Source: a bacterium (GTDB taxonomy: Archaea > Nanobdellota > Nanobdellia > Pacearchaeales > GW2011-AR1). From it: 32,000 bases of DNA. The notes under the pieces are model-generated. The model was not told where the DNA came from. It made no database searches and saw only the letters and a program-made list of their open reading frames with translations. Of the stretch, positions 1 to 32,000 are shown one piece after another. Location: NCBI GenBank assembly GCA_036787775.1, contig DAIQOR010000005.1, positions 12,289-44,288 of the forward strand, read 5' to 3'. Numbering within the stretch: the first letter of the stretch is position 1; every line of letters begins with the position of its first letter. Made by a program: the position numbers and the translations under genes.

Positions 1-206
1 GCCTCTTCAACCTCTATTCGCATGTAACCTTGATTAAATAAAACATATTTTAAATCGTCTAACTTGTAACCTTTCTTCAAATTTTTTTCAAGATAATCCA
101 AAATTTGTCTTAAAGAACTCGTGTTCCCAACAAGCATCCCTCGTTTCTTCGAATTAATTTTACAATCTTCGTACATTTTAGCCTCGCTATTTGTAATCAC
201 AATCAT
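1..206 (-). CDS. hypothetical protein, truncated by window edge
   Basis: Hand translation of the minus strand from an ATG at about 204-206 gives MIVITNSEAKMYEDCKINSKKRGMLVGNTSSLRQILDYLEKNLKKGYKLDDLKYVLFNQGYMRIEVEE..., open to the window edge. It is co-oriented with the GINS gene and about 30 nt downstream of it. It is absent from the ORF track because it has no stop in the window. Confidence 0.4.
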   Translation of the reverse strand, partial: MIVITNSEAKMYEDCKINSKKRGMLVGNTSSLRQILDYLEKNLKKGYKLDDLKYVLFNQGYMRIEVEE

Positions 207-237
207 TCTCTATTTAAAGATTTCCATAAAAATTTAT

Positions 238-795
238 CTAATCACTCGGAACCTTCTCAGCCTTCTTCCCCTCAACCAAAATCCTTGCAATCTTCTTCGG
301 CAAATTCGCAATCTGACCTTTATCATACGGTCCCATTTTCTCACCACCAATTCCCATAAACTCCGTAACATTTTCAATAAAAACAAGCAATTCATTCTCC
401 GCCTCTTTCTCTTCCCGCCCATTCAATAACTCATTCAAAACTTTATCCGACGCATCAATCGACTTCATCAACTCCTCAAACAAATCCTTCTCAAACGCCA
501 ACATATTCTCAAAATCCTGCTTCGAAATCCCAGTCTCCGAAGCAATCAAAATCAAATTCAAAATCTTCTTCTTCCTCGTCCGAATAAATTCCTTAAACAA
601 AATAATCGCATTCTCCAACTGCTTCTTCGTCTTCAAAACCATATCAGAAAACACATCGTCCTCCTTCATCGCAATCGCCTTTTTCTCCTCAAGATACTTC
701 GAAACGTCCGAAACAAATTTCTTCGGAATCGGTTGCAACTGCTGAGAATACCGCTCCTTAACCGTCGCCTCCCGAATGTCATTATACGTAATCAT
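238..795 (-). CDS. DNA replication complex GINS subunit (Gins51/Gins15-type: helical A domain first, beta-rich B domain last)
   Basis: 185-aa ORF. The N-terminus (REATVKERYSQQLQPIPKKFVSDVSKYLEE) and the C-terminus (FIENVTEFMGIGGEKMGPYDKGQIANLPKKIARILVEGKKAEKV) match my recollection of the archaeal Gins51 pattern (E...L..LP.DFY ... G.DG..YGP...GD...LP...A..L...G.A). A TATA-like box lies about 28 nt upstream. Confidence 0.65.
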   Translation of the reverse strand: MITYNDIREATVKERYSQQLQPIPKKFVSDVSKYLEEKKAIAMKEDDVFSDMVLKTKKQLENAIILFKEFIRTRKKKILNLILIASETGISKQDFENMLAFEKDLFEELMKSIDASDKVLNELLNGREEKEAENELLVFIENVTEFMGIGGEKMGPYDKGQIANLPKKIARILVEGKKAEKVPSD

Positions 796-842
796 ACAAA
801 AAGAAATGGCAAGGTATTTTTAATGATTGCTGTACTGGAAGA

Positions 843-1183
843 TTATTTAATATCGTTCAAAACTTCTTTAATCTGTTTCTTCAAAATAGGAATATCATTC
901 TTAATCACCTTCCATATTTTTTCAATATCTAATTTGAAATAAGAATGAGCCACAATATCTCTCATCCAACCATCTCCTTCCAAGGAACTTCTGGATATTT
1001 TTTTCTAAAATCATCCGGAACATTTCGAGAAGCCTCGCCAATAATTTCTATCGCTCTCACAATTGCATATTGTTTTAATTCATCTTCAGCCAATCTTTTT
1101 TCAGTCATTCCCTTGGAAAAATCCTCAACCTTTTCAATTGAATTCAAAATATCCTCAACGAAAAACCTCACTTCTCTTTTCAT
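843..1183 (-). pseudogene. hepT: HepT (DUF86) toxin gene split by a 1-nt frameshift
   Basis: The track ORF 962..1183 (73 aa) ends ...PEVPWKEMVG then TGA. In another frame, starting at about 965, the sequence continues MRDIVAHSYFKLDIEKIWKVIKNDIPILKKQIKEVLNDIK with a stop at about 843. This downstream piece carries the HepT catalytic Rx4HxY motif (RDIVAHSY). The gene overlaps the upstream MNT gene by 4 nt (ATGA). Confidence 0.65.
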
Positions 1184-1479
1184 ATTATTCTTACTTCTTC
1201 TTTTAATATTATTTTTTTAAGTTCTGGTCTAATTAATTTATATTCAACCAAATCAACTTTCTTTTTGAGAACATCCTCCAAATCAACCTTAATTCGCGCA
1301 AACCCTAACAAACTCATATTTTTATCGGTTATCTCAACCAAAATATCAACATCACTTTTCTTCTTATGTTCTCCCCGAACAAAGCTCCCAAAAATCCCCG
1401 CCTTCTTAATTCCATACTTTTTCAAAACACTTACAACCTTCGGTTTCAATTTATTTAATTCATTAATTTTACTTACCAT
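1180..1479 (-). CDS. mntA: MNT-type nucleotidyltransferase antitoxin (partner of HepT)
   Basis: 99 aa containing GIFGSFVRGEHKKKSDVDILV, which fits the minimal nucleotidyltransferase signature GSx(n)DxD. It sits immediately upstream of the DUF86 gene and overlaps it. Confidence 0.8.
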   Translation of the reverse strand: MVSKINELNKLKPKVVSVLKKYGIKKAGIFGSFVRGEHKKKSDVDILVEITDKNMSLLGFARIKVDLEDVLKKKVDLVEYKLIRPELKKIILKEEVRII

Positions 1480-1513
1480 GTTAAAAATAGAGAAAAAGAA
1501 TATATAAATTTAA

Positions 1514-2755
1514 TTATTTCAAAAATCCAACCTTCTCAAAAAGTTCCTTCCCCATAATTCTTCCCAAAGTTCCTCTCCGTGCTTCTCGCTCATTAAAATG
1601 TTTTTCTTTTGGAGGCGAATCGTTATAAAATAAAACTGGCACCGGATCCGCAGAATGATTTTTCAATTTGCACGGCGTCGAATGATCCGCAGTCACAACC
1701 ACCTTAATTTTATTCGGCGGGCAAAATTTCCTCAAAAACAAAAACAGCGTCTTATCAATATATTCCAACATCGCCTTTTTCTCCAATGGTTTATTATCGT
1801 GCCCCGGCAAATCCGTCTCCTTCAAATGAATATACGCGTAATCAAAATTCTTAAATTGTTTTTTCAAACTCTTCACCGAAAACTTACACGCCATCTTCAA
1901 CCCCTCATGCAAATTCTTGTAAGCATCAAGACCTTTCAACTTTGGATAATCAAAACTAAAATTCGTCATCCCGCACACCCGAGAAAACCCAATCTCCAAC
2001 GGCATATAATTCACAGACATCCACCTTCGATAAATTTTCAAAGCAGGTTTCTCAATCCCCGCACCCCGCACAAAAAGATAATTCGCCGGCAACAAACCCT
2101 TCTTCCTCCGATGCTCATTAACCGGATGCTTATCTAAAACCATAAACGCCTTCCTCACAAAATCATTCAAAATATTCGCCGTATACTGAGAATTCTCCGA
2201 CTCGTCCAACGCCTTGCAAATCCCAATTTTAATAAGTTCATGATTTTTTCCCTGTGAATAAGTCGCATCGTTCCCCGAAACGCTATCAGAAAAACCGCCC
2301 CGCAAAACCAAAACAGCCCGATGCTGATTCGTCGAAACAAAATCAAACTCGCAAGGAAGTTTAATCTTTCCCAAAGCCTTCGCCAAAACATCCGCCTCCG
2401 AAGTCGTCAAAGTCCGCCCCGCTCGCCTATCAACAACATTCCCTTTTTCAAGATTATCAATCGTCGCAAAATTCACTCTCAAAGCCAAATCGCCCCGAGT
2501 CAATTTCAAATCAGTCCCCCTCGCTTCCAACTGCCCCCTCGTCGAAGAAATCAGATCATTCCCGAAAATCGAAACAATCGCCTCATCCGACTCTGGCACA
2601 AAACCTGGCTTAACAGGATACATAAAACCCATTTCTCCCCGCGTCGCAAGAAAATCCATGTTCGGCGTCTTCGCAACTTCCAACGGCGTCCTGTCCCCCA
2701 ACAACTTATGAGGCAAATCCCCTGCACCATCCATTATAATAAATATTCCTTTCAT
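1514..2755 (-). CDS. apgM: 2,3-bisphosphoglycerate-independent phosphoglycerate mutase, archaeal type
   Basis: 413 aa. It has an N-terminal IIMDGAGD...TPL..A.TPNMD motif and a C-terminal VVTADHSTP...HS.DPVP motif, both typical of ApgM in the alkaline-phosphatase superfamily. Confidence 0.85.
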   Translation of the reverse strand: MKGIFIIMDGAGDLPHKLLGDRTPLEVAKTPNMDFLATRGEMGFMYPVKPGFVPESDEAIVSIFGNDLISSTRGQLEARGTDLKLTRGDLALRVNFATIDNLEKGNVVDRRAGRTLTTSEADVLAKALGKIKLPCEFDFVSTNQHRAVLVLRGGFSDSVSGNDATYSQGKNHELIKIGICKALDESENSQYTANILNDFVRKAFMVLDKHPVNEHRRKKGLLPANYLFVRGAGIEKPALKIYRRWMSVNYMPLEIGFSRVCGMTNFSFDYPKLKGLDAYKNLHEGLKMACKFSVKSLKKQFKNFDYAYIHLKETDLPGHDNKPLEKKAMLEYIDKTLFLFLRKFCPPNKIKVVVTADHSTPCKLKNHSADPVPVLFYNDSPPKEKHFNEREARRGTLGRIMGKELFEKVGFLK

Positions 2756-2778
2756 CTACCAAATCAAAGAATTCCAAC

Positions 2779-2798
2779 TTTATAAAAATTTATATAAT
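2779..2798. promoter_or_regulatory. back-to-back TATA boxes for divergent apgM and ftsY
   Basis: tttataaaaa (about 2779-2788) lies about 28 nt from the apgM ATG on the minus strand. tttatataat (about 2789-2798) lies about 25 nt upstream of the ftsY ATG at 2818. This spacing implies leaderless or near-leaderless mRNAs. Confidence 0.55.
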
Positions 2799-2817
2799 CC
2801 CAATCTCTTCAAATAAC

Positions 2818-3981
2818 ATGTTTGGAAAACTAAAAGAAAAACTCGGAAATTGGACAAAAAAATTCTCAAAGAAAGCAGAGGAACAAGTCGAAGAAAATAT
2901 TGAAGAAGTCAAACAAGAAACAATAAAAGAAATTAAGAAAAAATCAATCCAACCCGAGGAAAAAACATTAATCAAAACGCCCGATTTGAAAACTCCAGAA
3001 GAAGTAAAAATTATTCAAAAAGAAATTCTAAAAAAAGAAACTAAATTAAAACCGATCAAAGAAATCTCGGAAGAAGACCTTAAAGAAAAACCCGAGCCAG
3101 GAAAAGAATCTTTTTTCAAAAGAGTAACTTCAAAAATAAATAAAATAAAAATAACTGAAAAAGATTTCGAAATTTACTCGGACGAATTAGAAATGCTACT
3201 TTTAGAAAACAACGTTGCCTTGGAAGTCGCGGAAAAAATGGTCAAAGATTTGAAAGAAAGAATTGTCGGACAGGAATTTTTAAAAAAAGAAGTTGAAGAC
3301 CAAATAAAAGAAATTTTCAAAGATATAATCACAGAAATTTTAATTGAACCATTTGACATCGCTGAAAAAATAAAAGAAAAACAAGACAAACCTTATGTGA
3401 TTTTATTTTGCGGAATTAACGGAACAGGGAAAACTACCAGCGTCGCCAAAATTGCAGAATCTTTAAAAAAACAAGGATTAACTTCAGTATTAGCCGCCGG
3501 CGACACTTTCCGAGCTGCATCAATTGAACAACTACAAACTCACGGAGAAAAAATCGGTGTAAAAGTTATCGCTGGAAACTACGGCTCTGACCCAGCATCA
3601 GTCGGCTTCGACGCAATTCAATACGCGAAAAAAAACAAAATCGATTGTGTCTTAATCGACACCGCAGGAAGAATCCACACATCAAAAAATCTTCTAAAAG
3701 AAATTGAAAAAATTGCAAGAATCTGCAAACCTGATTTGAAAATCTTTGTTGGAGAAAGCATCACGGGTAACGACGCAGTCGAACAAGTCAAAACTTTCAA
3801 CTTCGAAATCGGAATAGACGGAATAATTTTATCCAAAGCCGACATCGATGAAAAAGGCGGAACAGCACTCAGCGTCGGTTATGTAACAAAAAGACCGATT
3901 CTATATTTAGGAACAGGACAAGAATATGAAGCCATAGAAAAATTTGATAAAGAAAAATTTATTGAGAAGTTAGGGTTGTAG
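2818..3981 (+). CDS. ftsY: signal recognition particle receptor FtsY
   Basis: 387 aa with a Lys/Glu-rich A domain followed by an NG domain. Motifs seen: GINGTGKTTS (G1), DTAGR (G3) and LSKADIDEKGG (G4-G5). Confidence 0.92.
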   Translation: MFGKLKEKLGNWTKKFSKKAEEQVEENIEEVKQETIKEIKKKSIQPEEKTLIKTPDLKTPEEVKIIQKEILKKETKLKPIKEISEEDLKEKPEPGKESFFKRVTSKINKIKITEKDFEIYSDELEMLLLENNVALEVAEKMVKDLKERIVGQEFLKKEVEDQIKEIFKDIITEILIEPFDIAEKIKEKQDKPYVILFCGINGTGKTTSVAKIAESLKKQGLTSVLAAGDTFRAASIEQLQTHGEKIGVKVIAGNYGSDPASVGFDAIQYAKKNKIDCVLIDTAGRIHTSKNLLKEIEKIARICKPDLKIFVGESITGNDAVEQVKTFNFEIGIDGIILSKADIDEKGGTALSVGYVTKRPILYLGTGQEYEAIEKFDKEKFIEKLGL

Positions 3982-3988
3982 AAGATGG
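3953..3988 (+). repeat. left copy of an imperfect direct repeat (ftsY 3' end plus following start region)
   Basis: aaaaatttattgagaagttagggttgtagaagatgg here versus aaaaatttattgagaaattgggattgtaatgaagatgg at 4792-4829. That is 3 mismatches and one 2-nt indel. Confidence 0.75.
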
Positions 3989-4728
3989 CATATTTCTTTA
4001 GTTTAATAACAATTTTCATTGCAATAATTATCCTAATTTTTACAATCATTTATTATTTCAAACACTTTAACAAACAAAATACAAAGATAGAAAAACTTTG
4101 GAAAGAAAGAAAAATTACAAGCCATAATCTATTTGAAACGCATAAATATAATAACAAACAGATATTAATACAACAAATCTCTCTAACTTTTACGGGATTG
4201 TTAATAATAACAACTCTTTTAATAGGACTTTATTCAACTCACGAGCAAATTAATATTGCAAACAAAAACTTAGAACAATTCAAAGAAACTCAAAGTTCAA
4301 ATTGGGCAGATGTAGAAATAAATTATAGAACACCTCCTGAGAAATTTTTTGTAGTTGATTCCAAATGTTTAGCAAACATAGATTGTTCAAAACATATAAG
4401 TTTAATTGCTATTAATTCTGGAAAAATCAACACAGGAGAAATTTATCTAGATTTTCTTCATGGAGACAATTTATTTGAAACTGAAATTAGTCCAAATACT
4501 TTCATGAATATTACTCCAACCTCTGCAAAATATCTTGATATAGAAATTAACCAAAAAAATTGCAATAAAAATACTCCTTCCTTATGTGATGAGACCAAAC
4601 TTCCTTCAGGGAGATATAATTTAACAATTCAATTCAAATGTGATTTTTGTAAACCAGAACAAAGAGAGGGCATTAATTTTATAATCCCCATATGTGTTTA
4701 TCGTTATTCATATTCAGATTGTAATTAA
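3985..4728 (+). CDS. hypothetical membrane protein (2 TM segments plus a Cys-containing extracellular domain)
   Basis: 247-aa ORF starting 4 nt after the ftsY stop. Hydrophobic segments: FFSLITIFIAIIILIFTIIYYF and LTFTGLLIITTLLIGLY. I recognise no family. Confidence 0.5.
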   Translation: MAYFFSLITIFIAIIILIFTIIYYFKHFNKQNTKIEKLWKERKITSHNLFETHKYNNKQILIQQISLTFTGLLIITTLLIGLYSTHEQINIANKNLEQFKETQSSNWADVEINYRTPPEKFFVVDSKCLANIDCSKHISLIAINSGKINTGEIYLDFLHGDNLFETEISPNTFMNITPTSAKYLDIEINQKNCNKNTPSLCDETKLPSGRYNLTIQFKCDFCKPEQREGINFIIPICVYRYSYSDCN

Positions 4729-4791
4729 TAATAACCTTTCCTTATTCGCCAAAGAAGAGAAATGTAATGAGAGATTCACAACAAAAAAATA

Positions 4792-4829
4792 AAAAATTTA
4801 TTGAGAAATTGGGATTGTAATGAAGATGG
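4792..4829 (+). repeat. right copy of the imperfect direct repeat (relic of the ftsY 3' end)
   Basis: It encodes a relic ...KFIEKLGL-stop identical to the FtsY C-terminus, within a short ORF MRDSQQKNKKFIEKLGL. Confidence 0.75.
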
Positions 4830-4848
4830 AATTTGGAAATAAAGAAAA

Positions 4849-5301
4849 ATGGTAAACAAAAATCAGTTTAAAATATATATTGATGAAGATTCTATTGAAT
4901 TTGGAGAACATCTAAAAGAAGAACATAACTTAAATGTAATTCTTCCCAAAAATTTTGGTAAAAGTATTCCTGATGAAGTCCAACTAAGATTAGCTAATTC
5001 TCAAAGAGCATTTATTCTTACAAAAAATAAAAAACATTTTTTAAATATGCCAAATATTTTTGATAAAATTGGAGATGGAGGAATAATTATTTGGAATACA
5101 AATAATTATCGAGATATTTGTGATTATATCATTTGTTTATGCGGATGGAGGAGTTTTAAATTAAAAGGTAAAATTTACATTCTAAATAATGAAGGAATTT
5201 TTATTCATTCAAAAGAAGGAAAGTCAAATATTAAAACGCATAAACCTTGTGAATTGTGCCAAGAGAAATGTAAAATCAGAGAAAGAAAATTTTTACCTTA
5301 G
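4849..5301 (+). CDS. hypothetical protein with a DUF5615-like (PIN-like) N-terminal domain and a Cys-rich tail
   Basis: 150 aa. KIYIDEDS..FGEHLKEEHNLNVI....GKSIPDEVQLRLANSQRAFILTKNKKHF resembles the DUF5615 pattern (F..DE...L...L...G..V......D..I...A.....l.T.D.DF). The C-terminus contains CxxxxCxC and CxxCxxxC. Confidence 0.4.
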   Translation: MVNKNQFKIYIDEDSIEFGEHLKEEHNLNVILPKNFGKSIPDEVQLRLANSQRAFILTKNKKHFLNMPNIFDKIGDGGIIIWNTNNYRDICDYIICLCGWRSFKLKGKIYILNNEGIFIHSKEGKSNIKTHKPCELCQEKCKIRERKFLP

Positions 5302-5321
5302 AGAATAACTTTTTTGCGAAT

Positions 5322-5945
5322 TCACTCGCTGAATGATTCCTCACTATAATCAATGTGTATTAAGTATGATTTTTCCAATTGAGCATAGTCCAACAATCTT
5401 TTACATTTAATTTTGTATTCTACATTACTTGGTTTTTTATCTTTCTCATAAAGCAACATAATAAAAGTTCCGAGATATCCTGAATTATAATCCTCTAATT
5501 TTTTGTTAAATTCAGCATTAAAGTCCCCGTCATAATATTCCAAGATATTACAAAAAGATTCGCCATTTGACTCTTCAGTAAAGATATGTAAAAATAACCA
5601 TCCATATCCTTCTTCTAATTCGCCACCCTCAGTATACTGATTAAGTGTTTTATATACTTTTAATGTTTCTTCACTAGGGTGTTTTGTGCCTATCTGATTT
5701 AGCCCATCTCTATCTGCATAAACATAAAAATCAAAATCTTCCAATTTGTTCTCTTCCTCATCACTATCACAAATATTATTTGAATTTCCATCTAAACAAC
5801 AAGAATTTCCAACTTTTATATAAGGAAAATTACAAGTTATTTCATTATTAGAATTATCGTTCGAATCAGGAATAAAAATAATTCCAAGAATAACTAAAAC
5901 AACCAGAACGCCAATTCCTACCAAAATATAATTTTCCTTTCCCAT
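5322..5945 (-). CDS. hypothetical N-terminally anchored extracellular protein
   Basis: 207 aa with one N-terminal TM segment (YILVGIGVLVVLVILGIIFI) followed by a Cys-rich stalk (CNFPYIKVGNSCCLDGNSNNICDSDEE). Confidence 0.5.
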   Translation of the reverse strand: MGKENYILVGIGVLVVLVILGIIFIPDSNDNSNNEITCNFPYIKVGNSCCLDGNSNNICDSDEEENKLEDFDFYVYADRDGLNQIGTKHPSEETLKVYKTLNQYTEGGELEEGYGWLFLHIFTEESNGESFCNILEYYDGDFNAEFNKKLEDYNSGYLGTFIMLLYEKDKKPSNVEYKIKCKRLLDYAQLEKSYLIHIDYSEESFSE

Positions 5946-6002
5946 TTAACTTACTTTAATATTATGAGTTAGCATATTTAAATCTTACTATTTCTTTGTA
6001 GT

Positions 6003-6245
6003 ATGTCTAAAAGAAGTTCATTTGATATAAAAAAGAAAATTTTAGAGTTAAGCAAATCTGAGAAAACATTTGCAGAATTAGAAAGAAAAATAAATACGGG
6101 ATTTAATACAATAAAATCTAATTGTGAAGAATTAGAAAAATTTGGATTTATAGAGATTAAAAAAGAAAAGAAGCACGAGAAAAATGGGCGTCCATTTTTT
6201 ATAATAAAAATAACTGAACAGGGAAGAGATTTTTTGAAAAAGTAA
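6003..6245 (+). CDS. small winged-helix DNA-binding protein
   Basis: 80 aa. KKKILELSKSEKTFAELERKINTGFNTIKSNCEELEKFGFIE looks like the HTH plus wing of ArsR/MarR-like wHTH proteins. It is convergent with the PIN gene. Confidence 0.5.
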   Translation: MSKRSSFDIKKKILELSKSEKTFAELERKINTGFNTIKSNCEELEKFGFIEIKKEKKHEKNGRPFFIIKITEQGRDFLKK

Positions 6246-6254
6246 AATCTTAAA

Positions 6255-6806
6255 TTAGCTCAATTTATCTAAAAATTGCTTTATCCCAATTATTTTTAAA
6301 TTAAATTCTTTTGATAAACTTTCCATTTTTCTAAGCTGATTGTCCTTCGTTATAAAAAAATCACATTTATTTTTCTTCGCTTGTAAAATTAAGATTATAT
6401 CCATAAATCCAAAGCCTTTTTTAGAAAGATTTTCTATTTTTTTAAAATCTTCCTTCGTTAAATCTTTAGTTTCTCTAATGCAATATTTCCATATATCAAA
6501 AACTGCTTGACTTACTAATTTATTTTCTTCCGAAGTTAAAAATATTTCTTTTCTTGCATCTCCAAATTCTCTCGTAGAATATCCAGATTCTACAAATTTT
6601 TGTTCCAATCTTATAAATCTAACAACATTTCTTAATTCAAGTTTACTCCATTGGCTCATAACATTAAAAAATTTCCCTGATTCAAAACTATCTAATAATT
6701 CCTCACTTCTCTTCAAAGGAATGGGAATATTTTTCTGTTTATCCCTTTTAGAATAAATTAAAAAAAAATTCACCAATACACATGTATCCAACATTACCTT
6801 ATACAT
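6255..6806 (-). CDS. PIN-domain protein (putative VapC-like nuclease with an insertion)
   Basis: 183 aa. It has an N-terminal MLDTCVL (first PIN acidic residue), an internal FMDIILILQA, and a C-terminal FFITKDNQL (the T.D motif). Confidence 0.5.
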   Translation of the reverse strand: MYKVMLDTCVLVNFFLIYSKRDKQKNIPIPLKRSEELLDSFESGKFFNVMSQWSKLELRNVVRFIRLEQKFVESGYSTREFGDARKEIFLTSEENKLVSQAVFDIWKYCIRETKDLTKEDFKKIENLSKKGFGFMDIILILQAKKNKCDFFITKDNQLRKMESLSKEFNLKIIGIKQFLDKLS

Positions 6807-6808
6807 TT

Positions 6809-6940
6809 TTACTCAAATAACTTACCTAAAATTCCTTTTCTAACAATTCTTTTTCCTTTTTTAATTTTAGGCTGACATTTCCCCCCATTTTTTTTAGGGG
6901 GCTGTTTTCCTTTTTTTAAACAACCCTTTTTTGTAGCCAT
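6809..6940 (-). CDS. possible small lysine-rich ORF directly upstream of the PIN gene
   Basis: Hand translation gives MATKKGCLKKGKQPPKKNGGKCQPKIKKGKRIVRKGILGKLFE, with its stop 2 nt before the PIN ATG. It occupies the antitoxin position but has no recognisable fold, and it may be non-coding. Confidence 0.2.
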   Translation of the reverse strand: MATKKGCLKKGKQPPKKNGGKCQPKIKKGKRIVRKGILGKLFE

Positions 6941-7072
6941 CTTCCCCTTTTCAATTTAATAATAATTTCCACCTTATAAATTTTCCCCATTTAATAACTT
7001 TCCCCATAACTCGCAACAGCGAGCAATTTCCTCAATAAAAAACCTTATAAAACCCTCTTCCGTTTACCAAAT

Positions 7073-7402
7073 ATGAAAAATTATTCTTATGAAGAAGATT
7101 TGGATATTCTATACATCTACAATAATCCAGAAAAAGAAAAAGTTATAGGAAACATGGTTTTAGGAAATTTCGTTTTGGATGTGGGAGAAAATGGAAAAAT
7201 TTTAGGGATTGAAATTGATTGTGCATCAAAGTTTTTTAAAATATCACCCGAACAATTAGGTAATCTAAAAACAACATCTATTGAAGTAATAAAATTTGGG
7301 AACATGATAACTTTAGGATTACTTTTGACAACAGAAATGAAAGAGTATCATTTTCAATTTGCAATGCCTCAAAAAAATAAAGCACCAATTATTTTTTGTT
7401 AA
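7073..7402 (+). CDS. DUF2283 family protein
   Basis: 109 aa. YEEDLDILYIY ... VLDVGENGKILGIEIDCASKF matches the DUF2283 pattern (YD.e.D.lYI ... D....G.i.GIEI..AS). Confidence 0.6.
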   Translation: MKNYSYEEDLDILYIYNNPEKEKVIGNMVLGNFVLDVGENGKILGIEIDCASKFFKISPEQLGNLKTTSIEVIKFGNMITLGLLLTTEMKEYHFQFAMPQKNKAPIIFC

Positions 7403-7775
7403 ATTCTCTCTTTAACCATTTTCCTACTTTTTTCTTTAACTTCTTTTCTTGCCTTGTCCAATCATAATAAGCATTAAAAAATTTAGGAGGGATTTCATCA
7501 AGATAAAAACATAAAACCAGAGTTTTTGCTTCTTCAAGCTTATACCTAAAAGAATACTTAAACCCCTTCTGTGCTGGGCGTTTGAAAACTCCAATAATTT
7601 TTTCAAATTGATAAAAAACTTTCTTCACTTCATCAAGTTCAACCCCATGTTTAAGATAACTATTTCGATTAAAATAAGGATGGATTTTAAAATATTCAAA
7701 CCCCTTACATTTCAAAAAATTTATTTTCTCAATCGCTTCCCCATCACTCAAAGGAATATCTACCTCGTTTTGCAT
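7389..7775 (-). CDS. hypothetical protein, BrnT/DUF497- or DUF4258-like toxin candidate
   Basis: 128 aa. FKIHPYFNRNSYLKHGVELDEVKKVF resembles the BrnT motif (W...K...N..KHGV.F.EA..VF). A later stretch, LVLCFYLDE....FNAYYDWTRQEKK, resembles the BrnT C-terminal strand-helix region. Its 3' end overlaps the DUF2283 gene by 14 nt in convergent orientation. Confidence 0.35.
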   Translation of the reverse strand: MQNEVDIPLSDGEAIEKINFLKCKGFEYFKIHPYFNRNSYLKHGVELDEVKKVFYQFEKIIGVFKRPAQKGFKYSFRYKLEEAKTLVLCFYLDEIPPKFFNAYYDWTRQEKKLKKKVGKWLKREFNKK

Positions 7776-7892
7776 TTTAATTCTAAAGAAAAAACAATTT
7801 ATAAATATGGGTAGGGAAAACCATAAGATCTAAAATGAAACTAATTTAACAACTTCCAATATCTCGAGCGACAGCGAGCATTTTTTCCCAAA

Positions 7893-8093
7893 TCATTTAT
7901 GTCTAAAAACCAAAAGCACTCCAATAAAAGTCAAAATTAAAATAGCACCTGAAATTAAATTAGAATTTTCTAAAGATAAAATACCAATCGCGTTCCCCGT
8001 AATCGTCGGAGTAAAAAAGAAAAACGCCAACAAAACCGAAGCCACAACAACTGCCAAAAGCCCCGAACATCTTTGAGAACATCTCTTCACCAT
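7893..8093 (-). CDS. small two-TM membrane protein
   Basis: 66 aa with two hydrophobic segments. A TATA-like aaaatttaaaaa (minus sense) lies about 27 nt upstream. Confidence 0.4.
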   Translation of the reverse strand: MVKRCSQRCSGLLAVVVASVLLAFFFFTPTITGNAIGILSLENSNLISGAILILTFIGVLLVFRHK

Positions 8094-8169
8094 TACACAT
8101 TCAAGAACCCGGCATTTTTAAATTTTCGCAATCCAAAAACTTAATAATCCCTTATTCCCTCACTAACTC

Positions 8170-9552
8170 ATGTTAGAAAAACTCGGAGAAGTTCTAAGAA
8201 AAGCAACGGACAAAATAGCGAACGCAATCTTTCTTGACAAAAATCTTGTTGACACAATCGTGAGAGAATTACAAAGAGCCTTAATAGAAGCCGACGTGAG
8301 CATCCCCTTAGTAAAAGAAATCTCAGACAAAATAAAAAAAACAGCACTCGACGAAAGAATAAAAGAAATCGACAAAAAAGAACACCTCATAAAATTACTC
8401 CACGACGAATTGGTAAAAATCCTCGGAGAATACAAACAACTCAAACTCCAGCCCAAACAAAACAGAATAATGTTATTAGGTTTATACGGAGCGGGTAAAA
8501 CCACTACAATTTCAAAGCTCGGAAACTACTACGCCAAGCGAGGAAACAAAGTCGCGTTAGTCGGATTGGACGTTCATCGACCAGCCGCGAAAGAACAATT
8601 AAAACAATTAGCTGAAAGAAATAAATTAAATGTTTTCGTCGACATGGAAGAAAACGACGCGGTAAAAACTTGGAAAAAATTCGAGCCCAAATTAAAAGAT
8701 TATGATTTAATTTTAATTGATACCGCTGGACGACACAATTTAGATAAAGAATTAGTTACAGAAATAAAAGAATTAGGAAAACAAATCAAACCAACAGAAA
8801 TAATTTTGGTAATGCCTGCAGATATCGGGCAAGCCGCTAAACAACAAGCTCAAGATTTCAAAAAAGCCCTGAACATTTCCGGAGTTATAATCACAAGAAT
8901 GGATTCAACCGCGAAAGGTGGAGGCGCTTTAACCGCGTGTGCAGAAACCGGCGCATCAGTTTACTTCATCGCCAACGGAGAAAAAATAAACGACCTCGAA
9001 GAATTCAACCCCCAAGCTTTCTTATCTCGACTTCTCGGAATGGGCGACTTACAATCTCTAATTGAAAAAATAAAATCCGTCACCGACGAAGGCAAACAAG
9101 AGAAAATGCAAAAGAAATTGGAAGAAGGAAAACTTTCCCTTGAAGATGTCGTTGAACAAGTTAAATCAATGGGACAACTTGGAGGATTTGATAAAATTAA
9201 AGGAATGATTCCGGGATTAGGCAAAGCAAAAATTCCAGAAAACATGCTCGGCGCCCAAGAAGAAAAAATAGCCAAATGGGAACACATAATTAAATCAATG
9301 ACAAAAGAAGAAAAAGAAAACCCTGAACTTCTAAGCGACAAAAAAACAGGAAACTCGAGGATAAACAGAATTTCAAAAGGTGCTGGAGTAAACAACAGCG
9401 ACATAAAATCTCTAATAAAACAATATGATATGTTGAATGACATGATGAAAGGTGGAATGGGAAACATGGACCCTTCACAAATGATGAACCCTAAACAACT
9501 TCAAAAAATGATGAAGAAGTTTGGTGGAAAGAAATTGAGGAAGTTTCGGTAA
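8170..9552 (+). CDS. srp54: signal recognition particle protein SRP54
   Basis: 460 aa. Motifs seen: GLYGAGKTTT, DTAGR and ITRMDSTAKGG, followed by a Met-rich M domain (MLNDMMKGGMGNMDPSQMMNPKQLQKMMKKF). Confidence 0.95.
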   Translation: MLEKLGEVLRKATDKIANAIFLDKNLVDTIVRELQRALIEADVSIPLVKEISDKIKKTALDERIKEIDKKEHLIKLLHDELVKILGEYKQLKLQPKQNRIMLLGLYGAGKTTTISKLGNYYAKRGNKVALVGLDVHRPAAKEQLKQLAERNKLNVFVDMEENDAVKTWKKFEPKLKDYDLILIDTAGRHNLDKELVTEIKELGKQIKPTEIILVMPADIGQAAKQQAQDFKKALNISGVIITRMDSTAKGGGALTACAETGASVYFIANGEKINDLEEFNPQAFLSRLLGMGDLQSLIEKIKSVTDEGKQEKMQKKLEEGKLSLEDVVEQVKSMGQLGGFDKIKGMIPGLGKAKIPENMLGAQEEKIAKWEHIIKSMTKEEKENPELLSDKKTGNSRINRISKGAGVNNSDIKSLIKQYDMLNDMMKGGMGNMDPSQMMNPKQLQKMMKKFGGKKLRKFR

Positions 9553-9566
9553 TTAATCTTTCTTGA

Positions 9567-10346
9567 TTAAAAAGAAAACCTGAACCCAAATTCCATTCCA
9601 TAACTACCAATATCTATTTTTGTATCTCCTTCCCCAATATTCACTGAACTATATTTAAGTTGAAGATAAGCAAAAGATTCAAACCCGACCATGCTCATGA
9701 ACCCCGTTCCAGAATCACTAAAATCTTCTGAAATTGAAGTATTATCCATACAATATCTTTTAATTAAACAACTACCATCTCTCACCTCGCCATCAATACT
9801 TTCCTTAACGGTCGCATTTACCAACCCTCCTCCAAAATAAATCTTAAAATCATCTTTAATCTTATGAGTATAAACTCCCAAAAATTCAAGTTGAGTGATA
9901 GTCAAACTTGCTTCATCAATAACATAATCACCAAAATCCTCATCTCTGATTATATTATTTGAATAATTAAGCCCCATTTCAAACCGAAACCTCGGATCAA
10001 AATTATACCCAGAAGAAATTCTAAATCCAGTTTGATCCCCATAAAATTTATCTATATCACTATCATTAAATTTCCCCAAAGGAGAAACCCCAAAAGAAAT
10101 GTGAGCTTTTTTTCTATTTTCATCTTCAGAATTTTGTGCTTCAGTTTTATTTGAATAATTAACATTTGTTCTCTGATCCTCGGGCACAACAGCTTCATCT
10201 GAACTCTCAACATATCCCTCCGGAGCATCAGTTCTAAAAGGCATTATCAAACTTCTATCTCCAGCAGAAGCACTCGGCAAATAACTAACAACACCAATCG
10301 CTCCAGCAACACCGACACTTAATAATTTCTTAACTAATCCATTCAT
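9567..10346 (-). CDS. secreted protein resembling a bacterial 8-stranded outer-membrane beta-barrel (OmpA/OmpW/PF13505-like)
   Basis: The track ORF is 9567..10367 with a non-ATG start. The likely start is the internal ATG (MNGLVKKLLSVGVAGAIGVVSYLPSASA/GD, a signal peptide), because a shared TATA box lies at about 10369-10376. The protein shows repeated amphipathic strands (FRFEMGLNYS, LEFLGVYTHKI, FKIYFGGGLVNA, FAYLQLKYSS) and ends in ...YGMEFGFRFSF, a terminal aromatic signature. Confidence 0.5.
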   Translation of the reverse strand: MNGLVKKLLSVGVAGAIGVVSYLPSASAGDRSLIMPFRTDAPEGYVESSDEAVVPEDQRTNVNYSNKTEAQNSEDENRKKAHISFGVSPLGKFNDSDIDKFYGDQTGFRISSGYNFDPRFRFEMGLNYSNNIIRDEDFGDYVIDEASLTITQLEFLGVYTHKIKDDFKIYFGGGLVNATVKESIDGEVRDGSCLIKRYCMDNTSISEDFSDSGTGFMSMVGFESFAYLQLKYSSVNIGEGDTKIDIGSYGMEFGFRFSF

Positions 10347-10368
10347 AAAATAAAAAAAATAAAACACT

Positions 10369-10376
10369 ATTTAAAC
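10369..10376. promoter_or_regulatory. shared TATA element between the divergent OMP-like gene and bud32
   Basis: tatttaaa is centred about 24-26 nt from both the Bud32 ATG (10397) and the internal ATG of the minus-strand gene. Confidence 0.45.
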
Positions 10377-10396
10377 ATAATTATATTCAAAAATAT

Positions 10397-11005
10397 ATGA
10401 CATCCAAAACAATAGCCCAAGGAGCCGAAGCAAAAATATTTCTATCAGAAAATTTAATCACCAAGGACAGAATCCCAAAATCTTACAGAATCCCCGAACT
10501 AGACAACATGCTTCGTAAAAGACGAACAAAATCCGAAACAAAACTTTTAATCAAAGCATCAAAAATTATCCCCACTCCAATACCTCAAGAATCAAAAGAA
10601 TTCGACAAAATAATAATGCCTTTCATCGACGGAAAAAAACTCTCCAAACATCTCAACACATTTCCTCTTGCAAAACAAAAACAAATTCTAAAACAAATCG
10701 GAAACTCAGTCGCAAAACTCCACAACGCAGACATAATCCACGGCGACCTCACAACAAGTAATATGATTTTATCACAAGAAAAAAAAATTTTCTTCATAGA
10801 CTTCGGACTCGGATACGAAAGCAGAAAAAACGAAGACAAAGCCGTCGACATTCATTTACTAAAACAAGCCCTCGAAGCAAAACATTTCAAAAGCGGGGAA
10901 ACACTTTTCAAAGAATTTAAAAAAGGATATTCAAAATCAAAAGATTCCAAAATAATTTTCAAAAGATTAAACGCCGTTGAAAAGAGAGGGAGATATAAAC
11001 ATTAA
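10397..11005 (+). CDS. bud32: Kae1-associated serine/threonine kinase Bud32 (KEOPS subunit)
   Basis: 202 aa. It has QGAEAKI (the Gly-loop equivalent), the catalytic HGDLTTSNMIL and IDFGLG, and a small RIO-like size. Confidence 0.85.
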   Translation: MTSKTIAQGAEAKIFLSENLITKDRIPKSYRIPELDNMLRKRRTKSETKLLIKASKIIPTPIPQESKEFDKIIMPFIDGKKLSKHLNTFPLAKQKQILKQIGNSVAKLHNADIIHGDLTTSNMILSQEKKIFFIDFGLGYESRKNEDKAVDIHLLKQALEAKHFKSGETLFKEFKKGYSKSKDSKIIFKRLNAVEKRGRYKH

Positions 11006-11007
11006 AC

Positions 11008-11679
11008 TTAAAATACACTTCTTTCAGTTAATAATCTTGTACTAAATCTTTTCTCGAGCATATTACAAACATCTAAAACAACATTACCTAAACATCTCTG
11101 TTTATTAAAATCAACTCTCCCAAGATTAATCCAACCTTCCCCAAATTTTCTTTCACCAACATAGGAATTAATATCTCCAATGGAATAAATCCATTCAACA
11201 AAATGCCTATCTATTAAAGAATCAGGAACAATAGATAAGGTATTTACATCACTACCATCAATTTCCATTTTAGCATCCAAATATAAAAGAGAAATAGAAT
11301 TCCTTTGAGAATTCGGGAGTAAAAAACATTCATGAAAAACACCTATATTTTTCCAAATATCATTTTCCTTTAAAGAAACATCATAAGGAGATAACACAAA
11401 AGAAACAGCGTCATAAAGATTAGGATTAGATTCTGCTTTTCTCAAAACTTCTCCAATAAACGAATTGTCATTCTTCGGTTGAAGTATAATTCTCCCCCCA
11501 TATTTAAATTCAAAAGGGTGTTCTTTATGAACTTTCAACAATTGAAATGTTGGAAAATAAACACTCCCTTCATAAGGGGAGTCTTCAAAACAAAAAGACT
11601 TTCTTCCTTTTGTTAAAACAAATCCTTCTTTAATATCTTGACTATAATGAGCAAGTTCGCCATCAATTTGTTCCCACAT
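11008..11679 (-). CDS. hypothetical protein (ORFan cassette 2 next to tRNA-Leu)
   Basis: 223-aa ORF with no family recognised. It has its own TATA-like box about 27 nt upstream, inside repeat unit X. Confidence 0.5.
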   Translation of the reverse strand: MWEQIDGELAHYSQDIKEGFVLTKGRKSFCFEDSPYEGSVYFPTFQLLKVHKEHPFEFKYGGRIILQPKNDNSFIGEVLRKAESNPNLYDAVSFVLSPYDVSLKENDIWKNIGVFHECFLLPNSQRNSISLLYLDAKMEIDGSDVNTLSIVPDSLIDRHFVEWIYSIGDINSYVGERKFGEGWINLGRVDFNKQRCLGNVVLDVCNMLEKRFSTRLLTERSVF

Positions 11680-11700
11680 AACTAAAAAAGAAAATTCAAG

Positions 11701-11770
11701 TTTATATTAATTTGTCTCTAAGAAAATATATTTCAAAATGCGAGAGATAGATTAAAAGTCGTTGAGAAGC
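11701..11770 (-). repeat. repeat unit X (promoter-like AT-rich part plus aaatgcgagagata..., homologous to the tRNA-Leu 3' end and flank)
   Basis: tttatattaatttgtctctaagaaaatata....aaatgcgagagatagattaaaagtcgttgagaa aligns with tttataataatttatcttctaaagaatataaatgcggaagacaaattaggcgtcgtgaacaa at 12059-12125. Confidence 0.6.
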
Positions 11771-11786
11771 ATGGAAGATATAATGG

Positions 11787-12038
11787 TTAATTATCCAAAA
11801 TGGAATCAATTACCTGAACTAATTTAGAATCTTTAACTCTTAATTTCATTCCATCCTTTAAAGGAATGCAAACAGAAAACATCCTTCTATTTTCATCAAG
11901 AGAAGTTCTACTTCCATCATCTATTGTAAGTTCTTCATAACCATTATATCCATGAACTTGGTAACCTTCCTCTTTCACGCTTGGCAATAAAGAAACCCAT
12001 TCTTCCTGACTTAAAACATATTCAGTGATTCTTTTCAT
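11787..12038 (-). CDS. hypothetical protein (ORFan cassette 1 next to tRNA-Leu)
   Basis: 83-aa ORF bracketed by repeat units X and Y. A TATA-like box lies about 28 nt upstream, inside unit Y. Confidence 0.45.
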   Translation of the reverse strand: MKRITEYVLSQEEWVSLLPSVKEEGYQVHGYNGYEELTIDDGSRTSLDENRRMFSVCIPLKDGMKLRVKDSKLVQVIDSILDN

Positions 12039-12058
12039 AAAAAATATCTTTTAATATA

Positions 12059-12174
12059 CTTTATAATAATTTATCTTCTAAAGAATATAAATGCGGAAGA
12101 CAAATTAGGCGTCGTGAACAAATCACTCGCTCGTCCTCCCAAGCGTGGTAGAACGAAACCAACGTAAGCACTAA
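12059..12174 (-). repeat. repeat unit Y, containing an orphan tRNA-Leu 3' fragment whose T-arm is replaced by a ~60-nt GC-rich segment
   Basis: atgcggaagaca (12091-12102) and cgtaagcactaa (12163-12174) are identical to the acceptor 3' strand and variable-arm segments of the intact tRNA-Leu (12243-12254 and 12269-12280). Between them lies aattaggcgtcgtgaacaaatcactcgctcgtcctcccaagcgtggtagaacgaaaccaa where the tRNA has ggattcgaacctg. Confidence 0.7.
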
Positions 12175-12244
12175 AAAATATTTTTTAAATTAAACGATTT
12201 TGCAAATTGAAATCCTTCGGATTAATCTTATTTACAATAAGATA

Positions 12245-12328
12245 TGCGGAAGACAGGATTCGAACCTGCGTAAGCACTAAGCTACAAGAGCCTTAATCTT
12301 GCCCGTTTGACCACTCCGGCACCCCCGC
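12245..12328 (-). tRNA. tRNA-Leu (type II, long variable arm)
   Basis: The minus strand reads GCGGGGGTGCCGGAGTGGTCAAACGGGCAAGATTAAGGCTCTTGTAGCTTAGTGCTTACGCAGGTTCGAATCCTGTCTTCCGCA. Hand fold: acceptor GCGGGGG/CTTCCGC (two G-U pairs), anticodon stem CAAGA/TCTTG, loop UUAAGGC, T-arm GCAGG-TTCGAAT-CCTGT, and a 15-nt variable arm. Canonical numbering gives anticodon AAG; a one-base misread of the loop would give UAA. No CCA is encoded. Confidence 0.85.
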
Positions 12329-12410
12329 ATAATATTATAGAATTTTAACAATTTTTAAGTTTATGCTTAATCAAAAGTCTTATAAATTATTCATCGCTAA
12401 CATAATTTAG

Positions 12411-12483
12411 AGCCCCGTAGTACAGCGGTCAAGTATACTGGCCTTTGAAGCCAGTGACCCCAGTTCGAATCTGGGCGGGGCTA
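12411..12483 (+). tRNA. tRNA-Gln (UUG)
   Basis: AGCCCCGTAGTACAGCGGTCAAGTATACTGGCCTTTGAAGCCAGTGACCCCAGTTCGAATCTGGGCGGGGCTA. Hand fold: A1-U72 acceptor (typical of archaeal Gln), anticodon stem CTGGC/GCCAG, loop CUUUGAA, and T-arm CCCAG-TTCGAAT-CTGGG. Confidence 0.9.
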
Positions 12484-12576
12484 TTTCTATTAGATGAGAA
12501 CTTCGAATCCGAGCAACTCTGAAATTTCTAATAAATGAGCAACAAAAATAAAAAACGAATTTAAAGAAGATTTCAC

Positions 12577-12601
12577 GAGTTGGGAGTCGGGCGGAGCTAT
12601 T
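12577..12601 (+). repeat. decayed copy of the tRNA-Gln 3' end
   Basis: gagttgggagtcgggcggagctatt versus cagttcgaatctggggcggggctatt-like tRNA sequence at 12461-12485, matching at about 18 of 25 positions. It is a GC-rich island in AT-rich spacer. A second T-loop-like relic, cttcgaatccgag, lies at about 12501-12514. Confidence 0.5.
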
Positions 12602-12607
12602 CAAAAA

Positions 12608-13408
12608 TTAATCCCTAAACAATCTGCTGTAATAAATCTCCCGATTCAACGTTTGTTTGTCCGGCCTCATTTTCTTAAAAATATCTTTAATTCTTTTTGG
12701 CTTGTGTGCCTCACCAATCAAAGTTCCAGCCAATTTTTTATACTCGACGCTCGCCTCGGATTTCGGTTTAAAATAAGTCAACGGGACAGACTTAGACAAA
12801 GCTTTCAAAATGTTAATGTCCTCGGGAATAACGGCCATAACTGGCACATCCGAAGTCGTCTCAATATCTTTCAAAGACAACTCAAAATTCTTATTCCGCA
12901 CTTTATTCAAAATCAAACCAATAATCGGAGTGCCCCTTTTCCTCGCCATGTTCACTGCCTTAATAGTGGTCCCTAAAGTAGGAACATCTGGAGTAGTCAC
13001 AACCAAAAGCTCGTCAGAAGCCAACATCGCTGCATAAGTTTCATCATTCATCGAAGGCGAAGTATCAATTAAAACATAATCATATTTATTTTTCCAGTAA
13101 CTTAATTTATCTTTTAACTTGTAAGGATTAATTTCTTTAGGATAATTCATCGACGCTGGAAGCACATGAAACCGCTCACCAAAATCATAAATCGCGTCAG
13201 AAATATTCGCGACCCTATCCAAAACATCATGAATCGTAACCTCAGGATTAATAATATTCAAATGCATTCCCAAATTTGGTGCAGAAAAATTCGCATCCAC
13301 CAAAAGCACTTTCTTACCCAAGCTCGCAATCGCATCACCCAACGCAACAACGCTCGAAGTCTTCCCGACACCACCCTTCAAACTAAACACACCAATACTT
13401 TTCCCCAT
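12608..13408 (-). CDS. MinD/ParA-family P-loop ATPase
   Basis: 266 aa with the deviant Walker A SLKGGVGKTS, then LLVDAN and a Walker B-like YVLIDTSP. A TATA-like box (about 13429-13440) lies 26 nt upstream. Confidence 0.8.
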   Translation of the reverse strand: MGKSIGVFSLKGGVGKTSSVVALGDAIASLGKKVLLVDANFSAPNLGMHLNIINPEVTIHDVLDRVANISDAIYDFGERFHVLPASMNYPKEINPYKLKDKLSYWKNKYDYVLIDTSPSMNDETYAAMLASDELLVVTTPDVPTLGTTIKAVNMARKRGTPIIGLILNKVRNKNFELSLKDIETTSDVPVMAVIPEDINILKALSKSVPLTYFKPKSEASVEYKKLAGTLIGEAHKPKRIKDIFKKMRPDKQTLNREIYYSRLFRD

Positions 13409-13499
13409 TAAAAAAACACGAAATCTATCTTTAAATATTTTTCACAACCAAAAAATCCAGCATAGTAACCTTTAAAAAACAACTTTAATTTCATATATT

Positions 13500-13895
13500 A
13501 TGCCTAAGAAAAAAACAACTGAAGCAAAAGAAAAACCTGTAGAGAAAGTTGCTAAACAAAAAAAATTATCTCAGCCAGATTACGAGAAAAAAGTAATTGA
13601 ATTAGCCGAAGGCGGAATGACTTCTGAAAAAATCGGAGAAGAGTTAAGAAGGCAAGGCTCGCATCCCCAAGAATACAATAAAAAAATATCAGAAATTCTT
13701 AGAGAGAAAAATTTATACCAAGATCCAGAATTAAAAAACATAGAGAAAAAATTAGCAGGCGTTGAAAAACATTATGACAAAAATCATCAAGACAAAAGAG
13801 CAAAGAGAGAAAAAGACAGATTATTTTCACATTTAAGAAAAATCAAGAAATATTTAGGCGTTGAGATAGTGAAGAAAAAAAAGAAAAAGAAATAA
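13500..13895 (+). CDS. rps15: 30S ribosomal protein S15 (uS15)
   Basis: 131 aa. MTSEKIGEELRRQ, KKISEILREKNL and LAGVEKHYDKNHQDKRAKREKDRLFSHLRKIKKYL match the archaeal S15/S13e helices, followed by a poly-Lys tail. The TATA box tttaaaaa (13471-13478) lies 25 nt upstream. Confidence 0.8.
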   Translation: MPKKKTTEAKEKPVEKVAKQKKLSQPDYEKKVIELAEGGMTSEKIGEELRRQGSHPQEYNKKISEILREKNLYQDPELKNIEKKLAGVEKHYDKNHQDKRAKREKDRLFSHLRKIKKYLGVEIVKKKKKKK

Positions 13896-13914
13896 TTAAA
13901 TTAATTTTATTCAA

Positions 13915-15249
13915 ATGGAAAAAAGAGGTAATTTAGATTCACAAATAGAAGTGGTGTCAAAGAAATTTTTAGAACTTTCTGAAGATAAAGAAATTTTCGT
14001 AGTGAGCCACTTCGACACCGACGGCATAACCTCCGCAACAATTCTGTTAAAAACTTTAAGAAAACTTGATAAAAAATTTTCTATAAAGATTATAAAAAGT
14101 TTAGAAAAAAAATTTATACAAACCATTCCAAAAAACAAGCTCATAGTTTTTTTAGATTTAGCTTCAAGTAATTTAGACACCATCGCAGAATCCGGGCTTG
14201 AGGACGTATTCGTAATAGACCACCACGAAGTCACCCAAGAAGTTCCAACAAATGTTCATATAATAAATCCAGAATTATGTGAAGGCCAAAGAATAAGTGG
14301 CTCAGGGGTGACTTATCTTTTCTGCAAACAATTATATCCGGAAATTTTTGACTTAGAAAAACTCGCAATACTTGGAATGATTGGCGACATGCTCGAAAAA
14401 GAAATCGATCAATTAAATCATAACATTGTCAATCAAGGAGAAATCAAAAAAAAACGAGGACTCCTAATTTACCCGTCGACAAGACCATTAAATCGAACAC
14501 TTGAATACAATTCAAATCCATATATTCCGGGAGTAACCGGCAACATAAAAGGAGTTTTAGAATTATTGCGAGAATGCGGTTTAAACCCAGAACGAGGAAA
14601 ATACAAAAGTTTAATTGAACTCACCGACGAAGAAATGGGAAAACTCGTGACAGCAATCATGCTTCGAAATCCAAAATCGCGAAACAAAGAAATAATCGGA
14701 GACATTTTTTTACTAAAATTTTTCAATAAATTAGAAGACGCGAGAGAATTAAGTGCGATGATAAACGCCTGCTCAAAATTTGGCGAAAGCGAAACCGCAA
14801 TACAATTTTGCATGGGACTCTCTTCCGCAAAAAAGAAAGCCGAAGCAATCCACATAAAATACAAACAACTTTTAATTTCCGGATTAAAATACGTCACAGA
14901 AATAGAAAAAATCGAAGGCCGAGGATTCACGATAATCAACGCAAAAGAAAACATAAAAGACACAATGATTGGAACAATCACAAGCATCCTCTCAAACTCA
15001 TCACTCTACGAAGAAGGCACAATAATAATTGCCTTAGCATATTATGACGACAAAATAAAAATTTCCGCAAGAAACGTTGGAAATGAAGGAAGAAACGTGC
15101 GAGAAGTTCTAAGCAAAGTTATGCTCAACCTCGGCGGAGAAGTCGGAGGTCACAAATTCGCAGCAGGATGCCTAATCCAAAGAGAACAAGAACAAGAATT
15201 CATCGACGGATTAAAAAGAAATCTAGAAATTGAGATGGTAAAGATTTAA
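13915..15249 (+). CDS. DHH/DHHA1 phosphoesterase, archaeal RecJ/Cdc45-like (GAN-type)
   Basis: 444 aa. Motifs seen: SHFDTDGITS (DHH motif I), VIDHH (motif III) and GGHKFAAG (DHHA1). It is adjacent to rps15, a neighbourhood I recall as common for archaeal RecJ homologues. Confidence 0.8.
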   Translation: MEKRGNLDSQIEVVSKKFLELSEDKEIFVVSHFDTDGITSATILLKTLRKLDKKFSIKIIKSLEKKFIQTIPKNKLIVFLDLASSNLDTIAESGLEDVFVIDHHEVTQEVPTNVHIINPELCEGQRISGSGVTYLFCKQLYPEIFDLEKLAILGMIGDMLEKEIDQLNHNIVNQGEIKKKRGLLIYPSTRPLNRTLEYNSNPYIPGVTGNIKGVLELLRECGLNPERGKYKSLIELTDEEMGKLVTAIMLRNPKSRNKEIIGDIFLLKFFNKLEDARELSAMINACSKFGESETAIQFCMGLSSAKKKAEAIHIKYKQLLISGLKYVTEIEKIEGRGFTIINAKENIKDTMIGTITSILSNSSLYEEGTIIIALAYYDDKIKISARNVGNEGRNVREVLSKVMLNLGGEVGGHKFAAGCLIQREQEQEFIDGLKRNLEIEMVKI

Positions 15250-15292
15250 ATTTCCCATCCCAAAACTTTAAAACCTCTTCTTATTTTCTTAA

Positions 15293-16015
15293 ATGATGAC
15301 AGCACAATTAGAAGTCGGAGATATCGTATCCTGCACTGTAGAAAGCATCTCTGGAGCAATTGTCTTCGTAAAAATAGACGGAAACAGAGAAGGAACAATA
15401 ATCACAAGCGAAATAGCCCCTGGAAGAATAAGAAACCTCCGAGAATATGTCGTCCCAAAAAAGAAAATAATTTGTAAGGTGCTAAGAGTCTCTGGAGAAA
15501 AAATAGACTTATCCTTAAGAAGAGTAACCCAAAAAGAAAAGAAAGAAATTTTAGAACAAGCTAAACAAGAAAAAAGTTACAAGGCAATATTCAAAACAAT
15601 TCTTGGAAAAGAAGAAACTCCAAAAATAATTGAAAAAATAGAAAAAGAAGAAAAATTTTACGAGTTTGTCGAGGAGATAAAAGAAAATCCAAAAGAATTA
15701 GAAAAATTAGTAGGTAAAGAAAATACTGAAAAAATTTTAGAAATTTTAAAATCACAAAAACAAAAAACAATCACACTAAAAAAAGAGCTCTTGATAACCA
15801 CTTCTGCTCCAAACGGACTAGAATTAATTAAAAATATTTTAGGAGAAATAAAAAACGCTGAAATAAAATACATTTCCGCAGGAAAATACTCAATCCAAAC
15901 CGAAGATGAGAACATAAAATCTGCCGATAATAAATTAAAAACAATAATAGAAGACCTTGAAAAAAAGACAAAAAAACAGAACATGGAATTTAGTGTCAAG
16001 GGACAAAAGGCTTAA
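15293..16015 (+). CDS. eif2a: translation initiation factor aIF2 alpha subunit
   Basis: 240 aa. It has an N-terminal S1 domain (VGDIVSCTVESISGAIVFVKIDGNREGTIITSEIAPGRIRNLREYV..KKIICKVLRV....IDLSLRRV), then a helical domain and a C-terminal alpha/beta domain (IKYISAGKYSIQ). Confidence 0.8.
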   Translation: MMTAQLEVGDIVSCTVESISGAIVFVKIDGNREGTIITSEIAPGRIRNLREYVVPKKKIICKVLRVSGEKIDLSLRRVTQKEKKEILEQAKQEKSYKAIFKTILGKEETPKIIEKIEKEEKFYEFVEEIKENPKELEKLVGKENTEKILEILKSQKQKTITLKKELLITTSAPNGLELIKNILGEIKNAEIKYISAGKYSIQTEDENIKSADNKLKTIIEDLEKKTKKQNMEFSVKGQKA

Positions 16016-16039
16016 AAACTAAATAAAACCTATAAAAAG

Positions 16040-16459
16040 ATGGAAAACAGCGATAAATTCAATGTTGTAGTTCTTGGAATTATATTTAATCCTGAAACAA
16101 GAAAAATTTTAATTGGTCGAAGAGAAAACGATCCAGACCTCCCAGAATTAAATTGGTGCTTCCCTGGAGGAAGATTAATCCCTGGAAAAAAATGCGACAA
16201 CACTCTTAAAGAAAAAATAAAATTAAAAACAGGTTACAATGTTAAAAATTTGGGAACCATTTTTAGCAGAGTTTATCCAAATAAACAAGATCTCTTACAA
16301 ATTTATTTTTTATGTGAAATCTTTGAAGGTGACGAAAAACCAGGAGACGATTTAGTAGAATTAAAATGGGTTAAGCCCGAAGAAGTGGAAAAATATTTTA
16401 AAGGACCATTTAATACAAGACTTAAAGAATACATTATGAATCTTAAAAAAACTTTCTAA
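16040..16459 (+). CDS. Nudix-fold protein with a degenerate Nudix box
   Basis: 139 aa. It has the Nudix-like frame WCFPGGRLIPGKKCDNTLKEKIKLKTGY, but the REx2EE glutamates are replaced by K/I/L (KEKIKLKTG). Confidence 0.65.
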   Translation: MENSDKFNVVVLGIIFNPETRKILIGRRENDPDLPELNWCFPGGRLIPGKKCDNTLKEKIKLKTGYNVKNLGTIFSRVYPNKQDLLQIYFLCEIFEGDEKPGDDLVELKWVKPEEVEKYFKGPFNTRLKEYIMNLKKTF

Positions 16460-16617
16460 TGAAACTAAAAAAATGCACATCTTGCAATTCTTACACTCTC
16501 CAAGAAAATTGCCCAAAATGTAAAAAACAAACTAAAGATGCACATTACAAATTTATTAAAATAAAAAACGCCCCAAACTCAGACAATTTTTTCTCTCCTA
16601 AAAAATCCCCACCTTAA
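16459..16617 (+). CDS. nop10: H/ACA ribonucleoprotein subunit Nop10
   Basis: Hand-found 52-aa ORF, below the ORF-track size cutoff: MKLKKCTSCNSYTLQENCPKCKKQTKDAHYKFIKIKNAPNSDNFFSPKKSPP. It has a CxxC...CxxC zinc ribbon with YTL, as in archaeal Nop10. Its start overlaps the Nudix stop (TAATG). aIF2alpha-nop10 linkage is a conserved archaeal neighbourhood. Confidence 0.7.
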   Translation: MKLKKCTSCNSYTLQENCPKCKKQTKDAHYKFIKIKNAPNSDNFFSPKKSPP

Positions 16618-17170
16618 TTTCCTTCTTAACAATCTCCATATCTTCTTCCCAAAGAGGAAGCAATTTCTGATTATAAATCATCGCCGCCGGATGAAAAAGT
16701 GGAATCAATTTAATCTTCAAACCCTCAAACTCAATCTCCCTCACTTTACCATGCACCTCGGTTATTCCTGGCTGATTTTTCATGTTCTCGACGTTACCAT
16801 TCGCCAAAAAAAACTTCGTAGCATAATTTCCCAAAGAACAAATAACTTTCGGCTTAACATCTTTTATTTGCTTAATTAACCACGGCGTGTGAGCCTTTAT
16901 TTCATCTGGAAGCGGATCTCTATTCTCTGGAGGTCTACATTTCAAAATATTAGCAATATAAACATCATCCAAACTTAAACCAACTTTCTCAAGAAGTGCA
17001 TCCAACCTTTTTCCAGCAGCCCCAACAAAAGGCAAACCAATTTCATCTTCATTCCTCCCAGGAGCCTCACCAACAAATAAAATATTCGCATCCAGATTTC
17101 CCTTACCAATAACTATATTCTTACAATTTTTAAAAAGCTCTGTAGATTTTACTAACTCAATTTCATCCAT
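16598..17170 (-). CDS. udg: uracil-DNA glycosylase, family 4-like
   Basis: 190 aa. Motifs seen: GEAPGRNEDEIGLPFVGAAGKRLD (motif A), LKCRPPENR and FHPAAMIY (motif B). Its 3' end overlaps nop10 by about 20 nt in convergent orientation. Confidence 0.85.
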   Translation of the reverse strand: MDEIELVKSTELFKNCKNIVIGKGNLDANILFVGEAPGRNEDEIGLPFVGAAGKRLDALLEKVGLSLDDVYIANILKCRPPENRDPLPDEIKAHTPWLIKQIKDVKPKVICSLGNYATKFFLANGNVENMKNQPGITEVHGKVREIEFEGLKIKLIPLFHPAAMIYNQKLLPLWEEDMEIVKKEIKVGIF

Positions 17171-17200
17171 AAAAATAAAAGACTAAAGAACAATAAAAAC

Positions 17201-18820
17201 TTATCTATTCTTCCAAGCAACTCCACCACCTATAGTAGCAGCCAAAATTACTAACACAATTATTATAATCATCCAAGGCGCACTCTTCTCTTCGTCTGGA
17301 ACTTCTCCAGAAGTCACAATTTCTCCAGATGTCTCAACTGCAGAACCTTCAGCCTCAACAGGAACTTCCTCATAAACTTTCATAATAGTTAAATCTGCTT
17401 TGTTATTCACAATCTCATTCAACTTAACATATACATCATAATAACCATCTTCATTTACATCAACACTTACATCCTCTCCAGCATTCAACTCAACTTCAAT
17501 CGGTGTGCTCGCAACTTCTACAACAACACTATCAGATTTAATCTCTTTAATACCAACATAATGAGTTTCTTTTGAACCACTTGAAAATCCCTCCGAATAA
17601 ACTTCAACCTTAATTCTTTCCTTTACTTTCATTTCTTTGGTGTATCCTTCTGTACTAACCAATTCACTTTCCAAAGGAGAATAAGTCATACTCCAAGAAG
17701 TCGAAGAAGAGCCTCCAGATGAAACTCCAGAACTTGAACAATCAGTTGTTGAAAAAGAAGTTGAAGATGATGAACCACTATTGCCGGCAGAATCTGTACA
17801 AGTCACAATATAATTGTAAGGAGTACCACAAGCCAACCCAGACTCAGTAATTGTTTGAACATTTGTTCCAGAACCAGCAGTAACTGAAGCACCAGATCTA
17901 TCAATGGTACAGGAACTACTTGTAAGAGTAGCATCCGTAACTGTGGAAGTTAAAACTAACGTATCTATAGTTGCACTTGAAGAAGTTAAAACAACAGAAG
18001 GGGAAGTATCATCTACCCTGAAAGTAATATTCCAACTACGATTGGATAAACTAATATCAGTTCCAGAAGTTCCCATAAGAGTATCATTAACTTGAACGAT
18101 TAAAATTACAAGACCATCTGGAAGAGTTGAAGTAATCATTGTTGCATTATAATAACTTGTAGAACCTTGCCGAGAAGCAGTGAGAGTCTGATTTTGAACT
18201 CCAGCACTATTAGTAATATTAAATATCACAGTATCGGGCAAATCTTCTGTAATAGAAAAATTTAAAACTACATTTCCAGAATAATTTCCATTTACAACCA
18301 AAGAAGTTGTCGAAATACCAGTAGGATAAGAAGAATCATTTACATAAAGACTAATATTCCCACGTGTTATCAGAGAAGTTTTGTTATATACATCAATAGT
18401 AATATTAAAATTACCAGCAGTAGCAGCACTAATATTTACCCAAAAAGTACCATTATTCAAAGTACTATTCATCAAAATATATCTAGAATCATTAAAAAAA
18501 GTAAGAATACGATTTACAGAATCATAACTCATATTTTTTGTTAAACTTGAAGCATTACTAGTTAAGTTCAAAGAAACCCCAACAGGAAAAGTAATATTAA
18601 CCCAAGTAACATTATTGGAAGCATCCAAAGTTAAATTAACGGAAATATTAACAATATCATAAACATCTTCTCTAAGAGTAAAATTAGTTGCACCATTAAA
18701 AGATGTAAACGTACTCGCAAAAACAAATCCTAACAAAACTACAACTCCAACTAAAAATAACCCTACAACAACCAAATCACTCTTCGCTTGTTTATCCATT
18801 TTAATCATCTCTTTTTTCAT
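17201..18820 (-). CDS. surface (S-layer-like) glycoprotein with a C-terminal membrane anchor
   Basis: 539 aa with an N-terminal hydrophobic signal/anchor, about 20 or more N-x-S/T sequons by eye, Ser/Thr-rich linkers, and a C-terminal TM plus basic tail (WMIIIIVLVILAATIGGGVAWKNR). Confidence 0.6.
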   Translation of the reverse strand: MKKEMIKMDKQAKSDLVVVGLFLVGVVVLLGFVFASTFTSFNGATNFTLREDVYDIVNISVNLTLDASNNVTWVNITFPVGVSLNLTSNASSLTKNMSYDSVNRILTFFNDSRYILMNSTLNNGTFWVNISAATAGNFNITIDVYNKTSLITRGNISLYVNDSSYPTGISTTSLVVNGNYSGNVVLNFSITEDLPDTVIFNITNSAGVQNQTLTASRQGSTSYYNATMITSTLPDGLVILIVQVNDTLMGTSGTDISLSNRSWNITFRVDDTSPSVVLTSSSATIDTLVLTSTVTDATLTSSSCTIDRSGASVTAGSGTNVQTITESGLACGTPYNYIVTCTDSAGNSGSSSSTSFSTTDCSSSGVSSGGSSSTSWSMTYSPLESELVSTEGYTKEMKVKERIKVEVYSEGFSSGSKETHYVGIKEIKSDSVVVEVASTPIEVELNAGEDVSVDVNEDGYYDVYVKLNEIVNNKADLTIMKVYEEVPVEAEGSAVETSGEIVTSGEVPDEEKSAPWMIIIIVLVILAATIGGGVAWKNR

Positions 18821-18944
18821 CCCAACAAAAGTAGGACAGATATATATTAGAAATTTAGGTTTATAAATCTTTTCTTAAATTCAAAAATGTAAATCTTAAA
18901 AAAATTTCCGAAAGGTTTTTAAAAAAAAGAATATTTTATCGACG

Positions 18945-19430
18945 ATGCAAAGAACTTTAGTTTTGATAAAACCCGAAGGTGTCAAAAGACATTTAGTTGG
19001 AAAAATAATTTCTCGATTTGAAGATGCAGGTCTAAAAATTATTGGAATGAAACAAGTTTGGGTTGATAAAGAATTTGCAAAAAAACATTACACCGAAGAT
19101 ATTGCCGAACGACGAGGAACAAAGGTTAGAGAAATGCTTTTAGATTATATTATCGAAGGTCCTGTAGTGGCTTTTGTACTTGAAGGAGTAAATGCAATTG
19201 AGAACGTTAGAAAAATTGTAGGAGGAACTGAACCCAAATCCGCACCACCTGGAACTATCCGAGGAGATTTTGCACATGTTAGTTACAAATACGCAGATTC
19301 AAATAATCTTCCAGTAAAAAATTTAATTCACGCATCCAGCGACGAGAAAGACGCGAAAAATGAAGTCGCACTTTGGTTTTCAAAGAAAGAGCTTAACACT
19401 TATCAAACAATTCAAGATTTGTTAATGTAA
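18945..19430 (+). CDS. ndk: nucleoside diphosphate kinase
   Basis: 161 aa. Motifs seen: RTLVLIKPEGV, GTIRGDFA, and NLIHASSD containing the active-site His. The TATA box tttttaaaaa lies 25 nt upstream. Confidence 0.9.
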   Translation: MQRTLVLIKPEGVKRHLVGKIISRFEDAGLKIIGMKQVWVDKEFAKKHYTEDIAERRGTKVREMLLDYIIEGPVVAFVLEGVNAIENVRKIVGGTEPKSAPPGTIRGDFAHVSYKYADSNNLPVKNLIHASSDEKDAKNEVALWFSKKELNTYQTIQDLLM

Positions 19431-19466
19431 AAATAGATTTATAAATATTTGAATTCTTTTTATAAA

Positions 19467-19736
19467 ATGAAAAACGGTGAACTTTTAAGAAAAAAATTAA
19501 TTAGCCATAAAAAATTAGCACAAGAAAGAACAATTCTTGCAAATGAAAGAAACACTCTCGCATATATAAGAACAGGATTTGGATGTTTCGCCTTAGGAAT
19601 TGCATTAATCAAATTATTTGAAGAACATATAAAATATGTTTATGGAGGTTACATCGCTCTCGGAATAGGAATAATCTTCATCTCCCTTGGATTAATTTAT
19701 TATCCTTTAAGGAAAAAAAGAATTTTAAAATATTAA
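19467..19736 (+). CDS. DUF202 (YidH-like) small membrane protein
   Basis: LAQERTILANERNTLAYIRTG is the DUF202 signature, followed by two TM segments. I prefer the ATG at 19467 over the non-ATG track start at 19449. Confidence 0.7.
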   Translation: MKNGELLRKKLISHKKLAQERTILANERNTLAYIRTGFGCFALGIALIKLFEEHIKYVYGGYIALGIGIIFISLGLIYYPLRKKRILKY

Positions 19737-19787
19737 ACTTCTCCGTCGACAACAAACATTTATATACTTCTTTTCCCTCGATAAATT

Positions 19788-20159
19788 ATGGAAAATTTAA
19801 CATTTGAAAAGATAATTGAAAAATTTAATATGAAAAATGATTTAACAAATAATCCAAACATCTGGATGGGTCACGCAAAAATTGGTTATCGTGGAAGAAT
19901 TAAAATGATGGAAACAAAAGAATTACTTTCTAAATATTTCCCAGAACACATTCCTGAAAACATCCCGACTCCTGAAGAACTAAAAAAAACTTTGGCTCAA
20001 TGGGAAAACGCACACCCATTTCAACATGTAAGAGAAGAAGACCAACCAATGTTCATAAAAAGAAAAGGAAATAAAATAGAAATCGCGGTAATCTGGCCTT
20101 GGCAAATGAAAGAAGGCGTCGCAAGTTTAATGTTATATAAAGGGGAAATTTTGGATTAA
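19788..20159 (+). CDS. hypothetical protein
   Basis: 123-aa ORF with no family recognised. Its last 52 nt form the left copy of a perfect direct repeat. Confidence 0.5.
   Translation: MENLTFEKIIEKFNMKNDLTNNPNIWMGHAKIGYRGRIKMMETKELLSKYFPEHIPENIPTPEELKKTLAQWENAHPFQHVREEDQPMFIKRKGNKIEIAVIWPWQMKEGVASLMLYKGEILD
20108..20159 (+). repeat. 52-bp perfect direct repeat, left copy
   Basis: gaaagaaggcgtcgcaagtttaatgttatataaaggggaaattttggattaa is identical to 20683-20734. Confidence 0.95.
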
Positions 20160-20193
20160 GATAATTTTATAAACTTTACAAATATAAAAAAAT

Positions 20194-20367
20194 ATGGAAA
20201 ATGAGACAATAAATGTTACAAAAGAAGAATTAGAAGATTTTATGAGACAAATCGAAGGAATCAAGTCAACAATAGAAATTCTACAAAATAAAGAAATAAT
20301 GAAAGAAATTGAAGAAAGTGAAAATAATATAAAAAGTGGAAGAATCAAAAGATTAGAAATTCAATAA
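20194..20367 (+). CDS. small antitoxin-like protein (Phd/YefM C-terminal-like or RelB-like)
   Basis: Hand-found 57-aa ORF: MENETINVTKEELEDFMRQIEGIKSTIEILQNKEIMKEIEESENNIKSGRIKRLEIQ. The stretch TIEILQNKEIMKEIEESENNIKSGR resembles the ETLEIL.dpElm..i..s.edik.Gr motif of antitoxins paired with RelE/YoeB. The TATA box ttttataaa lies 25 nt upstream. Confidence 0.45.
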   Translation: MENETINVTKEELEDFMRQIEGIKSTIEILQNKEIMKEIEESENNIKSGRIKRLEIQ

Positions 20368-20618
20368 ATTTTATGAGAACCTACTGATTCTATATAGATT
20401 ATTTTTCTTAAATCATCAATAGAGTAAATCATTCTTATATTTGAACCTAACCAGCAAGCCCACTTCCTTAATAATTTTCCATGCAAAGGATGCGCTCCTA
20501 TTTCTTTTCTTGGATTTTGTTTTAATCTAATTAGTTTATTCTTTATATCCTTTCTGGTATTTAAATATCCTTGAATAATTTTTTCAGATTTTGAATTTGC
20601 AAAATATATTTCATACAT
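20361..20618 (-). CDS. relE: RelE/ParE-family type II toxin
   Basis: 85 aa. HPLHGKLLRKWACWLGSNIRMIYSIDDLRKIIYIESVGSHKIY fits the RelE/StbE pattern (L.G.l.g....r.g.yRiiY.id.....i.i..vg.H..vY). The TATA box tttataaa lies 25 nt upstream. Confidence 0.7.
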   Translation of the reverse strand: MYEIYFANSKSEKIIQGYLNTRKDIKNKLIRLKQNPRKEIGAHPLHGKLLRKWACWLGSNIRMIYSIDDLRKIIYIESVGSHKIY

Positions 20619-20682
20619 AATTAAGAATTAATTTTTAAGTTTATAAATGTCAATGTATTAATTATATAATTTACTTTGTAAG

Positions 20683-20734
20683 GAAAGAAGGCGTCGCAAG
20701 TTTAATGTTATATAAAGGGGAAATTTTGGATTAA
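20683..20734 (+). repeat. 52-bp perfect direct repeat, right copy
   Basis: Identical to 20108-20159. It is a non-coding duplicate of the 3' end of gene 19788..20159. Confidence 0.95.
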
Positions 20735-20947
20735 TCACCAACTTCTAGAACGAGCTTCATCGATTAATCTTCTCCAACATTCATCACAATGAATTCCTGA
20801 ATCCGAAGTATTATCAATTCTTCTTTCTCCTTCATTAGAACATTGAACTAATTTTCCATTTTCATCAACAACAGAATATCCATTTTCTTTCCTTTGATAG
20901 GATTCACAAATTCCTTTCATCGGTCTTAGATAATTATCTTTCACCAT
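20735..20947 (-). CDS. small hypothetical protein with four Cys (possible zinc-binding)
   Basis: 70 aa with Cys at ...GICE..., ...VQCSN... and ...HCDECW.... Confidence 0.4.
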   Translation of the reverse strand: MVKDNYLRPMKGICESYQRKENGYSVVDENGKLVQCSNEGERRIDNTSDSGIHCDECWRRLIDEARSRSW

Positions 20948-21037
20948 TTCATTAATTACCTTTTTCTCTTTTTAAGAATTTATATTCTCCAGTTTCCCCT
21001 ACCCAATTTTAATTTATTTTTTAAAAAGAGTGTAAAA

Positions 21038-22111
21038 TCATTCATCACAAACTCCAGCTTCAGTAACCCAAAACACACATTCATTGTCTGGAAGATTTGG
21101 ACTATCAATTAACTTCGCAACTCTCGAACCTTTCTTTCCTCTTCTCAAATAAACTCTATAAGTAGAAGCATGCCCAACAATATTTCCTCCAATTGCCGTC
21201 GTCGGATCACCAAACATCATCGCAGGATTTGACATAACTTGATTTGTAACATACACAGCTATATTATGTGTCTCTGCAAGTCGCATTAACTCGTGCATAT
21301 AACGATTCAATTTTTGTTGCCTATCTGCAAGTTGCCCTCGCCCCGCAAACTCTGCCCTAAAATGTGCCGTCAAAGAATCAATAATCATCAACCGAATCGG
21401 CTCCCCGTTCTTAATCATATCACTAACTTTTTCCAAAAGCAAAATCTGATGGTCAGAATTAAATGCCCTCGCAACCAAAATATTTTTCAAAACTTTTTCA
21501 GGATTCGCTCCTTTCGCCTCGGCAATTTGTTTAATTCTCGCGGGCCTAAAAGTTCCTTCAGTATCAATAAAAACCGTTTTACCATTTGCTCCACCCATTT
21601 CTAAAGGCATTTGTACATTCACCGCTAAAGTCGAACCCAACTGAGTTTTCCCCGAACCAAAAGCCCCGAACGCCTCAGTAATCGCCCGACTTTCCAACCC
21701 TTTTCCACCCAGAAGCTCATCAAATTCTTTACTTCCTGTTGTAATATAATTAATATTCTCCCGCTTCTTCGCAAATTCAACTCCATCAGTAAAACCTAAA
21801 CTCAATAAATCTCTCGCTGCAAGAATTGCTTTTCGTGCAACCGCCGAACCCACGCCCGCCGTATCAGCCAAAACCGCCGGACTCATAACAGCCAAAGACA
21901 TCAAATCAAAAATTCCCGCACTCTCTAATTTCGAAGCAACCGCAGGACCAATCCCCGGCAAATCCGTCAAAGTCGGCTCTTTACTTTCCTTAACTTCCAC
22001 AACTTTTTTTTTCTTAGATTTAGATTTCACCTCTTCAACTTCCAAATCCTCTTCAATCATCTCTTCCCCAGAAACAGCATCCTTAATCTTTTGAACATCA
22101 ACATCAACCAT
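21038..22111 (-). CDS. radA: DNA repair and recombination protein RadA
   Basis: Motifs seen: HhH (LTDLPGIGPAVASKLESAGI), Walker A (GAFGSGKTQ), Walker B (LMIIDSL) and a C-terminal ...GGNIVGHASTYRVYLRRGK. I moved the start to MVDVDV (22111) because a tttataaata box (22133-22142) lies inside the longer track ORF, 26 nt upstream of this ATG. Confidence 0.93.
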   Translation of the reverse strand: MVDVDVQKIKDAVSGEEMIEEDLEVEEVKSKSKKKKVVEVKESKEPTLTDLPGIGPAVASKLESAGIFDLMSLAVMSPAVLADTAGVGSAVARKAILAARDLLSLGFTDGVEFAKKRENINYITTGSKEFDELLGGKGLESRAITEAFGAFGSGKTQLGSTLAVNVQMPLEMGGANGKTVFIDTEGTFRPARIKQIAEAKGANPEKVLKNILVARAFNSDHQILLLEKVSDMIKNGEPIRLMIIDSLTAHFRAEFAGRGQLADRQQKLNRYMHELMRLAETHNIAVYVTNQVMSNPAMMFGDPTTAIGGNIVGHASTYRVYLRRGKKGSRVAKLIDSPNLPDNECVFWVTEAGVCDE

Positions 22112-22132
22112 AAAAGAAAAAACCCTTCCCAG

Positions 22133-22142
22133 TTTATAAATA
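22133..22142 (-). promoter_or_regulatory. radA TATA box
   Basis: atatttataaac in the minus sense, 26 nt upstream of the MVDVDV start. Confidence 0.55.
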
Positions 22143-22164
22143 TTGTACAATTCCCAAATATAGA

Positions 22165-22623
22165 TTAGAAAATAGAATTAAACTTAGCAACAAACAAAAA
22201 CAAATCAACAAAAAGAAAAACAACCAAAATTGTAATCTCTGTTCTTCCCCCTGTCCGAACTTTCCAAAAACTTTTTTTCTTCCAAGGATAAAATGGTTTA
22301 ATACCCTCAAGAGTAAAACTATCTGCCAAAAGATGCGAAGCATAACCCACAAAAAAAGGCAAAGCAATAATCGGAAAAAACAAAACAAAAAGCAAAATAA
22401 TTGAAAACAAAAAAGTAAAACTATGAATCATTCCTCGATGATCCGCAATCCACTGCAACGGACGAAAATACCAATGATACCCGATCTTCGAATGCTTCGA
22501 ATCAATGTCGGGAATATAAGTCGCCAACAAAGCCACAACAACAAAAACAATTTTATTATTCACAAAAGAAATTAAACCCAAAACCAAAAACAAAGTTATC
22601 GCGAGATGAGTTTTGATGAGCAT
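22165..22623 (-). CDS. membrane-bound metal-dependent hydrolase, YdjM/DUF457 family
   Basis: 152 aa. It has an N-terminal THLAITL, then PDIDSKHSKIG, HRGMIHS and SHLLADSFT, interleaved with TM segments. Confidence 0.7.
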   Translation of the reverse strand: MLIKTHLAITLFLVLGLISFVNNKIVFVVVALLATYIPDIDSKHSKIGYHWYFRPLQWIADHRGMIHSFTFLFSIILLFVLFFPIIALPFFVGYASHLLADSFTLEGIKPFYPWKKKSFWKVRTGGRTEITILVVFLFVDLFLFVAKFNSIF

Positions 22624-22663
22624 AAAGAAAAGAAAAGAAAAAACTTTATAATTATTTCTCTAA

Positions 22664-22996
22664 CTAACTTTTCAAAAAAGAACAAACTTCATTGAGAATA
22701 TTTGAAAAAGAATTTTTATTTAAACTTCCAATTTTATATTTTATCAAAGATTTTTCTATTGATGCAATTTTATCTATTCTAACAAAACTATCTCTTTTCA
22801 AAGAACCTTTCAAAAAATCTTTTTCTTTAATCAAAACTTCAACAGATTTTTCATAAGAAGATCCTGTTATTTGAAGCACAATTAAATCATCTCCTTTGGG
22901 GCATTTCAAAACCAAAACAGGTCTTCTCTTAACTCCAATTAAATTAGAAAAAGGAAAACTCACAACAAGCAAATCTCCAGCTACAAATCTCTCCAC
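22664..22996 (-). CDS. mazF: MazF/PemK-family type II toxin
   Basis: 110 aa. AGDLLVVSFPFSN....KRRPVLVL ... IVLQITGS ... VRIDKIASIEKSLI matches the PemK fold pattern. It overlaps the upstream antitoxin gene by 16 nt. Confidence 0.75.
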   Translation of the reverse strand: MERFVAGDLLVVSFPFSNLIGVKRRPVLVLKCPKGDDLIVLQITGSSYEKSVEVLIKEKDFLKGSLKRDSFVRIDKIASIEKSLIKYKIGSLNKNSFSNILNEVCSFLKS

Positions 22997-23202
22997 GCTT
23001 CATCCTCTTTATCATTAAGCCACAATTTTGCAAAAGATTTTTCAGAAAGAATCGCACTCTCCGGCAAAGACCTCTTCAAAACAATTTCATCATCTCGCTT
23101 AAGAATTATTAATTTATCTCCTTCTTTTATTCCCTGCCTCATCGCCAAAGGAATAACCACTTGTCCTCGAGAACTCATTTTTGTAACATCAATATCAACC
23201 AT
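22981..23202 (-). CDS. mazE: AbrB/MazE/SpoVT-type antitoxin
   Basis: 73 aa. SSRGQVVIPLAMRQGIKEGDKLIILKRDDEIVLK is the swapped-hairpin AbrB motif. Confidence 0.8.
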   Translation of the reverse strand: MVDIDVTKMSSRGQVVIPLAMRQGIKEGDKLIILKRDDEIVLKRSLPESAILSEKSFAKLWLNDKEDEAWRDL

Positions 23203-23241
23203 CTAAAATAAGATTCATCTTACTTTTTATATGTTTCTATC

Positions 23242-24186
23242 TTACTTTTGCAACTTCGCAATCAACTCATCCAAATTAATTTCCGAAGCATCTTCTAAAA
23301 TAAACTCATTATTATTAAAATAAGAATTTTTCCTAACATTCCCTGTAAAATTCATTTCTTTTCCTAATAAATTTTCCCTCTGTTGAGTCATCCGAGTAAT
23401 ATCTTCCAACTCAGTAAGTCCAATTTTTTTAAGAGCATCATGAAATAAAACCGTTCTCATAGTCTCGGTCCCGTCATCAATAACAACATTCATCAACGCC
23501 CTCTTCTCCGGCATAACAACCCCATGTTCCGCACATTTAAACGCGCTCCCTTCAGGAACTGCTTTCTTTTTACATTTGGAACACACATAAAAAAATCTCG
23601 GCTCAAAAGTCTGAACAATAAAAGCCCTCACCTTAACATTATCTGCCAAAGCAAAATCAATAATATTTTTCTCGCTCGTTATTTTATCCAATTGAACATT
23701 TGCAAAAACTTCCTCGCTTAATTTCAATTCCGAAAAACTCCCAAGATGAACTTCGTTATCTCTCATGCTCCCATTAACAATTTCTATAACTGTCCCCTCT
23801 AAAATTTTATTTTTCTCAATCAACTCGATATGATTCGTGTCCCAAAGCACAACTTTTATATTCGCTGTATCGTCCGCCAAAAACAAATTCGCAACTTTTC
23901 CCGCATCGCCCTTTTTCGTAACAAACGTTCTAATCGGAAAAATATTTATCACTTTTCCCGAAGTATTCACCTTTCTCATCCCCGGAAGCAATTCATTAAT
24001 CTTCAATTTCTCATTATCAAAATTAATCCCCAACTCCGCAGCAATAATTTGCATCGCCCCGTCCTTAGTCACCAAACCCGAAAGCTTCGCCTGCTTCGCC
24101 TCAACCCGCCGATGAACCTCCTCAGTTGACAACCCCGACGCACTCGCCACCTTTTCCAAAATCTTATCATAATTTCCCATAGCCAT
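23242..24186 (-). CDS. replication protein A (single-stranded DNA-binding, OB folds plus zinc ribbon)
   Basis: OB-fold segments (VINIFPIRTFVTKKGDAGKVANLFLADDTANIKVVLWD) and a zinc ribbon (YVCSKCKKKAVPEGSAFKCAEHG). The start is probably MAMGNY (24186) or MGNY (24180) rather than the track start at 24201, because a TATA-like atttttaa lies at about 24207-24214. Confidence 0.75.
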   Translation of the reverse strand: MAMGNYDKILEKVASASGLSTEEVHRRVEAKQAKLSGLVTKDGAMQIIAAELGINFDNEKLKINELLPGMRKVNTSGKVINIFPIRTFVTKKGDAGKVANLFLADDTANIKVVLWDTNHIELIEKNKILEGTVIEIVNGSMRDNEVHLGSFSELKLSEEVFANVQLDKITSEKNIIDFALADNVKVRAFIVQTFEPRFFYVCSKCKKKAVPEGSAFKCAEHGVVMPEKRALMNVVIDDGTETMRTVLFHDALKKIGLTELEDITRMTQQRENLLGKEMNFTGNVRKNSYFNNNEFILEDASEINLDELIAKLQK

Positions 24187-24242
24187 AACAAAAAAAGACA
24201 AGTCACATTTTTAAGTATTATGTTGATTGAGTAATAAGAATA

Positions 24243-24250
24243 TTTATAAA
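24243..24250 (+). promoter_or_regulatory. aEF-1beta TATA box
   Basis: tttataaa centred 25-26 nt upstream of the ATG at 24272. Confidence 0.55.
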
Positions 24251-24271
24251 ACCTAATTTACCTAATAAATT

Positions 24272-24541
24272 ATGGGAACAGTCCTAATAAAAATAAAACT
24301 CATGCCAACTTCCACAGATGTAAATCTTGAAGAAATAAAAAAGAACGCGAGAAAAGTCGTGGAAAAGGGTGAAGGAAGAAACATCAACTTTGAAGAAGAA
24401 GCAATCGCTTTCGGGCTAAAAGCTGTTATCGTGGGTTTCGCACTTGACGAATCTAAAGAACTTGAACCGATTGAAAACAAATTAGGGGAAGTCAAAAATG
24501 TTAACTCTGCACAAATAACGGACATGCGACGAGCTTTTTAA
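24272..24541 (+). CDS. ef1b: translation elongation factor aEF-1 beta
   Basis: 89 aa. VLIKIKLMPTSTDVNLEEIK ... EEEAIAFGLKAVIVGFALDE ... VKNVNSAQITDMRR matches the archaeal EF-1beta pattern. Confidence 0.85.
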   Translation: MGTVLIKIKLMPTSTDVNLEEIKKNARKVVEKGEGRNINFEEEAIAFGLKAVIVGFALDESKELEPIENKLGEVKNVNSAQITDMRRAF

Positions 24542-24616
24542 AATATATTTTAGATTTATTTATTGATGTTATCACAAATATATTTTTTAAACTAAAAAAT
24601 AAAAAAAGAAATCAAA

Positions 24617-27600
24617 TTACAATTCAACATTCTCAAACAAACTTCCCTTCAAACACAAATCACCATCAAAATCAATATAACTCATGTTTGTGAAAGTTGA
24701 ATCTTGAATAATAAAAGCATCTCTTGAAGGATTACACGTCGCTGATTGATCTGAACAATCTCCAGTCACCAAACATAAATCTCCTGTAGAATTAATAAAA
24801 GCTACATTATTGTTTGTTGAATTTCTTATAATAAAACTATCTGCCCCAGGAGAATTACAAGTTCCTCCCGAAAAACAACTTCCTGCTAAAACAATATTTC
24901 CTTCATCTCCAAACCATGCGACAATTTCTCCTAAAGAATTTTTATGAGTGAATTTGTATGTATCGGGTAAAACAAAATTACATGCTAAATCACAATTTCC
25001 AGTTCCCGCAACGATGCCCTCACATCTTGAATCTGCAGTACATCCAGAATCAAATGTACTATTTCTACAAACATTATCTCTATCTTCCCCTCCAGCTACG
25101 GAAGTGCATTTATCTGCAAAATAAGGTTCTCCAGAAAAACAAGTTGTTATATTATCTCCTGTTGTTTTTCCATCACACAAAAATTCGTCACAAGAACAAC
25201 CTGCCTCAGCACATTCAAATACAGAAGTAATATCTTGATAAGAACATGTAGAACTACATTCATCTTCGTAGTAAGAAGTGCCTGAACATAAATTAAGGTC
25301 ATCTCCAGTCTGTCTTTCGTCACAATTTACATGACCCGAACCAATTGAGTATTCACAATAGCTTGTCTCTTGCCCATCAAAATAAGTATTGTAAGGAGTA
25401 AAACACCAACCATCATCTCCCAACCCAACTCCATCATCATCACAATATCCCGAACTACATTGAGAATCACTTATACATGATTGACCATTTGATTTATCAC
25501 TAACACAATCCCAATTTGACCAACTACTACTTTTATCACAATACTGATTCGCAGAACAATCACCATCATCAAAACAATTTAAGACATAAATGGAATTACC
25601 TACCCCATAATTAGGACTAAAAGGATACCACCATATCCAACAAGCCTGTTCAAGGGTATCATCATAACCAAGAATCTCATTGCGATAAGCTGTTCCAGGT
25701 GCAGTAATAGTAACCATCGTATCCTCATCATTTATTTCGTCACAATCACACCCTCCATACTCACAATCATAATCACCATCGCAATCATAATACATCTGCT
25801 GAGCATCAACATCTTTCCACCCTATTTTATATTCATCTATAACATAAGGGTCCCAAGCATCATTTACAGCACCCCATTCAATATCATTAACATTCTCATA
25901 TAAATTTTGAGCGATACTTACATCACAATCTTCATAAGAAGATTCTATACAAAACTCATATCCAGATTCTTCACAATCTTCAACTGGTGCTTCTTCCTCT
26001 TCACAATCCTCATCATAAACACACTGGCTTTCAGTTGCACATACATCGGGAGTACAATCTCTCGTCCATTGCTTTTGACTAGCACTACAACTTCCTCCTC
26101 CACATGAACCTTCTGACCAGCTACTGCAACTACAACTTGTAACATCAACCCATATTGGATTTGTATATGCTCTTCTTCCAGTATCAGTGTAAACTTCAAG
26201 TCTAATATAATCATCACTTGTATCTAAATCTATATCAAAAGAGCCAGAATAAGTGTCATCAGATACAGGGATATAATCATAGAATTGATCATTTAGATAA
26301 ATATAGATATAAGTTATATCACCAAATTCTCCATTACTTGACGCACTGATATCTAAGGTGTTAATTCCTGACATTGCATCAACCACACTTCCAATTATGT
26401 TCCCATCAAGGGTGAATTGCACAAATGGACCTGTAGATGCAATGCAGTGTCCATCTTTATAAGATTCTCTTATCGCACTTGTTGTAAGAGTTTCAGAATC
26501 TAAATAACAATAAGTGAAGGTATGTCCTACCTCGCTAATTTGGTGTGCATCACTTCCTGCTATGCCGACTATAAAACCATTATCGGGATTTGTCTCAGCA
26601 ATAAGTAAATCTTCCCATTGATTAATTGTTTCTTGGTCACCCCCTTCAAAAATCCCATCTTTAGCATTAATAAGTTCCAACCCAGAATATCCTGTAACTG
26701 ACCAGTCTTCCCAATTTAAATAATAAGGGAATCCATCATAGGGATGGGCAATAAAACCAATGCCTCCTGCATTCTCCACCTCATCTATTACATCTTGTGC
26801 ATCACGACAACCACTATTCCAAAACGTACAAGTTCCGTCAATATAACCCAAATTATCATCTGAAGAAGGATGAGTTAAATAATGGGCAGCATCGTTGATT
26901 CCAGGAGCATCAACAGCCATTTCCTGACCATACAAACATTTGAATGATGAAGTGCTGTTTCCAACACATGAATTATATCCTCCATTCCATTCTTCACTAT
27001 CGAGATAGTTGCTATGGTCTGTAAAAATAACCCAATCTAATCCCTCACTAATACTCTCATCAATCATCTCTGATAATGGAACAGATCCATCATAAGCTAT
27101 ATCTGTATGCATATGCTGGTCACCCACGTACCACCCAGGAGAATTGTGTGGGGGCGTTGGTAAAGGCTCTGAAATAAGGATTGTATGATTTATTTCAACG
27201 ATATATTTTTTATGATTATAATAAATTTTAAGTTCTAAAGGAATTATAACTATGTCCCCCACATTTAAGGAATCACTAAAATCATTTATATTCAAATAAA
27301 AAGCTTTTGAAAAACTTTTGAATCTAACTTCGTTTCTTAATCTTTTTAGCTCTAATTTATTTTCTAAAGAGCTCAATTTTAAACTATCTAAGCGATCTAT
27401 TTGCTCTTTAACAGGAAGAATATTTTTATTTATTGTAAATTCTCTTATCTTTTCTTTTTTGGGAGAGATAATTTTTATTTTTTCAATAGAAGCGTTGTCT
27501 TTCCCTAAATTCGTTATTGTAGGTTTTATAATAAAAATATCTCCAGAACGTAGAGCACTTGAACCATCAAGAGTTATATTTAGAAATGAAATTTCCTCTT

Positions 27601-27676
27601 CTGAGTTTTGTGCATAGGTAAGAGGGACAAGTAATATTAAAAATATCAAAATTAATAAAAAATTAGTTTTTATCAT
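24617..27676 (-). CDS. large secreted protein: signal peptide, Ig/CARDB-like domain, PHP (CehA/McbA-like) phosphoesterase domain, beta-rich domain, and a ~500-aa Cys-rich region with a triple C-terminal repeat
   Basis: 1019 aa. Signal peptide: FLLILIFLILLVPLTYA/QN. PHP metal-ligand motifs: WYVGDQHMHT, DWVIFTDHS, GFIAHP and GSDAH. About 46 Cys (hand count) lie after residue ~515. The C-terminus repeats the motif (V/S)(A/Y)(W/F/I)(F/I)(G/N/D)xxG(N/D)(I/L)(V/C)L three times. Confidence 0.7.
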   Translation of the reverse strand: MIKTNFLLILIFLILLVPLTYAQNSEEEISFLNITLDGSSALRSGDIFIIKPTITNLGKDNASIEKIKIISPKKEKIREFTINKNILPVKEQIDRLDSLKLSSLENKLELKRLRNEVRFKSFSKAFYLNINDFSDSLNVGDIVIIPLELKIYYNHKKYIVEINHTILISEPLPTPPHNSPGWYVGDQHMHTDIAYDGSVPLSEMIDESISEGLDWVIFTDHSNYLDSEEWNGGYNSCVGNSTSSFKCLYGQEMAVDAPGINDAAHYLTHPSSDDNLGYIDGTCTFWNSGCRDAQDVIDEVENAGGIGFIAHPYDGFPYYLNWEDWSVTGYSGLELINAKDGIFEGGDQETINQWEDLLIAETNPDNGFIVGIAGSDAHQISEVGHTFTYCYLDSETLTTSAIRESYKDGHCIASTGPFVQFTLDGNIIGSVVDAMSGINTLDISASSNGEFGDITYIYIYLNDQFYDYIPVSDDTYSGSFDIDLDTSDDYIRLEVYTDTGRRAYTNPIWVDVTSCSCSSWSEGSCGGGSCSASQKQWTRDCTPDVCATESQCVYDEDCEEEEAPVEDCEESGYEFCIESSYEDCDVSIAQNLYENVNDIEWGAVNDAWDPYVIDEYKIGWKDVDAQQMYYDCDGDYDCEYGGCDCDEINDEDTMVTITAPGTAYRNEILGYDDTLEQACWIWWYPFSPNYGVGNSIYVLNCFDDGDCSANQYCDKSSSWSNWDCVSDKSNGQSCISDSQCSSGYCDDDGVGLGDDGWCFTPYNTYFDGQETSYCEYSIGSGHVNCDERQTGDDLNLCSGTSYYEDECSSTCSYQDITSVFECAEAGCSCDEFLCDGKTTGDNITTCFSGEPYFADKCTSVAGGEDRDNVCRNSTFDSGCTADSRCEGIVAGTGNCDLACNFVLPDTYKFTHKNSLGEIVAWFGDEGNIVLAGSCFSGGTCNSPGADSFIIRNSTNNNVAFINSTGDLCLVTGDCSDQSATCNPSRDAFIIQDSTFTNMSYIDFDGDLCLKGSLFENVEL

Positions 27677-27950
27677 CTTTCCGACACCTCTTTATAAAAA
27701 ATCCAATTTTCCCTCCAATGATAGAACTAAATAAAACAGAGAGTATCACAATTGTCATAGATCTCATTATCAACGTGGAAGATTTACAACTATCAATACA
27801 ACTAAGCCCCATAAAATAAGAAGAAGAAAAAATTTTGCCAATAAACCATATAAGATAAGGCACAACAAAGAATAAAGGATAAAATAGTATTAAACCAATA
27901 AATCCTCCAACAAAAATCCCTATCCAAGATGAACTTCGTCTTTTTCCCAT
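27663..27950 (-). CDS. small polytopic membrane protein (about 3 TM segments)
   Basis: 95 aa, hydrophobic, with basic termini. It overlaps the start of the 1019-aa gene by 14 nt. Confidence 0.5.
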   Translation of the reverse strand: MGKRRSSSWIGIFVGGFIGLILFYPLFFVVPYLIWFIGKIFSSSYFMGLSCIDSCKSSTLIMRSMTIVILSVLFSSIIGGKIGFFIKRCRKDDKN

Positions 27951-27977
27951 TTTATATTTTTATTAACAATTCTTTAT

Positions 27978-29248
27978 TTATAAAATCTCCGAATGATTCT
28001 CTCCCGATGCTTCAGTATAATGTGCATCACTTCCAGCTGTTCCTCGAATAAAACCATCAGAAGGATTTGTTTCTTCCTCTAAAAATTCAACCCAAGAATC
28101 AGTAACTCCTCCCGGGTTATTTATTGCAAGCGCATCATCTCCACTAAATCCCCCATTAATAATTTCTAATCCCGTAAAACCAGTAAGTGACCAGTTCCAA
28201 TCAAACATATCATTATGAGGATGTGCAACAAATCCTATTCCACCCGCATTAGTTATTTCATTTATAACTACCTGCTCATCATCACGACACTCACATTGAA
28301 ACCATCCACAATATCCATCAACATATCCAAGATCATCATCATCATCAGAACTTGGATGAGCTAAATAATGACGATTTTCCAAAGTATCACACACCAAGGA
28401 ACCTCGCCGATAGACATCTCCTGACCATATAAACATTTGAAAGAACTTGTAGACTCTGAATCACAAGCATCACGCCCATCTTCCCATTCAGATGCTTCTG
28501 AAAAAGCAACACTATGATCTGTAAAAATTATCCAATCCATCTCAGACGCTTTCGCAGCATCCACCATATCATCAAGAGGATCTGGAGTTTCGGCAAGAGT
28601 AGAACCAAACTCACTATGAACATGCTGATCTCCAACATACCAACCAGGAGAATTATGTGGAGGCTTTGGTAACGATTCAGAAAACAAAACCGCCCTTTCT
28701 CTACGAACAACATATTTCTCACCATCAATCTTAAACTCAATGTCAATTGAAATATTAATTAATTCTCCAATCTCCAAAGTATCATCAAAATCTCTTATGT
28801 CTAATCTAAAACTTTTTTTAAAAGTTTCATTTTTAATTTCAGAAATAATTTTTATATATTCTTGATATTCTGGCTGTTCTTCAGTTAATCCAGGAATTTC
28901 ACAAAATTCTGGTTTCTGTAAATAATCTCTTATTTCTTCCTCTCGTTTAAGAATTTTCTTCAAAGATTTAATTTCTTTATTAATATCCTCTGCCTTAATT
29001 ATTTTTTTACCATCGTTTAATATTGTTACTTTTTTAATATCCAGTGTTAAATTTTCATTTAAATTTCTAATTGTTATCGAAGCTGGAAAAATATTCCCTG
29101 TTCTAATTACCGACGAACTATGAAACTCTACAAAGATATCAATATCTTCGCTTGGTTTTGATGCGGAGATCGTGGAAATGTTCAAAACTATAACTAAAAC
29201 AAGAATTGCTATTAAAAAATTTGTGCACTTTCTTTTATTGATTTTCAT
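27978..29248 (-). pseudogene. frameshifted, shorter paralogue of the secreted PHP protein
   Basis: Track ORFs 28361..29248 and 27978..28436 overlap in different frames. Together they align with residues ~1-400 of the 1019-aa protein (PPHNSPGWYVGDQHVHS, DWIIFTDHS, FKCLYGQEMS | HYLAHPSSDD, GGIGFVAHP, GSDAH). The frame change is near 28400 (...GQEMSIGE / GSLVCDTLENRHYLAHP). Confidence 0.65.
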
Positions 29249-29255
29249 TTTAAGT

Positions 29256-29690
29256 TTATTTTTTATTTTTATAATATCCTATTAAAAATAAAATTATTGA
29301 AAGAAAAAAGATTAATCCAAACATAATGATAAAAAAGAAAACTACTACAATTAGTCTGAAATCTCCACCAGTAACTCGTACATAGTAAGAAAAGATTGTA
29401 TAGAAAATTATCAATCCTAATAAAACAAAAGTATTTAACAAAAAAGATATTAAAAACCAATTGTTCTTTAATTTACATATGCGAAAGGATTTAATATGGA
29501 GAACAAATACATATAATAAAAATAAAAAAACTATTAAAGCAACAAATAACATTCCTAAAGAAGTCCTTCCATATTGATCAGTAAAAAAATCAAAAATGAT
29601 TTTTGTAGTTAAATATCCAAAAAAGATTAATGAAATAAAAATCATAGTAGTATCAATAATATGAATAAGTTTACTTTTTTCCATTTTCAC
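29256..29690 (-). CDS. polytopic membrane protein (about 4-5 TM segments)
   Basis: 144 aa, strongly hydrophobic. It lies immediately upstream of the PHP paralogue, with a 7-nt gap. Confidence 0.55.
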   Translation of the reverse strand: MKMEKSKLIHIIDTTMIFISLIFFGYLTTKIIFDFFTDQYGRTSLGMLFVALIVFLFLLYVFVLHIKSFRICKLKNNWFLISFLLNTFVLLGLIIFYTIFSYYVRVTGGDFRLIVVVFFFIIMFGLIFFLSIILFLIGYYKNKK

Positions 29691-29726
29691 CTTTTTTTCT
29701 TCCCATCATTATTTTTAAAATATTTT

Positions 29727-30548
29727 TTAATCAAATAATTCCTTAAAAAAATTAATTAACCTTTCTAAAAAAATTAATTTCTCTTTGGATTCTTGCGAAA
29801 GAATAACTACCGAATCCGATTTTATTATTTGATTTTCGCTTACACTTTCTTCAATAATATCCTCGCAACGTGAAAATTTTCCAGGGTTGTCTTCATCACA
29901 TCCATCAAGATCATTTCCATGCCCTTTATCGTCTTTTTCAACATCTTCTTCAACTACCTCAATAGTCTCTTCAATTTGATTTTGAGATTCTTCATCCTCA
30001 AGAACTTCTTCACTTACTACATTTCCACTAATAGAATTTTGTTCAGTATTTCCATCAACAATAATTGTCTCATAATTTGAAACACTTGAAATTGCCAAAT
30101 CTTTATTACTTATTTTTTTGATAGAAAAATCTGCAGACCTAACAGTTCCATATCTTCCTCCTTTAATTATCTCATCCAATTCAATAATTATATCTTTTGC
30201 ATTATCCCCATTTAGATCTATTCTCCCAGATTCTTTAAGATTTAATCTAAATATGTCTTCAATAATCTCATATGCTGTTATATCTTCTAAATTATTTTCA
30301 TCTAAATTCATAACAACAAAATCTACATACCCCTCTTTCACTCTTCTTAATTGTATTGCATACCATTGTTTTTCAAATTCAAATTTCAATCTTCCTGGAG
30401 TCATATCATAAGTATTTCCTTGTTCAGTCAAACTTATGGTTGAAATGGGTATTGTCGCCCCTCCTCCAGAGCTCGCATCAATAATATTTAACATTCCGAT
30501 TATAAAAAATAAAACTCCAAATACCAAAAATTTATTTCGATTTCCCAT
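29727..30548 (-). CDS. secreted protein with an acidic C-terminal half
   Basis: 273 aa. Signal peptide: FLVFGVLFFIIGMLNIIDA/SS. The central module resembles the membrane-proximal module of the 17201..18820 surface protein, followed by a Glu/Asp-rich region. Confidence 0.5.
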   Translation of the reverse strand: MGNRNKFLVFGVLFFIIGMLNIIDASSGGGATIPISTISLTEQGNTYDMTPGRLKFEFEKQWYAIQLRRVKEGYVDFVVMNLDENNLEDITAYEIIEDIFRLNLKESGRIDLNGDNAKDIIIELDEIIKGGRYGTVRSADFSIKKISNKDLAISSVSNYETIIVDGNTEQNSISGNVVSEEVLEDEESQNQIEETIEVVEEDVEKDDKGHGNDLDGCDEDNPGKFSRCEDIIEESVSENQIIKSDSVVILSQESKEKLIFLERLINFFKELFD

Positions 30549-30567
30549 ATTTTATTCAACAAAACAC

Positions 30568-30618
30568 TATTTAAAAGAGTTCCTATAATTCAAAACAAAA
30601 AACCAACAAATTTATAAA
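30568..30618. promoter_or_regulatory. divergent promoter pair
   Basis: tatttaaaa (about 30568-30576) lies about 24 nt from the minus-strand ATG at 30548. tttataaa (30611-30618) lies about 26 nt upstream of the plus-strand ATG at 30641. Confidence 0.5.
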
Positions 30619-30640
30619 ACTCTTTTTCTTAATTAACTCA

Positions 30641-31507
30641 ATGAAATCAAAAAGAGGTTTTCAAAAAAGATTCTTAGAAATTTTAAACAGCAAGCCGATT
30701 ATAGGATTATTTATTTTTTTAATTCTTGGCATAGCAATGGTCGTCGCTGGTGATGTTGTTGTTAAAGAGGGCGATATGGATATTAATAACGGACTAATCG
30801 TAAATGATATATTATATGTTAACACTACCAATAATAATGTGGGAATAGGAACAAATTCTCCCCTTAGTGGAATTAAATTGGATATTGATGGTCAAACGAG
30901 ATCAAAAAATTCAATATTGTGGAGCCCTTCTGCATCAGGCTGGGTAGCTCAACTAAAATTTATGACAATGGATGGACTCTCAACTCATCATGTATTTTTT
31001 ATAGATAGGGGAGATAATGATAGATTAAATTTAGATTTGAATCGGAATGGAACTTCAGAAGATATAATGAGAATTAGAGGAGGAATTGATATAGATGATA
31101 GTTTAACAATTGATAATTATTTAGGAGTTGGTTTAACAAATCCAAATCAATCAGTAGATGTAAATGGAAATGTTCAAGCATTGGATTTTATAACTATATC
31201 AGACAGAGAACAAAAAGATAATATTAAAGAATTAAATGTCAACGAAGTTTTTTCATCAACACCAAAACTTTATGAATATCAATTCAAAAAACAAGTTCCG
31301 GTTTATGACGAAGATGAAGAAAATGTATTAAGTTACACAACCGAATTAATGCCTCCTCAAGTTGGATTGATGATGGATGAAGTTCCAGAAGAATGCAGGA
31401 AAGGAAAAGGTGTTGATAATTATTGCATGCTTTCTTTGGCTTACACACAAATAATAAGTTTACAAAACGAACTTTGTACAAAAGATAATTCTTATAGTTG
31501 GTGTTGA
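30641..31507 (+). CDS. membrane-anchored tail-fibre-like protein with a C-terminal S74 intramolecular-chaperone (endosialidase chaperone) domain
   Basis: 288 aa with an N-terminal TM segment (IIGLFIFLILGIAMVVAG). NNNVGIGTNSPLSGIKLDIDGQ and LGVGLTNPNQSVDVNGN match the (V)GIGT..P...LDV.G fibre repeat. ISDREQKDNIKEL...LYEYQFK...VGLMMDEVPEE...LSLAYTQIISLQNEL matches the SD.R.K.NI ... Y.y ... GliAqEv ... peptidase S74 pattern. Confidence 0.65.
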   Translation: MKSKRGFQKRFLEILNSKPIIGLFIFLILGIAMVVAGDVVVKEGDMDINNGLIVNDILYVNTTNNNVGIGTNSPLSGIKLDIDGQTRSKNSILWSPSASGWVAQLKFMTMDGLSTHHVFFIDRGDNDRLNLDLNRNGTSEDIMRIRGGIDIDDSLTIDNYLGVGLTNPNQSVDVNGNVQALDFITISDREQKDNIKELNVNEVFSSTPKLYEYQFKKQVPVYDEDEENVLSYTTELMPPQVGLMMDEVPEECRKGKGVDNYCMLSLAYTQIISLQNELCTKDNSYSWC

Positions 31508-31554
31508 TAGTCTAATTCAATAAAACTTATTAACCCTTTTTCTTTAAACAAAAC

Positions 31555-32000
31555 ATGGCTATACCAAAAGACCAAATAAAAAAATTAAAGGAACAACTTT
31601 TAACTCAATTAGATAGCACAAATCTTCCAAACAAAGAAGAAATCAAAACCTCGGTTGAAGCAATGGACGCCGAAGAACTTGAAGAATTCTTAATTCAAAA
31701 TAATTTAATCCCAGACCAAAGCCAGCCCCAACAAACAGGTCAACCAAAATGCGTTTTCTGCTCAATCGTGTTCGGAGAAATTCCTTCAACAAAAATAGCC
31801 GAGAATGAAAAAGCAATTGCAATTTTAGAAATAAATCCCATCTCTCAAGGACACACAATAATAATTCCAAAAGAACATATCGAAAAACCCGAAGACATTC
31901 CGCAAGAAGTTCATGATTTAGCGAACGAAGTTTCAGAAAAATTAAAATCAACTTTCAACCCCAAAAATATTATCTTAGAAAACACAAATATTTTAGGACA
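31555..32000 (+). CDS. HIT-family (histidine triad) protein with an N-terminal extension, truncated by window edge
   Basis: Hand translation gives MAIPKDQIKKLKEQLL...QPKCVFCSIVFGEIPSTKIAENEKAIAILEINPISQGHTIIIPKEH..., the typical HIT N-terminal half (C.FC.I..GEIP...i.E.....A.L.i.P...GH.L..PK.H). It is open to the end of the window. Confidence 0.8.
   Translation, partial: MAIPKDQIKKLKEQLLTQLDSTNLPNKEEIKTSVEAMDAEELEEFLIQNNLIPDQSQPQQTGQPKCVFCSIVFGEIPSTKIAENEKAIAILEINPISQGHTIIIPKEHIEKPEDIPQEVHDLANEVSEKLKSTFNPKNIILENTNILG

Follow-up and report, generated by a model that had tools for sequence, protein, structure and literature searches.

We find that an archaeal chromosome carries, between its genes for SRP54 and a Bud32-type kinase, a gene whose product is by Pfam's criterion a member of OMP_b-brl, a family of outer-membrane beta-barrels. 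The gene was analysed within a stretch of 32,000 nucleotides (contig DAIQOR010000005.1), the whole of which we call the window, and it belongs genuinely to the chromosome of a DPANN archaeon of the Pacearchaeota type. Transmembrane OMP-type barrels are commonly regarded as characteristic of the outer membranes of bacteria, mitochondria and plastids, and of the Omp85/BAM machinery; neither an outer membrane nor BAM insertion machinery is known from these archaea.

We suggest that the product is an OMP_b-brl barrel that leaves the archaeal cell through Sec and inserts into a membrane independently of BAM, and we hold this account, taken whole, to be somewhat better than an even bet. By analogy, its most likely function would be that of a BAM-independent membrane-inserting anchor or adhesin. 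The N-terminal signal peptide would direct Sec export; the barrel would then fold by itself, without BAM, into a lipid bilayer outside the archaeal cell, most plausibly the membrane of a partner or host cell, or a vesicle; and the variable external loops would provide the anchor or adhesin role, as in the bacterial relatives. Opa, NspA, Ail, OmpX and AcfA are bacterial adhesins, and a role at the surface or in partner contact is suggested because the gene is patchily distributed, its loops diverge rapidly and its nearest relatives are of the adhesin type. In vitro, small OMPs fold into bilayers of their own accord, without BAM (PMC7383365). Their spontaneous insertion in vitro is slow when the membrane is native and not thin.

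A related possibility, though a doubtful one, is that the barrel is built into another cell's membrane, either by the BAM of a Gram-negative host reading the retained C-terminal beta-signal or by self-insertion, and acts there as a plug or adhesin in episymbiosis. If true, this would give Archaea their first functional transmembrane beta-barrel OMP, and DPANN archaea a new way of attaching to their hosts.

The gene and its product

The OMP gene occupies 9567..10346 on the minus strand, from an ATG at 10346 to a stop codon at 9567-9569, and encodes 259 aa. A GTG at 10367 would give a longer product of 266 aa (ORF 9567..10367, minus strand), and is an unlikely start because it falls on the TATA region; we rejected it for that reason and consider the ATG at 10346 the likelier start, which keeps the A/T-rich promoter region intact and yields the same 259-aa product that independent gene callers output.

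Residues 1-28 (MNGLVKKLLSVGVAGAIGVVSYLPSASA; 10263..10346, minus strand) form a predicted signal peptide. Read directly from the sequence, the N-terminus has an n/h/c layout that passes from K6K7 through LLSVGVAGAIGVV to A-S-A at positions -3 to -1 and on to G29, before which the signal peptide would be cleaved, and a GL[VI][KR]K motif at the N-terminus is common to all members of the archaeal family, which comprises the window protein and two homologues, P0003 and P0004. An acidic linker of 46 aa follows (residues 29-74; 10125..10262, minus strand; 10 D/E and 4 K/R); it is probably disordered and is missing or short in both homologues. The remaining 185 aa (residues 75-259; 9570..10124, minus strand) are the beta-barrel domain according to the PF13505 match, the hhalign alignment to NspA, the AF2 model and Foldseek, and the mature protein is about 20 kDa. 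Its strands are b1 (81-93), b2 (105-115), b3 (120-137), b4 (141-164), b5 (167-188), b6 (204-223), b7 (226-237) and b8 (244-259). The long b5-b6 loop holds Cys193 and Cys199 (9762..9782, minus strand), a C-x5-C insertion specific to the window protein among the three, in which a disulfide is possible. The C-terminal strand ends in GMEFGFRFSF (9570..9599, minus strand), with alternating aromatics and a terminal Phe, so that the protein as a whole closes with ...SYGMEFGFRFSF. Its G(-6)/R(-4)/F(-1) pattern is also present in NspA (AGVRVKF), and a C-terminal aromatic is shared by the window protein (...FGFRFSF) and P0003 (...VGVRF), whereas P0004 ends ...IGLRTPL.

Between the OMP gene and bud32 lies a divergent intergenic region of 50 bp (10347..10396, unstranded) with a palindromic TTTAAA at 10370-10375. 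Because this element stands about 25 nt from each of the two divergent ATGs, at 10346 (minus strand) and 10397 (plus strand), a single TATA element plausibly serves both genes. The layout is matched in locus L020, which carries P0003, where TATATAAATA is centred at about 5497 and flanked by ATGs at 5471 and 5525; in locus L031, which carries P0004, a TTATAA lies about 28 nt upstream of the OMP-gene start. As sequence features, these spacings in the three loci fit the archaeal TATA distance with leaderless transcripts.

Sequence profiles and the structural model

The Pfam search matched residues 71-257 to positions 12-175 of the 175 positions of PF13505, OMP_b-brl, with 38.3 bits against a gathering score of 28.7 (E 2e-9), that is, 10 bits over Pfam's curated cutoff. 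The reversed sequence, a control that preserves composition and hydrophobic alternation, and nine shuffles of the window protein gave zero OMP-family matches, even at E<=10. The NCBIfam AcfA-family OMP model (NF033908) matched at 19.4 bits, below its cutoff of 100; Pfam Opacity (PF02462) had no match at E<=10, and OmpW, PagP and PagL were likewise unmatched in the Pfam search. P0003 and P0004 each give OMP matches of their own, below threshold (PF13568, E 4e-4; PF13505, E 2e-4, with DUF481). An established OMP_b-brl example is OprH (2LHF), a small eight-stranded barrel of the Gram-negative outer membrane (PMC9581022). The window protein resembles the family in its signal peptide, eight amphipathic strands and C-terminal aromatic, and differs in its archaeal host with no known outer membrane or BAM, its 46-aa acidic linker and its lack of a pairwise bacterial relative.

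The closest similarity by profile is to the NspA/Opa group (1P4T, 2MAF; PF02462), which gave the best matches both between profiles and between the family profile and the PDB. An NspA-family alignment was built from database matches to the NspA sequence, the query being checked against 1P4T; against it, the archaeal family aligned with E 6.5e-5 and a probability of 64% in hhalign, over 122 columns that reach the C-terminus on both sides, where the archaeal alignment comprised three divergent members only and its conservation statistics are weak. The reversed archaeal alignment gave E 0.2 and a probability of 0.3%. A MAFFT alignment, made independently, matched all eight strands to NspA, and the conserved R and E that face inward on the last strand fall into register. 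The likeness extends to the C-terminal G-x-R-x-x-F and to Foldseek TM scores of 0.52-0.60 against 1P4T; on the other side, sequence identity is 16-22%, the hhalign probability is the 64% given above, Pfam Opacity is unmatched and the loops are unrelated. PDB sequence searches with the three single proteins (window protein, P0003 and P0004) returned nothing significant, and the search with the three-member family profile returned Neisseria Opa60 as its sole match, at E 0.85.

From the single sequence, AF2 gave an uninformative model (pLDDT 33). With an alignment of the target, the two archaeal homologues and 29 NspA-family proteins it gave eight long antiparallel strands (pLDDT 85.7, pTM 0.78), a model that is not independent of the homology hypothesis, since OMP sequences were in its alignment. 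Foldseek matched this model to 29 PDB entries at E<=1e-3, every one a bacterial outer-membrane beta-barrel and none a soluble sandwich or lipocalin. The best matches were the OmpA transmembrane domain, Ail, OmpX, NspA, the OprF N-domain and OmpW (TM 0.5-0.64), with OmpX, Ail and the OmpA N-domain (1QJ8/1QJ9, 3QRA, 1BXW) as top structural neighbours at E 6e-8 to 7e-7. The C-terminus of OmpX (...VGYRF) also resembles that of P0003 (...VGVRF), but OmpX and OmpA have no significant sequence-profile similarity to the archaeal proteins (hhalign to the single sequences, probability 3% and 1%). In the sequence, the hydrophobic and aromatic residues of the strands lie on one face: in the membrane-proximal halves, the outward positions are F/F/M/L/Y in b3 and Y/M/F/F/F/F in b8, and the inward positions R/E/G/N in b3 and S/G/E/G/R/S in b8. 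Across the three members, insertions and deletions are confined to the long loops (b1/b2, b3/b4, b5/b6 and b7/b8) and to one turn, b6/b7. The original prediction, made from the DNA letters, had claimed a signal peptide, about eight amphipathic strands and a C-terminal Phe, and all three were recovered, in the n/h/c layout with A-S-A before G29, in the eight strands of the model and of the NspA alignment, and in the ...FGFRFSF terminus; the family assignment it proposed is upheld by a PF13505 match above the curated cutoff, and the model, judged by its eight strands and its Foldseek matches, is a barrel rather than a soluble sandwich, albeit from an alignment that held NspA homologues.

The structural matches could point to a different use of the barrel, in handling lipids or other hydrophobic molecules. 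DPANN archaea depend on host lipids, which they are not known to make themselves, and a secreted barrel of the OmpW, PagP or PopA kind might extract or channel the lipids of a host; OmpW, OprG and PagL are among the Foldseek matches. A bacterial predator is reported to use a porin-like family of eight-stranded, lipid-trapping barrels, for which Altiarchaeales offer a possible DPANN precedent, again in a setting of cell-cell predation or symbiosis (PMC12228718). PopA belongs to a different superfamily, however, and Altiarchaeales are reported to be diderm whereas Pacearchaeota are not. We regard a lipid-handling barrel as unlikely, since in sequence the window protein stands closest to adhesin barrels of the NspA/Opa/AcfA type and the lipid-associated families OmpW, PagP and PagL went without a Pfam match.

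It is also quite unlikely that the OMP assignment is a false positive and the protein a soluble, secreted, beta-rich sandwich or lipocalin-like barrel. This reading draws on the want of any pairwise homologue beyond the three archaeal proteins, on the insignificant PDB sequence searches and on the NspA relatives that seeded the alignment behind the AF2 model. Against it stand the loss of every OMP match when the sequence is reversed with its alternation kept, the margin over the Pfam cutoff, the independent matching of OMP families by all three members, the end-to-end strand register with NspA with its conserved inward R and E, and a count of zero soluble folds among the 29 top structural matches.

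Relatives and distribution

P0003 and P0004, which come from two further Pacearchaeota MAGs, were first found by synteny: their genes occupy the interval from SRP54 to bud32, on the opposite strand. P0003 has 214 aa and P0004, on a 175-kb Pacearchaeota contig, has 190 aa. They are 24-33% identical to the window protein, against 71-74% for the adjacent SRP54, and resemble it in signal-peptide motif and in the register of the strands. When the single protein was queried against 5.8e9 proteins in a word-indexed search, it matched only itself, and no relative was confirmed in scans of GTDB genomes, JGI metagenomes and IMG/VR that used protein or family patterns. Among the billions of proteins searched pairwise and by profile, no bacterial relative came closer than the Pfam profile, and no bacterial donor was identified.

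Two further candidates were set aside. An exhaustive phmmer search of 1.84e9 representatives returned the protein itself and P0002, a 2474-aa tandem-repeat protein whose score was summed over 10 weak repeats and which we judged spurious. The one addition from the search with the three-member profile was P0005 (125 aa; L132:358-735, on a 778-bp ENA contig). It has the same signal peptide (MKGLIRKVLAPLAIAGTLFA, which almost matches that of P0003) and a different mature part, a small beta-rich domain ending ...EIEIGIEW, and we rejected it as a family member; from its sequence, it may represent another secreted beta protein with a common export signal. A further beta-rich ORF was seen at L002:8806-9612 (minus strand), directly downstream of bud32 in a Pacearchaeota MAG; it encodes 269 aa with a signal peptide, ends ...ATINLK, and has no Pfam match and no HMM similarity to the OMP family.

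The OMP gene lies near SRP54 in three of about 120 related SRP54 loci. In a neighbour-joining tree of SRP54 the three carriers are scattered, and the nearest neighbours of each are without the OMP gene. Gene order varies among them: SRP54-OMP-bud32 in the window, SRP54-OMP-VKOR-bud32 in L031 and SRP54-VKOR-bud32'-OMP-bud32 in L020. The L020 copy of the gene lies within 843 bp that are flanked by a direct repeat of 100 nt, a duplication of the 5' end of bud32; the two copies (L020:4672-4771 and L020:5515-5614) are 82% identical, with their first ~50 nt identical, and the upstream copy encodes a truncated Bud32 fragment of 51 aa. From its sequence, the repeat looks like the footprint of recombination or insertion. 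Because its carriers are patchy, its gene order variable and its L020 copy flanked by this footprint, we conclude that the OMP gene is a rare, fast-evolving accessory cassette of the SRP54-bud32 interval. A bacterial origin is probable on the basis of family distribution, because OMP_b-brl is overwhelmingly bacterial. The gene would have reached Pacearchaeota from Bacteria long ago, or would have evolved fast since, and recombination in the conserved SRP54-bud32 interval would now carry it from one member of the Pacearchaeota to another.

The small VKOR-family membrane protein of these loci (PF07884, E 3e-15 in L020) is encoded at L020:4288-4680 (plus strand) and L031:8040-8477 (plus strand), adjoining the OMP gene in both. 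VKOR-like ORFs also occur in L005, L023, L024, L026, L027 and L030, and often lie in the SRP54-bud32 interval; the window has no VKOR gene there, yet its OMP protein has the C-x5-C loop.

This distribution bears on the option, raised in the original prediction, that the barrel belongs to an archaeal double-membrane envelope. Ignicoccus and Ca. Altiarchaeum are diderm archaea, and the window protein, a barrel of OMP type that has a signal peptide and a C-terminus resembling a beta-signal, is such as a native second membrane of Pacearchaeota, served by a BAM-like machine or by another, might contain. Diderm archaea including one DPANN lineage have been reported (PMC8871954), and it has been suggested that Altiarchaeales have a distant barrel of the PopA kind (PMC12228718). 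A core envelope protein would be expected to be widespread, however, and this option is weakened because the gene is present in only three of the roughly 120 closely related loci; profile searches of 5.8e9 proteins gave no further members, and no Omp85/POTRA protein was found in the 32-kb window, a small sample of the genome. We rejected a native outer-membrane core component, for which the gene is too rare, and consider this role of the barrel very unlikely.

Could the gene be a relic of an earlier transfer that has lost its function and is on its way out of the genome? Its great rarity, and its extreme divergence between lineages when set beside the much higher identity of the neighbouring SRP54, would be in keeping with such decay. 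We consider it highly improbable, since the three ORFs, of 190-259 aa, have stayed intact in AT-rich genomes, with signal peptides, strand register, inward charged residues and glycines kept, indels confined to loops, and, in each of the three loci, a TATA-like element as far from the start codon as would be expected.

Genomic context and assembly integrity

The archaeal flanks and equal base composition claimed in the original prediction were both confirmed. Neighbours in the window include SRP54, a Bud32-type kinase, Gins51, FtsY, aIF2-alpha, RadA, RPA and a DHH/Cdc45-like protein, and the window SRP54 is up to 82% identical to proteins of Candidatus Pacearchaeota, Woesearchaeota and Nanoarchaeota MAGs. 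The OMP gene has a GC content of 0.34 and a GC3 of 0.22, its synonymous-codon likelihood falls within the range of the 24 other window ORFs, and it is spaced from SRP54 by 14 bp and from bud32 by 50 bp. The identical gene with the same neighbours, and thus the same SRP54-OMP-bud32 joins, recurs on at least 22 contigs of JGI, ENA and NCBI assemblies from different samples and assemblers, the longest recorded being 380 kb; it is indexed in 37 blocks of the collection, with the same neighbours at all places listed, and its population copies are all identical save one G12V variant. A chimeric assembly, or an archaeal bin contaminated with bacterial DNA, was considered because OMP genes are typical of bacteria, and no evidence in favour of either was seen. 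Both are effectively excluded by these contigs, by the homologues at the corresponding place in two further Pacearchaeota MAGs (one on the 175-kb contig), and by the window-typical codon usage, tight spacing and putative shared promoter region.

Two loci with SRP54 proteins 67-84% identical to that of the window, L035 (JAHYJW010000004.1) and L041 (JBBUJJ010000064.1), are labelled 'Patescibacteria group bacterium'; bud32 is adjacent to SRP54 in L035, and both are probably archaeal contigs misbinned into CPR MAGs. Elsewhere in the window, two PHP-domain ORFs (24617-27676 and 28361-29248, both minus strand) have no other recognised domains, one of them being 1019 aa long with a Cys-rich stretch that weakly resembles Dickkopf_N. 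A MazF/PemK-type toxin ORF (22664-22996, minus strand) and a weak PIN-domain ORF (6255-6806, minus strand) suggest toxin-antitoxin elements in a small genome. Four ORFs of 223-539 aa, at 17201-18820 (minus), 11008-11679 (minus), 29727-30548 (minus) and 30641-31507 (plus), match no Pfam family at E<=0.1, save that the one of 539 aa faintly hints at Big_13. Almost every 1-kb bin of the window (1-32000) has a negative GC skew (cumulative -6.9), independently of gene orientation.

Implications

A literature search brought up no discussion of OMP_b-brl proteins from Pacearchaeota or from any other monoderm archaeon. NCBI automatically names a partial copy of the gene product (MBS3076496.1) 'outer membrane beta-barrel protein [Candidatus Pacearchaeota archaeon]', and our results imply that labels of this kind in archaeal MAGs are not necessarily a sign of contamination. 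The window protein is small and should be easy to express and refold, and the three natural variants of the archaeal family form a comparison set. That an OMP which is not an artefact exists in a monoderm-type DPANN archaeon raises the questions of whether a barrel can assemble free of BAM in vivo, and in which membrane, and of whether this protein is part of the apparatus by which Pacearchaeota contact their partners.

Follow-up and report, generated by a model that had tools for sequence, protein, structure and literature searches.

A disrupted duplicate of a tRNA-Leu 3' end beside its intact gene in a DPANN archaeon, and short inserts bounded by 3'-end copies at other DPANN tRNA genes

Several systems are known that leave tRNA gene fragments, or use tRNA genes as sites of recombination. 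Integrase-mediated insertion of viruses, plasmids and genomic islands leaves partial tRNA genes, as attL and attR (Williams 2002, cited in PMC8371274; examples in PMC9897764). Casposons, which rely on a Cas1-type enzyme, integrate at the 3' end of a tRNA gene and generate a target-site duplication of 14-15 bp (PMC5137440), and in the Thermococcales chromosomal inversions occur through att sites in tRNA genes (PMC5495485). We describe here a locus that shares features with each of these systems and differs from all of them.

The window, by which is meant the whole stretch of 32,000 nucleotides of archaeal DNA that was analysed, has a GC content of 32.6%. On its minus strand it carries an intact tRNA-Leu(AAG) gene at 12245-12328 (56% GC), as the preliminary description had claimed, recognised both by ARAGORN and by Rfam (RF00005, 49.7 bits). 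This gene is the source of the sequence duplicated in unit Y, which lies 69 nt downstream of it and spans 37 nt of the tRNA, in two blocks that are collinear and share its orientation. In a repeat search, block 1, ATGCGGAAGACA (12091-12102, minus strand), equals 12244-12255 at 12 of 12 positions, and consists of the last 11 nt of tRNA-Leu (the 3' end of the T-stem, the 3' strand of the acceptor and the discriminator) together with one flanking nucleotide. Block 2, AACCAACGTAAGCACTAA (12157-12174, minus strand), matches 12263-12280 at 16 of 18 positions, the last 12 being identical, and corresponds to nucleotides 50-67 of tRNA-Leu, that is, to the 3' side of the variable arm and the 5' strand of the T-stem. 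The earlier identification of Y as a copy of the acceptor strand with its flank and of the variable arm stands. Likewise, the report of a 60-nt, roughly 50% GC segment in place of a 13-nt T-arm is accurate for the interval between the exact blocks (60 nt, 50% GC), whereas with block 2 extended the insert (12103-12156, minus strand) amounts to 54 nt of 52% GC substituting for 7 nt of the T-loop. The insert is unique: no further copy was found in the window or in 201 non-identical loci, and neither it nor the pattern of the 36-mer at the tRNA-Leu 3' end was found by an exact-pattern search of 2.9 million viral contigs.

Between tRNA-Leu and Y there is an AT-rich, non-coding spacer (12175-12243, minus strand; 69 nt, 18.8% GC), which holds a small AATCC-GAA-GGATT hairpin and a degenerate, displaced inverted copy of the T-loop, GGATTTCAA. 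On the minus strand the spacer ends in a T6 run (12173-12178) that looks like an archaeal terminator and may act as one. A GATGAGAACC motif was considered as a hammerhead, C/D box or k-turn, judged by eye, and dropped; a degenerate inverted T-loop fits it better. Searches of the window with Rfam 15, at both gathering and E-value thresholds, matched the two tRNAs only and returned nothing for Y, and neither the spacer, nor the insert, nor the trailer of the neighbouring tRNA-Gln resembles any of the spacer families described below from other genomes. Ten independent contigs have this locus with 100% identity and no population variation among them, which means that it is not an artefact of assembly. 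Y, its spacer and its 54-nt insert are not carried by any relative, and hence there is no empty-site allele for the locus in the window.

The resemblance to the att fragments left by integrases is close in geometry. Both are direct repeats of the 3' part of a tRNA, in the same orientation and with the intact gene on one side, and both begin within the T-arm or close to it and stop where the tRNA stops or slightly beyond. The differences lie in scale and in content: integrase fragments are kilobases apart, whereas Y is separated from its tRNA by the spacer alone; the interval between them houses neither an integrase nor an element; and an att repeat would be expected to have a continuous core, while that of Y is interrupted. 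We know of no integrase in the genomes of the window and its relatives.

To place Y in context, about 1 Mb of DPANN DNA containing 205 tRNA genes was surveyed. At 32 of the 205 genes (for tRNA-Leu(AAG), at 15 of 100 loci), 10 nt or more of the tRNA's own 3' end recurred exactly on the same strand, no further than 200 nt downstream, and inverted, far and upstream controls yielded none. The copies lie 35-170 nt downstream of their tRNA and all share its orientation; repeat length (10-24 nt, mode 15-18 nt) depends on where the T-loop boundary is drawn, and 26 of the 32 repeats end at the end of the tRNA. A frequent layout has the tRNA followed by an inverted T-loop copy, then a short structured spacer, and then the exact 3'-end copy and the native flank; the inverted T-loop copy is the usual opening of the spacer (Mann-Whitney p=2e-9). 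Filled and empty alleles are available as three pairs of loci (L141/L132, L118/L192 and L189/L119), and display exact boundaries and nearly identical flanks; L141/L132 suggests that both states may be present within one population. Serial scars at tRNA 3' ends, as envisaged in the preliminary description, do exist at other tRNAs of the related genomes L013, L144 and L025: in L013 they extend up to the stop codon of the neighbouring gene, and tandem arrays are found in L025, L097 and L144. In most of these cases, unlike Y, the repeat is uninterrupted.

The spacers of these loci fall into families that are conserved across genomes and tRNA types, and within a single genome one family occurs at both tRNA-Leu and tRNA-Gly, each time with the repeat of its own host; this family includes L118, L141, L182 and L189. 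Units in L023, L025 and L034 have three-way-junction folds, and comparison of L023 with L025, read by eye, revealed three compensatory double changes within one hairpin. Terminal inverted repeats were not in evidence among 22 spacers of relatives, from which that of the window was left out (score 4.14, against 4.20 for shuffles); the sole inverted repeat pairs the start of the spacer with the T-loop. In 14 related loci Rfam matched only tRNAs and 5S rRNA, and the spacer units gave no match. No kilobase-scale element flanked by tRNA-Leu repeats was found in 106 loci, where such repeats were accounted for by paralogous tRNA-Leu genes only. [quoted passage not shown] The DPANN spacers nevertheless differ from integrase att sites in being small, conserved, structured families that begin with an inverted T-loop copy.

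Casposons offer a second point of comparison. Their target is likewise the 3' end of a tRNA by the T-loop palindrome, the size of their duplication may be similar to that of the DPANN repeats (mode 15-18 nt, depending on how the T-loop boundary is placed), and their insertions are directional, tRNA-proximal and sometimes serial. On the other hand, the DPANN spacers do not carry their own terminal inverted repeats, and the casposon duplication shares 5 bp with the tRNA, whereas the segment duplicated in DPANN lies almost wholly inside the tRNA. No gene for a casposase/Cas1 or PolB was seen in the 32-kb window plus about 10 kb. The resemblance should be taken as a lead, not as a test.

A second unit, X, had been reported to match Y over about 65 nt. 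The best local alignment between them comprises only the AT-rich promoter part (11701-11730 against 12060-12089), and its score of 29 is reached by 2 of 1000 dinucleotide shuffles, while other parts of the window score 28-29 against X. When upstream regions of the window were compared in 528 pairs (mean 11.3, sd 2.9), X and Y scored 21, and the highest-scoring unrelated pairs attained 21-23. The 14-mer aaatgcgagagata (11736-11749), most of which falls within the upstream (promoter) region of the 223-aa gene (11680-11745, minus strand), matches the acceptor block of Y at 11 of 14 positions, which we estimate to be marginal. As a scar of tRNA-Leu, X is indistinguishable from the promoter-region background of the window, and this assignment was rejected.

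The main and solid content of X is instead a pseudo-copy of the 3' end of the gene for the Kae1-associated kinase Bud32 (11746-11790, plus strand), namely the last 14 or so codons, ARDRLKVVEKHGRYNG, followed by the stop. With blastn this pseudo-copy is 86% identical over 42 nt to the Bud32 3' end of L011, the nearest relative (E=0.001), and 84% identical over 45 nt; and when a profile of eight orthologous Bud32 tails was run against the six-frame translation of the window, X was the second-best match (16.4 bits, E=5e-4). The C-terminal tail of Bud32 is conserved as ...RLxAVEKRGRY.. before its stop, and the similarity in X is in frame and ends in a stop. The current Bud32 3' end together with about 20 nt past its stop (ACTTAAAATACACTTCTTTC; 10964-11025, plus strand), as delimited by sequence alignment and blastn, is the first copy of a duplicated segment made up of tail plus intergenic DNA. 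X is accordingly a different kind of scar from Y, a leftover second Bud32 3' end beside the promoter of the resident 223-aa gene. The insert of Y was also considered as a third remnant of the Bud32 tail: its in-frame reading, KLGVVNKSLARPPKRGRTKPT followed by a stop, is suggestive, but the profile aligns KRGR only (0.9 bits, E=36), and this candidate was set aside.

Variation of the tRNA-Leu locus between relatives, which the preliminary description had proposed to check, is indeed found. At the same position L011 has a CNNM gene, of which no remnants were detected in the window, and both tRNAs are in the opposite orientation; these differences mark the locus as a rearrangement hotspot. The tRNA-Leu leader (12330-12363, minus strand; 30 nt) is homologous to the intergenic spacer between Bud32 and tRNA-Leu in L011 (ACTTAAAAATT...), and tRNA-Leu with this spacer matches L011 at 78% over 139 nt (blastn). 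The leader is inverted relative to Bud32 and an inverted repeat is found there; comparison with L011 suggests that it marks one end of an inverted block of about 11791-12365. As in the Thermococcales, inverted segments are bordered by tRNA genes, and both tRNA-Leu and tRNA-Gln are flipped between the window and its relatives, but the inversions here involve a few hundred bases and their mappable breakpoints are outside the tRNA bodies.

The neighbouring tRNA-Gln(TTG) and its trailer (12411-12599, plus strand; the tRNA itself at 12411-12483) have a layout like that of tRNA-Leu. The trailer contains, in order, a degenerate inverted T-loop, GATGAGAAC; a T-loop copy, TTCGAATCCGAGC (12502-12514); a long hairpin; and GGGCGGAGCTA (12589-12599), which agrees with the last 11 nt of tRNA-Gln at 10 of 11 positions and is located 8 nt before the MinD stop. 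Taken alone, this repeat does not reach significance (p=0.09); it gains support from tRNA-Gln in L011 (p=0.01) and in L013, where the layout recurs.

The two open reading frames of the region are placed as had been reported, the 83-aa ORF between Y and X and the 223-aa ORF after X, and the TATA boxes ascribed to them correspond to TATA-like AT-rich stretches, recognised by eye, some 24-37 nt upstream of the ATG in both. Both were thought to be ORFans. The 83-aa ORF (11787-12038, minus strand) truly is one, with no Pfam match and with itself as its only match among 5.8 billion proteins; the AT-rich region upstream of it (12039-12090, minus strand), in which a TATA-like box precedes the ATG by about 24-33 nt, may from its position serve as promoter. 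The product of the 223-aa gene (11008-11679, minus strand, convergent on Bud32), by contrast, has 45 homologues in an exhaustive HMMER search, the best at 43% identity, and belongs to a conserved DPANN protein family. The gene for one homologue, P0125, is also convergent on Bud32, with a gap of 4 nt, in a neighbourhood that includes S15, GAN and eIF2alpha. No Pfam match was found for the 223-aa protein. A structure model from the single sequence was useless; one based on an alignment is confident (AF2, pLDDT 93.4) and gave no fold match in the PDB. Its conservation, and its synteny with Bud32 in a genome only distantly related, show that the 223-aa gene is no recent cassette. Domains of an integrase, transposase, Cas1 or other recombinase were found in none of the proteins of the window.

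These observations bear directly on the preliminary proposal that serial integrase-type integrations at the 3' end of tRNA-Leu left Y and X as att-like scars, each bounding a one-gene cassette (the 83-aa and 223-aa ORFs). Element integration is a well documented source of tRNA gene fragments (PMC9897764, PMC8371274), Y is a real 3'-end copy, X can be credited with its 11/14 match to the acceptor block and a collinear AT-rich match, the content of the locus differs in the nearest relative, and serial scars are known at other tRNA ends. Yet both ORFs lie outside the interval from tRNA to Y, and because this interval consists of 69 nt without ORFs, Y and X do not delimit att-flanked cassettes. 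Moreover, the similarity of X to Y is no higher than that of unrelated promoter regions, the significant content of X is the Bud32 remnant, the 223-aa gene is resident, the window lacks an integrase, and an exact-pattern search of viral contigs gave no att match. What survives of the proposed array is Y, as a partial 3'-end copy of the insertion or duplication type, without X, and the proposal as a whole is now quite improbable. Chance similarity in AT-rich DNA could be invoked for X only, whose scores are within the background of promoter-region pairs; for Y it is already refuted, given two collinear blocks in GC-rich tRNA sequence, an alignment score between the tRNA and its own 260-nt downstream flank that exceeds all of 200 shuffles, none of which was as good, and the recurrence of the same layout at DPANN tRNAs with controls at zero.

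Two further readings assign a present or former role in RNA to Y. According to one of them, either Y as a whole or its insert plus the acceptor-strand copy functions as a structured RNA, or else is a structured selfish element, of the same class as the DPANN spacer-plus-repeat units, whose closing stem is formed between the repeat and the first part of the spacer; enzymes acting on tRNA ends could process the unit, or a recombinase could recognise the DNA. The fold of Y is indeed more stable than that of its shuffles (-26.8 kcal/mol against -18.9 +/- 2.7, z -2.9, with 2 of 200 shuffles equally stable), the insert stands out in GC content from its surroundings, and a stretch of it, GGAGGACG, is able to pair with the adjacent acceptor-strand copy, UGUCUUCC, around a small hairpin, in the manner of the three-way junctions of L023, L025 and L034; the compensatory changes in one hairpin and the retention of spacer families across genomes and tRNA types point the same way. 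Nevertheless the z-score is modest, Y matches no Rfam family, the insert has no homologue in the window, the 201 loci or the viral contigs, and the T6 run before Y and the promoter-like box after it suggest that Y is probably not transcribed as a unit. We consider this reading unlikely. The other reading, that Y is the relic or the active half of a disrupted tRNA, with either a T-loop intron bounded by bulge-helix-bulge (BHB) motifs or the 3' half of a split tRNA, draws on the exact placement of the insert in the T-loop of a tRNA-like fragment, since extra T-loop sequence is found also in archaeal non-canonical introns and in split and permuted tRNAs, and on the presence in the clade of canonical introns, in the tRNA-Gln of L014 and L013. 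It is very improbable. ARAGORN, allowing introns of 0-120 nt at thresholds of 70-80%, detected nothing in Y; a custom scan for hBHBh' motifs gave none across the insert, its one weak hit being internal, 31 nt long and not such as to excise the insert; the joined blocks, as read from the sequence, would have no T-loop and no T-stem able to pair; the 5' half, D-arm and anticodon arm are all absent from Y, and the window contains no partner 5' half; and an intact tRNA-Leu(AAG) adjoins it.

The best explanation, to which we give a probability of roughly 60%, is that Y is a non-functional scar, a displaced and later disrupted 3' end of tRNA-Leu left behind by short insertions at the end of the tRNA. 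Before insertion, the empty site would have had tRNA-Leu followed directly by TTATATTCTTTAG. On insertion, the last 37 or so nucleotides of tRNA-Leu, from the variable arm to the discriminator, would have been duplicated, the proximal copy completing the working tRNA-Leu and the distal copy becoming Y, which would have stayed beside the old downstream flank, now the TATA region of the 83-aa ORF. Y would later have lost 7 nt of its T-loop to the 54-nt GC-rich insertion, and last of all the block of leader, tRNA-Leu, spacer, Y and 83-aa ORF would have been inverted relative to Bud32. The most likely mechanism would be a recombination or integration aimed at the T-arm and 3' end, and duplicating about 12-18 nt of its target. 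No integrase, transposase or Cas1 was found in the window, and no kilobase-scale element flanked by such repeats in any of the loci, so that any enzymatic mechanism is a matter of conjecture. Other points tell against this explanation: Y, its spacer and its insert do not recur in relatives, the repeat of Y is interrupted, the inverted T-loop copy in its spacer is degenerate and displaced, and the stable fold and high GC content of Y would suit a structured RNA as well.

It is tempting to go further, and to propose tentatively that Y and the 32 analogous cases might together constitute an undescribed class of miniature structured insertions of 35-170 nt, homing in DPANN archaea to tRNA genes at the T-loop-proximal 3' end, while a corresponding form would occur at the 5' end. 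Such insertions would duplicate about 12-18 nt of their target, and the host's T-loop would be repeated, inverted, at their start; they could be mobilised in trans by a recombinase or a Cas1-like integrase, or else be tRNA-linked small RNAs that borrow the signals for end processing, and serial insertion would give rise to short 'repeat-spacer' arrays. This proposal is possible rather than probable.

The locus in the window emerges as a patchwork of small rearrangements: a disrupted duplicate of a tRNA end, a stranded Bud32 end and two flipped tRNAs. The picture of an integron-like cassette array at a tRNA is a tempting one, which the present analysis corrects. Beyond this locus, about one-sixth of the DPANN tRNA genes sampled are followed by a short structured insert, on the far side of which their own 3' end is repeated. 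The integrases and casposons already described also target this part of tRNA genes, but the elements that they leave are kilobases in size; to our knowledge, no mechanism has been described for inserts as small as these. Should the inserts prove to be mobile or to be transcribed, they would represent a new kind of tRNA-associated element in very small genomes. Either way, they matter for the annotation of tRNA genes and for the interpretation of breaks in synteny in DPANN bins.

The DNA beyond tRNA-Leu(AAG) (12245-12328, minus strand) contains a disrupted copy of the 3' end of that gene, unit Y (12091-12174, minus strand), made up of two blocks that are collinear, have the same orientation as the tRNA and start 69 nt beyond it. 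Block 1, ATGCGGAAGACA (12091-12102, minus strand), is identical to 12244-12255 and takes in the 3' strand of the acceptor stem, the last part of the T-stem and a single flanking base; block 2, AACCAACGTAAGCACTAA (12157-12174, minus strand), matches 12263-12280 at 16 of 18 positions and spans the variable arm and the 5' strand of the T-stem. A 54-nt segment (52% GC) stands in place of 7 nt of the tRNA T-loop. The preliminary description had called Y a copy of the tRNA-Leu 3' end, and this is upheld by the two collinear blocks and by the alignment score of tRNA-Leu against the flank holding Y, which none of 200 flank shuffles reached. The region 10991-12620 is found at 100% identity in ten independent metagenome contigs, so the tRNA-Leu/Y locus is not an assembly artefact, and there is no population variation among the ten.

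The window (32.6% GC) belongs to an AT-rich DPANN archaeon of the Pacearchaeota/Nanoarchaeota type: the neighbouring genes are archaeal housekeeping genes (SRP54, FtsY, Bud32 kinase, MinD-like ATPase, S15, GAN/RecJ, eIF2alpha and RadA), and the closest named homologues of its MinD come from Pacearchaeota and Nanoarchaeota bins. ARAGORN and Rfam both place a divergent tRNA-Gln(TTG) (12411-12483, plus strand) next to tRNA-Leu. Elsewhere, a 266-aa protein (9567-10367, minus strand) matches PF13505, a bacterial outer-membrane beta-barrel domain unexpected in an archaeon (E=2.2e-9), and a MazF/PemK-like toxin of toxin-antitoxin type is encoded at 22664-22996; just past the left end of the window (L215, 9317-9953) lies a nucleotidyltransferase/HepT pair, also of toxin-antitoxin type, with HepT apparently split into two ORFs.

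Y had alternatively been proposed to be the relic of a tRNA intron or a split tRNA. Such a relic is not supported: at relaxed ARAGORN settings (introns up to 120 nt, thresholds of 70-80%) Y still yields no tRNA, no bulge-helix-bulge motif able to excise the insert turned up in a scan, and the two blocks when joined give no T-loop. As to RNA structure, the predicted fold of Y is stabler than those of shuffled sequences (z -2.9), with part of the insert pairing with the acceptor-strand copy. Rfam gives nothing for Y at E values up to 10, and no further copy of its insert occurs in the window, in any of the fetched loci or, by exact-pattern search, in viral contigs. A structured RNA is a minority possibility for Y itself. 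On the minus strand a T6 run separates tRNA-Leu from Y, beyond which lies a TATA-like box, so that independent expression of Y seems unlikely.

Unit X (11701-11770), previously taken for another tRNA-Leu scar resembling Y, proves mostly to be something else. The sole locally significant segment shared by X and Y is an AT-rich promoter part, their score is equalled by unrelated upstream regions within the window, and the tRNA-like 14-mer of X agrees with Y at 11 of 14 positions. In blastn comparison with related loci, X matches the 3' end of Bud32 of the closest relative (86% over 42 nt, and also 84% over 45 nt). The plus strand at 11740-11790 reads ARDRLKVVEKHGRYNG followed by a stop in translation, and Bud32 orthologues terminate in RLKAVEKRGRY(K/R)(H/G). 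When the whole window, translated in all six frames, was searched with a profile of eight orthologous Bud32 tails, X was the second-best match, after Bud32 itself (E=5e-4). On the strength of the blastn and profile matches, X is a second, stranded copy of the Bud32 gene end adjoining the promoter of the 223-aa gene. Counted from the alignment, the relative's functional Bud32 tail is ~86% identical to the X remnant versus ~79% to the window's own functional tail. The insert of Y was also considered as another Bud32-tail remnant, and failed the profile test.

The nearest relative (L011, L012) has a MinD 79% identical to that of the window and keeps the flanking synteny, but its MinD-Bud32 interval differs. 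In window orientation, the relative's order is Bud32(+), a 30-nt spacer, tRNA-Leu(+), CNNM(-), a tRNA-Gln 3'-end copy, tRNA-Gln(-) and MinD(-); that of the window is Bud32(+), the 223-aa gene(-), X, the 83-aa ORF(-), Y(-), a spacer, tRNA-Leu(-), tRNA-Gln(+), its trailer and MinD(-). The relative's 30-nt spacer (ACTTAAAAATT...) still lies 5' of tRNA-Leu in the window, inverted, at 12330-12363, and sequence resembling it also follows the current Bud32 stop. These differences in gene order and spacer placement suggest that a 'Bud32 tail plus spacer' segment is present twice in the window, and that a block at ~11791-12365 (leader, tRNA-Leu, spacer, Y and 83-aa ORF) and likewise the tRNA-Gln block have been inverted. 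In more distant relatives MinD, tRNA-Gln and Bud32 are grouped, with tRNA-Gln in either orientation; beside MinD its position is kept while its orientation flips (window 12411-12483 versus L011, L015, L016, L018, L020 and L014), and in L018 its 3' end abuts the Bud32 stop. The content of the locus does vary among relatives, with CNNM and opposite tRNA orientations in the nearest of them, and the MinD-Bud32 interval is a rearrangement hotspot.

The 223-aa gene (11008-11679, minus strand) and the 83-aa ORF (11787-12038, minus strand) had both been regarded as ORFans, and a word-indexed search returned self-hits alone for each. Exhaustive HMMER searching of 1.8 billion representatives gave 45 homologues of the 223-aa protein (200-235 aa, the best 43% identical). 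One homologue, 39% identical, is convergent on Bud32 across a 4-nt gap near S15, GAN and eIF2alpha, a neighbourhood as in the window; Bud32-convergent placement of the family is found in two distant genomes. The AlphaFold model from the family alignment is confident (pLDDT 93.4); the protein belongs to no Pfam family and the predicted model has no fold match in the PDB. Its 45 homologues and conserved Bud32 neighbourhood indicate a conserved resident gene rather than a recent cassette, so the label of ORFan holds for the 83-aa ORF only, whose reality is uncertain.

Y belongs to a wider pattern, since copies of tRNA 3' ends are also found at other DPANN tRNAs. In loci found via MinD alignment, tRNA-Ala (L023, L025) and tRNA-Arg (L034) each have an exact 16-18-nt copy of their 3' end beyond a spacer of 65-70 nt, and in L025 the tRNA-Ala unit is tandemly iterated; a 99-nt N run (2169-2267, masked in the collection) lies inside that array, where copy number is not readable. 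A metagenome scan for tRNA-Leu(AAG), excluding the window's own allele by design, gave 119 loci (106 distinct), and in 15 of 100 testable loci the 200 nt that follow the tRNA contained, on its own strand, an exact copy of 10 nt or more from its last 18 nt, versus 0 in each of the inverted, 300-500-nt and upstream controls. The first 12 nt were copied upstream in 5 of 97 loci, and in those 5'-copy loci that were inspected the TATA box precedes the outer copy. This mirror-image pattern, in which tRNA nt 1-14 recur 55-113 nt upstream, was seen in L106, L136, L137, L176, L113, L201 and L011 (8834-8847), its spacers ending in CTCCGTCA, which resembles the acceptor 3' strand. A census of all tRNAs in ~983 kb of DPANN DNA (loci L011-L034 and L093-L215) showed that 32 of 205 distinct tRNA genes (Leu-AAG/CAA, Arg-CCT/TCT, Gly-TCC, Gln and Ala) have 10-24 nt of their own 3' end exactly repeated at most 200 nt downstream, in the same orientation, versus 0 in the inverted and 0 of 182 in the far control. 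The modal length of the repeats is 15-18 nt, and 26 of the 32 end at the tRNA end. The spacers have no terminal inverted repeats of their own, and usually open, a few bases past the tRNA, with the host T-loop and T-stem copied in inverted form (GGATTYGAA...), a feature far more frequent at repeat-bearing than at repeat-free tRNAs (p=2e-9).

Several comparisons indicate that the units were inserted. Alleles with and without the spacer-plus-repeat unit could be paired with exact boundaries in L141 versus L132 (flanks 100% identical), L189 versus L119 (97%) and L118 versus L192, L190 and L165 (~92-93%); where the unit is missing, the tRNA runs straight into the sequence that lies beyond the distal repeat of the filled allele. 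In the working tRNA of L141 the T-stem is TCAGG/CCTGG, versus GTGGG/CCTTC in the empty allele, which implies replacement of the entire T-arm at one stroke. One spacer family (L118 5851-5937 and 13921-14039; L141 153-270; L189 11883-11980; L182 45-129) follows both tRNA-Leu(AAG) and tRNA-Gly(TCC), once within a single genome, and every copy ends in the 3'-end repeat of its own host; its motif is GATGAGAACC-N-GGTTCGAC(G/A)AGC, a variable hairpin and then GCGAGC. In L013 (5865-6167) three 3'-end copies, each more degraded than the one before, lie beyond an intron-containing tRNA-Gln, separated by ~24-30-nt spacers with GAGCAAAGCGAA in common; the outermost overlaps the stop codon of convergent Bud32, a position occupied in L018 by the end of the tRNA. 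Serial insertion close to the tRNA, with a trail of scars left behind, thus does occur in this clade. In the window, the tRNA-Gln trailer (12484-12599) is a degenerate version of the spacer-plus-repeat layout: a degenerate inverted T-loop comes with a copy of the T-loop (12502-12514), a long hairpin and an end copy (12589-12599) that matches the last 11 nt of tRNA-Gln at 10 of 11 positions, 8 nt before the MinD stop, and is not significant alone (p=0.09); tRNA-Gln of the relative has the same layout.

Alternatively, the spacer-plus-repeat units as a class may be structured RNAs making use of the processing of tRNA ends. In predicted folds the inverted T-loop copy pairs with the repeat, enclosing one or two hairpins, and compensatory double changes can be read in one hairpin between L023 and L025; the units have no Rfam match. 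On the best-supported reading, Y is the original 3' end of tRNA-Leu, displaced from its gene. A short segment would have inserted at the tRNA-Leu end with duplication of the target, so displacing Y; a second insertion, of 54 nt, would later have broken its T-loop, and Y would then have been carried along by a local inversion. The closest precedents are the att repeats of integrases (PMC8371274, PMC9897764) and the target duplications of casposons adjoining the T-loop (PMC5137440), but their hallmarks are absent here wherever testable, namely an element carrying a gene for a recombinase and, in the case of casposons, terminal inverted repeats. The array of one-gene cassettes envisaged earlier is only partly supported, in its Y scar and in the serial scars of the clade, but not in X, a Bud32 end, or in the resident 223-aa gene. 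No role of Y is demonstrated beyond its lying upstream of the putative promoter of the 83-aa ORF. Y itself is a modest scar, and the wider pattern at tRNA ends is of more interest.

Follow-up and report, generated by a model that had tools for sequence, protein, structure and literature searches.

Insertion-duplication of the Campbell type, in which a circular DNA bearing a short homologous segment enters by a single crossover, is a familiar laboratory tool, used in insertion-duplication mutagenesis and in pop-in/pop-out procedures. Homology-facilitated illegitimate recombination, in its classical form, deletes recipient DNA beside the homologous anchor. This second process has been put forward as the origin of stacked effector-immunity arrays and of Rhs orphan arrays (PMC5361080), where de Vries & Wackernagel 2002 and Prudhomme et al. 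2002 are cited as papers on it. For the locus reported here, no matching description was found in the literature on direct-repeat-flanked toxin-antitoxin cassettes in archaea, nor in that on convergent type II systems in DPANN.

The locus belongs to a groundwater DPANN archaeon and lies within a stretch of 32,000 nucleotides that was analysed as a whole (hereafter the window). Its features are as follows.

19788 to 20159, plus strand: gene123, encoding a conserved 123-aa DPANN hypothetical protein; left border of a variable gap.
20108 to 20159, plus strand: repeat copy 1 (R), where gene123 ends in its functional form (last 52 nt, TAA stop included).
20160 to 20193, plus strand: promoter region of the antitoxin; a TTTATAAA box occupies 20166-20173 and precedes the ATG by 21 nt.
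20194 to 20367, plus strand: 57-aa putative antitoxin, a short form similar to the C-terminal, toxin-binding part of Phd/YefM.
20361 to 20618, minus strand: 85-aa RelE/YafQ/YoeB-like putative toxin, convergent with the antitoxin, with a 7-nt overlap.
20619 to 20682, minus strand: promoter region of the toxin; a TTTATAAA box occupies 20640-20647 and precedes the ATG by 22 nt.
20683 to 20734, plus strand: repeat copy 2 (R'), a non-coding remnant of the gene123 3' end.
20735 to 20947, minus strand: 70-aa gene, the second gap occupant, whose stop abuts R'.
21038 to 22150, minus strand: RadA recombinase gene (Pfam Rad51, E=4.5e-92), the conserved right border of the gap.

Within the window, the 52-mer GAAAGAAGGCGTCGCAAGTTTAATGTTATATAAAGGGGAAATTTTGGATTAA has two exact copies and no more, one at 20108-20159 and one, on the same strand, at 20683-20734; a repeat of this length is not expected by chance (0 in 100 shuffles). 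The perfect 52-bp direct repeats that a first-pass annotation of the sequence had described around an insert were thus confirmed, exactly at both positions. Allowing one mismatch (AATG vs AAGG) lengthens the match to 55 nt. Between the copies lie 523 bp, with the 57-aa and 85-aa ORFs and nothing else; a toxin and a small antitoxin-like gene as sole contents, each with its own TATA box, had been proposed earlier and this is what was read from the sequence. Copy 1 encodes the C-terminus of the gene123 protein (KEGVASLMLYKGEILD), which is conserved across the protein family, and copy 2 directly abuts the stop of the 70-aa ORF on the minus strand. The novel, illegitimate joint is located at 20682|20683, on the outer edge of the toxin promoter region, with a possible microhomology of 2-3 nt at most. 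An Rfam scan of positions 19000-21500 gave no matches.

The 85-aa ORF scored 27.4 bits against TIGR02385, just under the 27.9 cut-off, and matched Pfam YafQ_toxin with E=0.0011. More than 286 homologues were found, many carrying the NCBI names RelE/StbE; PF15738 is present in most of them, and the profile of the toxin family matches the structures of YoeB and HP0892 with E about 1e-3. As for the 57-aa putative antitoxin, it is devoid of a DNA-binding domain. A 49-aa homologue matches positions 36-69 of Pfam PhdYeFM_antitox (E=0.0035), and a 75-aa form present in relatives has an N-terminal ribbon-helix-helix domain (E=0.0013). A small convergent antitoxin-like ORF adjoins 63 unique related DPANN toxins, the stops overlapping by 4 nt in 39 of these 63 loci and by 7 nt in the window. 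The convergence and 7-nt overlap of the two genes had not been stressed in the earlier annotation. The two promoters are linked by an inverted repeat (I15), made of the two TATA boxes, and no other was found; a palindrome, AAAGTTTATAAACTTT, is present in the homologous antitoxin promoter of locus L040. The pair does not form the single operon of type II toxin-antitoxin systems, the genes being convergent with separate TATA boxes. RelE-fold toxin homology, together with an adjacent small protein bearing a probable toxin-binding segment, places it in the RelE/YoeB/YafQ superfamily. We conclude that the cargo is a predicted type II toxin-antitoxin pair of unusual, conserved convergent design.

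Homologues of gene123 of about 123 aa were found 54 times in Pacearchaeota/Woesearchaeota, and in relatives the gene lies between NDK and RadA. As anticipated by the first-pass annotation, the gap between gene123 and radA is empty in several relatives, the two genes being directly adjacent in L020, L022, L024, L025 and L026. It contains unrelated 130-, 83-, 91- and 289-aa genes in L017, L021, L125 and L019. A homologue search with the 70-aa protein returned itself as the sole match, and because it has no homologues, this gene cannot be used to find the ancestral arrangement. An empty site, with a single 52-mer in gene123 followed by the 70-aa gene and no cassette, had been suggested as a check; it was not found among the longest contigs carrying the exact 123-, 85-, 57- and 70-aa proteins. 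The same look-ups did not yield a donor allele, with gene123 and the toxin-antitoxin pair in the absence of R' and the 70-aa gene. An exact search for the repeat core in metagenome and viral contig collections, which apparently do not include the source samples, gave 0 matches. It is equally possible that copy 2 and the 70-aa gene, rather than the cassette, were the incoming piece.

The comparison was extended to about 70 related loci, and bracketing was counted in 53 unique cassette loci. Tight direct-repeat bracketing was observed for 9 of the 53 related cassettes, compared to none of 162 control positions, placed at arbitrary sites of these loci and not at other accessory genes; the pattern therefore recurs. 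Permuted flank pairs were bracketed in 0 of 150 cases. The excess at the cassettes has a Fisher p of 2e-6, and comparison of flanks gave direct matches in 30 loci and inverted ones in 4. At 12 loci the repeats measure 24-133 nt, a fivefold range, and have unrelated sequences, taken from gene 3' ends, from a promoter-containing intergenic region or from a CRISPR repeat. The cassette ends, by reading the sequences, are variable as well (about 4-25 nt outside the TATA boxes) and share no end sequence, and inspection by eye revealed no motif common to the joints or to the repeats. The closest relatives of the cassette, L124 (81%) and L126 (75%), have no bracketing repeats. The same type of scar was found on non-homologous cargo, namely MazEF in L072, rubrerythrin in L085 and, in the window itself, a 247-aa membrane protein after FtsY.

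Three properties of these scars bear on how they were formed. The first is the gene order of L040, ParA-P-gene132-M'-P'-toxin-antitoxin-M-MetRS, where P and M are the 3' ends of the ParA and MetRS genes, P' and M' are their second copies, and the M'|P' joint has a GTTT microhomology. This order is impossible to obtain by target-site duplications; it is exactly what would result if two homologous molecules that differ in their gap contents were linked by one joint. The second concerns the outer border of the repeat relative to the stop of the gene upstream of the antitoxin. Its offset is 0 in the window, L098 and L040, 1 in L073 and 2 in L094; repeats of L080 and L068 also start with TTA, where the ORF check placed no stop. 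The third is the distribution of differences between functional copy and remnant, which number 13, 12 and 38 at codon positions 1, 2 and 3, with 20 synonymous versus 11 non-synonymous differing codons. This third-position bias (chi-square p=3e-5, or 1e-3 without L068) exceeds only modestly what a mixed model would give, with a remnant free to drift and a functional copy that accepts silent changes only (p=0.01). The copies therefore seem to have diverged as working alleles before being joined. Such a signature of purifying selection between the copies is expected of insertion-duplication, and is uninformative for the event in the window, because its two copies are identical.

We give somewhat better than an even chance to an origin of the scar by homology-anchored additive recombination, either as a Campbell-type insertion-duplication or as one illegitimate joint between homologous molecules with different gap genes. 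Two homologous DNA molecules would have met in one cell, the first having gene123 followed by the toxin-antitoxin pair, the second gene123 followed by the 70-aa gene. Joining would have consisted of homologous pairing in gene123 and a single illegitimate joint, which connects the upstream edge of the toxin promoter (20682) with the other gene123 at a position (20683) lying 52-55 nt short of its stop. By one route, an R-antitoxin-toxin fragment would circularise and integrate by a single RadA-type crossover within R (Campbell-type); by another, an unequal crossover between two chromosome copies would lead to the same product. In this product gene123 would be intact, both gap occupants would be kept and a dead copy of the gene end would be left. 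We infer the donor, the form of the intermediate and the enzyme, which would be host RadA with repair functions, as well as a role for addiction: losing the pair would release the toxin, so that recombinants adding DNA, not replacing it, would be favoured. Enrichment of scars at these cassettes could be explained in this way.

The length and sequence of the repeat are arbitrary and taken from the target locus, as in insertion-duplication. Our explanation for the stop-codon borders is that, in very compact genomes, alleles cease to be homologous there; a mechanism aimed at gene ends might also account for them. A homology of 52 bp is short for RadA-type recombination, and this counts against the proposal, as do the failure to find a donor allele or an empty site and a joint with at most 2-3 nt of possible microhomology. 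The first-pass annotation had envisaged integration of a circular intermediate by site-specific or homologous recombination; the homologous alternative is favoured by the data, and the site-specific one is not, as there is no shared repeat sequence, shared length or fixed ends. Its remark that the scar is far longer than a transposase duplication holds. Taken together, the sequences suggest that the 52-bp repeat is not the footprint of a dedicated mobile-element enzyme.

A different possibility is insertion in one step: both ends of a free cassette fragment, coming from somewhere unrelated, would have been attached with duplication of 52 bp of target, much as in a target-site duplication of great and variable length. 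Illegitimate end-joining or template switching could have done this, as could the filling-in of a long staggered break, with the possible help of an unknown enzyme acting in trans. The perfect repeats of the window and the near-perfect ones of L094, L098 and L080 fit such an event, as does a cassette that adjoins a CRISPR array and has, on the side away from it, a partial repeat of 24 nt, and the cassette must once have reached new loci by a homology-independent route. A single insertion step cannot, however, yield the M'-P' order of L040, nor does it predict the third-codon-position bias. The stop-codon borders are left unexplained, since a duplication into the neighbour gene should be equally viable, and there are no fixed ends or length. 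We judge this reading unlikely.

A novel minimal selfish cassette, of about 500-575 bp from promoter to promoter, was also considered. It would insert as a small circle after the stop of a gene codirectional with the antitoxin, by means of a trans-acting or host activity duplicating tens of bases of the gene end. Its footprints would be the outer borders at or near stop codons and the D-R-B junction of L015, where the cassette is found in another context. This L015 contig was set aside as probably chimeric, because of its low coverage (1.49x) and of the jump in GC from 50% to 25% across the joints. That the cassette is a special mobile element, as first supposed, does not agree with the finding of the same scars around MazEF, rubrerythrin and other genes, and we judge such an element improbable.

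Still less probable is decay from a larger integrated plasmid or virus that lost its interior by deletion and kept only its two attachment sites and the addictive pair. When elements decay, a toxin-antitoxin pair is often what persists longest, and archaeal attachment sites typically have a length like that of the repeat. Against this, the insert is a minimal promoter-to-promoter unit with no other debris, the same minimal geometry is found at many loci with no common attachment sequence, and the toxin or cassette family had no matches in viral contigs.

Very little is left in favour of site-specific integration, in which the 52-mer would be the attachment site of a small circle and a tyrosine or serine recombinase would be supplied by a gene elsewhere. 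Duplication of a gene 3' end is what is seen at tRNA and protein-gene attachment sites, and L015 has a circle-type junction (D-R-B), on a contig which is probably chimeric as said above. The search for a recombinase suggested by the first-pass annotation gave nothing: no integrase or transposase was found in the cassette or among the ORFs of the 32-kb window by Pfam scan, in agreement with its description of a recombinase-less toxin-antitoxin insert. Repeats that are unrelated and variable in length, together with variable cassette borders, argue against any enzyme recognising a site or an end. An attachment core would be shared, and the repeats of the 12 loci are unrelated and differ fivefold in length; this lack of a common core largely refutes the site-specific reading. 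A transposon or MITE does not fit either, as there are no shared termini and the duplication length varies fivefold, nor does an integron, as the cassette ends have no conserved imperfect palindrome, there is no integrase and the host is an archaeon.

The chance that assembly or binning merged two strain variants via the shared 52-mer is negligible: several contigs do break inside or near the cassette (L006, L008, L032, L039), but over the full 1.9 kb the region shows 100% identity among contigs of at least 12 samples, produced by different assemblers, and assemblies with k=141, longer than the repeat, include both copies, their k-mers having to cover the unique joints on either side of copy 2. 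The arrangement is therefore not an assembly artefact, which the first reading of the sequence had named as a possible objection. An artefact due to a repeat of k-mer size was likewise discarded, 52 being no standard k and the k=141 contigs spanning the region. A second lineage, 1.7% diverged, carries the same junction and arrangement; the event is therefore not very recent, in contrast to what the identity of the repeats had first been taken to mean.

DPANN archaea have tiny, tightly packed genomes, and the way in which they gain genes is poorly understood. The scars would be direct sequence evidence of one such route, additive recombination between related genomes beside a conserved gene, which leaves a dated and readable duplicate of the gene end. 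If addiction drives their enrichment, a cell dying when the pair is replaced and surviving when DNA is added to it, toxin-antitoxin pairs would tilt recombination towards addition and cause variable loci to expand. A further outcome of the analysis is the definition of a large DPANN toxin-antitoxin family, whose genes are convergent and overlap at their stops in a conserved layout. This layout raises testable questions, namely how regulation proceeds without an operon, and how the short form works without a DNA-binding antitoxin.

The pair of the window resembles RelBE, YefM-YoeB and DinJ-YafQ in having a toxin of the RelE superfamily. Its antitoxin is similar to the C-terminus of YefM/Phd-type antitoxins, and a ribbon-helix-helix N-terminus is present in its relatives; unlike the antitoxins of these three systems, that of the window has no DNA-binding domain. 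RelBE-type genes form an operon with the antitoxin first, whereas the window pair and its relatives are convergent, with a 4-7 nt overlap of the stops and separate promoters. Integron cassettes, such as those of Vibrio superintegrons, and integrase-less satellites are also small, recombinase-less, often toxin-antitoxin bearing and prone to accumulate at a hotspot. The window differs from them in lacking an attC-like site, an integrase and a common core, and in having repeats that come from the target gene.

With Campbell-type insertion-duplication the likeness is closer. There too the direct repeats are the shared homologous segment, the target remains intact when this segment includes the 3' end, no dedicated recombinase is needed and the repeat length is arbitrary. 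Compared to the laboratory events, that of the window would be natural, with only 52 bp of homology and a putative 575-bp circle, in an uncultured DPANN archaeon. The stacked effector-immunity and Rhs/CDI orphan arrays (PMC5361080) combine one homologous anchor and one illegitimate joint, as in our model of the window, and in Rhs/CDI-type arrays modules are likewise added to a variable locus beside a conserved gene, with the old modules and fragments of that gene pushed downstream. Relative to the classical form of homology-facilitated illegitimate recombination, the joint in the window would fall inside the anchor, giving a duplication, the cargo is a putative toxin-antitoxin pair and the host is an archaeon.

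The perfect 52-bp direct repeats that the first-pass annotation had placed around a toxin-antitoxin insert were both found to be exact. The 52-mer has exactly 2 copies in the window, on the same strand, where 0 are expected by chance, and the match grows to 55 nt if one mismatch is allowed. The locus is organised as follows.

20108-20159, + strand: repeat copy 1 (R), 3' end of the 123-aa ORF 19788..20159 (gene123), stop codon included
20194..20367, + strand: 57-aa ORF (antitoxin), inside the bracket
20361..20618, - strand: 85-aa ORF (toxin), inside the bracket
20683-20734: repeat copy 2 (R'), non-coding, abutting the stop of the 70-aa ORF
20735..20947, - strand: 70-aa ORF, whose stop touches R'

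The insert between R and R', called the cassette below, consists of two convergent genes overlapping by 7 nt, and a TTTATAAA box is placed 21-22 nt upstream of the ATG of each. The repeat is real: an assembly artefact is ruled out by the 1.9-kb region being 100% identical across contigs of at least 12 groundwater samples, obtained with several assemblers (k=141 included).

Identification of the cargo rests on homology. The 85-aa ORF scored 27.4 bits against the RelE/StbE model TIGR02385 (cut-off 27.9) and E=0.0011 against Pfam YafQ, its profile matches the structures of YoeB and HP0892, and more than 286 homologues of 85 aa were found in DPANN archaea. A small convergent ORF accompanies the toxin in 63 unique loci, with a 4-nt overlap with the toxin stop in 39 of them. 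This antitoxin comes in two forms, one of 49-57 aa, similar in its conserved part to the segment of the Phd/YefM C-terminus that binds the toxin (E=0.0035), and one of 75 aa with an extra N-terminal ribbon-helix-helix domain (E=0.0013). By these matches, the cassette is classed as a bona fide type II toxin-antitoxin pair.

The first-pass annotation had suggested looking for such a cassette elsewhere. DNA upstream of the toxin was compared with DNA beyond the antitoxin in 80 fetched loci with toxin relatives, plus several obtained by exact protein look-up (L-numbers below denote such comparison loci or contigs). Flanks matched in direct orientation in 30 loci, and in inverted orientation in 4. 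A stricter test, using 300-nt flanks and ungapped scores, was applied to 53 unique loci; 9 of them, with tightly bracketed cassettes, outscored all 162 control positions from the same loci and all 150 permuted flank pairs (Fisher p=2e-6).

Examples of repeats bracketing related cassettes
L080: 123 nt, 96% identity
L094: 79 nt, 96% identity
L040: 60 nt, 90% identity
L065: 50 nt, 90% identity
L098: 30 nt, 97% identity
L073: 42 nt, 83% identity
L047: 72 nt, 97% identity; one more gene within the bracket
L061: 24 nt; one copy is a partial CRISPR repeat, the opposite one belongs to the first full repeat of a seven-repeat array

Among tightly bracketed loci, 12-62 nt separate the end of the remnant copy from the toxin ATG; the distance is 203 nt in L040 and 719 nt in L047, where the bracket holds extra DNA. 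The start of the other copy precedes the antitoxin ATG by ~30-60 nt in most of these loci, and by at least ~80 nt in L080, L065 and L105. What the repeats enclose is thus no more than the two genes plus their promoters. Repeat sequences are unrelated from locus to locus, and cassette borders vary. In L061 (contig Ga0209542_10000107), the cassette relative lies at the end of a CRISPR array with a 37-nt repeat in seven copies (3447-3921); the partial repeat (2929-2952) precedes the toxin ATG by 49 nt and may either have been left by recombination within the array or be a solitary repeat that serves regulation.

Direct repeats of 30-61 nt and 85-97% identity also bracket other genes.

Repeats bracketing other cargo
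L072: 2834-2863 / 3573-3602, 30 nt, 97%; MazEF pair
L085: 366-408 / 994-1036, 43 nt, exactly a stop codon, the intergenic promoter and an ATG; rubrerythrin
L089: 840-892 / 1643-1695; two convergent ORFs without known identity
L116: 4629-4689 / 6018-6078; 421-aa gene

Since like scars surround such unrelated genes, the process forming them is general. Toxin-antitoxin cassettes are an enriched cargo, as 12 loci with repeat pairs bracket the toxin despite the cassette making up only ~1/10 of the sequence surveyed. In the window itself, the final 28 nt of ftsY (2818..3981), which include its stop codon (3953-3981), are repeated with 89% identity at ~4792-4820, just beyond a 247-aa membrane-protein gene (3985..4728). 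This pair is another such scar, older than that of the cassette and with a non-toxin-antitoxin cargo. Two adjacent PHP-domain genes (24617..27676 and 27978..28436/28361..29248), probably paralogues or split genes, each contain one copy of a 53-nt direct repeat of 77% identity (26544-26596 / 28021-28073).

The window is an AT-rich archaeal chromosome segment (~30% GC) encoding RadA, NDK, SRP54, FtsY, a GINS subunit, and DHH/RecJ-like, eIF-2-alpha-family, RPA-like and PHP-domain proteins, and homologues of its proteins carry the names Pacearchaeota, Woesearchaeota or Nanoarchaeota. The gene123 product belongs to a conserved family; the C-terminus encoded by R is among its most conserved parts, so that R is the working gene end. 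In five relatives (L020, L022, L024, L025, L026) no gene separates gene123 from the convergent radA, and in others the space between them holds unrelated genes: of 110-130 aa in the closest relative, L017 (82% identity), 83 aa in L021, 289 aa in L019 and 91 aa in L125. This space is therefore a variable gap. The homologue search with the 70-aa gene found none anywhere. In L125 (105-335) the gene123 relative is cut to 76 aa and its N-terminus is unrelated, which suggests rearrangement also at the 5' side of gene123. The DUF202 membrane-protein gene between NDK and gene123 (19449-19736, + strand) is missing at that position in L017 and the other relatives, and is thus another lineage-specific insertion.

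Toxin-antitoxin-like pairs are abundant in this region, with similar clustering in L126 and L072. Further modules (DUF5615, PIN domain, DUF2283) lie at 4849-5301, 6255-6806 and 7073-7775. A MazF/PemK (22664..22996) and MazE-like pair (22664-23202, - strand) separates the YdjM-family and RPA-like genes, which are adjacent in L020, L022, L024, L025 and L026 and are separated by an unrelated 308-aa gene in L017. This site is a second variable gap with a toxin-antitoxin pair; no bracketing repeat was detected around it.

Three observations bear on how the brackets arose. The first is L040, whose order is ParA-P-gene132-M'-P'-toxin-antitoxin-M-MetRS, P and M being the ParA and MetRS 3' ends, and P' and M' their second copies. 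No series of target-site duplications yields M' then P'. A single joint would reproduce the fragment order exactly: a ParA-gene132-MetRS molecule would break 60 nt inside the MetRS end and join a ParA-cassette-MetRS molecule at a point 119 nt before its ParA end. A GTTT microhomology is present at this joint. Integration of a circularised fragment via one crossover is formally equivalent.

Differences between repeat copies were also informative. If duplication in place had left a dead copy to drift, its changes should be spread evenly over the codon positions; two alleles that diverged while both functional should show no such evenness. Third positions held 38 of the 63 differences, and 20 codon changes were silent versus 11 that were not (p=3e-5; 1e-3 without L068, a member of a multi-copy family). 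The excess is less marked when set against a mixed model (p=0.01). Together with the other cargo, these observations point to recombination of homologous molecules differing in gap content, and make an enzyme cutting and duplicating a target the less favoured explanation.

For the window, the order is A-R-B-C-D-R'-E, where A is the gene123 body, B-C-D the insert and E the 70-aa gene. In the simplest history two molecules, A-R-cassette and A-R-E, would have been joined at D|R', and homologous pairing in gene123 would supply the remaining step. Either the cassette or R'+E may be the later arrival. At several loci the repeat has its outer border at the stop codon of the gene that precedes the antitoxin: the offset is 0 in the window, L098 and L040, 1 in L073 and 2 in L094. 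We read this as the point where the homology of two alleles ends, because in these compact genomes the stop is immediately followed by the start of the cassette promoter; less probably, the borders were set by a mechanism directed at the ends of genes, which would be novel.

L123, from another sample, differs from the window region at 16 of 920 positions (1.7%), one substitution lying in copy 1, and has the same order, D|R' joint included. The event is therefore older than the window/L123 split, and zero differences in 52 nt are unremarkable at 1.7% divergence. The initial interpretation is partly supported: the absence of a recombinase stands, as no integrase or transposase was found in the 32-kb window; "recent" holds in a loose sense only, and of the two routes it offered, homologous recombination is favoured over site-specific recombination. 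Two contigs of sample 3300025121 (L032 and L039) stop inside the toxin gene, with ~126 nt of overlap, and L006 and L008 likewise end within the cassette, which may reflect strain variation, or a branch in the assembly graph, at this spot.

A third lineage, L015 (ERZ4902888 NODE_5817, coverage 1.49x), carries at 975-1506 a cassette ~99% identical but circularly permuted: window 20221-20682 is followed by one 52-mer and by window 20160-20177. Such a junction is expected for a circle or tandem copy formed when the two repeats recombine. The segment lies between DNA of 50% GC and DNA of 25% GC, and the 50%-GC part encodes a 169-aa N-terminal extension that continues in frame into the 3' part of the antitoxin. 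Either the contig is chimeric, which is probably the case, or a circle or tandem form landed elsewhere; if real, L015 would be evidence of recombination between the repeats and of a cassette able to move to other sites.

Among known systems, a site-specific integrative element, a transposon or MITE, and an integron cassette were each rejected on a tested defining feature: there is no recombinase in the cassette or the 32-kb window, no common core, no fixed ends, and no attC. The cargo fits the RelE superfamily by homology; the layout is conserved but, unlike that of type II operons, convergent. No description of this layout for protein antitoxins was found in the searchable literature. The proposed mechanism matches Campbell-type insertion-duplication. 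It also resembles homology-facilitated illegitimate recombination, the suggested origin of stacked T6SS effector-immunity arrays and Rhs orphan arrays (PMC5361080); in the window the joint would lie inside the anchor, hence the duplication. We conclude that the cassette, of relevance to archaeal genome evolution, is a variant of a known mechanism and of a known toxin-antitoxin type, both with new features.

Follow-up and report, generated by a model that had tools for sequence, protein, structure and literature searches.

Described relatives of the encoded enzyme

To our knowledge, the only members of the CehA/McbA family of metallohydrolases that have been characterised hydrolyse a xenobiotic carbamate. 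CehA of Rhizobium sp. AC100 is a namesake of NCBIfam family NF038032 (CehA/McbA family metallohydrolase), to which we assigned the largest protein (E) of the gene cluster described here. This cluster lies in a 32,000-nucleotide stretch of DNA (the window), and the source DNA carries archaeal markers and has a GC content of about 32%. McbA of Pseudomonas sp. C5pp / XWY-1 is a periplasmic carbaryl hydrolase with a PHP-like metal site in which the histidines are essential, and at its N-terminus a Tmd of 73 aa precedes a signal peptide of 23 aa (PMC8292978). Like E, McbA matches NF038032 over the full length (174 bits), and its membrane segment ahead of the signal peptide mirrors the order found in fusion proteins in which a domain resembling the small membrane protein D of our cluster precedes a signal peptide and the enzyme. 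The parallel between D and the McbA leader is best seen as an analogy only; the leader has one hydrophobic segment and is not homologous to the D-like hairpins, and the membrane element in the window is a separate, apparently translationally coupled gene. Direct similarity between McbA and E is negligible and limited to a GW..GD.H.H stretch, McbA lacks the Ig-like domain, the 500-aa Cys-rich region and the C-terminal repeats of E, and its known substrate, a xenobiotic carbamate, is unlikely to be relevant to E.

Uncharacterised secreted proteins of Planctomycetota, Acidobacteriota and other groups (GTDB genomes) show 27-32% identity to E over residues ~30-518, which comprise an Ig-like, PHP and beta-sandwich core, and such relatives with N-terminal signal peptides are common in Planctomycetota and Acidobacteriota. 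They differ from E in being about 600-700 aa long and in lacking the Cys-rich stalk. A small polytopic membrane gene was found upstream at 0/18 of the bacterial loci, and A-like or F-like neighbours were not noticed there. The cytoplasmic PHP phosphoesterases (RNase AM/TrpH, YcdX, PolX, the PHP domain of Pol III alpha, TM0559) have the PHP barrel in common with E, as well as the ligand set HxH / H / E / H / H / DxH, but are much smaller, have neither a signal peptide nor conserved disulfide-type Cys pairs, and resemble E in sequence only in the first motif. The giant surface proteins of DPANN archaea (e.g. SPEARE of Nanohaloarchaeota) are, by their description, very large exported proteins combining enzyme and adhesion-type domains as E does, but they are several thousand aa long with other enzyme content, whereas E has ~1000 aa and a PHP hydrolase. 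We know of no dedicated hairpin membrane partner described for SPEARE-type proteins. The original prediction had presented the cluster as a candidate undescribed surface system; exported family members are known, namely periplasmic McbA (PMC8292978) and the bacterial homologues with signal peptides, whereas the pairing with a membrane partner was supported.

Organization of the gene cluster

The following features were defined in the window:

A: 29727..30548, minus strand, ORF of 273 aa
B: 29256..29690, minus strand, ORF of 144 aa, analysed by hydropathy
C1: 28361..29248, minus strand, ORF representing the 5' part of a broken C-type PHP gene, 295-aa product
C2: 27978..28436, minus strand, ORF representing the 3' part of the broken C-type PHP gene
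C frameshift site: 28391..28392, minus strand, located by comparison with the intact homologue P0003
D: 27663..27950, minus strand, ORF of 95 aa
E: 24617..27676, minus strand, ORF of 1019 aa (whole gene)
F: 30641..31507, plus strand, ORF with a TM segment at residues 11-44

Based on ORF coordinates, the minus-strand genes are separated by gaps of 36, 7 and 27 nt, and, as had been noted before, D and E overlap by 14 nt. The five tightly packed genes proposed earlier were recovered as ORFs for A, B, D and E, whereas C consists of two ORFs instead of one. Signal peptides were called from hydropathy and cleavage-site motifs. As predicted, A, C and E each have a single N-terminal hydrophobic segment followed by an A-x-A-type small-residue site (IDA/S, ISA/S and TYA/Q, respectively). 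We consider it probable, at roughly 60%, that these genes make up a conserved operon for the cell envelope of a low-GC archaeon that has not been cultured, with E as the core product.

The core product E is a predicted exported metallohydrolase

E was divided into the following regions:

Residues 30-170: 27167..27589, minus strand, Ig-like beta-sandwich with a helical insertion (AF2 model)
Residues 181-511: 26144..27136, minus strand, CehA/McbA-type PHP metallohydrolase with a C-terminal beta-sandwich (Pfam, NCBIfam, AF2)
Residues 514-900: 24977..26137, minus strand, acidic Cys-rich region with 40 Cys (sequence)
Residues 901-1019: 24620..24976, minus strand, three ~35-aa repeats, F.I..NS....VA.I...G.L.L.G (read from the sequences)

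Seventeen homologues of E were identified, among which are orthologues with 62% (L001), 53% (L002) and 43% (L005) identity, and a distant relative (about 28% identity) is present in a Woesearchaeota MAG. Residues 181-511 match NF038032 (CehA_McbA_metalo) over its full length with 138 bits (cut-off 80), and both E and C1 (28.7 bits) exceed the cut-off of the Pfam PHP profile. The proposed PHP metal-ligand motifs are therefore borne out by profile scores, and the eight ligands (H188, H190, H221, E252, H265, H311, D376, and H378) are identical in 15/15 aligned sequences. In the AF2 model (pLDDT 84.6, pTM 0.84) the PHP barrel lies between beta-sandwiches, and the Ig-like domain consists of strands at 32-86 and 126-168 with helices at 90-120. 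Judged from these sequence features, E is a full-length PHP metallohydrolase of the CehA/McbA family, predicted to be exported. Every domain of E has an even number of Cys residues, and the pairs 237/247, 283/290 and 390/411 are kept in the PHP domain; both observations favour disulfides and export. N-glycosylation sequons are not enriched (9 observed, 10 expected) and lend no support to export.

Among population variants, residues 1-400 of E do not vary, and the differences fall within the beta-sandwich and within the Cys-rich region. Among homologues the Cys-rich region is replaced or lengthened by other adhesin-type domains (PKD, FG-GAP, He_PIG, beta-helix). In E this region gave only a weak Pfam match, to Dickkopf_N, and a sequence search of PDB returned no relative of it. 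Many family members end in these conserved repeats, among them short proteins in which the Cys-rich region is missing. E is likely a surface or secreted ester hydrolase carried on a variable Cys-rich stalk. Its N-terminal half would consist of the Ig-like domain, a trinuclear-metal PHP hydrolase and a beta-sandwich, and its C-terminal half would form a disulfide-rich, strain-variable stalk or adhesin-like part capped by the three conserved repeats. Based on the family assignment and the intact ligands, E is predicted to hydrolyse an ester bond outside the cell, which may be a phosphoester or a carbamate/carboxyl ester.

PHP enzymes are mostly phosphoesterases, and the nearest structural PHP matches of the E model in Foldseek include a ribonuclease (RNase AM, 9etk) and the PHP domain of Pol III alpha (2hnh). 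Together with the predicted export signals and the intact trinuclear site, this is consistent with a nutrient-scavenging ectoenzyme, in which E would act as an extracellular nuclease or phosphatase freeing nucleosides or phosphate for a biosynthesis-limited archaeon and the Cys-rich part would serve only as a tether. We regard this role as unlikely; the fold matches have low TM-scores, the family label is based on carbamate esterases and not on nucleases, transporter and nucleotide-salvage genes are absent from the conserved neighbourhood, and a variable Cys-rich stalk of 500 aa would be superfluous for a simple scavenging enzyme.

Neighbouring genes A and F

A, for which 12 homologues were found, has a signal peptide and two conserved elements: a beta domain of ~100 aa (GGGAxVPI...PGRLKFEF...AIQLRRVK...DITAY) and, at the C-terminus, an amphipathic helix (FLExxINFFKELF). 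The acidic linker between the two is variable. Pfam and NCBIfam profile searches gave no match, and the AF2 model was poor (pLDDT 51) and yielded no significant fold match. A-like genes are located upstream of membrane protein and PHP genes in L001, L002, L005, L088-90 and L097. F has an N-terminal anchor, its C-terminus resembles phage tail/tail-fibre proteins (PHROG 5555 'tail protein', E 4e-7), and its N-terminal 105 aa are 50% identical to L001_11105. In the window F is divergent from A, and in L001 and L090 it is found directly downstream of the PHP gene. A (predicted to be secreted and acidic) and F (anchored and tail-fibre-like) are probably further surface components.

The conserved tail-fibre-like neighbour, the variation of the giant Cys-rich protein E between strains in its outer domains around an invariant enzyme, and the exchange of adhesin-type domains among its homologues would all suit a host-contact effector. 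E would then be an adhesin whose PHP domain acts where the cells touch and modifies lipid head groups or phosphodiester-linked polymers of the partner's envelope, with A and F as co-adhesins. Such a role seems doubtful, however, as the Ig, PHP and sandwich core is shared with free-living Planctomycetota and Acidobacteriota and the PHP domain adjoins the membrane anchor instead of forming the distal tip; we rate it below scavenging.

B and D, two small membrane proteins

Hydropathy gave about four hydrophobic segments for B, in line with the four to five TM segments proposed previously, whereas D, for which about three had been suggested, fits better to a two-TM hairpin with basic ends. B-like proteins are characterised by YIKSF..C.LNNNWF and an ILFLIGYxKNK tail, and D-like proteins by a basic N-terminus, W-I-G-x-x-x-G-G-x-x-G in TM1 and IIGGxIGF with a basic tail in TM2. 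Sequence comparison of B with D detected no relationship, and they appear to represent separate, unrelated families. The notion of a duplicated module thus holds for the enzyme genes, which are paralogous, but not for their membrane protein genes.

D-like genes are located directly upstream of E-type genes, overlapping or without a gap, in five related lineages. In the window, L001, L002, L005 and L088-90, as well as in a Woesearchaeota MAG (L037), a D-like gene abuts or overlaps the PHP gene. A D-like profile searched against 1.84 billion representatives retrieved only six members, three of which are N-terminal fusions to a PHP protein, and the D-like domain is fused ahead of the signal peptide in P0005, P0013, P0015, P0045, P0046 and L001_6787. 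B-like genes precede C-type PHP genes in L092 (29% identity) and in L097 (50% identity, fused to a D-like TM1). Partner and enzyme genes do not always go together: no membrane gene lies upstream of the C-type homologue P0010, in L098 a D-like gene followed downstream by a B-like gene (47% identity) has no adjoining PHP gene, and in a strain 94% identical to the source, F, A and B are kept and synteny ends exactly at the B/C junction. The placement of a small membrane protein gene next to the PHP gene is nevertheless supported as conserved and not due to chance, since it is seen again in related loci of archaea and in fused genes.

D is likely to help in membrane targeting or anchoring of E, in analogy to the McbA leader. 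The stop of D overlaps the start of E, and the two genes are probably translationally coupled. With a predicted N-in, C-in topology, D would be compatible with handover to a signal peptide inserting N-in, C-out, and would keep the enzyme's N-terminus at the membrane or direct it there. If the signal anchor stays uncleaved, D could pair with it as a third-helix partner; if signal peptidase cleaves, D could be a pro-region that remains behind. The dedicated partner proposed for each PHP protein is therefore upheld as regards adjacency, whereas an immunity role fits poorly with the N-terminal fusions in several lineages. A toxin-immunity system, with the secreted PHP hydrolases as toxins and B and D as cognate immunity proteins, would account for the tight linkage of a small gene to each hydrolase gene and for the differences of the locus between strains, but is highly improbable given that the small gene is upstream and in several lineages fused before the enzyme's signal peptide, that the enzyme domain is invariant and N-terminal and not a swappable C-terminal tip, and that PHP genes without partner and partners without PHP gene both occur.

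Gene C is a broken paralogue of E

Alignment of C with E revealed 40% identity across 378 aa, close to the approximately 400 aa anticipated. However, the region 29248-27978, originally taken as an intact second PHP gene, contains two overlapping ORFs in different frames (29248-28361 and 28436-27978). Near 28391/28392 one G is absent relative to P0003 (EVPWWCDTL), the window reading CCTTGGTG-TGTGAT. C1 encodes the signal peptide, the Ig-like domain and the HxH, DH and E motifs and then continues out of frame until its stop; C2 encodes the HYL, AHP and GSDAH motifs and stops 13 codons past DAH. When repaired, C would encode 423 aa ending just past GSDAH, and in the alignment the last third of the CehA/McbA domain is missing from it, as are the beta-sandwich and the Cys-rich part. 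The exact 295-aa C1 product is present on 17 contigs (NCBI, JGI, Logan, ENA). Since the ORF is split, the stop follows the last metal motif and the same broken product recurs on 17 contigs, C is most likely a pseudogene.

The identical frameshift on all these contigs and the intactness of the catalytic residues present in C might also point to a functional gene, expressed by programmed -1 frameshifting joining the two ORFs or as a split enzyme. This is very hard to reconcile with the missing third of the domain and with the sequence at the position demanded by homology (CCT TGG TGT), where no slippery heptamer (X XXY YYZ) is present; population diversity is very low, so the intact motifs may reflect recent inactivation. 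As a pseudogene, C would together with B represent a paralogous module that is older and has a membrane-protein family of its own; its enzyme gene would have been inactivated in the source organism via the 1-nt deletion and the 3' truncation. A functional C is also disfavoured by the independent decay of C-type copies in two other lineages, with the Ig domain alone left in L001 and an in-frame TAG at a conserved Trp in L097.

Gene organization of the cluster

The window is AT-rich and archaeal, with a GC content of mostly 25-40%, and codes, besides the cluster, for RadA, an RPA-like OB-fold protein, aEF-1beta and two tRNAs. The run of tightly spaced minus-strand genes from 30548 to 24617, seen in the original prediction, was recovered: ORFs were found for A, B, D and E, the gaps along the run are 36, 7 and 27 nt, and D and E overlap by 14 nt.

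Features of the cluster and its surroundings (window coordinates)
21038-22150: RadA
starts at 30548, minus strand: A, 273 aa
minus strand: B, 144 aa
29248-27978, minus strand: C, a disrupted PHP gene
minus strand: D, 95 aa
27676-24617, minus strand: E, a giant PHP protein of 1019 aa
30641-31507, plus strand: F

The N-termini of A, C and E each have a single hydrophobic stretch, after which comes a site of small residues (IDA/S, ISA/S and TYA/Q, respectively). B contains about four hydrophobic segments and D a long first and a second hydrophobic stretch with basic ends on either side. A scan for promoters and terminators used bacterial-type models and was uninformative for an archaeon. Directly downstream of the RPA-like gene lies an overlapping pair (minus strand) of a MazE/AbrB-type antitoxin (22981-23202) and a PemK-type toxin (22664-22996), labels that are Pfam marks on the identical JGI contig L007. 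Two divergent tRNA genes, one for tRNA-Leu(AAG) (minus strand) and one for tRNA-Gln(TTG) (plus strand), occupy 12244-12483 with 81 nt between them.

The C gene is disrupted

The stretch 29248-27978, previously taken for one gene, actually consists of two overlapping ORFs in different frames (C1, 29248-28361, and C2, 28436-27978), which together with the comparison with the intact C-type homologue P0003 rules out a single intact C gene. P0003 reads …GQEMSIGEVPWWCDTLGNSHYL… where C is broken; the lesion lies at CCTTGGTG^TGTGAT, around 28391/28392, where one G is absent relative to P0003. With the G restored, C encodes a protein of 423 aa that shares 40% identity with E and 61% with P0003. The metal-ligand residues of E are all present in the repaired C as well. 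It nevertheless stops 13 codons past the final DxH motif; missing from it are the final third of the CehA/McbA domain, the beta-sandwich and all that lies beyond.

A sequencing or random assembly error seems an unlikely source of the frameshift, because the exact 295-aa frameshifted product is found on 17 contigs from several archives (NCBI, JGI, Logan and ENA) and is present in the independent JGI contig L007. Identical proteins are encoded on a contig of 380 kb, and the source samples include JGI 3300025152 and the groundwater project PRJNA292723. Programmed -1 ribosomal frameshifting was rejected, since the shift site (CCT TGG TGT GTG) contains no slippery heptamer of the form X XXY YYZ. 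C-type genes are damaged in other loci as well: in L001 the copy has decayed to a membrane domain fused to an Ig-like domain, and in L097 a TAG codon interrupts the reading frame at a conserved Trp. We take C to be the pseudogene of an older paralogue. A variant of E on an ENA contig (P0022) is frameshifted after about residue 505 into the alternative frame that forms an ORF at 25945-26217. Either the assembly is at fault or a second allele is disrupted; the case calls for caution over indels in these metagenome assemblies, where assembly errors do occur.

E is a predicted CehA/McbA family metallohydrolase

Searches with the Pfam PHP model (PF02811, curated cut-off 26.4 bits) gave scores above the cut-off for both E (32.3 bits) and C1 (28.7 bits). 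Residues 181-511 of E matched positions 1-315 of the NCBIfam model NF038032 (CehA/McbA family metallohydrolase) with 138.2 bits, compared to a curated cut-off of 80 bits and a score of 174.4 bits for McbA as control; C1, coming from a split and truncated gene, therefore reached no more than 26 bits. Judged by that family's own criteria, E belongs to it. In an alignment of 15 sequences H188, H190, H221, E252, H265, H311, D376 and H378 are invariant and D220 is nearly so, which, together with the PF02811 scores, bears out the PHP motifs originally read from the sequence; the metal-ligand set is HxH, (D)H, E, H, H, DxH. The Cys pairs 237/247, 283/290 and 390/411 are invariant or nearly so in the same alignment.

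The AlphaFold2 model of residues 1-520 is confident (pLDDT 84.6, pTM 0.84). It starts with a helix, which is followed by an Ig-like sandwich with a helical insertion and then by what would be the PHP barrel, a distorted (beta/alpha)7 barrel in this superfamily; a beta-sandwich forms the C-terminal end. Foldseek matched this model to RNase AM and the PHP domain of Pol III alpha with a probability of 1.0 and with low TM-scores, because the query is multi-domain; most matches of the three-domain model were architecture-level ones to glycosidases and macroglobulins, uninformative at TM-scores below 0.2. A sequence search of the PDB with the PHP region found TM0559 only, over the first motif. As far as this evidence goes, E would be an ester hydrolase acting outside the cell, and on the substrate it reaches no further. 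Little is known of how very small uncultured archaea build their surface or how they interact with other cells; most of their giant surface proteins lack annotation. With its modelled, well-folded core of Ig, PHP and sandwich domains and an intact predicted metal site, E offers a concrete and testable enzyme candidate.

The outer part of E is variable

The C-terminal half of E contains 40 cysteines in 387 residues followed by three repeats of about 35 aa, and has no relative of solved structure; the PDB sequence search with the Cys-rich half gave no match. The repeats (F.I..NS....VA.I...G.L.L.G; residues 901-1019, 24620-24976 on the minus strand) form the conserved extreme C-terminus, belong to no described family and might serve in binding or sorting. 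They also occur in P0002, P0004, P0006, P0010, P0012 and the giant protein of L090, including short proteins that have no Cys-rich region. A C-terminal transmembrane helix with a sorting motif of the PGF-CTERM/archaeosortase type was absent from E, whose sole hydrophobic segment is residues 1-25, and N-glycosylation sequons were not enriched.

Population variants of E (P0018-P0024) show no change over residues 1-400. Their differences concentrate in two places: the beta-sandwich, in which P0024 carries a mosaic patch (32 of 100 residues differ, at 400-500), and the Cys-rich region, in which changes are scattered. This distribution suggests that recombination or diversifying pressure acts on the outer parts of the protein. 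In homologues of E, the distal part is swapped for PKD, FG-GAP, He_PIG or beta-helix domains. Both patterns would fit a conserved catalytic base carrying a variable, exposed and disulfide-stabilised stalk.

The neighbouring genes A and F

A is one of 12 proteins in a family without any known domain. It carries a predicted signal peptide, has a beta domain of roughly 100 aa and an acidic linker, and closes with a conserved amphipathic helix at the C-terminus; its structure model was of low confidence and a fold search with it gave no significant match. At its N-terminus F has a membrane anchor, and its C-terminus matches PHROG families of phage tail or tail-fibre proteins (5555 and 17524); a Pfam search with F gave no match. 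Its 'SDREQKDNI' stretch resembles what we take to be the start of tail-spike intramolecular chaperone domains. F-like genes lie downstream of the PHP gene in L001 and L090, and the wider conserved neighbourhood, just outside the window, includes a HIT protein and a prepilin-type peptidase.

Small membrane proteins accompany PHP genes in archaea

The cluster was originally described as a duplicated module of a membrane protein and a PHP phosphoesterase. Duplication holds for the enzymes, which are paralogous (40% identity over 378 aa) and represent two subfamilies, C-type and E-type, each of which occurs elsewhere. It does not hold for the membrane proteins: B scored no better than shuffled controls against the D-like HMM and hhalign of the B-like against the D-like alignment gave a probability of 0.7%, and homology of B to D was rejected on these results. 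The A-like, B-like and D-like proteins form three small families without a Pfam or NCBIfam match.

The position of a small membrane gene next to the PHP gene is not due to chance. In the orthologous loci L001, L002, L005 and the L088-90 group (43-62% identity) the order is A-like gene, one to three D-like hairpin units, PHP giant and F-like gene, with the D-like gene either overlapping the PHP gene by 4 nt or directly adjoining it. A D-like ORF also lies upstream in L037, a Woesearchaeota MAG (15.4 bits compared to at most 5.1 bits for shuffled controls); for the upstream ORF of an Altiarchaeota locus (L033) the same comparison did not support a D-like assignment. In five homologues (P0005, P0013, P0015, P0045 and P0046) one or more D-like units are fused to the enzyme ahead of its signal-peptide-like segment (…NLVSA/QQ…), which is retained, and in L001_6787 a D-like domain is fused to a copy of the Ig-like domain. 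A profile search with the D-like unit among 1.84 billion representatives found six proteins only, half of which are fusions to the PHP enzyme. The compared loci indicate that the pairing holds for the archaeal branch of the family.

Homologues of B lie upstream of C-type PHP genes in L092 and L097. In L097 (532-2492) the protein upstream of the C-type gene is a fusion of the first D-like helix to a B-like protein, and in L098 (536-1299) a D-like gene overlaps the following B-like gene by 4 nt, with no adjacent PHP gene following. From this fusion and this overlap, D-like and B-like proteins may act jointly.

The pairing is not obligatory. The C-type homologue P0010 has no membrane partner. A contig 94% identical to the window (L094, 5228-5692, compared with 29263-29690) has kept F, A and B, with a B that is identical in amino acid sequence apart from its tail, and its synteny stops exactly at the B/C junction, beyond which unrelated genes follow (a 72-aa ORF and a dCMP deaminase). 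This break could reflect strain-level loss, a rearrangement of C-D-E or a chimeric contig.

Proposed role of D

D had been assigned about three transmembrane segments; because basic residues flank both its ends, a two-segment hairpin with both termini in the cytoplasm fits better. A signal peptide inserts N-in, C-out, and a fusion ahead of it would call for just this topology; the fusions found in nature show both elements to work on a single polypeptide. In the window, D would pair in the membrane with the N-terminal helix of E, either as part of a permanent anchor or as a targeting or pro-region from which signal peptidase would free the ectodomain. The D-like hairpin is sometimes fused to the enzyme and sometimes encoded just upstream in a coupled gene, which makes it a natural 'Rosetta stone' case and gives E a genetically defined partner.

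McbA, the best-studied member of the family, is periplasmic, and a membrane segment of 73 aa precedes its 23-aa signal peptide (PMC8292978), an arrangement that we checked in the McbA sequence (mcbA on pXWY). This arrangement, a transmembrane segment directly before a putative, possibly cleaved signal peptide, is present in cis in the five fused homologues; in the window gene D would supply the transmembrane part in trans. Against the D-like HMM the N-terminus of McbA reached -0.1 bits, a score that falls among those of shuffled controls, and homology of D-like proteins to the McbA leader was rejected; the leader may thus offer a functional precedent for D and E by analogy only.

A polymorphic toxin system, in which the small membrane genes would confer immunity to secreted PHP toxins, was also considered, an immunity partner having been among the roles first proposed. 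Such a system has a variable C-terminal toxin domain, which is absent here, the enzyme being N-terminal and invariant; moreover, the small gene lies upstream rather than downstream and is fused to the N-terminus of the enzyme in several lineages. An immunity role therefore fits poorly. Returning to D as a partner of the E leader, the boldest reading is that the D-like hairpin is an undescribed, dedicated, trans-acting 'split leader' for the signal anchor of E and that A-D-E-F forms an apparatus for host interaction in DPANN-type archaea, whose enzyme would cut phosphoesters of the partner envelope at the contact site. We give this combination roughly one chance in eight. The architecture of the cluster is well supported; the substrate, the relation to a host and the role of D are inference. 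Should E act on phosphoesters of an envelope or on nucleic acids, it would be relevant to how these archaea acquire nutrients or contact a host; should it act on neither, it would be an ordinary exported hydrolase with an unusual leader.

Relation to known members of the family

To our knowledge, the CehA/McbA family is known only from pesticide hydrolases, and the E locus widens it towards natural roles. Exported members and a leader of membrane segment plus signal peptide are already known, both for McbA. Three features are new: dedicated membrane proteins of the D-like and B-like families, which occur separately or as fusions; the joining of this family's enzyme core to a giant surface region rich in Cys; and, in a clade of uncultured archaea, the conservation of A and F as neighbours. 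Literature searches returned no paper on PHP proteins in DPANN archaea and none under the CehA/McbA family name; no paper was found on the D-like or B-like families, the Cys-rich PHP giant or the A/F neighbourhood.

A scan of GTDB genomes found no close relatives, taken as those of at least 40% identity. Bacterial relatives (Planctomycetota, Acidobacteriota and others) share the core of Ig, PHP and sandwich domains with E at 27-32% identity and carry signal peptides, so that, with McbA being periplasmic (PMC8292978), a secreted PHP enzyme is not in itself without precedent. In contrast to the archaeal loci, the upstream small membrane gene was absent from all 18 bacterial loci examined. The Isosphaeraceae loci (L015, L024 and L027-L029) share a non-membrane ORF of about 148 aa directly upstream of the homologue, and the mature N-termini of these homologues start with a conserved H-x-H-(S/T)-(T/A)-P-W motif.

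Follow-up and report, generated by a model that had tools for sequence, protein, structure and literature searches.

Monomer-on-trimer adaptors are exemplified by the PAAR protein, which caps the trimeric spike of VgrG, and by phages T2 and S16, whose gp38 adhesin sits on a trimeric fibre of gp37; PAAR proteins possess three internal repeats and occur as fusions with a wide range of cargo, RHS toxins among them. In the mosaic adhesive trimeric (MAT) fibres of Bdellovibrio bacteriovorus, members of the S74 subgroup, e.g. Bd3182, have a leader and behind it an N-terminal segment that is conserved, together with V-G-x-G-x-x-P-x-x-x-L loops, the motif SDxxxK and a chaperone domain of the Peptidase_S74 type (PMC10769870).

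Little is known about how DPANN archaea recognize, hold on to and exploit other cells, and most of their large surface proteins are unannotated. The protein under study, a CehA/McbA-type PHP hydrolase with a long Cys-rich tail, is encoded by a tiny DPANN archaeon within an analysed stretch of DNA of 32,000 nucleotides (hereafter the window; Table 1). Its tail ends in a C-terminal domain (CTD) that we found, in a new association, to be tied by gene order to a gene for a MAT-like fibre. Like PAAR and gp38, the CTD is a single polypeptide that would dock on a homotrimer and whose gene adjoins a fibre or spike gene, and like PAAR it has three repeats and diverse cargo; unlike both, it has no sequence or fold match to either, its docking being deduced solely from gene order, and unlike PAAR it belongs to an archaeon without a type VI system and is placed at the C-terminus of its cargo. 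The archaeal fibre proteins in turn share the leader, N-terminal segment, loops, SDxxxK motif and S74 domain with the MAT fibres, from which they differ by being far shorter (176-517 aa) and by a conserved LCxKDxSYSWC end loop. They are also paired with an upstream CTD gene, a pairing that the part of PMC10769870 covered here does not mention for MAT fibres.

Table 1. Features of the PHP protein and of the candidate fibre gene, with their positions in the window
Feature	Residues	Position	Strand	Basis
Secreted CehA/McbA-type PHP hydrolase ORF	1019 aa	24617..27676	(-)	
Probable Sec signal peptide, MIKTNFLLILIFLILLVPLTYA/QN	1-22	27611..27676	(-)	read from translation
CehA/McbA-family PHP metallohydrolase domain, enzymatic head	181-511	26144..27136	(-)	NCBIfam NF038032 and Pfam PHP
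Module A, 8-Cys knot, CxCxxWxxGxCGxGxC...RxCxPxxC...C	515-558	26003..26134	(-)	alignments and AF2
Module B, beta-sandwich, behind short acidic linker	~565-690	25607..25984	(-)	AF2
Module C, 24-Cys block	700-904	24965..25579	(-)	Pfam, invariant columns and co-loss
Dickkopf_N-like unit opening module C	701-744	25445-25576	(-)	Pfam Dickkopf_N PF04706
CTD, 115-aa three-repeat all-beta domain	905-1019	24620..24964	(-)	AF2 and repeat profiles
CTD repeats	~906-944, 945-985, 986-1019	~24845-24955, 24722-24844, 24620-24721	(-)	
Candidate partner, MAT-like tail-fibre protein		30641..31507	(+)	gene adjacency in other loci, motifs, PHROG

Enzyme head and modules of the Cys-rich tail

The N-terminus of the PHP protein is a probable Sec signal peptide, its translation displaying a short charged N-region, then hydrophobic residues as the core and, for cleavage, a motif of small residues. 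The enzymatic head was matched over the full length of NF038032 (profile 1-315/315, 138.2 bits against a cut-off of 80, E = 3.9e-40), which makes it a member of that family, and by Pfam PHP (32.3 bits). The Cys-rich tail (residues 515-1019, 505 aa) starts after ...WVDVTS and contains 46 Cys (9.1%), exactly the number that the earlier note had estimated for the C-terminal half. The N-terminal 514 residues contain 6 Cys, and the mean Cys content of the 25 other ORFs of the window is 1.07% (binomial P ~9e-28 for the enrichment in the tail). Asp and Glu together account for 19% of the tail residues, and Lys and Arg for only 3.6%. A frameshifted paralogue (27978-28436 and 28361-29248) could be aligned to residues 34-384 only, which indicates that it lacks the whole Cys-rich region, as previously proposed.

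Residues 515-1019 are four separable, autonomous modules (A, B, C and the CTD) and not low-complexity sequence, and the Cys count of every one of them is even (8, 8, 24 and 6, respectively). In alignments of homologues, residues 515-558, ~560-904 and 905-1019 separate as independent units, and what had been an anonymous Cys-rich tail of 500 residues is now a set of defined, searchable modules. Module A recurs alone after S8, C1 and beta-helix domains (alignments of residues 515-558) and was modelled by AF2 as three short strands (pLDDT ~75-81); a suspected resemblance to the thrombospondin type 1 repeat found no support in Pfam. AF2 placed the predicted strands of module B at model residues 66-174 (pLDDT mostly 75-93, with one disordered loop), and Foldseek of the 400-aa middle-region model (pLDDT 76.4) returned weak Ig-like or beta-sandwich fold matches only, with no solved-structure match for module C. 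A comparison of the 507-aa region with PDB sequences gave chance matches only, to bL31 (E ~0.6).

Module C possesses 29 invariant columns, chiefly Cys and Asp, and is present as a tandem repeat in one protein (P0011). Its opening unit was matched by Dickkopf_N in the window protein (20.7-22.3 bits, below the gathering threshold of 25; E = 1.6e-4) and in 23 of 34 homologues at E<=1 (best E = 7.4e-6). Like Dickkopf_N, colipase-type disulfide knots and other small Cys-rich extracellular modules, module C has dense, conserved and paired Cys in an extracellular setting; unlike Dickkopf_N, the unit sits inside a 205-residue block of 24 Cys, its host is archaeal and not eukaryotic, and the score of its window copy, 22.3 bits, stays below 25.

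In Woese-, Pace- and Nanoarchaeota, the modules behave as cassettes that are shuffled between enzymes that are secreted and proteins that resemble toxins. Their carriers otherwise bear PF00082, PF00112, PF13229/PF05048, PF13385, PF05593/PF12256/PF25023, PF00092 or PF24517, the cargo comprising S8 and C1 peptidases, beta-helix, LamG, VWA and RHS/TcB-like proteins. As >100 protein clusters contain the middle region and ~1300 contain the CTD, the earlier statement that dense Cys is unusual for archaeal surface proteins does not hold within this clade.

Conservation among homologues was 81% at Cys positions versus 50% at other positions; neither the lack of conservation of Cys and terminal repeats nor the complete disorder that would have spoken against the earlier note was encountered, the Cys and the repeats being conserved and the region predicted to be folded. 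Cys 632 and 645 are both present in 6 cases and both absent in 35 with zero exceptions, Cys 785 and 807 are lost jointly (8/8), and further co-lost pairs were found in module C (811-829 and 713-724), module B (576-584), module A (517-541 and 552-558) and the CTD (934-974 and 940-968, with 981-1008 as the remaining pair), and in 28 homologues the CTD is devoid of all six Cys. This gain and loss in pairs favours disulfides over metal sites, and the even number, conservation and pairwise covariation of the Cys are those of disulfide-rich extracellular modules in general. Judged by these sequence features, the tail is probably a chain of disulfide-braced, reusable surface modules. The disulfide- or metal-stabilised extracellular stalk or adhesin on the enzyme that the earlier note had envisaged withstood each of the tests applied and gains support from the putative Sec signal, the pairwise-covarying conserved Cys and the occurrence of autonomous modules on many secreted proteins.

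The metal version of this stalk, in which its Cys would coordinate Zn, Fe or Cu and the metal would either stabilise the surface module or be bound by it, as would suit anoxic groundwater, seems improbable to us. It would be in keeping with the very acidic tail and with the MopE-type 'putative metal-binding motif' (PF11617) that replaces module A in some homologues, as well as with the failure to find clear signs of Dsb or VKOR in this genome (91% complete), in which VKOR was not detected and the sole DsbA-like ORF is sub-threshold (21 bits) and broken by an assembly gap (Ns). However, the Cys change strictly by pairs and never in threes or fours, their count is even in each module, the near lack of His (0.4%) leaves few to complete metal sites, and the Dickkopf_N-like unit is from a disulfide-knot family.

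The three-repeat CTD

AF2 models the CTD as a compact domain made entirely of beta structure (pLDDT 94.6, pTM 0.87). Profiles of its repeats from 71 homologues matched each other in hhalign with probabilities of 97.5-98.9% (E = 6e-12 to 3e-17), confirming that the three terminal copies noticed earlier are real homologous units, with lengths of 34-41 aa in place of the ~35 aa first given. A search with the CTD profile retrieved 1301 representative clusters, and the CTD is accordingly widespread. It ends <=8 residues from the protein end in 177 of 187 proteins and is doubled in tandem in 12 proteins, and internal CTDs also occur. In the phylum sample, CTD genes were found in 44 of 401 genomes with a patchy distribution and 1-4 copies per genome.

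The CTD matched no family in Pfam, NCBIfam or PHROG and no PDB entry, and Foldseek of its model against PDB and BFVD gave nothing at E<=0.001 (best TM-score against PDB ~0.25, with no lectin among the 50 matches listed). RHS/teneurin shells and phage fibres occupied the top Foldseek rows and were dismissed as relatives at a TM-score of only ~0.2; PAAR had no Pfam match to the CTD, and no PAAR structure was among the fold matches listed. Like SLH, CWB2 and the beta-prism II bulb-type lectin, the CTD combines about three tandem repeats into one terminal domain carried by unrelated secreted proteins, and it shares a short 'DGNLVL'-like motif with B_lectin. Unlike these domains, it stays below the Pfam thresholds, and no beta-prism, SLH or CWB2 structure was among its fold or sequence matches listed. 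QxDxNxVxY is the sugar-binding motif of bulb-type lectins (beta-prism II), and this motif is missing from the CTD consensus. Assignment of the CTD to B_lectin (PF01453) was rejected, 5 of 71 members being matched (best E = 0.0034) and the match inspected covering 20 residues only and scoring 14.5 bits where the cut-off is 32.4. An NHL or beta-propeller identity was also discarded: the best match (Brat NHL, PDB sequences, E = 0.0077) spans two repeats and the CTD has three only, and closure of a beta-propeller usually takes six blades. No account of the CTD was encountered in literature searches on DPANN surface proteins that are Cys-rich or linked to fibres, and PMC13607799, PMC11329633 and PMC11537232 proved irrelevant.

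The neighbouring fibre gene and the role of the CTD

At its N-terminus the fibre protein of the window has a leader or an anchor, and at its C-terminus an LCxKDxSYSWC loop; it also possesses VGIGTxxPxxxL loops and the S74 motif SDxxxK. In this copy, ISDREQK and VGIGTNSPLSGIKL are present and no Pfam match was obtained, and it matched a tail protein in PHROG (E = 4e-7). Peptidase_S74 (PF13884, cut-off 22) scored 31.9 bits in one homologue (L008) and 17.4 bits in another (L009). The fibre proteins are of the S74 type wherever the C-terminal domain is recognisable, and the candidate partner combines the S74 domain, the SDxxxK motif and the loops of the MAT/S74 group.

In 17 distinct verified loci, the fibre gene lies immediately downstream of the CTD gene (18-175 nt), and the upstream cargo varies. 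A single-sequence CTD scan yielded 11 loci in named genomes, 9 of them with the fibre gene 18-73 nt downstream of the CTD, and 9 of the 12 strongest fibre N-module matches in the 401-genome sample sit <=100 nt downstream of a CTD. In the phylum sample, no recognisable fibre gene directly follows the CTD at roughly every second strong CTD locus, and in the window the fibre gene does not follow the CTD gene either, being located on the opposite strand ~3 kb off. No CTD-fibre fusion was present among 228 proteins. The fibre gene is the only recurrent neighbour in CTD flanks, which contain no co-occurring machinery gene otherwise. This recurrent adjacency suggests that the CTD couples enzymes and toxins to cell-contact fibres. 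Within genomes, the identities of CTDs and of fibre N-modules (93/100, 87/90 and 37/37%) track each other; both this match and the Mantel r of 0.51 are possible without protein contact since adjacent genes are co-inherited.

We regard the tail as a secreted modular stalk with a terminal coupling domain, a reading in which we place about as much belief as doubt. Disulfides between the paired Cys would produce a rigid, protease-resistant spacer keeping the PHP hydrolase off the cell, and the CTD monomer with its three equivalent repeats would dock on a homotrimeric fibre, most probably at the conserved N-terminal segment of the latter, whereby enzymes, proteases or RHS-type toxins would ride on a fibre for cell contact, the variable tip of which would recognise another cell. 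More tentatively, and with doubt prevailing, the CTD may be a single-chain pseudo-threefold adaptor on a homotrimeric, self-cleaving MAT-like fibre, in an undescribed archaeal 'cargo-on-a-fibre' system by which ultra-small DPANN archaea would present interchangeable PHP hydrolases, S8/C1 peptidases and RHS/TcB-like toxins at cell contact; it would then be a functional analogue of PAAR-VgrG or gp38-gp37 with an unrelated, unclassified fold. Docking of cargo on fibres would explain why one end domain is common to unrelated proteases, hydrolases and toxin-like proteins, and the CTD would offer a simple handle in metagenomes on the contact-dependent effector repertoire of DPANN archaea. The terminal repeats had earlier been put forward as a possible binding or anchoring module; the module part stands, as a single beta domain that is predicted with confidence, terminates almost all of its proteins and has a candidate partner, and the binding part stays conjectural.

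Alternatively, the CTD could be a stand-alone lectin-like adhesin for the cell's own S-layer or glycans or for a host surface, with the fibre independent and merely co-regulated, which we consider unlikely but worth weighing. Three equivalent repeats are a typical trait of lectins and of wall-binding modules, the tandem double CTDs would suit avidity, the low copy number and patchy spread are as in accessory adhesins, and there are short motif-level matches to B_lectin and to NHL blades (E = 0.008); but the B_lectin match is just 20 residues long and far under its cut-off, Foldseek listed no lectin fold among its matches, and a free lectin would leave unexplained both the extreme C-terminal placement in 95% of proteins and the regularly following fibre subfamily. 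It is very doubtful that the CTD serves as a tag for secretion or sorting or as a pro-domain to be removed, in the manner of the type IX secretion CTD or of the PPC domains found on secreted peptidases, and is read by machinery for export or attachment, perhaps with subsequent cleavage. With type IX CTDs it shares the strict position at the extreme C-terminus of widely differing proteins, many S8 and C1 peptidases among them; unlike them, it marks few proteins per genome and is accompanied by no recurrent gene other than that of the fibre. A general signal would mark many proteins and not one to four in a minority of genomes, tandem and internal copies do not fit such a tag, the cargo already has Sec-type signal peptides, the flanks lack a machinery gene besides the fibre, and we know of no outer membrane that archaea of this kind would have to cross.

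The proposed link of the CTD to a fibre is favoured by the two clusters of this genome, which are diverged elsewhere. The 327-nt CTD cassette of the PHP gene has 96.3% nucleotide identity to a second gene on another contig (C8), on which a duplicate of the fibre gene is 99.7% identical. Apart from these two segments, the clusters share only one stretch of 67% identity, and their PHP paralogues are 33% identical at the protein level.

Modular anatomy of the 1019-aa protein

The 1019-aa ORF lies next to archaeal housekeeping genes (for RadA, an RPA-like OB-fold protein and aEF-1beta) on a 755-kb genome that is 91% complete and whose close relatives carry the labels Pacearchaeota, Woesearchaeota or Nanoarchaeota. 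Its N-terminal half comprises, in this order, a probable signal peptide, a ~155-aa region without assignment and a CehA/McbA-type PHP metallohydrolase. The earlier note had described the remainder as acidic and rich in Cys, with about 46 of them; exactly 46 Cys (9.1%) were counted in the last 505 residues, after WVDVTS, compared with an average of 1.07% in 25 other ORFs of the window (binomial P ~9e-28), together with 12% Asp, 7% Glu, only 3.6% Lys+Arg and 0.4% His. The frameshifted upstream paralogue was likewise correctly said to lack this region, its alignment being limited to residues 34-384. The three terminal units reported there are homologous, since hhalign, comparing profiles of residues 906-944, 945-985 and 986-1019 two at a time, gave probabilities of 97.5-98.9%, but their length, given as about 35 aa, is 34-41 residues. 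Two genes between those for RadA and the RPA-like protein, a MazF/PemK-like toxin ORF (PF02452, E 3e-10) and one for a YdjM-family membrane protein, look ordinary and unrelated to the findings below.

A search with residues 515-1019 alone yielded 113 protein clusters. Their local alignments show several separable units rather than one: the 8-Cys knot (module A), which is also present by itself downstream of S8, C1 and beta-helix domains; modules B and C (about 560-904), which travel together in many S8 peptidases, PHP and LamG proteins; and the C-terminal domain (CTD, 905-1019), which stands by itself at the end of proteins otherwise without resemblance to the 1019-aa protein. Tandem copies of module C (700-904) exist, for example in homologue P0011. 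The tail is modular, made of units that move between secreted proteins. An AlphaFold2 model of residues 510-909, built on a 34-sequence alignment (mean pLDDT 76.4), predicts three short strands for module A, a beta-sandwich for module B (about 565-690) and a compact module C of low secondary structure. At the start of module C is a Dickkopf_N-like unit (701-744), which stays below threshold in the window protein but is matched by 23 of the 34 homologues. Neither sequence search nor fold search returned a solved relative of this middle region.

Coordinates of the features discussed (G000, the genome carrying the window; G256, a second genome; L numbers, fetched loci)
Feature	Location	Strand	Remark
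1019-aa ORF	window 24617-27676	-	PHP hydrolase and Cys-rich tail
CehA/McbA-type PHP metallohydrolase	residues 181-511		NF038032, 138 bits
Module A	residues 515-558		8-Cys knot
Fibre gene homologue	window 30641-31507	+	PHROG tail match
Duplicated fibre gene and upstream 44 nt	window 30597-31507; G000 contig C8 11361-12271 (L016/L017)
Second surface cluster	G000 contig C8 3460-11296 (L016)	-
G256 CTD-fibre pairs	L020, L021, contigs C2 and C6		pairs 37% identical to each other
Giant SpvB/RHS-CTD proteins	L006 430-6363; L012 385-6348		TcB/TcC-like shell; each followed by a fibre gene
DsbA/Thioredoxin_4-like ORF	L014 1390-2019 (G000 contig C2 about 69.6-70.2 kb)		sub-threshold match
MazF/PemK-like toxin ORF and YdjM-family membrane protein	window 22664-22996 and 22165-22623	both -

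Linkage of CTD genes to MAT-like fibre genes

AlphaFold2 modelling of the CTD on a 71-sequence alignment confidently predicted a terminal three-repeat domain, all-beta, each repeat having three or four strands (pLDDT 94.6, pTM 0.87). Foldseek comparison of this model with the PDB and viral models gave nothing significant, and the family is absent from Pfam, NCBIfam and PHROGs. Assignment to B_lectin or to NHL blades was considered and rejected, the likeness being weak, at the level of motifs, and failing as membership. When 1.84 billion representative proteins were searched with a profile of the CTD, 1301 clusters matched at E<=1e-3 and 777 at the stricter E<=1e-10. Of 187 proteins that have the whole domain, 177 stop no more than 8 residues beyond it, and two tandem copies are present in 12. 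It occurs in 44 genomes of a 401-genome phylum sample, all 44 of the same class, with 1-4 matches per CTD-bearing genome, and the ORFs concerned are often very long. The named relatives belong to Pace-, Woese- or Nanoarchaeota except for one labelled just 'archaeon' and one MAG labelled 'bacterium'. The latter (L010, JAUUWR010000018.1) has a C1-peptidase-CTD gene and a fibre gene typical of the archaeal loci, and probably its label is wrong or its bin mixed.

CTD genes are linked to MAT-like fibre genes, which are S74-type where the domain is recognisable. Clustering of the ORFs flanking 11 named CTD loci defined one recurrent neighbour family; in 9 of these loci a member lies directly downstream in the same orientation, with gaps of 18-73 nt. 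Common to the encoded proteins (176-517 aa) are a charged N-terminus, a hydrophobic segment that ends with AG(D/N)VIVKEG, and VGIGTxxPxxxL motifs; many also have SDxxxK and, at the C-terminus, LCxKDxSYSWC. The same motifs have been described for the Bdellovibrio MAT fibres (PMC10769870). One homologue passed the Pfam Peptidase_S74 threshold (31.9 bits), and the window copy matches phage tail PHROGs (E 4e-7). In five further multi-CTD genomes, a fibre gene lies <=400 nt downstream of six CTD matches and <=3.5 kb downstream of three more. When the 401-genome sample was searched with a profile of the N-terminal 80 residues of the fibre (N-module), 9 of the 12 strongest full-length matches outside the window genome were found <=100 nt downstream of a CTD. 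Altogether, 17 distinct adjacent pairs were verified by six-frame HMM searches of fetched DNA, and their upstream cargo varies (S8 peptidase with beta-helix, C1 peptidase, SpvB/TcdB_midN/FG-GAP/RHS architectures). Some Pace- and Woesearchaeota MAGs encode giant proteins of ~1980 aa with SpvB, TcdB_toxin_midN, FG-GAP and RHS repeats and the CTD at the very end. Neither the CTD nor its pairing with a fibre gene was found in Pfam, NCBIfam, PHROGs, the PDB or the literature searched; as general types, modular surface proteins rich in Cys and terminal binding domains of three repeats are already known.

Paired elements within single genomes

The window genome has two CTD genes, the second on contig C8 encoding a 914-aa protein, unrelated outside the CTD, in which the CTD is internal and a tail of 138 aa, containing 4 Cys, comes after it. 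Both genes are the most distant members of a minus-strand cluster whose head faces a divergently oriented fibre gene copy. The 327-nt CTD cassette is 96.3% identical and gap-free between the two genes, and over 911 nt, 44 of them upstream of the gene, the fibre copies are 99.7% identical. Elsewhere the clusters are unrelated or have diverged much further (33% protein identity between the PHP paralogues, 67% nucleotide identity in one Cys-rich stretch). The C8 cluster also encodes membrane or secreted proteins of 191 and 189 aa, a protein of 488 aa whose Big_9 (Ig-like) match is weak and borderline, and an 813-aa PHP paralogue, which has MopE and Dickkopf_N-like units without a CTD. Thus, although cassette and fibre gene are 5-7 kb apart in this genome, exactly the two elements linked elsewhere have been kept almost identical. 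In two other genomes with two pairs each, CTD and fibre N-module identities match (87/90% and 37/37%), and the two G256 pairs may represent two specificity classes. CTD and fibre distance matrices correlate over 19 pairs (Mantel r 0.51), to which we give little weight because common descent and joint inheritance of neighbouring genes can yield such a value.

Cysteine pairing and a model for the tail

The Cys of the 1019-aa protein are 81% conserved on average across homologues versus 50% at other positions, every tail module has an even number of them, and they co-vary pairwise. Cys 632 and 645 are both present in 6 and both absent in 35 homologues with zero exceptions, 785 and 807 are lost jointly in 8 of 8 cases, and 811-829, 713-724, 576-584, 552-558 and 517-541 behave likewise, with smaller counts. 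All six CTD Cys are present in 158 of 205 domains and none in 28, which represent a Cys-free variant (GNxxLKGTLxQN...) with all six replaced together, as in P0005, P0007, P0013, P0063 (two such CTDs in tandem) and P0064. Partial patterns involve loss of 934+974 (6 domains) or 940+968 (2 domains), leaving 981-1008 as the third pair; two of the three pairs are equivalent under the repeat symmetry, each combining the Cys that follows one repeat with the 'DLC' Cys of the next. Such pairwise gain and loss is the pattern predicted for disulfides, which we infer the tail Cys to form; that they instead bind metal is improbable, since three- or four-ligand sites would be gained and lost as sets. A caveat to the disulfide reading is that no VKOR was found in the 91%-complete genome, and the sole DsbA-like ORF scores about 21 bits, below the cut-off, with the N-terminal part expected to hold its CxxC site falling in an assembly gap (a run of N).

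In the model we favour, the Cys-rich modules would form a disulfide-braced, protease-resistant spacer, and the CTD would link the cargo to the trimeric fibre by contacting its N-terminal segment. Mutual contact is the most economical model because the CTD and this segment are conserved while the rest of both proteins varies. PAAR sits on VgrG at the threefold axis, and a CTD monomer of three equivalent repeats would be similarly suited, geometrically, to such an axis. We regard this docking model in total as about evenly balanced between right and wrong, its stalk part being much more secure than its docking part. That the CTD is instead a free lectin or adhesin seems possible but unlikely, and a sorting tag or pro-domain is very improbable given the low CTD copy number per genome and the existence of tandem and internal copies.

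N-x-S/T sequons number about 4.5 per CTD in the domain alignment versus 2.3 expected from shuffled sequence, several at fixed columns (up to 55 of 71 sequences), a hint of N-glycosylation or of Asn and Ser/Thr residues with a structural role.

What the first reader, a model, noticed from the sequence alone, without database searches (positions are those of the whole stretch)
30641..31507. Membrane-anchored phage-tail-fibre-like protein with an S74 autoproteolytic chaperone domain, divergent from the PHP cluster
Seen in the sequence: an N-terminal TM helix, two copies of the (V)GIGT..P....(L/V)D(I/V).G motif typical of tail-fibre or tailspike stems, and a C-terminal ISDREQKDNIKEL...Y.F...VGLMMDEVPEE...ISLQNEL block.

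Established knowledge: that C-terminal pattern corresponds to the peptidase S74 intramolecular chaperone of endosialidases and phage fibres, which trimerises the fibre and then cleaves itself off at the Ser of the SD.R motif.

Inference: no other viral genes are nearby. It shares a divergent promoter region with the secreted-protein cluster. It may therefore be a domesticated trimeric surface fibre (attachment to a host or partner cell) functionally linked to the PHP cluster.
Basis: partly seen in the sequence, partly recalled or inferred. Interest (0 to 1): 0.6.

Follow-up and report, generated by a model that had tools for sequence, protein, structure and literature searches.

The report
Self-cleaving mini surface fibre, DPANN archaeon
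A tiny symbiotic-type archaeon carries its own short, phage-tail-fibre-like surface protein with a self-removing folding domain, and genes of this family almost always sit next to large secreted proteins that share one particular tail domain, here the neighbouring PHP hydrolase, which suggests the two proteins plug together.

Summary
The ORF (window 30641-31507, +, 288 aa) is real, and the described features are present. They are one N-terminal hydrophobic helix, two VGIGT..P...L motifs 94 residues apart, and a C-terminal SDREQK block.

The query alone misses the Pfam Peptidase_S74 threshold (14 bits against 22). Its subfamily profile matches Pfam-positive S74 domains at 99.3% probability (hhalign, E 2e-20). 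The AlphaFold model of residues 160-288 finds MyRF ICA, endosialidase and T5 fibre chaperones as its top hits. Ser187 and Lys192 fit the SDxxxK dyad.

The host is a 755-kb Pacearchaeota-type DPANN genome. No viral genes are nearby, and no relative was found in phage or IMG/VR collections.

The protein belongs to an unannotated family of about 110 clusters in the set collected here. Members share one conserved leader and carry different tips, which is the logic of Bdellovibrio MAT fibres.

New here: in 14 loci, including 4 of 4 chosen without bias, the fibre gene directly follows a large secreted protein ending in a conserved triple-repeat C-terminal domain (CTD) of about 115 aa. The window's PHP hydrolase ends in this CTD. 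The genome has two loci, each with one fibre copy and one CTD protein. These two segments are the only near-identical DNA between the loci.

The scan has noted similar cellular S74 fibres in other genomes. The CTD pairing was not among those notes.

The parts
30597..31507 (+). 911-bp cassette (promoter plus ORF) present twice in the genome. The second copy is at contig C8:11361-12271.
   Evidence: blastn gives 99.67% identity with sharp ends 44 nt upstream of the ATG and at the stop codon. There are 3 differences, and the 2 inside the ORF are synonymous.
30611..30619 (+). TATA-like box tttataaaa, at -30 to -22 from the ATG. This implies a leaderless or near-leaderless mRNA.
   Evidence: Read directly from the sequence. 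It lies inside the duplicated cassette. Function is inferred.
30641..30751 (+). Conserved family leader (aa 1-37): MKxKRG..FLEILNSKP, then a hydrophobic segment (aa 19-37) ending in VVA36-G37.
   Evidence: Hydropathy and AlphaFold helices. About 110 representative proteins share it. Ala36 is invariant in alignment A7.
30752..30838 (+). Conserved N-module after the hydrophobic segment (aa 38-66, DVVVKEGDMDINNGLIVNDILYVNTTNNN). It is the candidate docking part.
   Evidence: Conserved across the family. In sister-strain contigs, 14 of the 22 nucleotide differences fall in codons 43-60.
30839..31198 (+). Fibre/tip module (aa 67-186), bounded by two capping-loop-like motifs (aa 67-80 and 161-174).
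   Evidence: Motifs found. This stretch matches repeatedly along longer tail-fibre-domain proteins. The spacing is like the Bd3182 tip. The monomer AlphaFold model is poor here (pLDDT <50).
31199..31216 (+). SDREQK: the predicted cleavage and nucleophile Ser187 and the general base Lys192.
   Evidence: Invariant Ser and Lys in A1 and A6. They align to SDxRLK of Pfam-positive domains and fit the SDxxxK motif.
31199..31504 (+). Divergent Peptidase_S74 / intramolecular chaperone domain (aa 187-288).
   Evidence: hhalign 99.3%. AlphaFold mean pLDDT is 83 for the 129-residue model of residues 160-288. Foldseek top hits are 7DC3, 3GW6 and 4UW8. PHROG tail-protein families match at 4e-7.
31469..31504 (+). 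Extreme C-terminal ELCTKDNSYSWC tail (Cys279, Cys288).
   Evidence: Conserved in family members with and without the SDxxxK motif. Its role is unknown.
24620..25009 (-). Triple-repeat C-terminal domain (CTD) of the 1019-aa PHP hydrolase. It is the proposed partner module of the fibre.
   Evidence: It is shared with the large secreted proteins encoded upstream of family members elsewhere. It is 96.3% identical in DNA to C8:3886-4212.

Best explanation
The gene encodes a miniature cell-surface fibre of a Pacearchaeota-type DPANN archaeon.

Proposed working, with each step marked:
- The protein is exported by a family-specific N-terminal leader. The hydrophobic segment is shown. Whether it stays as a membrane anchor or is cut after Ala36 is open.
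- Three chains are zipped into one short beta-helical tip module (residues about 67-186) by the C-terminal S74-type intramolecular chaperone. This step is inferred from homology.
- The chaperone then cuts itself off at Ser187 using the Ser187/Lys192 dyad and exposes the tip. This step is also inferred.

The protein belongs to a mosaic family with one conserved N-terminal end and many different tips.

Its conserved N-terminal part most likely docks to a conserved triple-repeat C-terminal domain (CTD) carried by large secreted proteins. In this genome these are the PHP hydrolase and its paralogous-locus counterpart. The result would be an enzyme or adhesin joined to a binding fibre on the cell surface. 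The docking is inferred from gene order, co-occurrence and co-homogenisation.
For: S74 domain:
- The subfamily profile A1 against Pfam-positive S74 domains (A5) gives 99.3% probability, E 2e-20, over 108 columns, with SDRxxK aligned on SDxRLK.
- A5 hits solved ICA/S74 chains 8JOV, 6F45, 7DC3, 8HQZ and 3GUD.
- A1 alone hits 6F45 at E 0.019.
- 9 of 13 subfamily members touch PF13884. Of two related proteins scanned, P0003 reaches 22.2 bits and P0014 reaches 78 bits.
- The AlphaFold model of residues 160-288 has pLDDT 83. Its top 8 PDB hits are all ICA/S74 structures, the best being 7DC3 with probability 0.99.

Cellular, not viral.

Mosaic family: 110 leader-bearing representatives, 27 with S74 and 83 with other ends. 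The leader occurs in 8 of 401 genomes of the phylum, all in one class.

Tip geometry resembles Bd3182.

Pairing with the CTD:
- All large proteins upstream of family members share the CTD, and so does the window's PHP protein.
- The order CTD gene then fibre gene, on the same strand with a gap of 10-110 nt, is seen in 14 loci. This includes 4 of 4 loci chosen only by the leader.
- 7 of 8 leader-positive genomes are CTD-positive, against 32 of 393 others (Fisher p 3.6e-7, kinship not removed).
- This genome has exactly 2 CTD proteins and 2 fibre copies, one of each per locus. They are the only near-identical DNA between the two loci (99.67% and 96.3%), while the PHP paralogues of the two loci are about 32% identical in protein.
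- CTD and leader similarities correlate across 15 pairs (Mantel r 0.50, p 2e-4).
Against: - The query itself fails the Pfam gathering threshold. Fold-search E-values are modest (0.016), with TM about 0.47.
- The trimer, the cleavage and the surface location are untested. The stem is modelled poorly as a monomer.
- In this window the fibre gene does not directly follow the CTD gene. It lies 5.6 kb away on the other strand, with its own promoter.
- The CTD is more widespread (39 of 401 genomes) than the leader (8 of 401). Some CTD genes have no recognisable fibre neighbour, for example G290 and G355:C61. One leader gene (G133) has no CTD neighbour.
- The co-occurrence and Mantel statistics are inflated by shared ancestry.
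- No interaction model could be computed.
Confidence: 0.6

Rival explanations
1. It is a stand-alone adhesin, a membrane-anchored or secreted S74 fibre. Its position beside CTD-bearing proteins only reflects clustering of surface-protein genes in variable genomic islands. The CTD would be a lectin-like or wall-binding domain unrelated to the fibre.
For: The CTD profile weakly resembles a beta-propeller lectin (6GXR, E 1.5e-3). The CTD occurs in many genomes that lack the leader. Some CTD genes have no fibre neighbour. About 24% of the genes in this genome start with a hydrophobic segment, so secreted neighbours are common.
Against: The adjacency is specific to CTD-bearing proteins, which otherwise have unrelated bodies: S8 protease, beta-helix, RHS-type, LamG-type, pilin-like and PHP. 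It held in 4 of 4 unbiased loci. Large secreted genes make up only 3.8% of genes. The two modules are co-homogenised between the two loci.
Confidence: 0.25
2. It is a viral or mobile-element receptor-binding protein: a remnant of a virus of DPANN archaea, or a cassette moved by one.
For: PHROG tail-protein families are its best library hits (4e-7). The gene with its promoter behaves as a discrete 911-bp cassette present at two loci. It is patchy among relatives, absent from the 24 same-family genomes searched except for one weak match. A sister strain with identical flanks carries a different allele.
Against: No viral gene was found in the window or around the second copy. There is no tblastn hit in 50,697 phage records and no relative of the leader in 2.9 million IMG/VR contigs. 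Homologues sit beside ribosomal-protein operons and core genes.
Confidence: 0.07
3. The C-terminal domain is a degenerate S74 relic that only trimerises and no longer cleaves. The protein would then remain full length.
For: It scores below the Pfam threshold. The canonical GxIAQEVxxxxPExV core is replaced by GLMxDEVPxEC with extra cysteines. Some family members have lost the SDxxxK motif (P0018, P0124, P0060).
Against: Ser187 and Lys192 are invariant in the subfamily with the correct +5 spacing, and Asp188 and Arg189 are nearly invariant.
Confidence: 0.08

Closest known systems
Bdellovibrio bacteriovorus MAT (mosaic adhesive trimer) fibres, S74 group, e.g. Bd3182 (Caulton et al. 2024, PMC10769870)
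   Same: Both are cell-encoded, not viral. The exported family has one conserved N-terminal end and diversified tips. Some members end in an S74 domain with SDxxxK and others do not. The tip is bounded by two similar loops of the V-G-x-...-P-x-x-x-L type about 95 residues apart, the second lying just before the catalytic Ser.
   Different: This protein is archaeal (Nanoarchaeia). It has 288 aa, against 600 aa or more (typically about 1000) for MAT fibres. The conserved N-end is a long leader plus about 30 residues, not the roughly 130-aa beta-rich MAT domain. The S74 subfamily is divergent and has two extra Cys pairs. The gene is regularly paired with a CTD-bearing large protein, which was not described in the parts of that paper read here.
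Phage tail-fibre and tailspike intramolecular chaperones: K1F endosialidase CIMCD (3GW6), T5 pb1 L-shaped fibre (4UW8/8HQZ), phi29 gp12 (3GUD), S16 gp37 (6F45)
   Same: The same domain family by profile and fold. The Ser/Lys dyad lies at the start of the domain and a long C-terminal helix follows.
   Different: There is no virion context. An export leader replaces a virion-attachment N-terminus. There is no detectable sequence match in phage genomes by tblastn.
Myelin regulatory factor (MyRF) ICA domain (7DC3)
   Same: It is the best structural match of the model (probability 0.99). It is another cellular use of the S74 domain, in a membrane protein.
   Different: In MyRF the membrane helix follows the ICA domain and cleavage frees a transcription factor (my own knowledge). 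Here the hydrophobic segment is N-terminal and the chaperone itself would be released outside the cell.
Cohesin-dockerin display of secreted enzymes (cellulosome). This is a functional analogy only.
   Same: One conserved terminal module sits on many unrelated secreted enzymes. A separate small surface protein is encoded nearby.
   Different: There is no sequence or fold relationship. The interaction here is only inferred.

Membership tests
Peptidase_S74 / intramolecular chaperone auto-processing domain (Pfam PF13884) | Score at or above the Pfam gathering threshold (22 bits) | tested here: not met
   The query scores 13.7-14 bits, E 0.06-0.08. Two related proteins pass: P0003 at 22.2 bits and P0014 at 78 bits.
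Peptidase_S74 / intramolecular chaperone auto-processing domain (Pfam PF13884) | Homology to bona fide S74 domains over the whole domain | tested here: met
   hhalign of A1 against A5 gives 99.3%, E 2e-20, over 108 columns. A5 hits 8JOV, 6F45, 7DC3, 8HQZ and 3GUD. The A1 HMM hits Pfam-positive proteins down to 5e-10.
Peptidase_S74 / intramolecular chaperone auto-processing domain (Pfam PF13884) | Catalytic Ser-Lys dyad in an SDxxxK motif at the domain start | tested here: met
   S187-D-R-E-Q-K192. Ser and Lys are invariant in A1 and A6. The motif is as given.
Peptidase_S74 / intramolecular chaperone auto-processing domain (Pfam PF13884) | ICA fold | tested here: met
   The model has pLDDT 83. 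Its top 8 Foldseek PDB hits are 7DC3, 3GW6 and 4UW8 chains, the best at E 0.016, probability 0.99, TM 0.47. The E-values are modest.
Peptidase_S74 / intramolecular chaperone auto-processing domain (Pfam PF13884) | Trimer-dependent self-cleavage at the Ser | not testable with these tools
   This needs expression of the wild type and S187A, or a multimer model.
MAT-type cellular mosaic fibres (Caulton 2024) | One conserved N-terminal end shared by a family with diverse C-terminal tips, both S74 and non-S74 | tested here: met
   110 leader-bearing representatives, 27 with S74 and 83 with other ends.
MAT-type cellular mosaic fibres (Caulton 2024) | Conserved beta-rich domain of about 130 aa directly after the signal peptide | tested here: not met
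   The conserved stretch after the hydrophobic segment is only about 30-40 residues. Homology to the Bdellovibrio domain was not tested.
MAT-type cellular mosaic fibres (Caulton 2024) | Capping-loop motif V-G-G/N-pi-x-x-P-x-x-x-L flanking the tip cleft | tested here: inconclusive
   Two similar motifs are present, VGIGTNSPLSGIKL and LGVGLTNPNQSV, 94 residues apart. They are one residue longer than the published consensus. No trimer structure is available.
MAT-type cellular mosaic fibres (Caulton 2024) | Display on the cell surface with the C-terminus pointing outwards | not testable with these tools
   Only the export leader is shown.
Phage or provirus tail fibre | Lies among virion, packaging or integration genes, or has relatives in viral genomes | tested here: not met
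   See (neighbours; phage records; IMG/VR).
Archaeal type IV pilin-like proteins (class III signal peptide) | A short charged N-terminus, G/A, then an immediate hydrophobic stretch; hits to pilin models | tested here: not met
   After KRG come 12 mostly polar or charged residues (FQKRFLEILNSK) before the hydrophobic segment. There is no Pfam or NCBIfam hit.

The most novel reading that the evidence does not exclude
Nanoarchaeia (DPANN) would have a plug-in surface system. A conserved triple-repeat C-terminal domain (CTD) on many unrelated secreted proteins acts as a pseudo-threefold socket for the conserved N-terminal end of small trimeric, self-cleaving fibres with interchangeable tips. The carriers include PHP hydrolase, subtilisin-type protease, beta-helix, LamG-type, RHS-type and pilin-like proteins. 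Each enzyme or adhesin would thereby get its own targeting fibre. The two modules would be kept matched by gene conversion.
Probability: 0.35. Interest if true: 0.75.

Novelty: new variant of a known kind. Interest (0 to 1): 0.55.

Why it matters
DPANN archaea are thought to live attached to other cells, yet the molecules that recognise and hold the partner are mostly unknown.

This gene adds an archaeal, miniature version of the phage-derived fibres that Bdellovibrio uses to recognise prey. It also defines the conserved leader that identifies the whole family in metagenomes.

The recurring pairing with a conserved tail domain on large secreted hydrolases, proteases and pilin-like proteins gives a concrete two-protein interaction to test. 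The PHP hydrolase and its fibre are small enough to express and assay. If the pairing holds, it would explain how these reduced cells aim their secreted enzymes at a host surface.

Tried and rejected
- A plain Pfam, NCBIfam or PDB sequence search with the whole protein gave nothing significant. The S74 signal appeared only with family profiles.
- Fold search with the full-length monomer model (pLDDT 61) was uninformative, with the best E at 1.8. The C-terminal fragment model was needed.
- The idea that the fibre N-module is a fourth copy of the CTD repeat is rejected. hhalign of A7 against A8 gives 1.3% probability.
- The idea that the leader is a class III (pilin) signal is rejected on sequence.
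- A weak hit of the leader to the Sulfolobus 0406 thread subunit (7PNB, E 0.23) is not significant.
- Conservation of the PHP cluster next to the fibre in close relatives could not be tested. Neither gene was found in 40 relatives.
A9 worked.
- Literature searches for S74 or MAT fibres in DPANN archaea returned nothing relevant.

Full report
**1. What is there**

The window carries an open frame at 30641-31507 (+) of 288 codons.
- A TATA-like tttataaaa lies at -30 to -22 from the ATG (read).
- Residues 19-41 form the only strongly hydrophobic stretch. AlphaFold makes helices at 7-15 and 18-35.
- Two motifs of the type VGIGT..P...L.V.G lie at residues 67-84 and 161-176, 94 residues apart.
- The sequence S187-D-R-E-Q-K192 starts the C-terminal third.

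**2. The organism and the neighbourhood**

The window's other genes include RadA, an RPA-like protein, an eIF2-alpha domain protein, SRP54, FtsY and a DHH phosphoesterase. The assembly is 755 kb in 18 contigs at about 33% G+C and about 91% complete. This is a DPANN-type archaeon. A family member of the protein (27% identical) is labelled Pacearchaeota in GenBank, and earlier notes of this scan say the same.
- No PHROG virion, packaging or integration family matches the neighbours, the rest of the window, or the flanks of the second copy.
- tblastn finds nothing in 50,697 phage records.
- The family leader has no relative in IMG/VR.
- Homologues elsewhere lie beside ribosomal-protein operons, aspartate-semialdehyde dehydrogenase and tRNA synthetase-sized genes.

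The gene is chromosomal, not proviral.

**3. Is the C-terminus an S74 intramolecular chaperone?**

A plain Pfam scan says no. PF13884 reaches only 14 bits (E 0.06) against a cut-off of 22, and only when the C-terminal piece is scanned alone. PHROG tail-protein families match at 4e-7. The evidence becomes firm with profiles.
- An exhaustive search found 437 relatives.
- The 13 closest C-terminal domains (alignment A1) have Ser187 and Lys192 invariant, and Asp188 and Arg189 nearly invariant.
- Nine of the 13 touch PF13884, with a best E of 1e-5.
- The A1 HMM matches the C-terminal domains of Pfam-positive proteins over its full length, down to 5e-10.
- hhalign of A1 against an alignment of 15 Pfam-positive domains (A5) gives 99.3% probability, E 2e-20, with SDRxxK on SDxRLK.
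- A5 in turn hits solved chaperone domains: a tail fibre (8JOV), S16 gp37 (6F45), MyRF ICA (7DC3), the T5 L-shaped fibre (8HQZ) and phi29 gp12 (3GUD).
- The AlphaFold model of residues 160-288 is confident (pLDDT 83). Its eight best PDB matches are all chains of 7DC3, 3GW6 (the K1F endosialidase chaperone) and 4UW8 (T5). E-values are modest, the best being 0.016 with probability 0.99.

I conclude that this is a divergent S74/ICA domain with the catalytic dyad intact. Its canonical core GxIAQEV..PExV is replaced by GLMxDEVPxEC...YC, with two additional cysteine pairs. Trimerisation and self-cleavage are inferred from the family, not shown.

**4. The rest of the protein and its family**

The first 75 residues are strikingly conserved in about 110 representative proteins, each standing for a 50%-identity cluster. 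The consensus is MKxKRGxxKFLEILNSKPVIGxxIFIxLSLAxVxAG(D/N)VIVKEG...VGIGT..P.
- Only 27 of these proteins carry an S74 domain. The other 83 end in unrelated sequences.
- This matches the logic described for Bdellovibrio MAT fibres. Those have one end conserved for retention and the other diversified, and 13 of 21 end in S74 with SDxxxK.
- The mature part here is essentially a single tip module. In Bd3182 the crystallised tip is bounded by two identical capping loops that start 96 residues apart, and the second ends 17 residues before the catalytic serine. Here the two motifs start 94 residues apart, and the second ends 13 residues before Ser187.
- The leader occurs in 8 of 401 high-quality genomes of the phylum, all in one class. 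GenBank titles of further loci read Nanoarchaeota, Woesearchaeota and Nanoarchaeia.
- None of the members whose source gives a name bears a functional one; those named are labelled hypothetical protein.

*Anchor or signal peptide?* The hydrophobic segment is long and the n-region is conserved, which is unusual for a plain signal peptide. On the other hand, Ala36 is invariant with V/T/A at -3, which looks like a signal-peptidase I site (the rule is my own knowledge). I leave this open. 'Membrane-anchored' is therefore not established.

**5. The link to the PHP cluster**

I looked at what lies beside family members in other genomes. The gene directly upstream on the same strand was nearly always a large secreted protein. 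Such genes are only 3.8% of the genes in this genome.

Their bodies are unrelated: subtilisin-type protease, NosD/beta-helix, InhA-like MAM, LamG-type and RHS/FG-GAP-type domains. An all-against-all comparison showed that they all end in one homologous domain of about 115 residues. The window's 1019-aa PHP hydrolase ends in it too, at residues 902-1016.

The domain (CTD, alignment A8) is three tandem repeats of about 37 residues of the form F-I-I-K-N-S..G..VA.ID..G.L.L.G.L. It has no Pfam match. It has only a weak resemblance to a beta-propeller lectin (6GXR, E 1.5e-3).

Tests of the pairing:
- **Gene order.** CTD gene then fibre gene, on the same strand with a gap of 10-110 nt, occurs in 14 loci. 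Four of these (L046-L049) were retrieved from GTDB genomes by the leader pattern alone, and all four show the arrangement. Looser linkage of 1-3 kb, or the reverse order, occurs in four more loci.
- **Co-occurrence.** 7 of the 8 leader-positive genomes are CTD-positive, against 32 of 393 others (Fisher p 3.6e-7). Kinship is not removed from this figure.
- **Two loci in this genome.** There are exactly two fibre copies and two CTD proteins, one of each in two collinear loci (C10, which is the window, and C8). The PHP paralogues of the two loci share about 32% protein identity. The only near-identical DNA between the loci is the fibre cassette (911 bp, 99.67%) and the CTD-coding segment (327 bp, 96.3%).
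- **Correlated divergence.** CTD and leader similarities correlate across 15 pairs (Mantel r 0.50, p 2e-4). This is expected from co-evolution, but also from shared descent.

The leader and the CTD are not homologous to each other.

The simplest reading is that the two conserved modules contact each other. Three repeats in one chain would offer a pseudo-threefold face to a homotrimer. Which partner holds the complex on the cell is open.
- The cargo proteins have ordinary short signal peptides. That favours the fibre as the anchor.
- In two loci the CTD sits on, or lies directly beside, proteins with type IV pilin-like N-termini. That favours the reverse.

Counter-evidence:
- In this window the fibre gene is 5.6 kb from its CTD gene, on the other strand.
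- The CTD is five times more widespread than the leader.
- A few CTD or leader genes lack the partner nearby.

**6. Cassette behaviour**

The duplicated unit starts 44 nt upstream of the ATG, so it includes the TATA box, and it ends exactly at the stop codon. The two differences inside the ORF are synonymous.

Two contigs from another sample of the same aquifer project carry the same locus.
- One has flanks 100% identical to the window, yet 22 differences inside the gene. Fourteen of these fall in nucleotides 129-178 (codons 43-60).
- The other has flanks about 4% different but an identical gene.

The gene is therefore exchanged or converted as a unit, independently of its flanks. The most variable patch is the conserved N-module, not the tip.

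**7. Verdict**

The thing itself is a new archaeal, miniature variant of a known kind: cellular S74 or MAT-like fibres. This scan has noted such fibres in at least 22 other genomes. I found no paper describing them in DPANN archaea.

It is the part worth following up.

Noticed in passing
window 24620-25009 (-); also L029, L030, L031, L032, L033, L035, L008, L010, L046-L049: A triple-repeat C-terminal domain of about 115 aa (...FIIKNSSSxNVAYIDxNGDLCLTGxLxENxNP) ends many otherwise unrelated large secreted proteins of Nanoarchaeia. It has no Pfam match and occurs in 39 of 401 genomes of the phylum.
   Followed up: yes
window 30597-31507 and genome contig C8:11361-12271: The fibre gene plus its promoter is an exact 911-bp cassette present at two loci. 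Sister-strain contigs (L014, L015) show that the gene diverges independently of its flanks, with a hypervariable patch at codons 43-60.
   Followed up: partly
L040 (G296:C6) 4480-7080 and L041 (G262:C37) 4490-8445: Here the CTD gene has, or lies directly beside, genes with archaeal type IV pilin-like N-termini (K/R-x-Q-A/F-A-L/M-E-F). The CTD may therefore also be mounted on pili.
   Followed up: no
L029 (G391:C31) 1722-7709: A 1995-aa CTD-bearing protein combines SpvB, TcdB-middle, FG-GAP and RHS-repeat Pfam hits, the layout of a polymorphic-toxin shell protein. It is directly followed by a leader fibre with a canonical S74 domain.
   Followed up: no
window 31469-31504; P0018, P0124, P0060, P0031, P0070, P0105, P0137: An extreme C-terminal motif ELCxKDxSYSWC (two Cys, eight residues between them) is conserved in family members both with and without the catalytic SDxxxK. 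Its role is unknown.
   Followed up: no
protein P0014 (metagenomic, 422 aa): It carries two chaperone domains in tandem: one of the divergent subfamily (residues 116-235) and one canonical PF13884 domain (278-337).
   Followed up: no
genome contig C8:3460-6204 (-): In the second locus the CTD is internal (residues about 659-776 of 914) and is followed by a further 138 residues. In all other cases seen it is the C-terminus.
   Followed up: no
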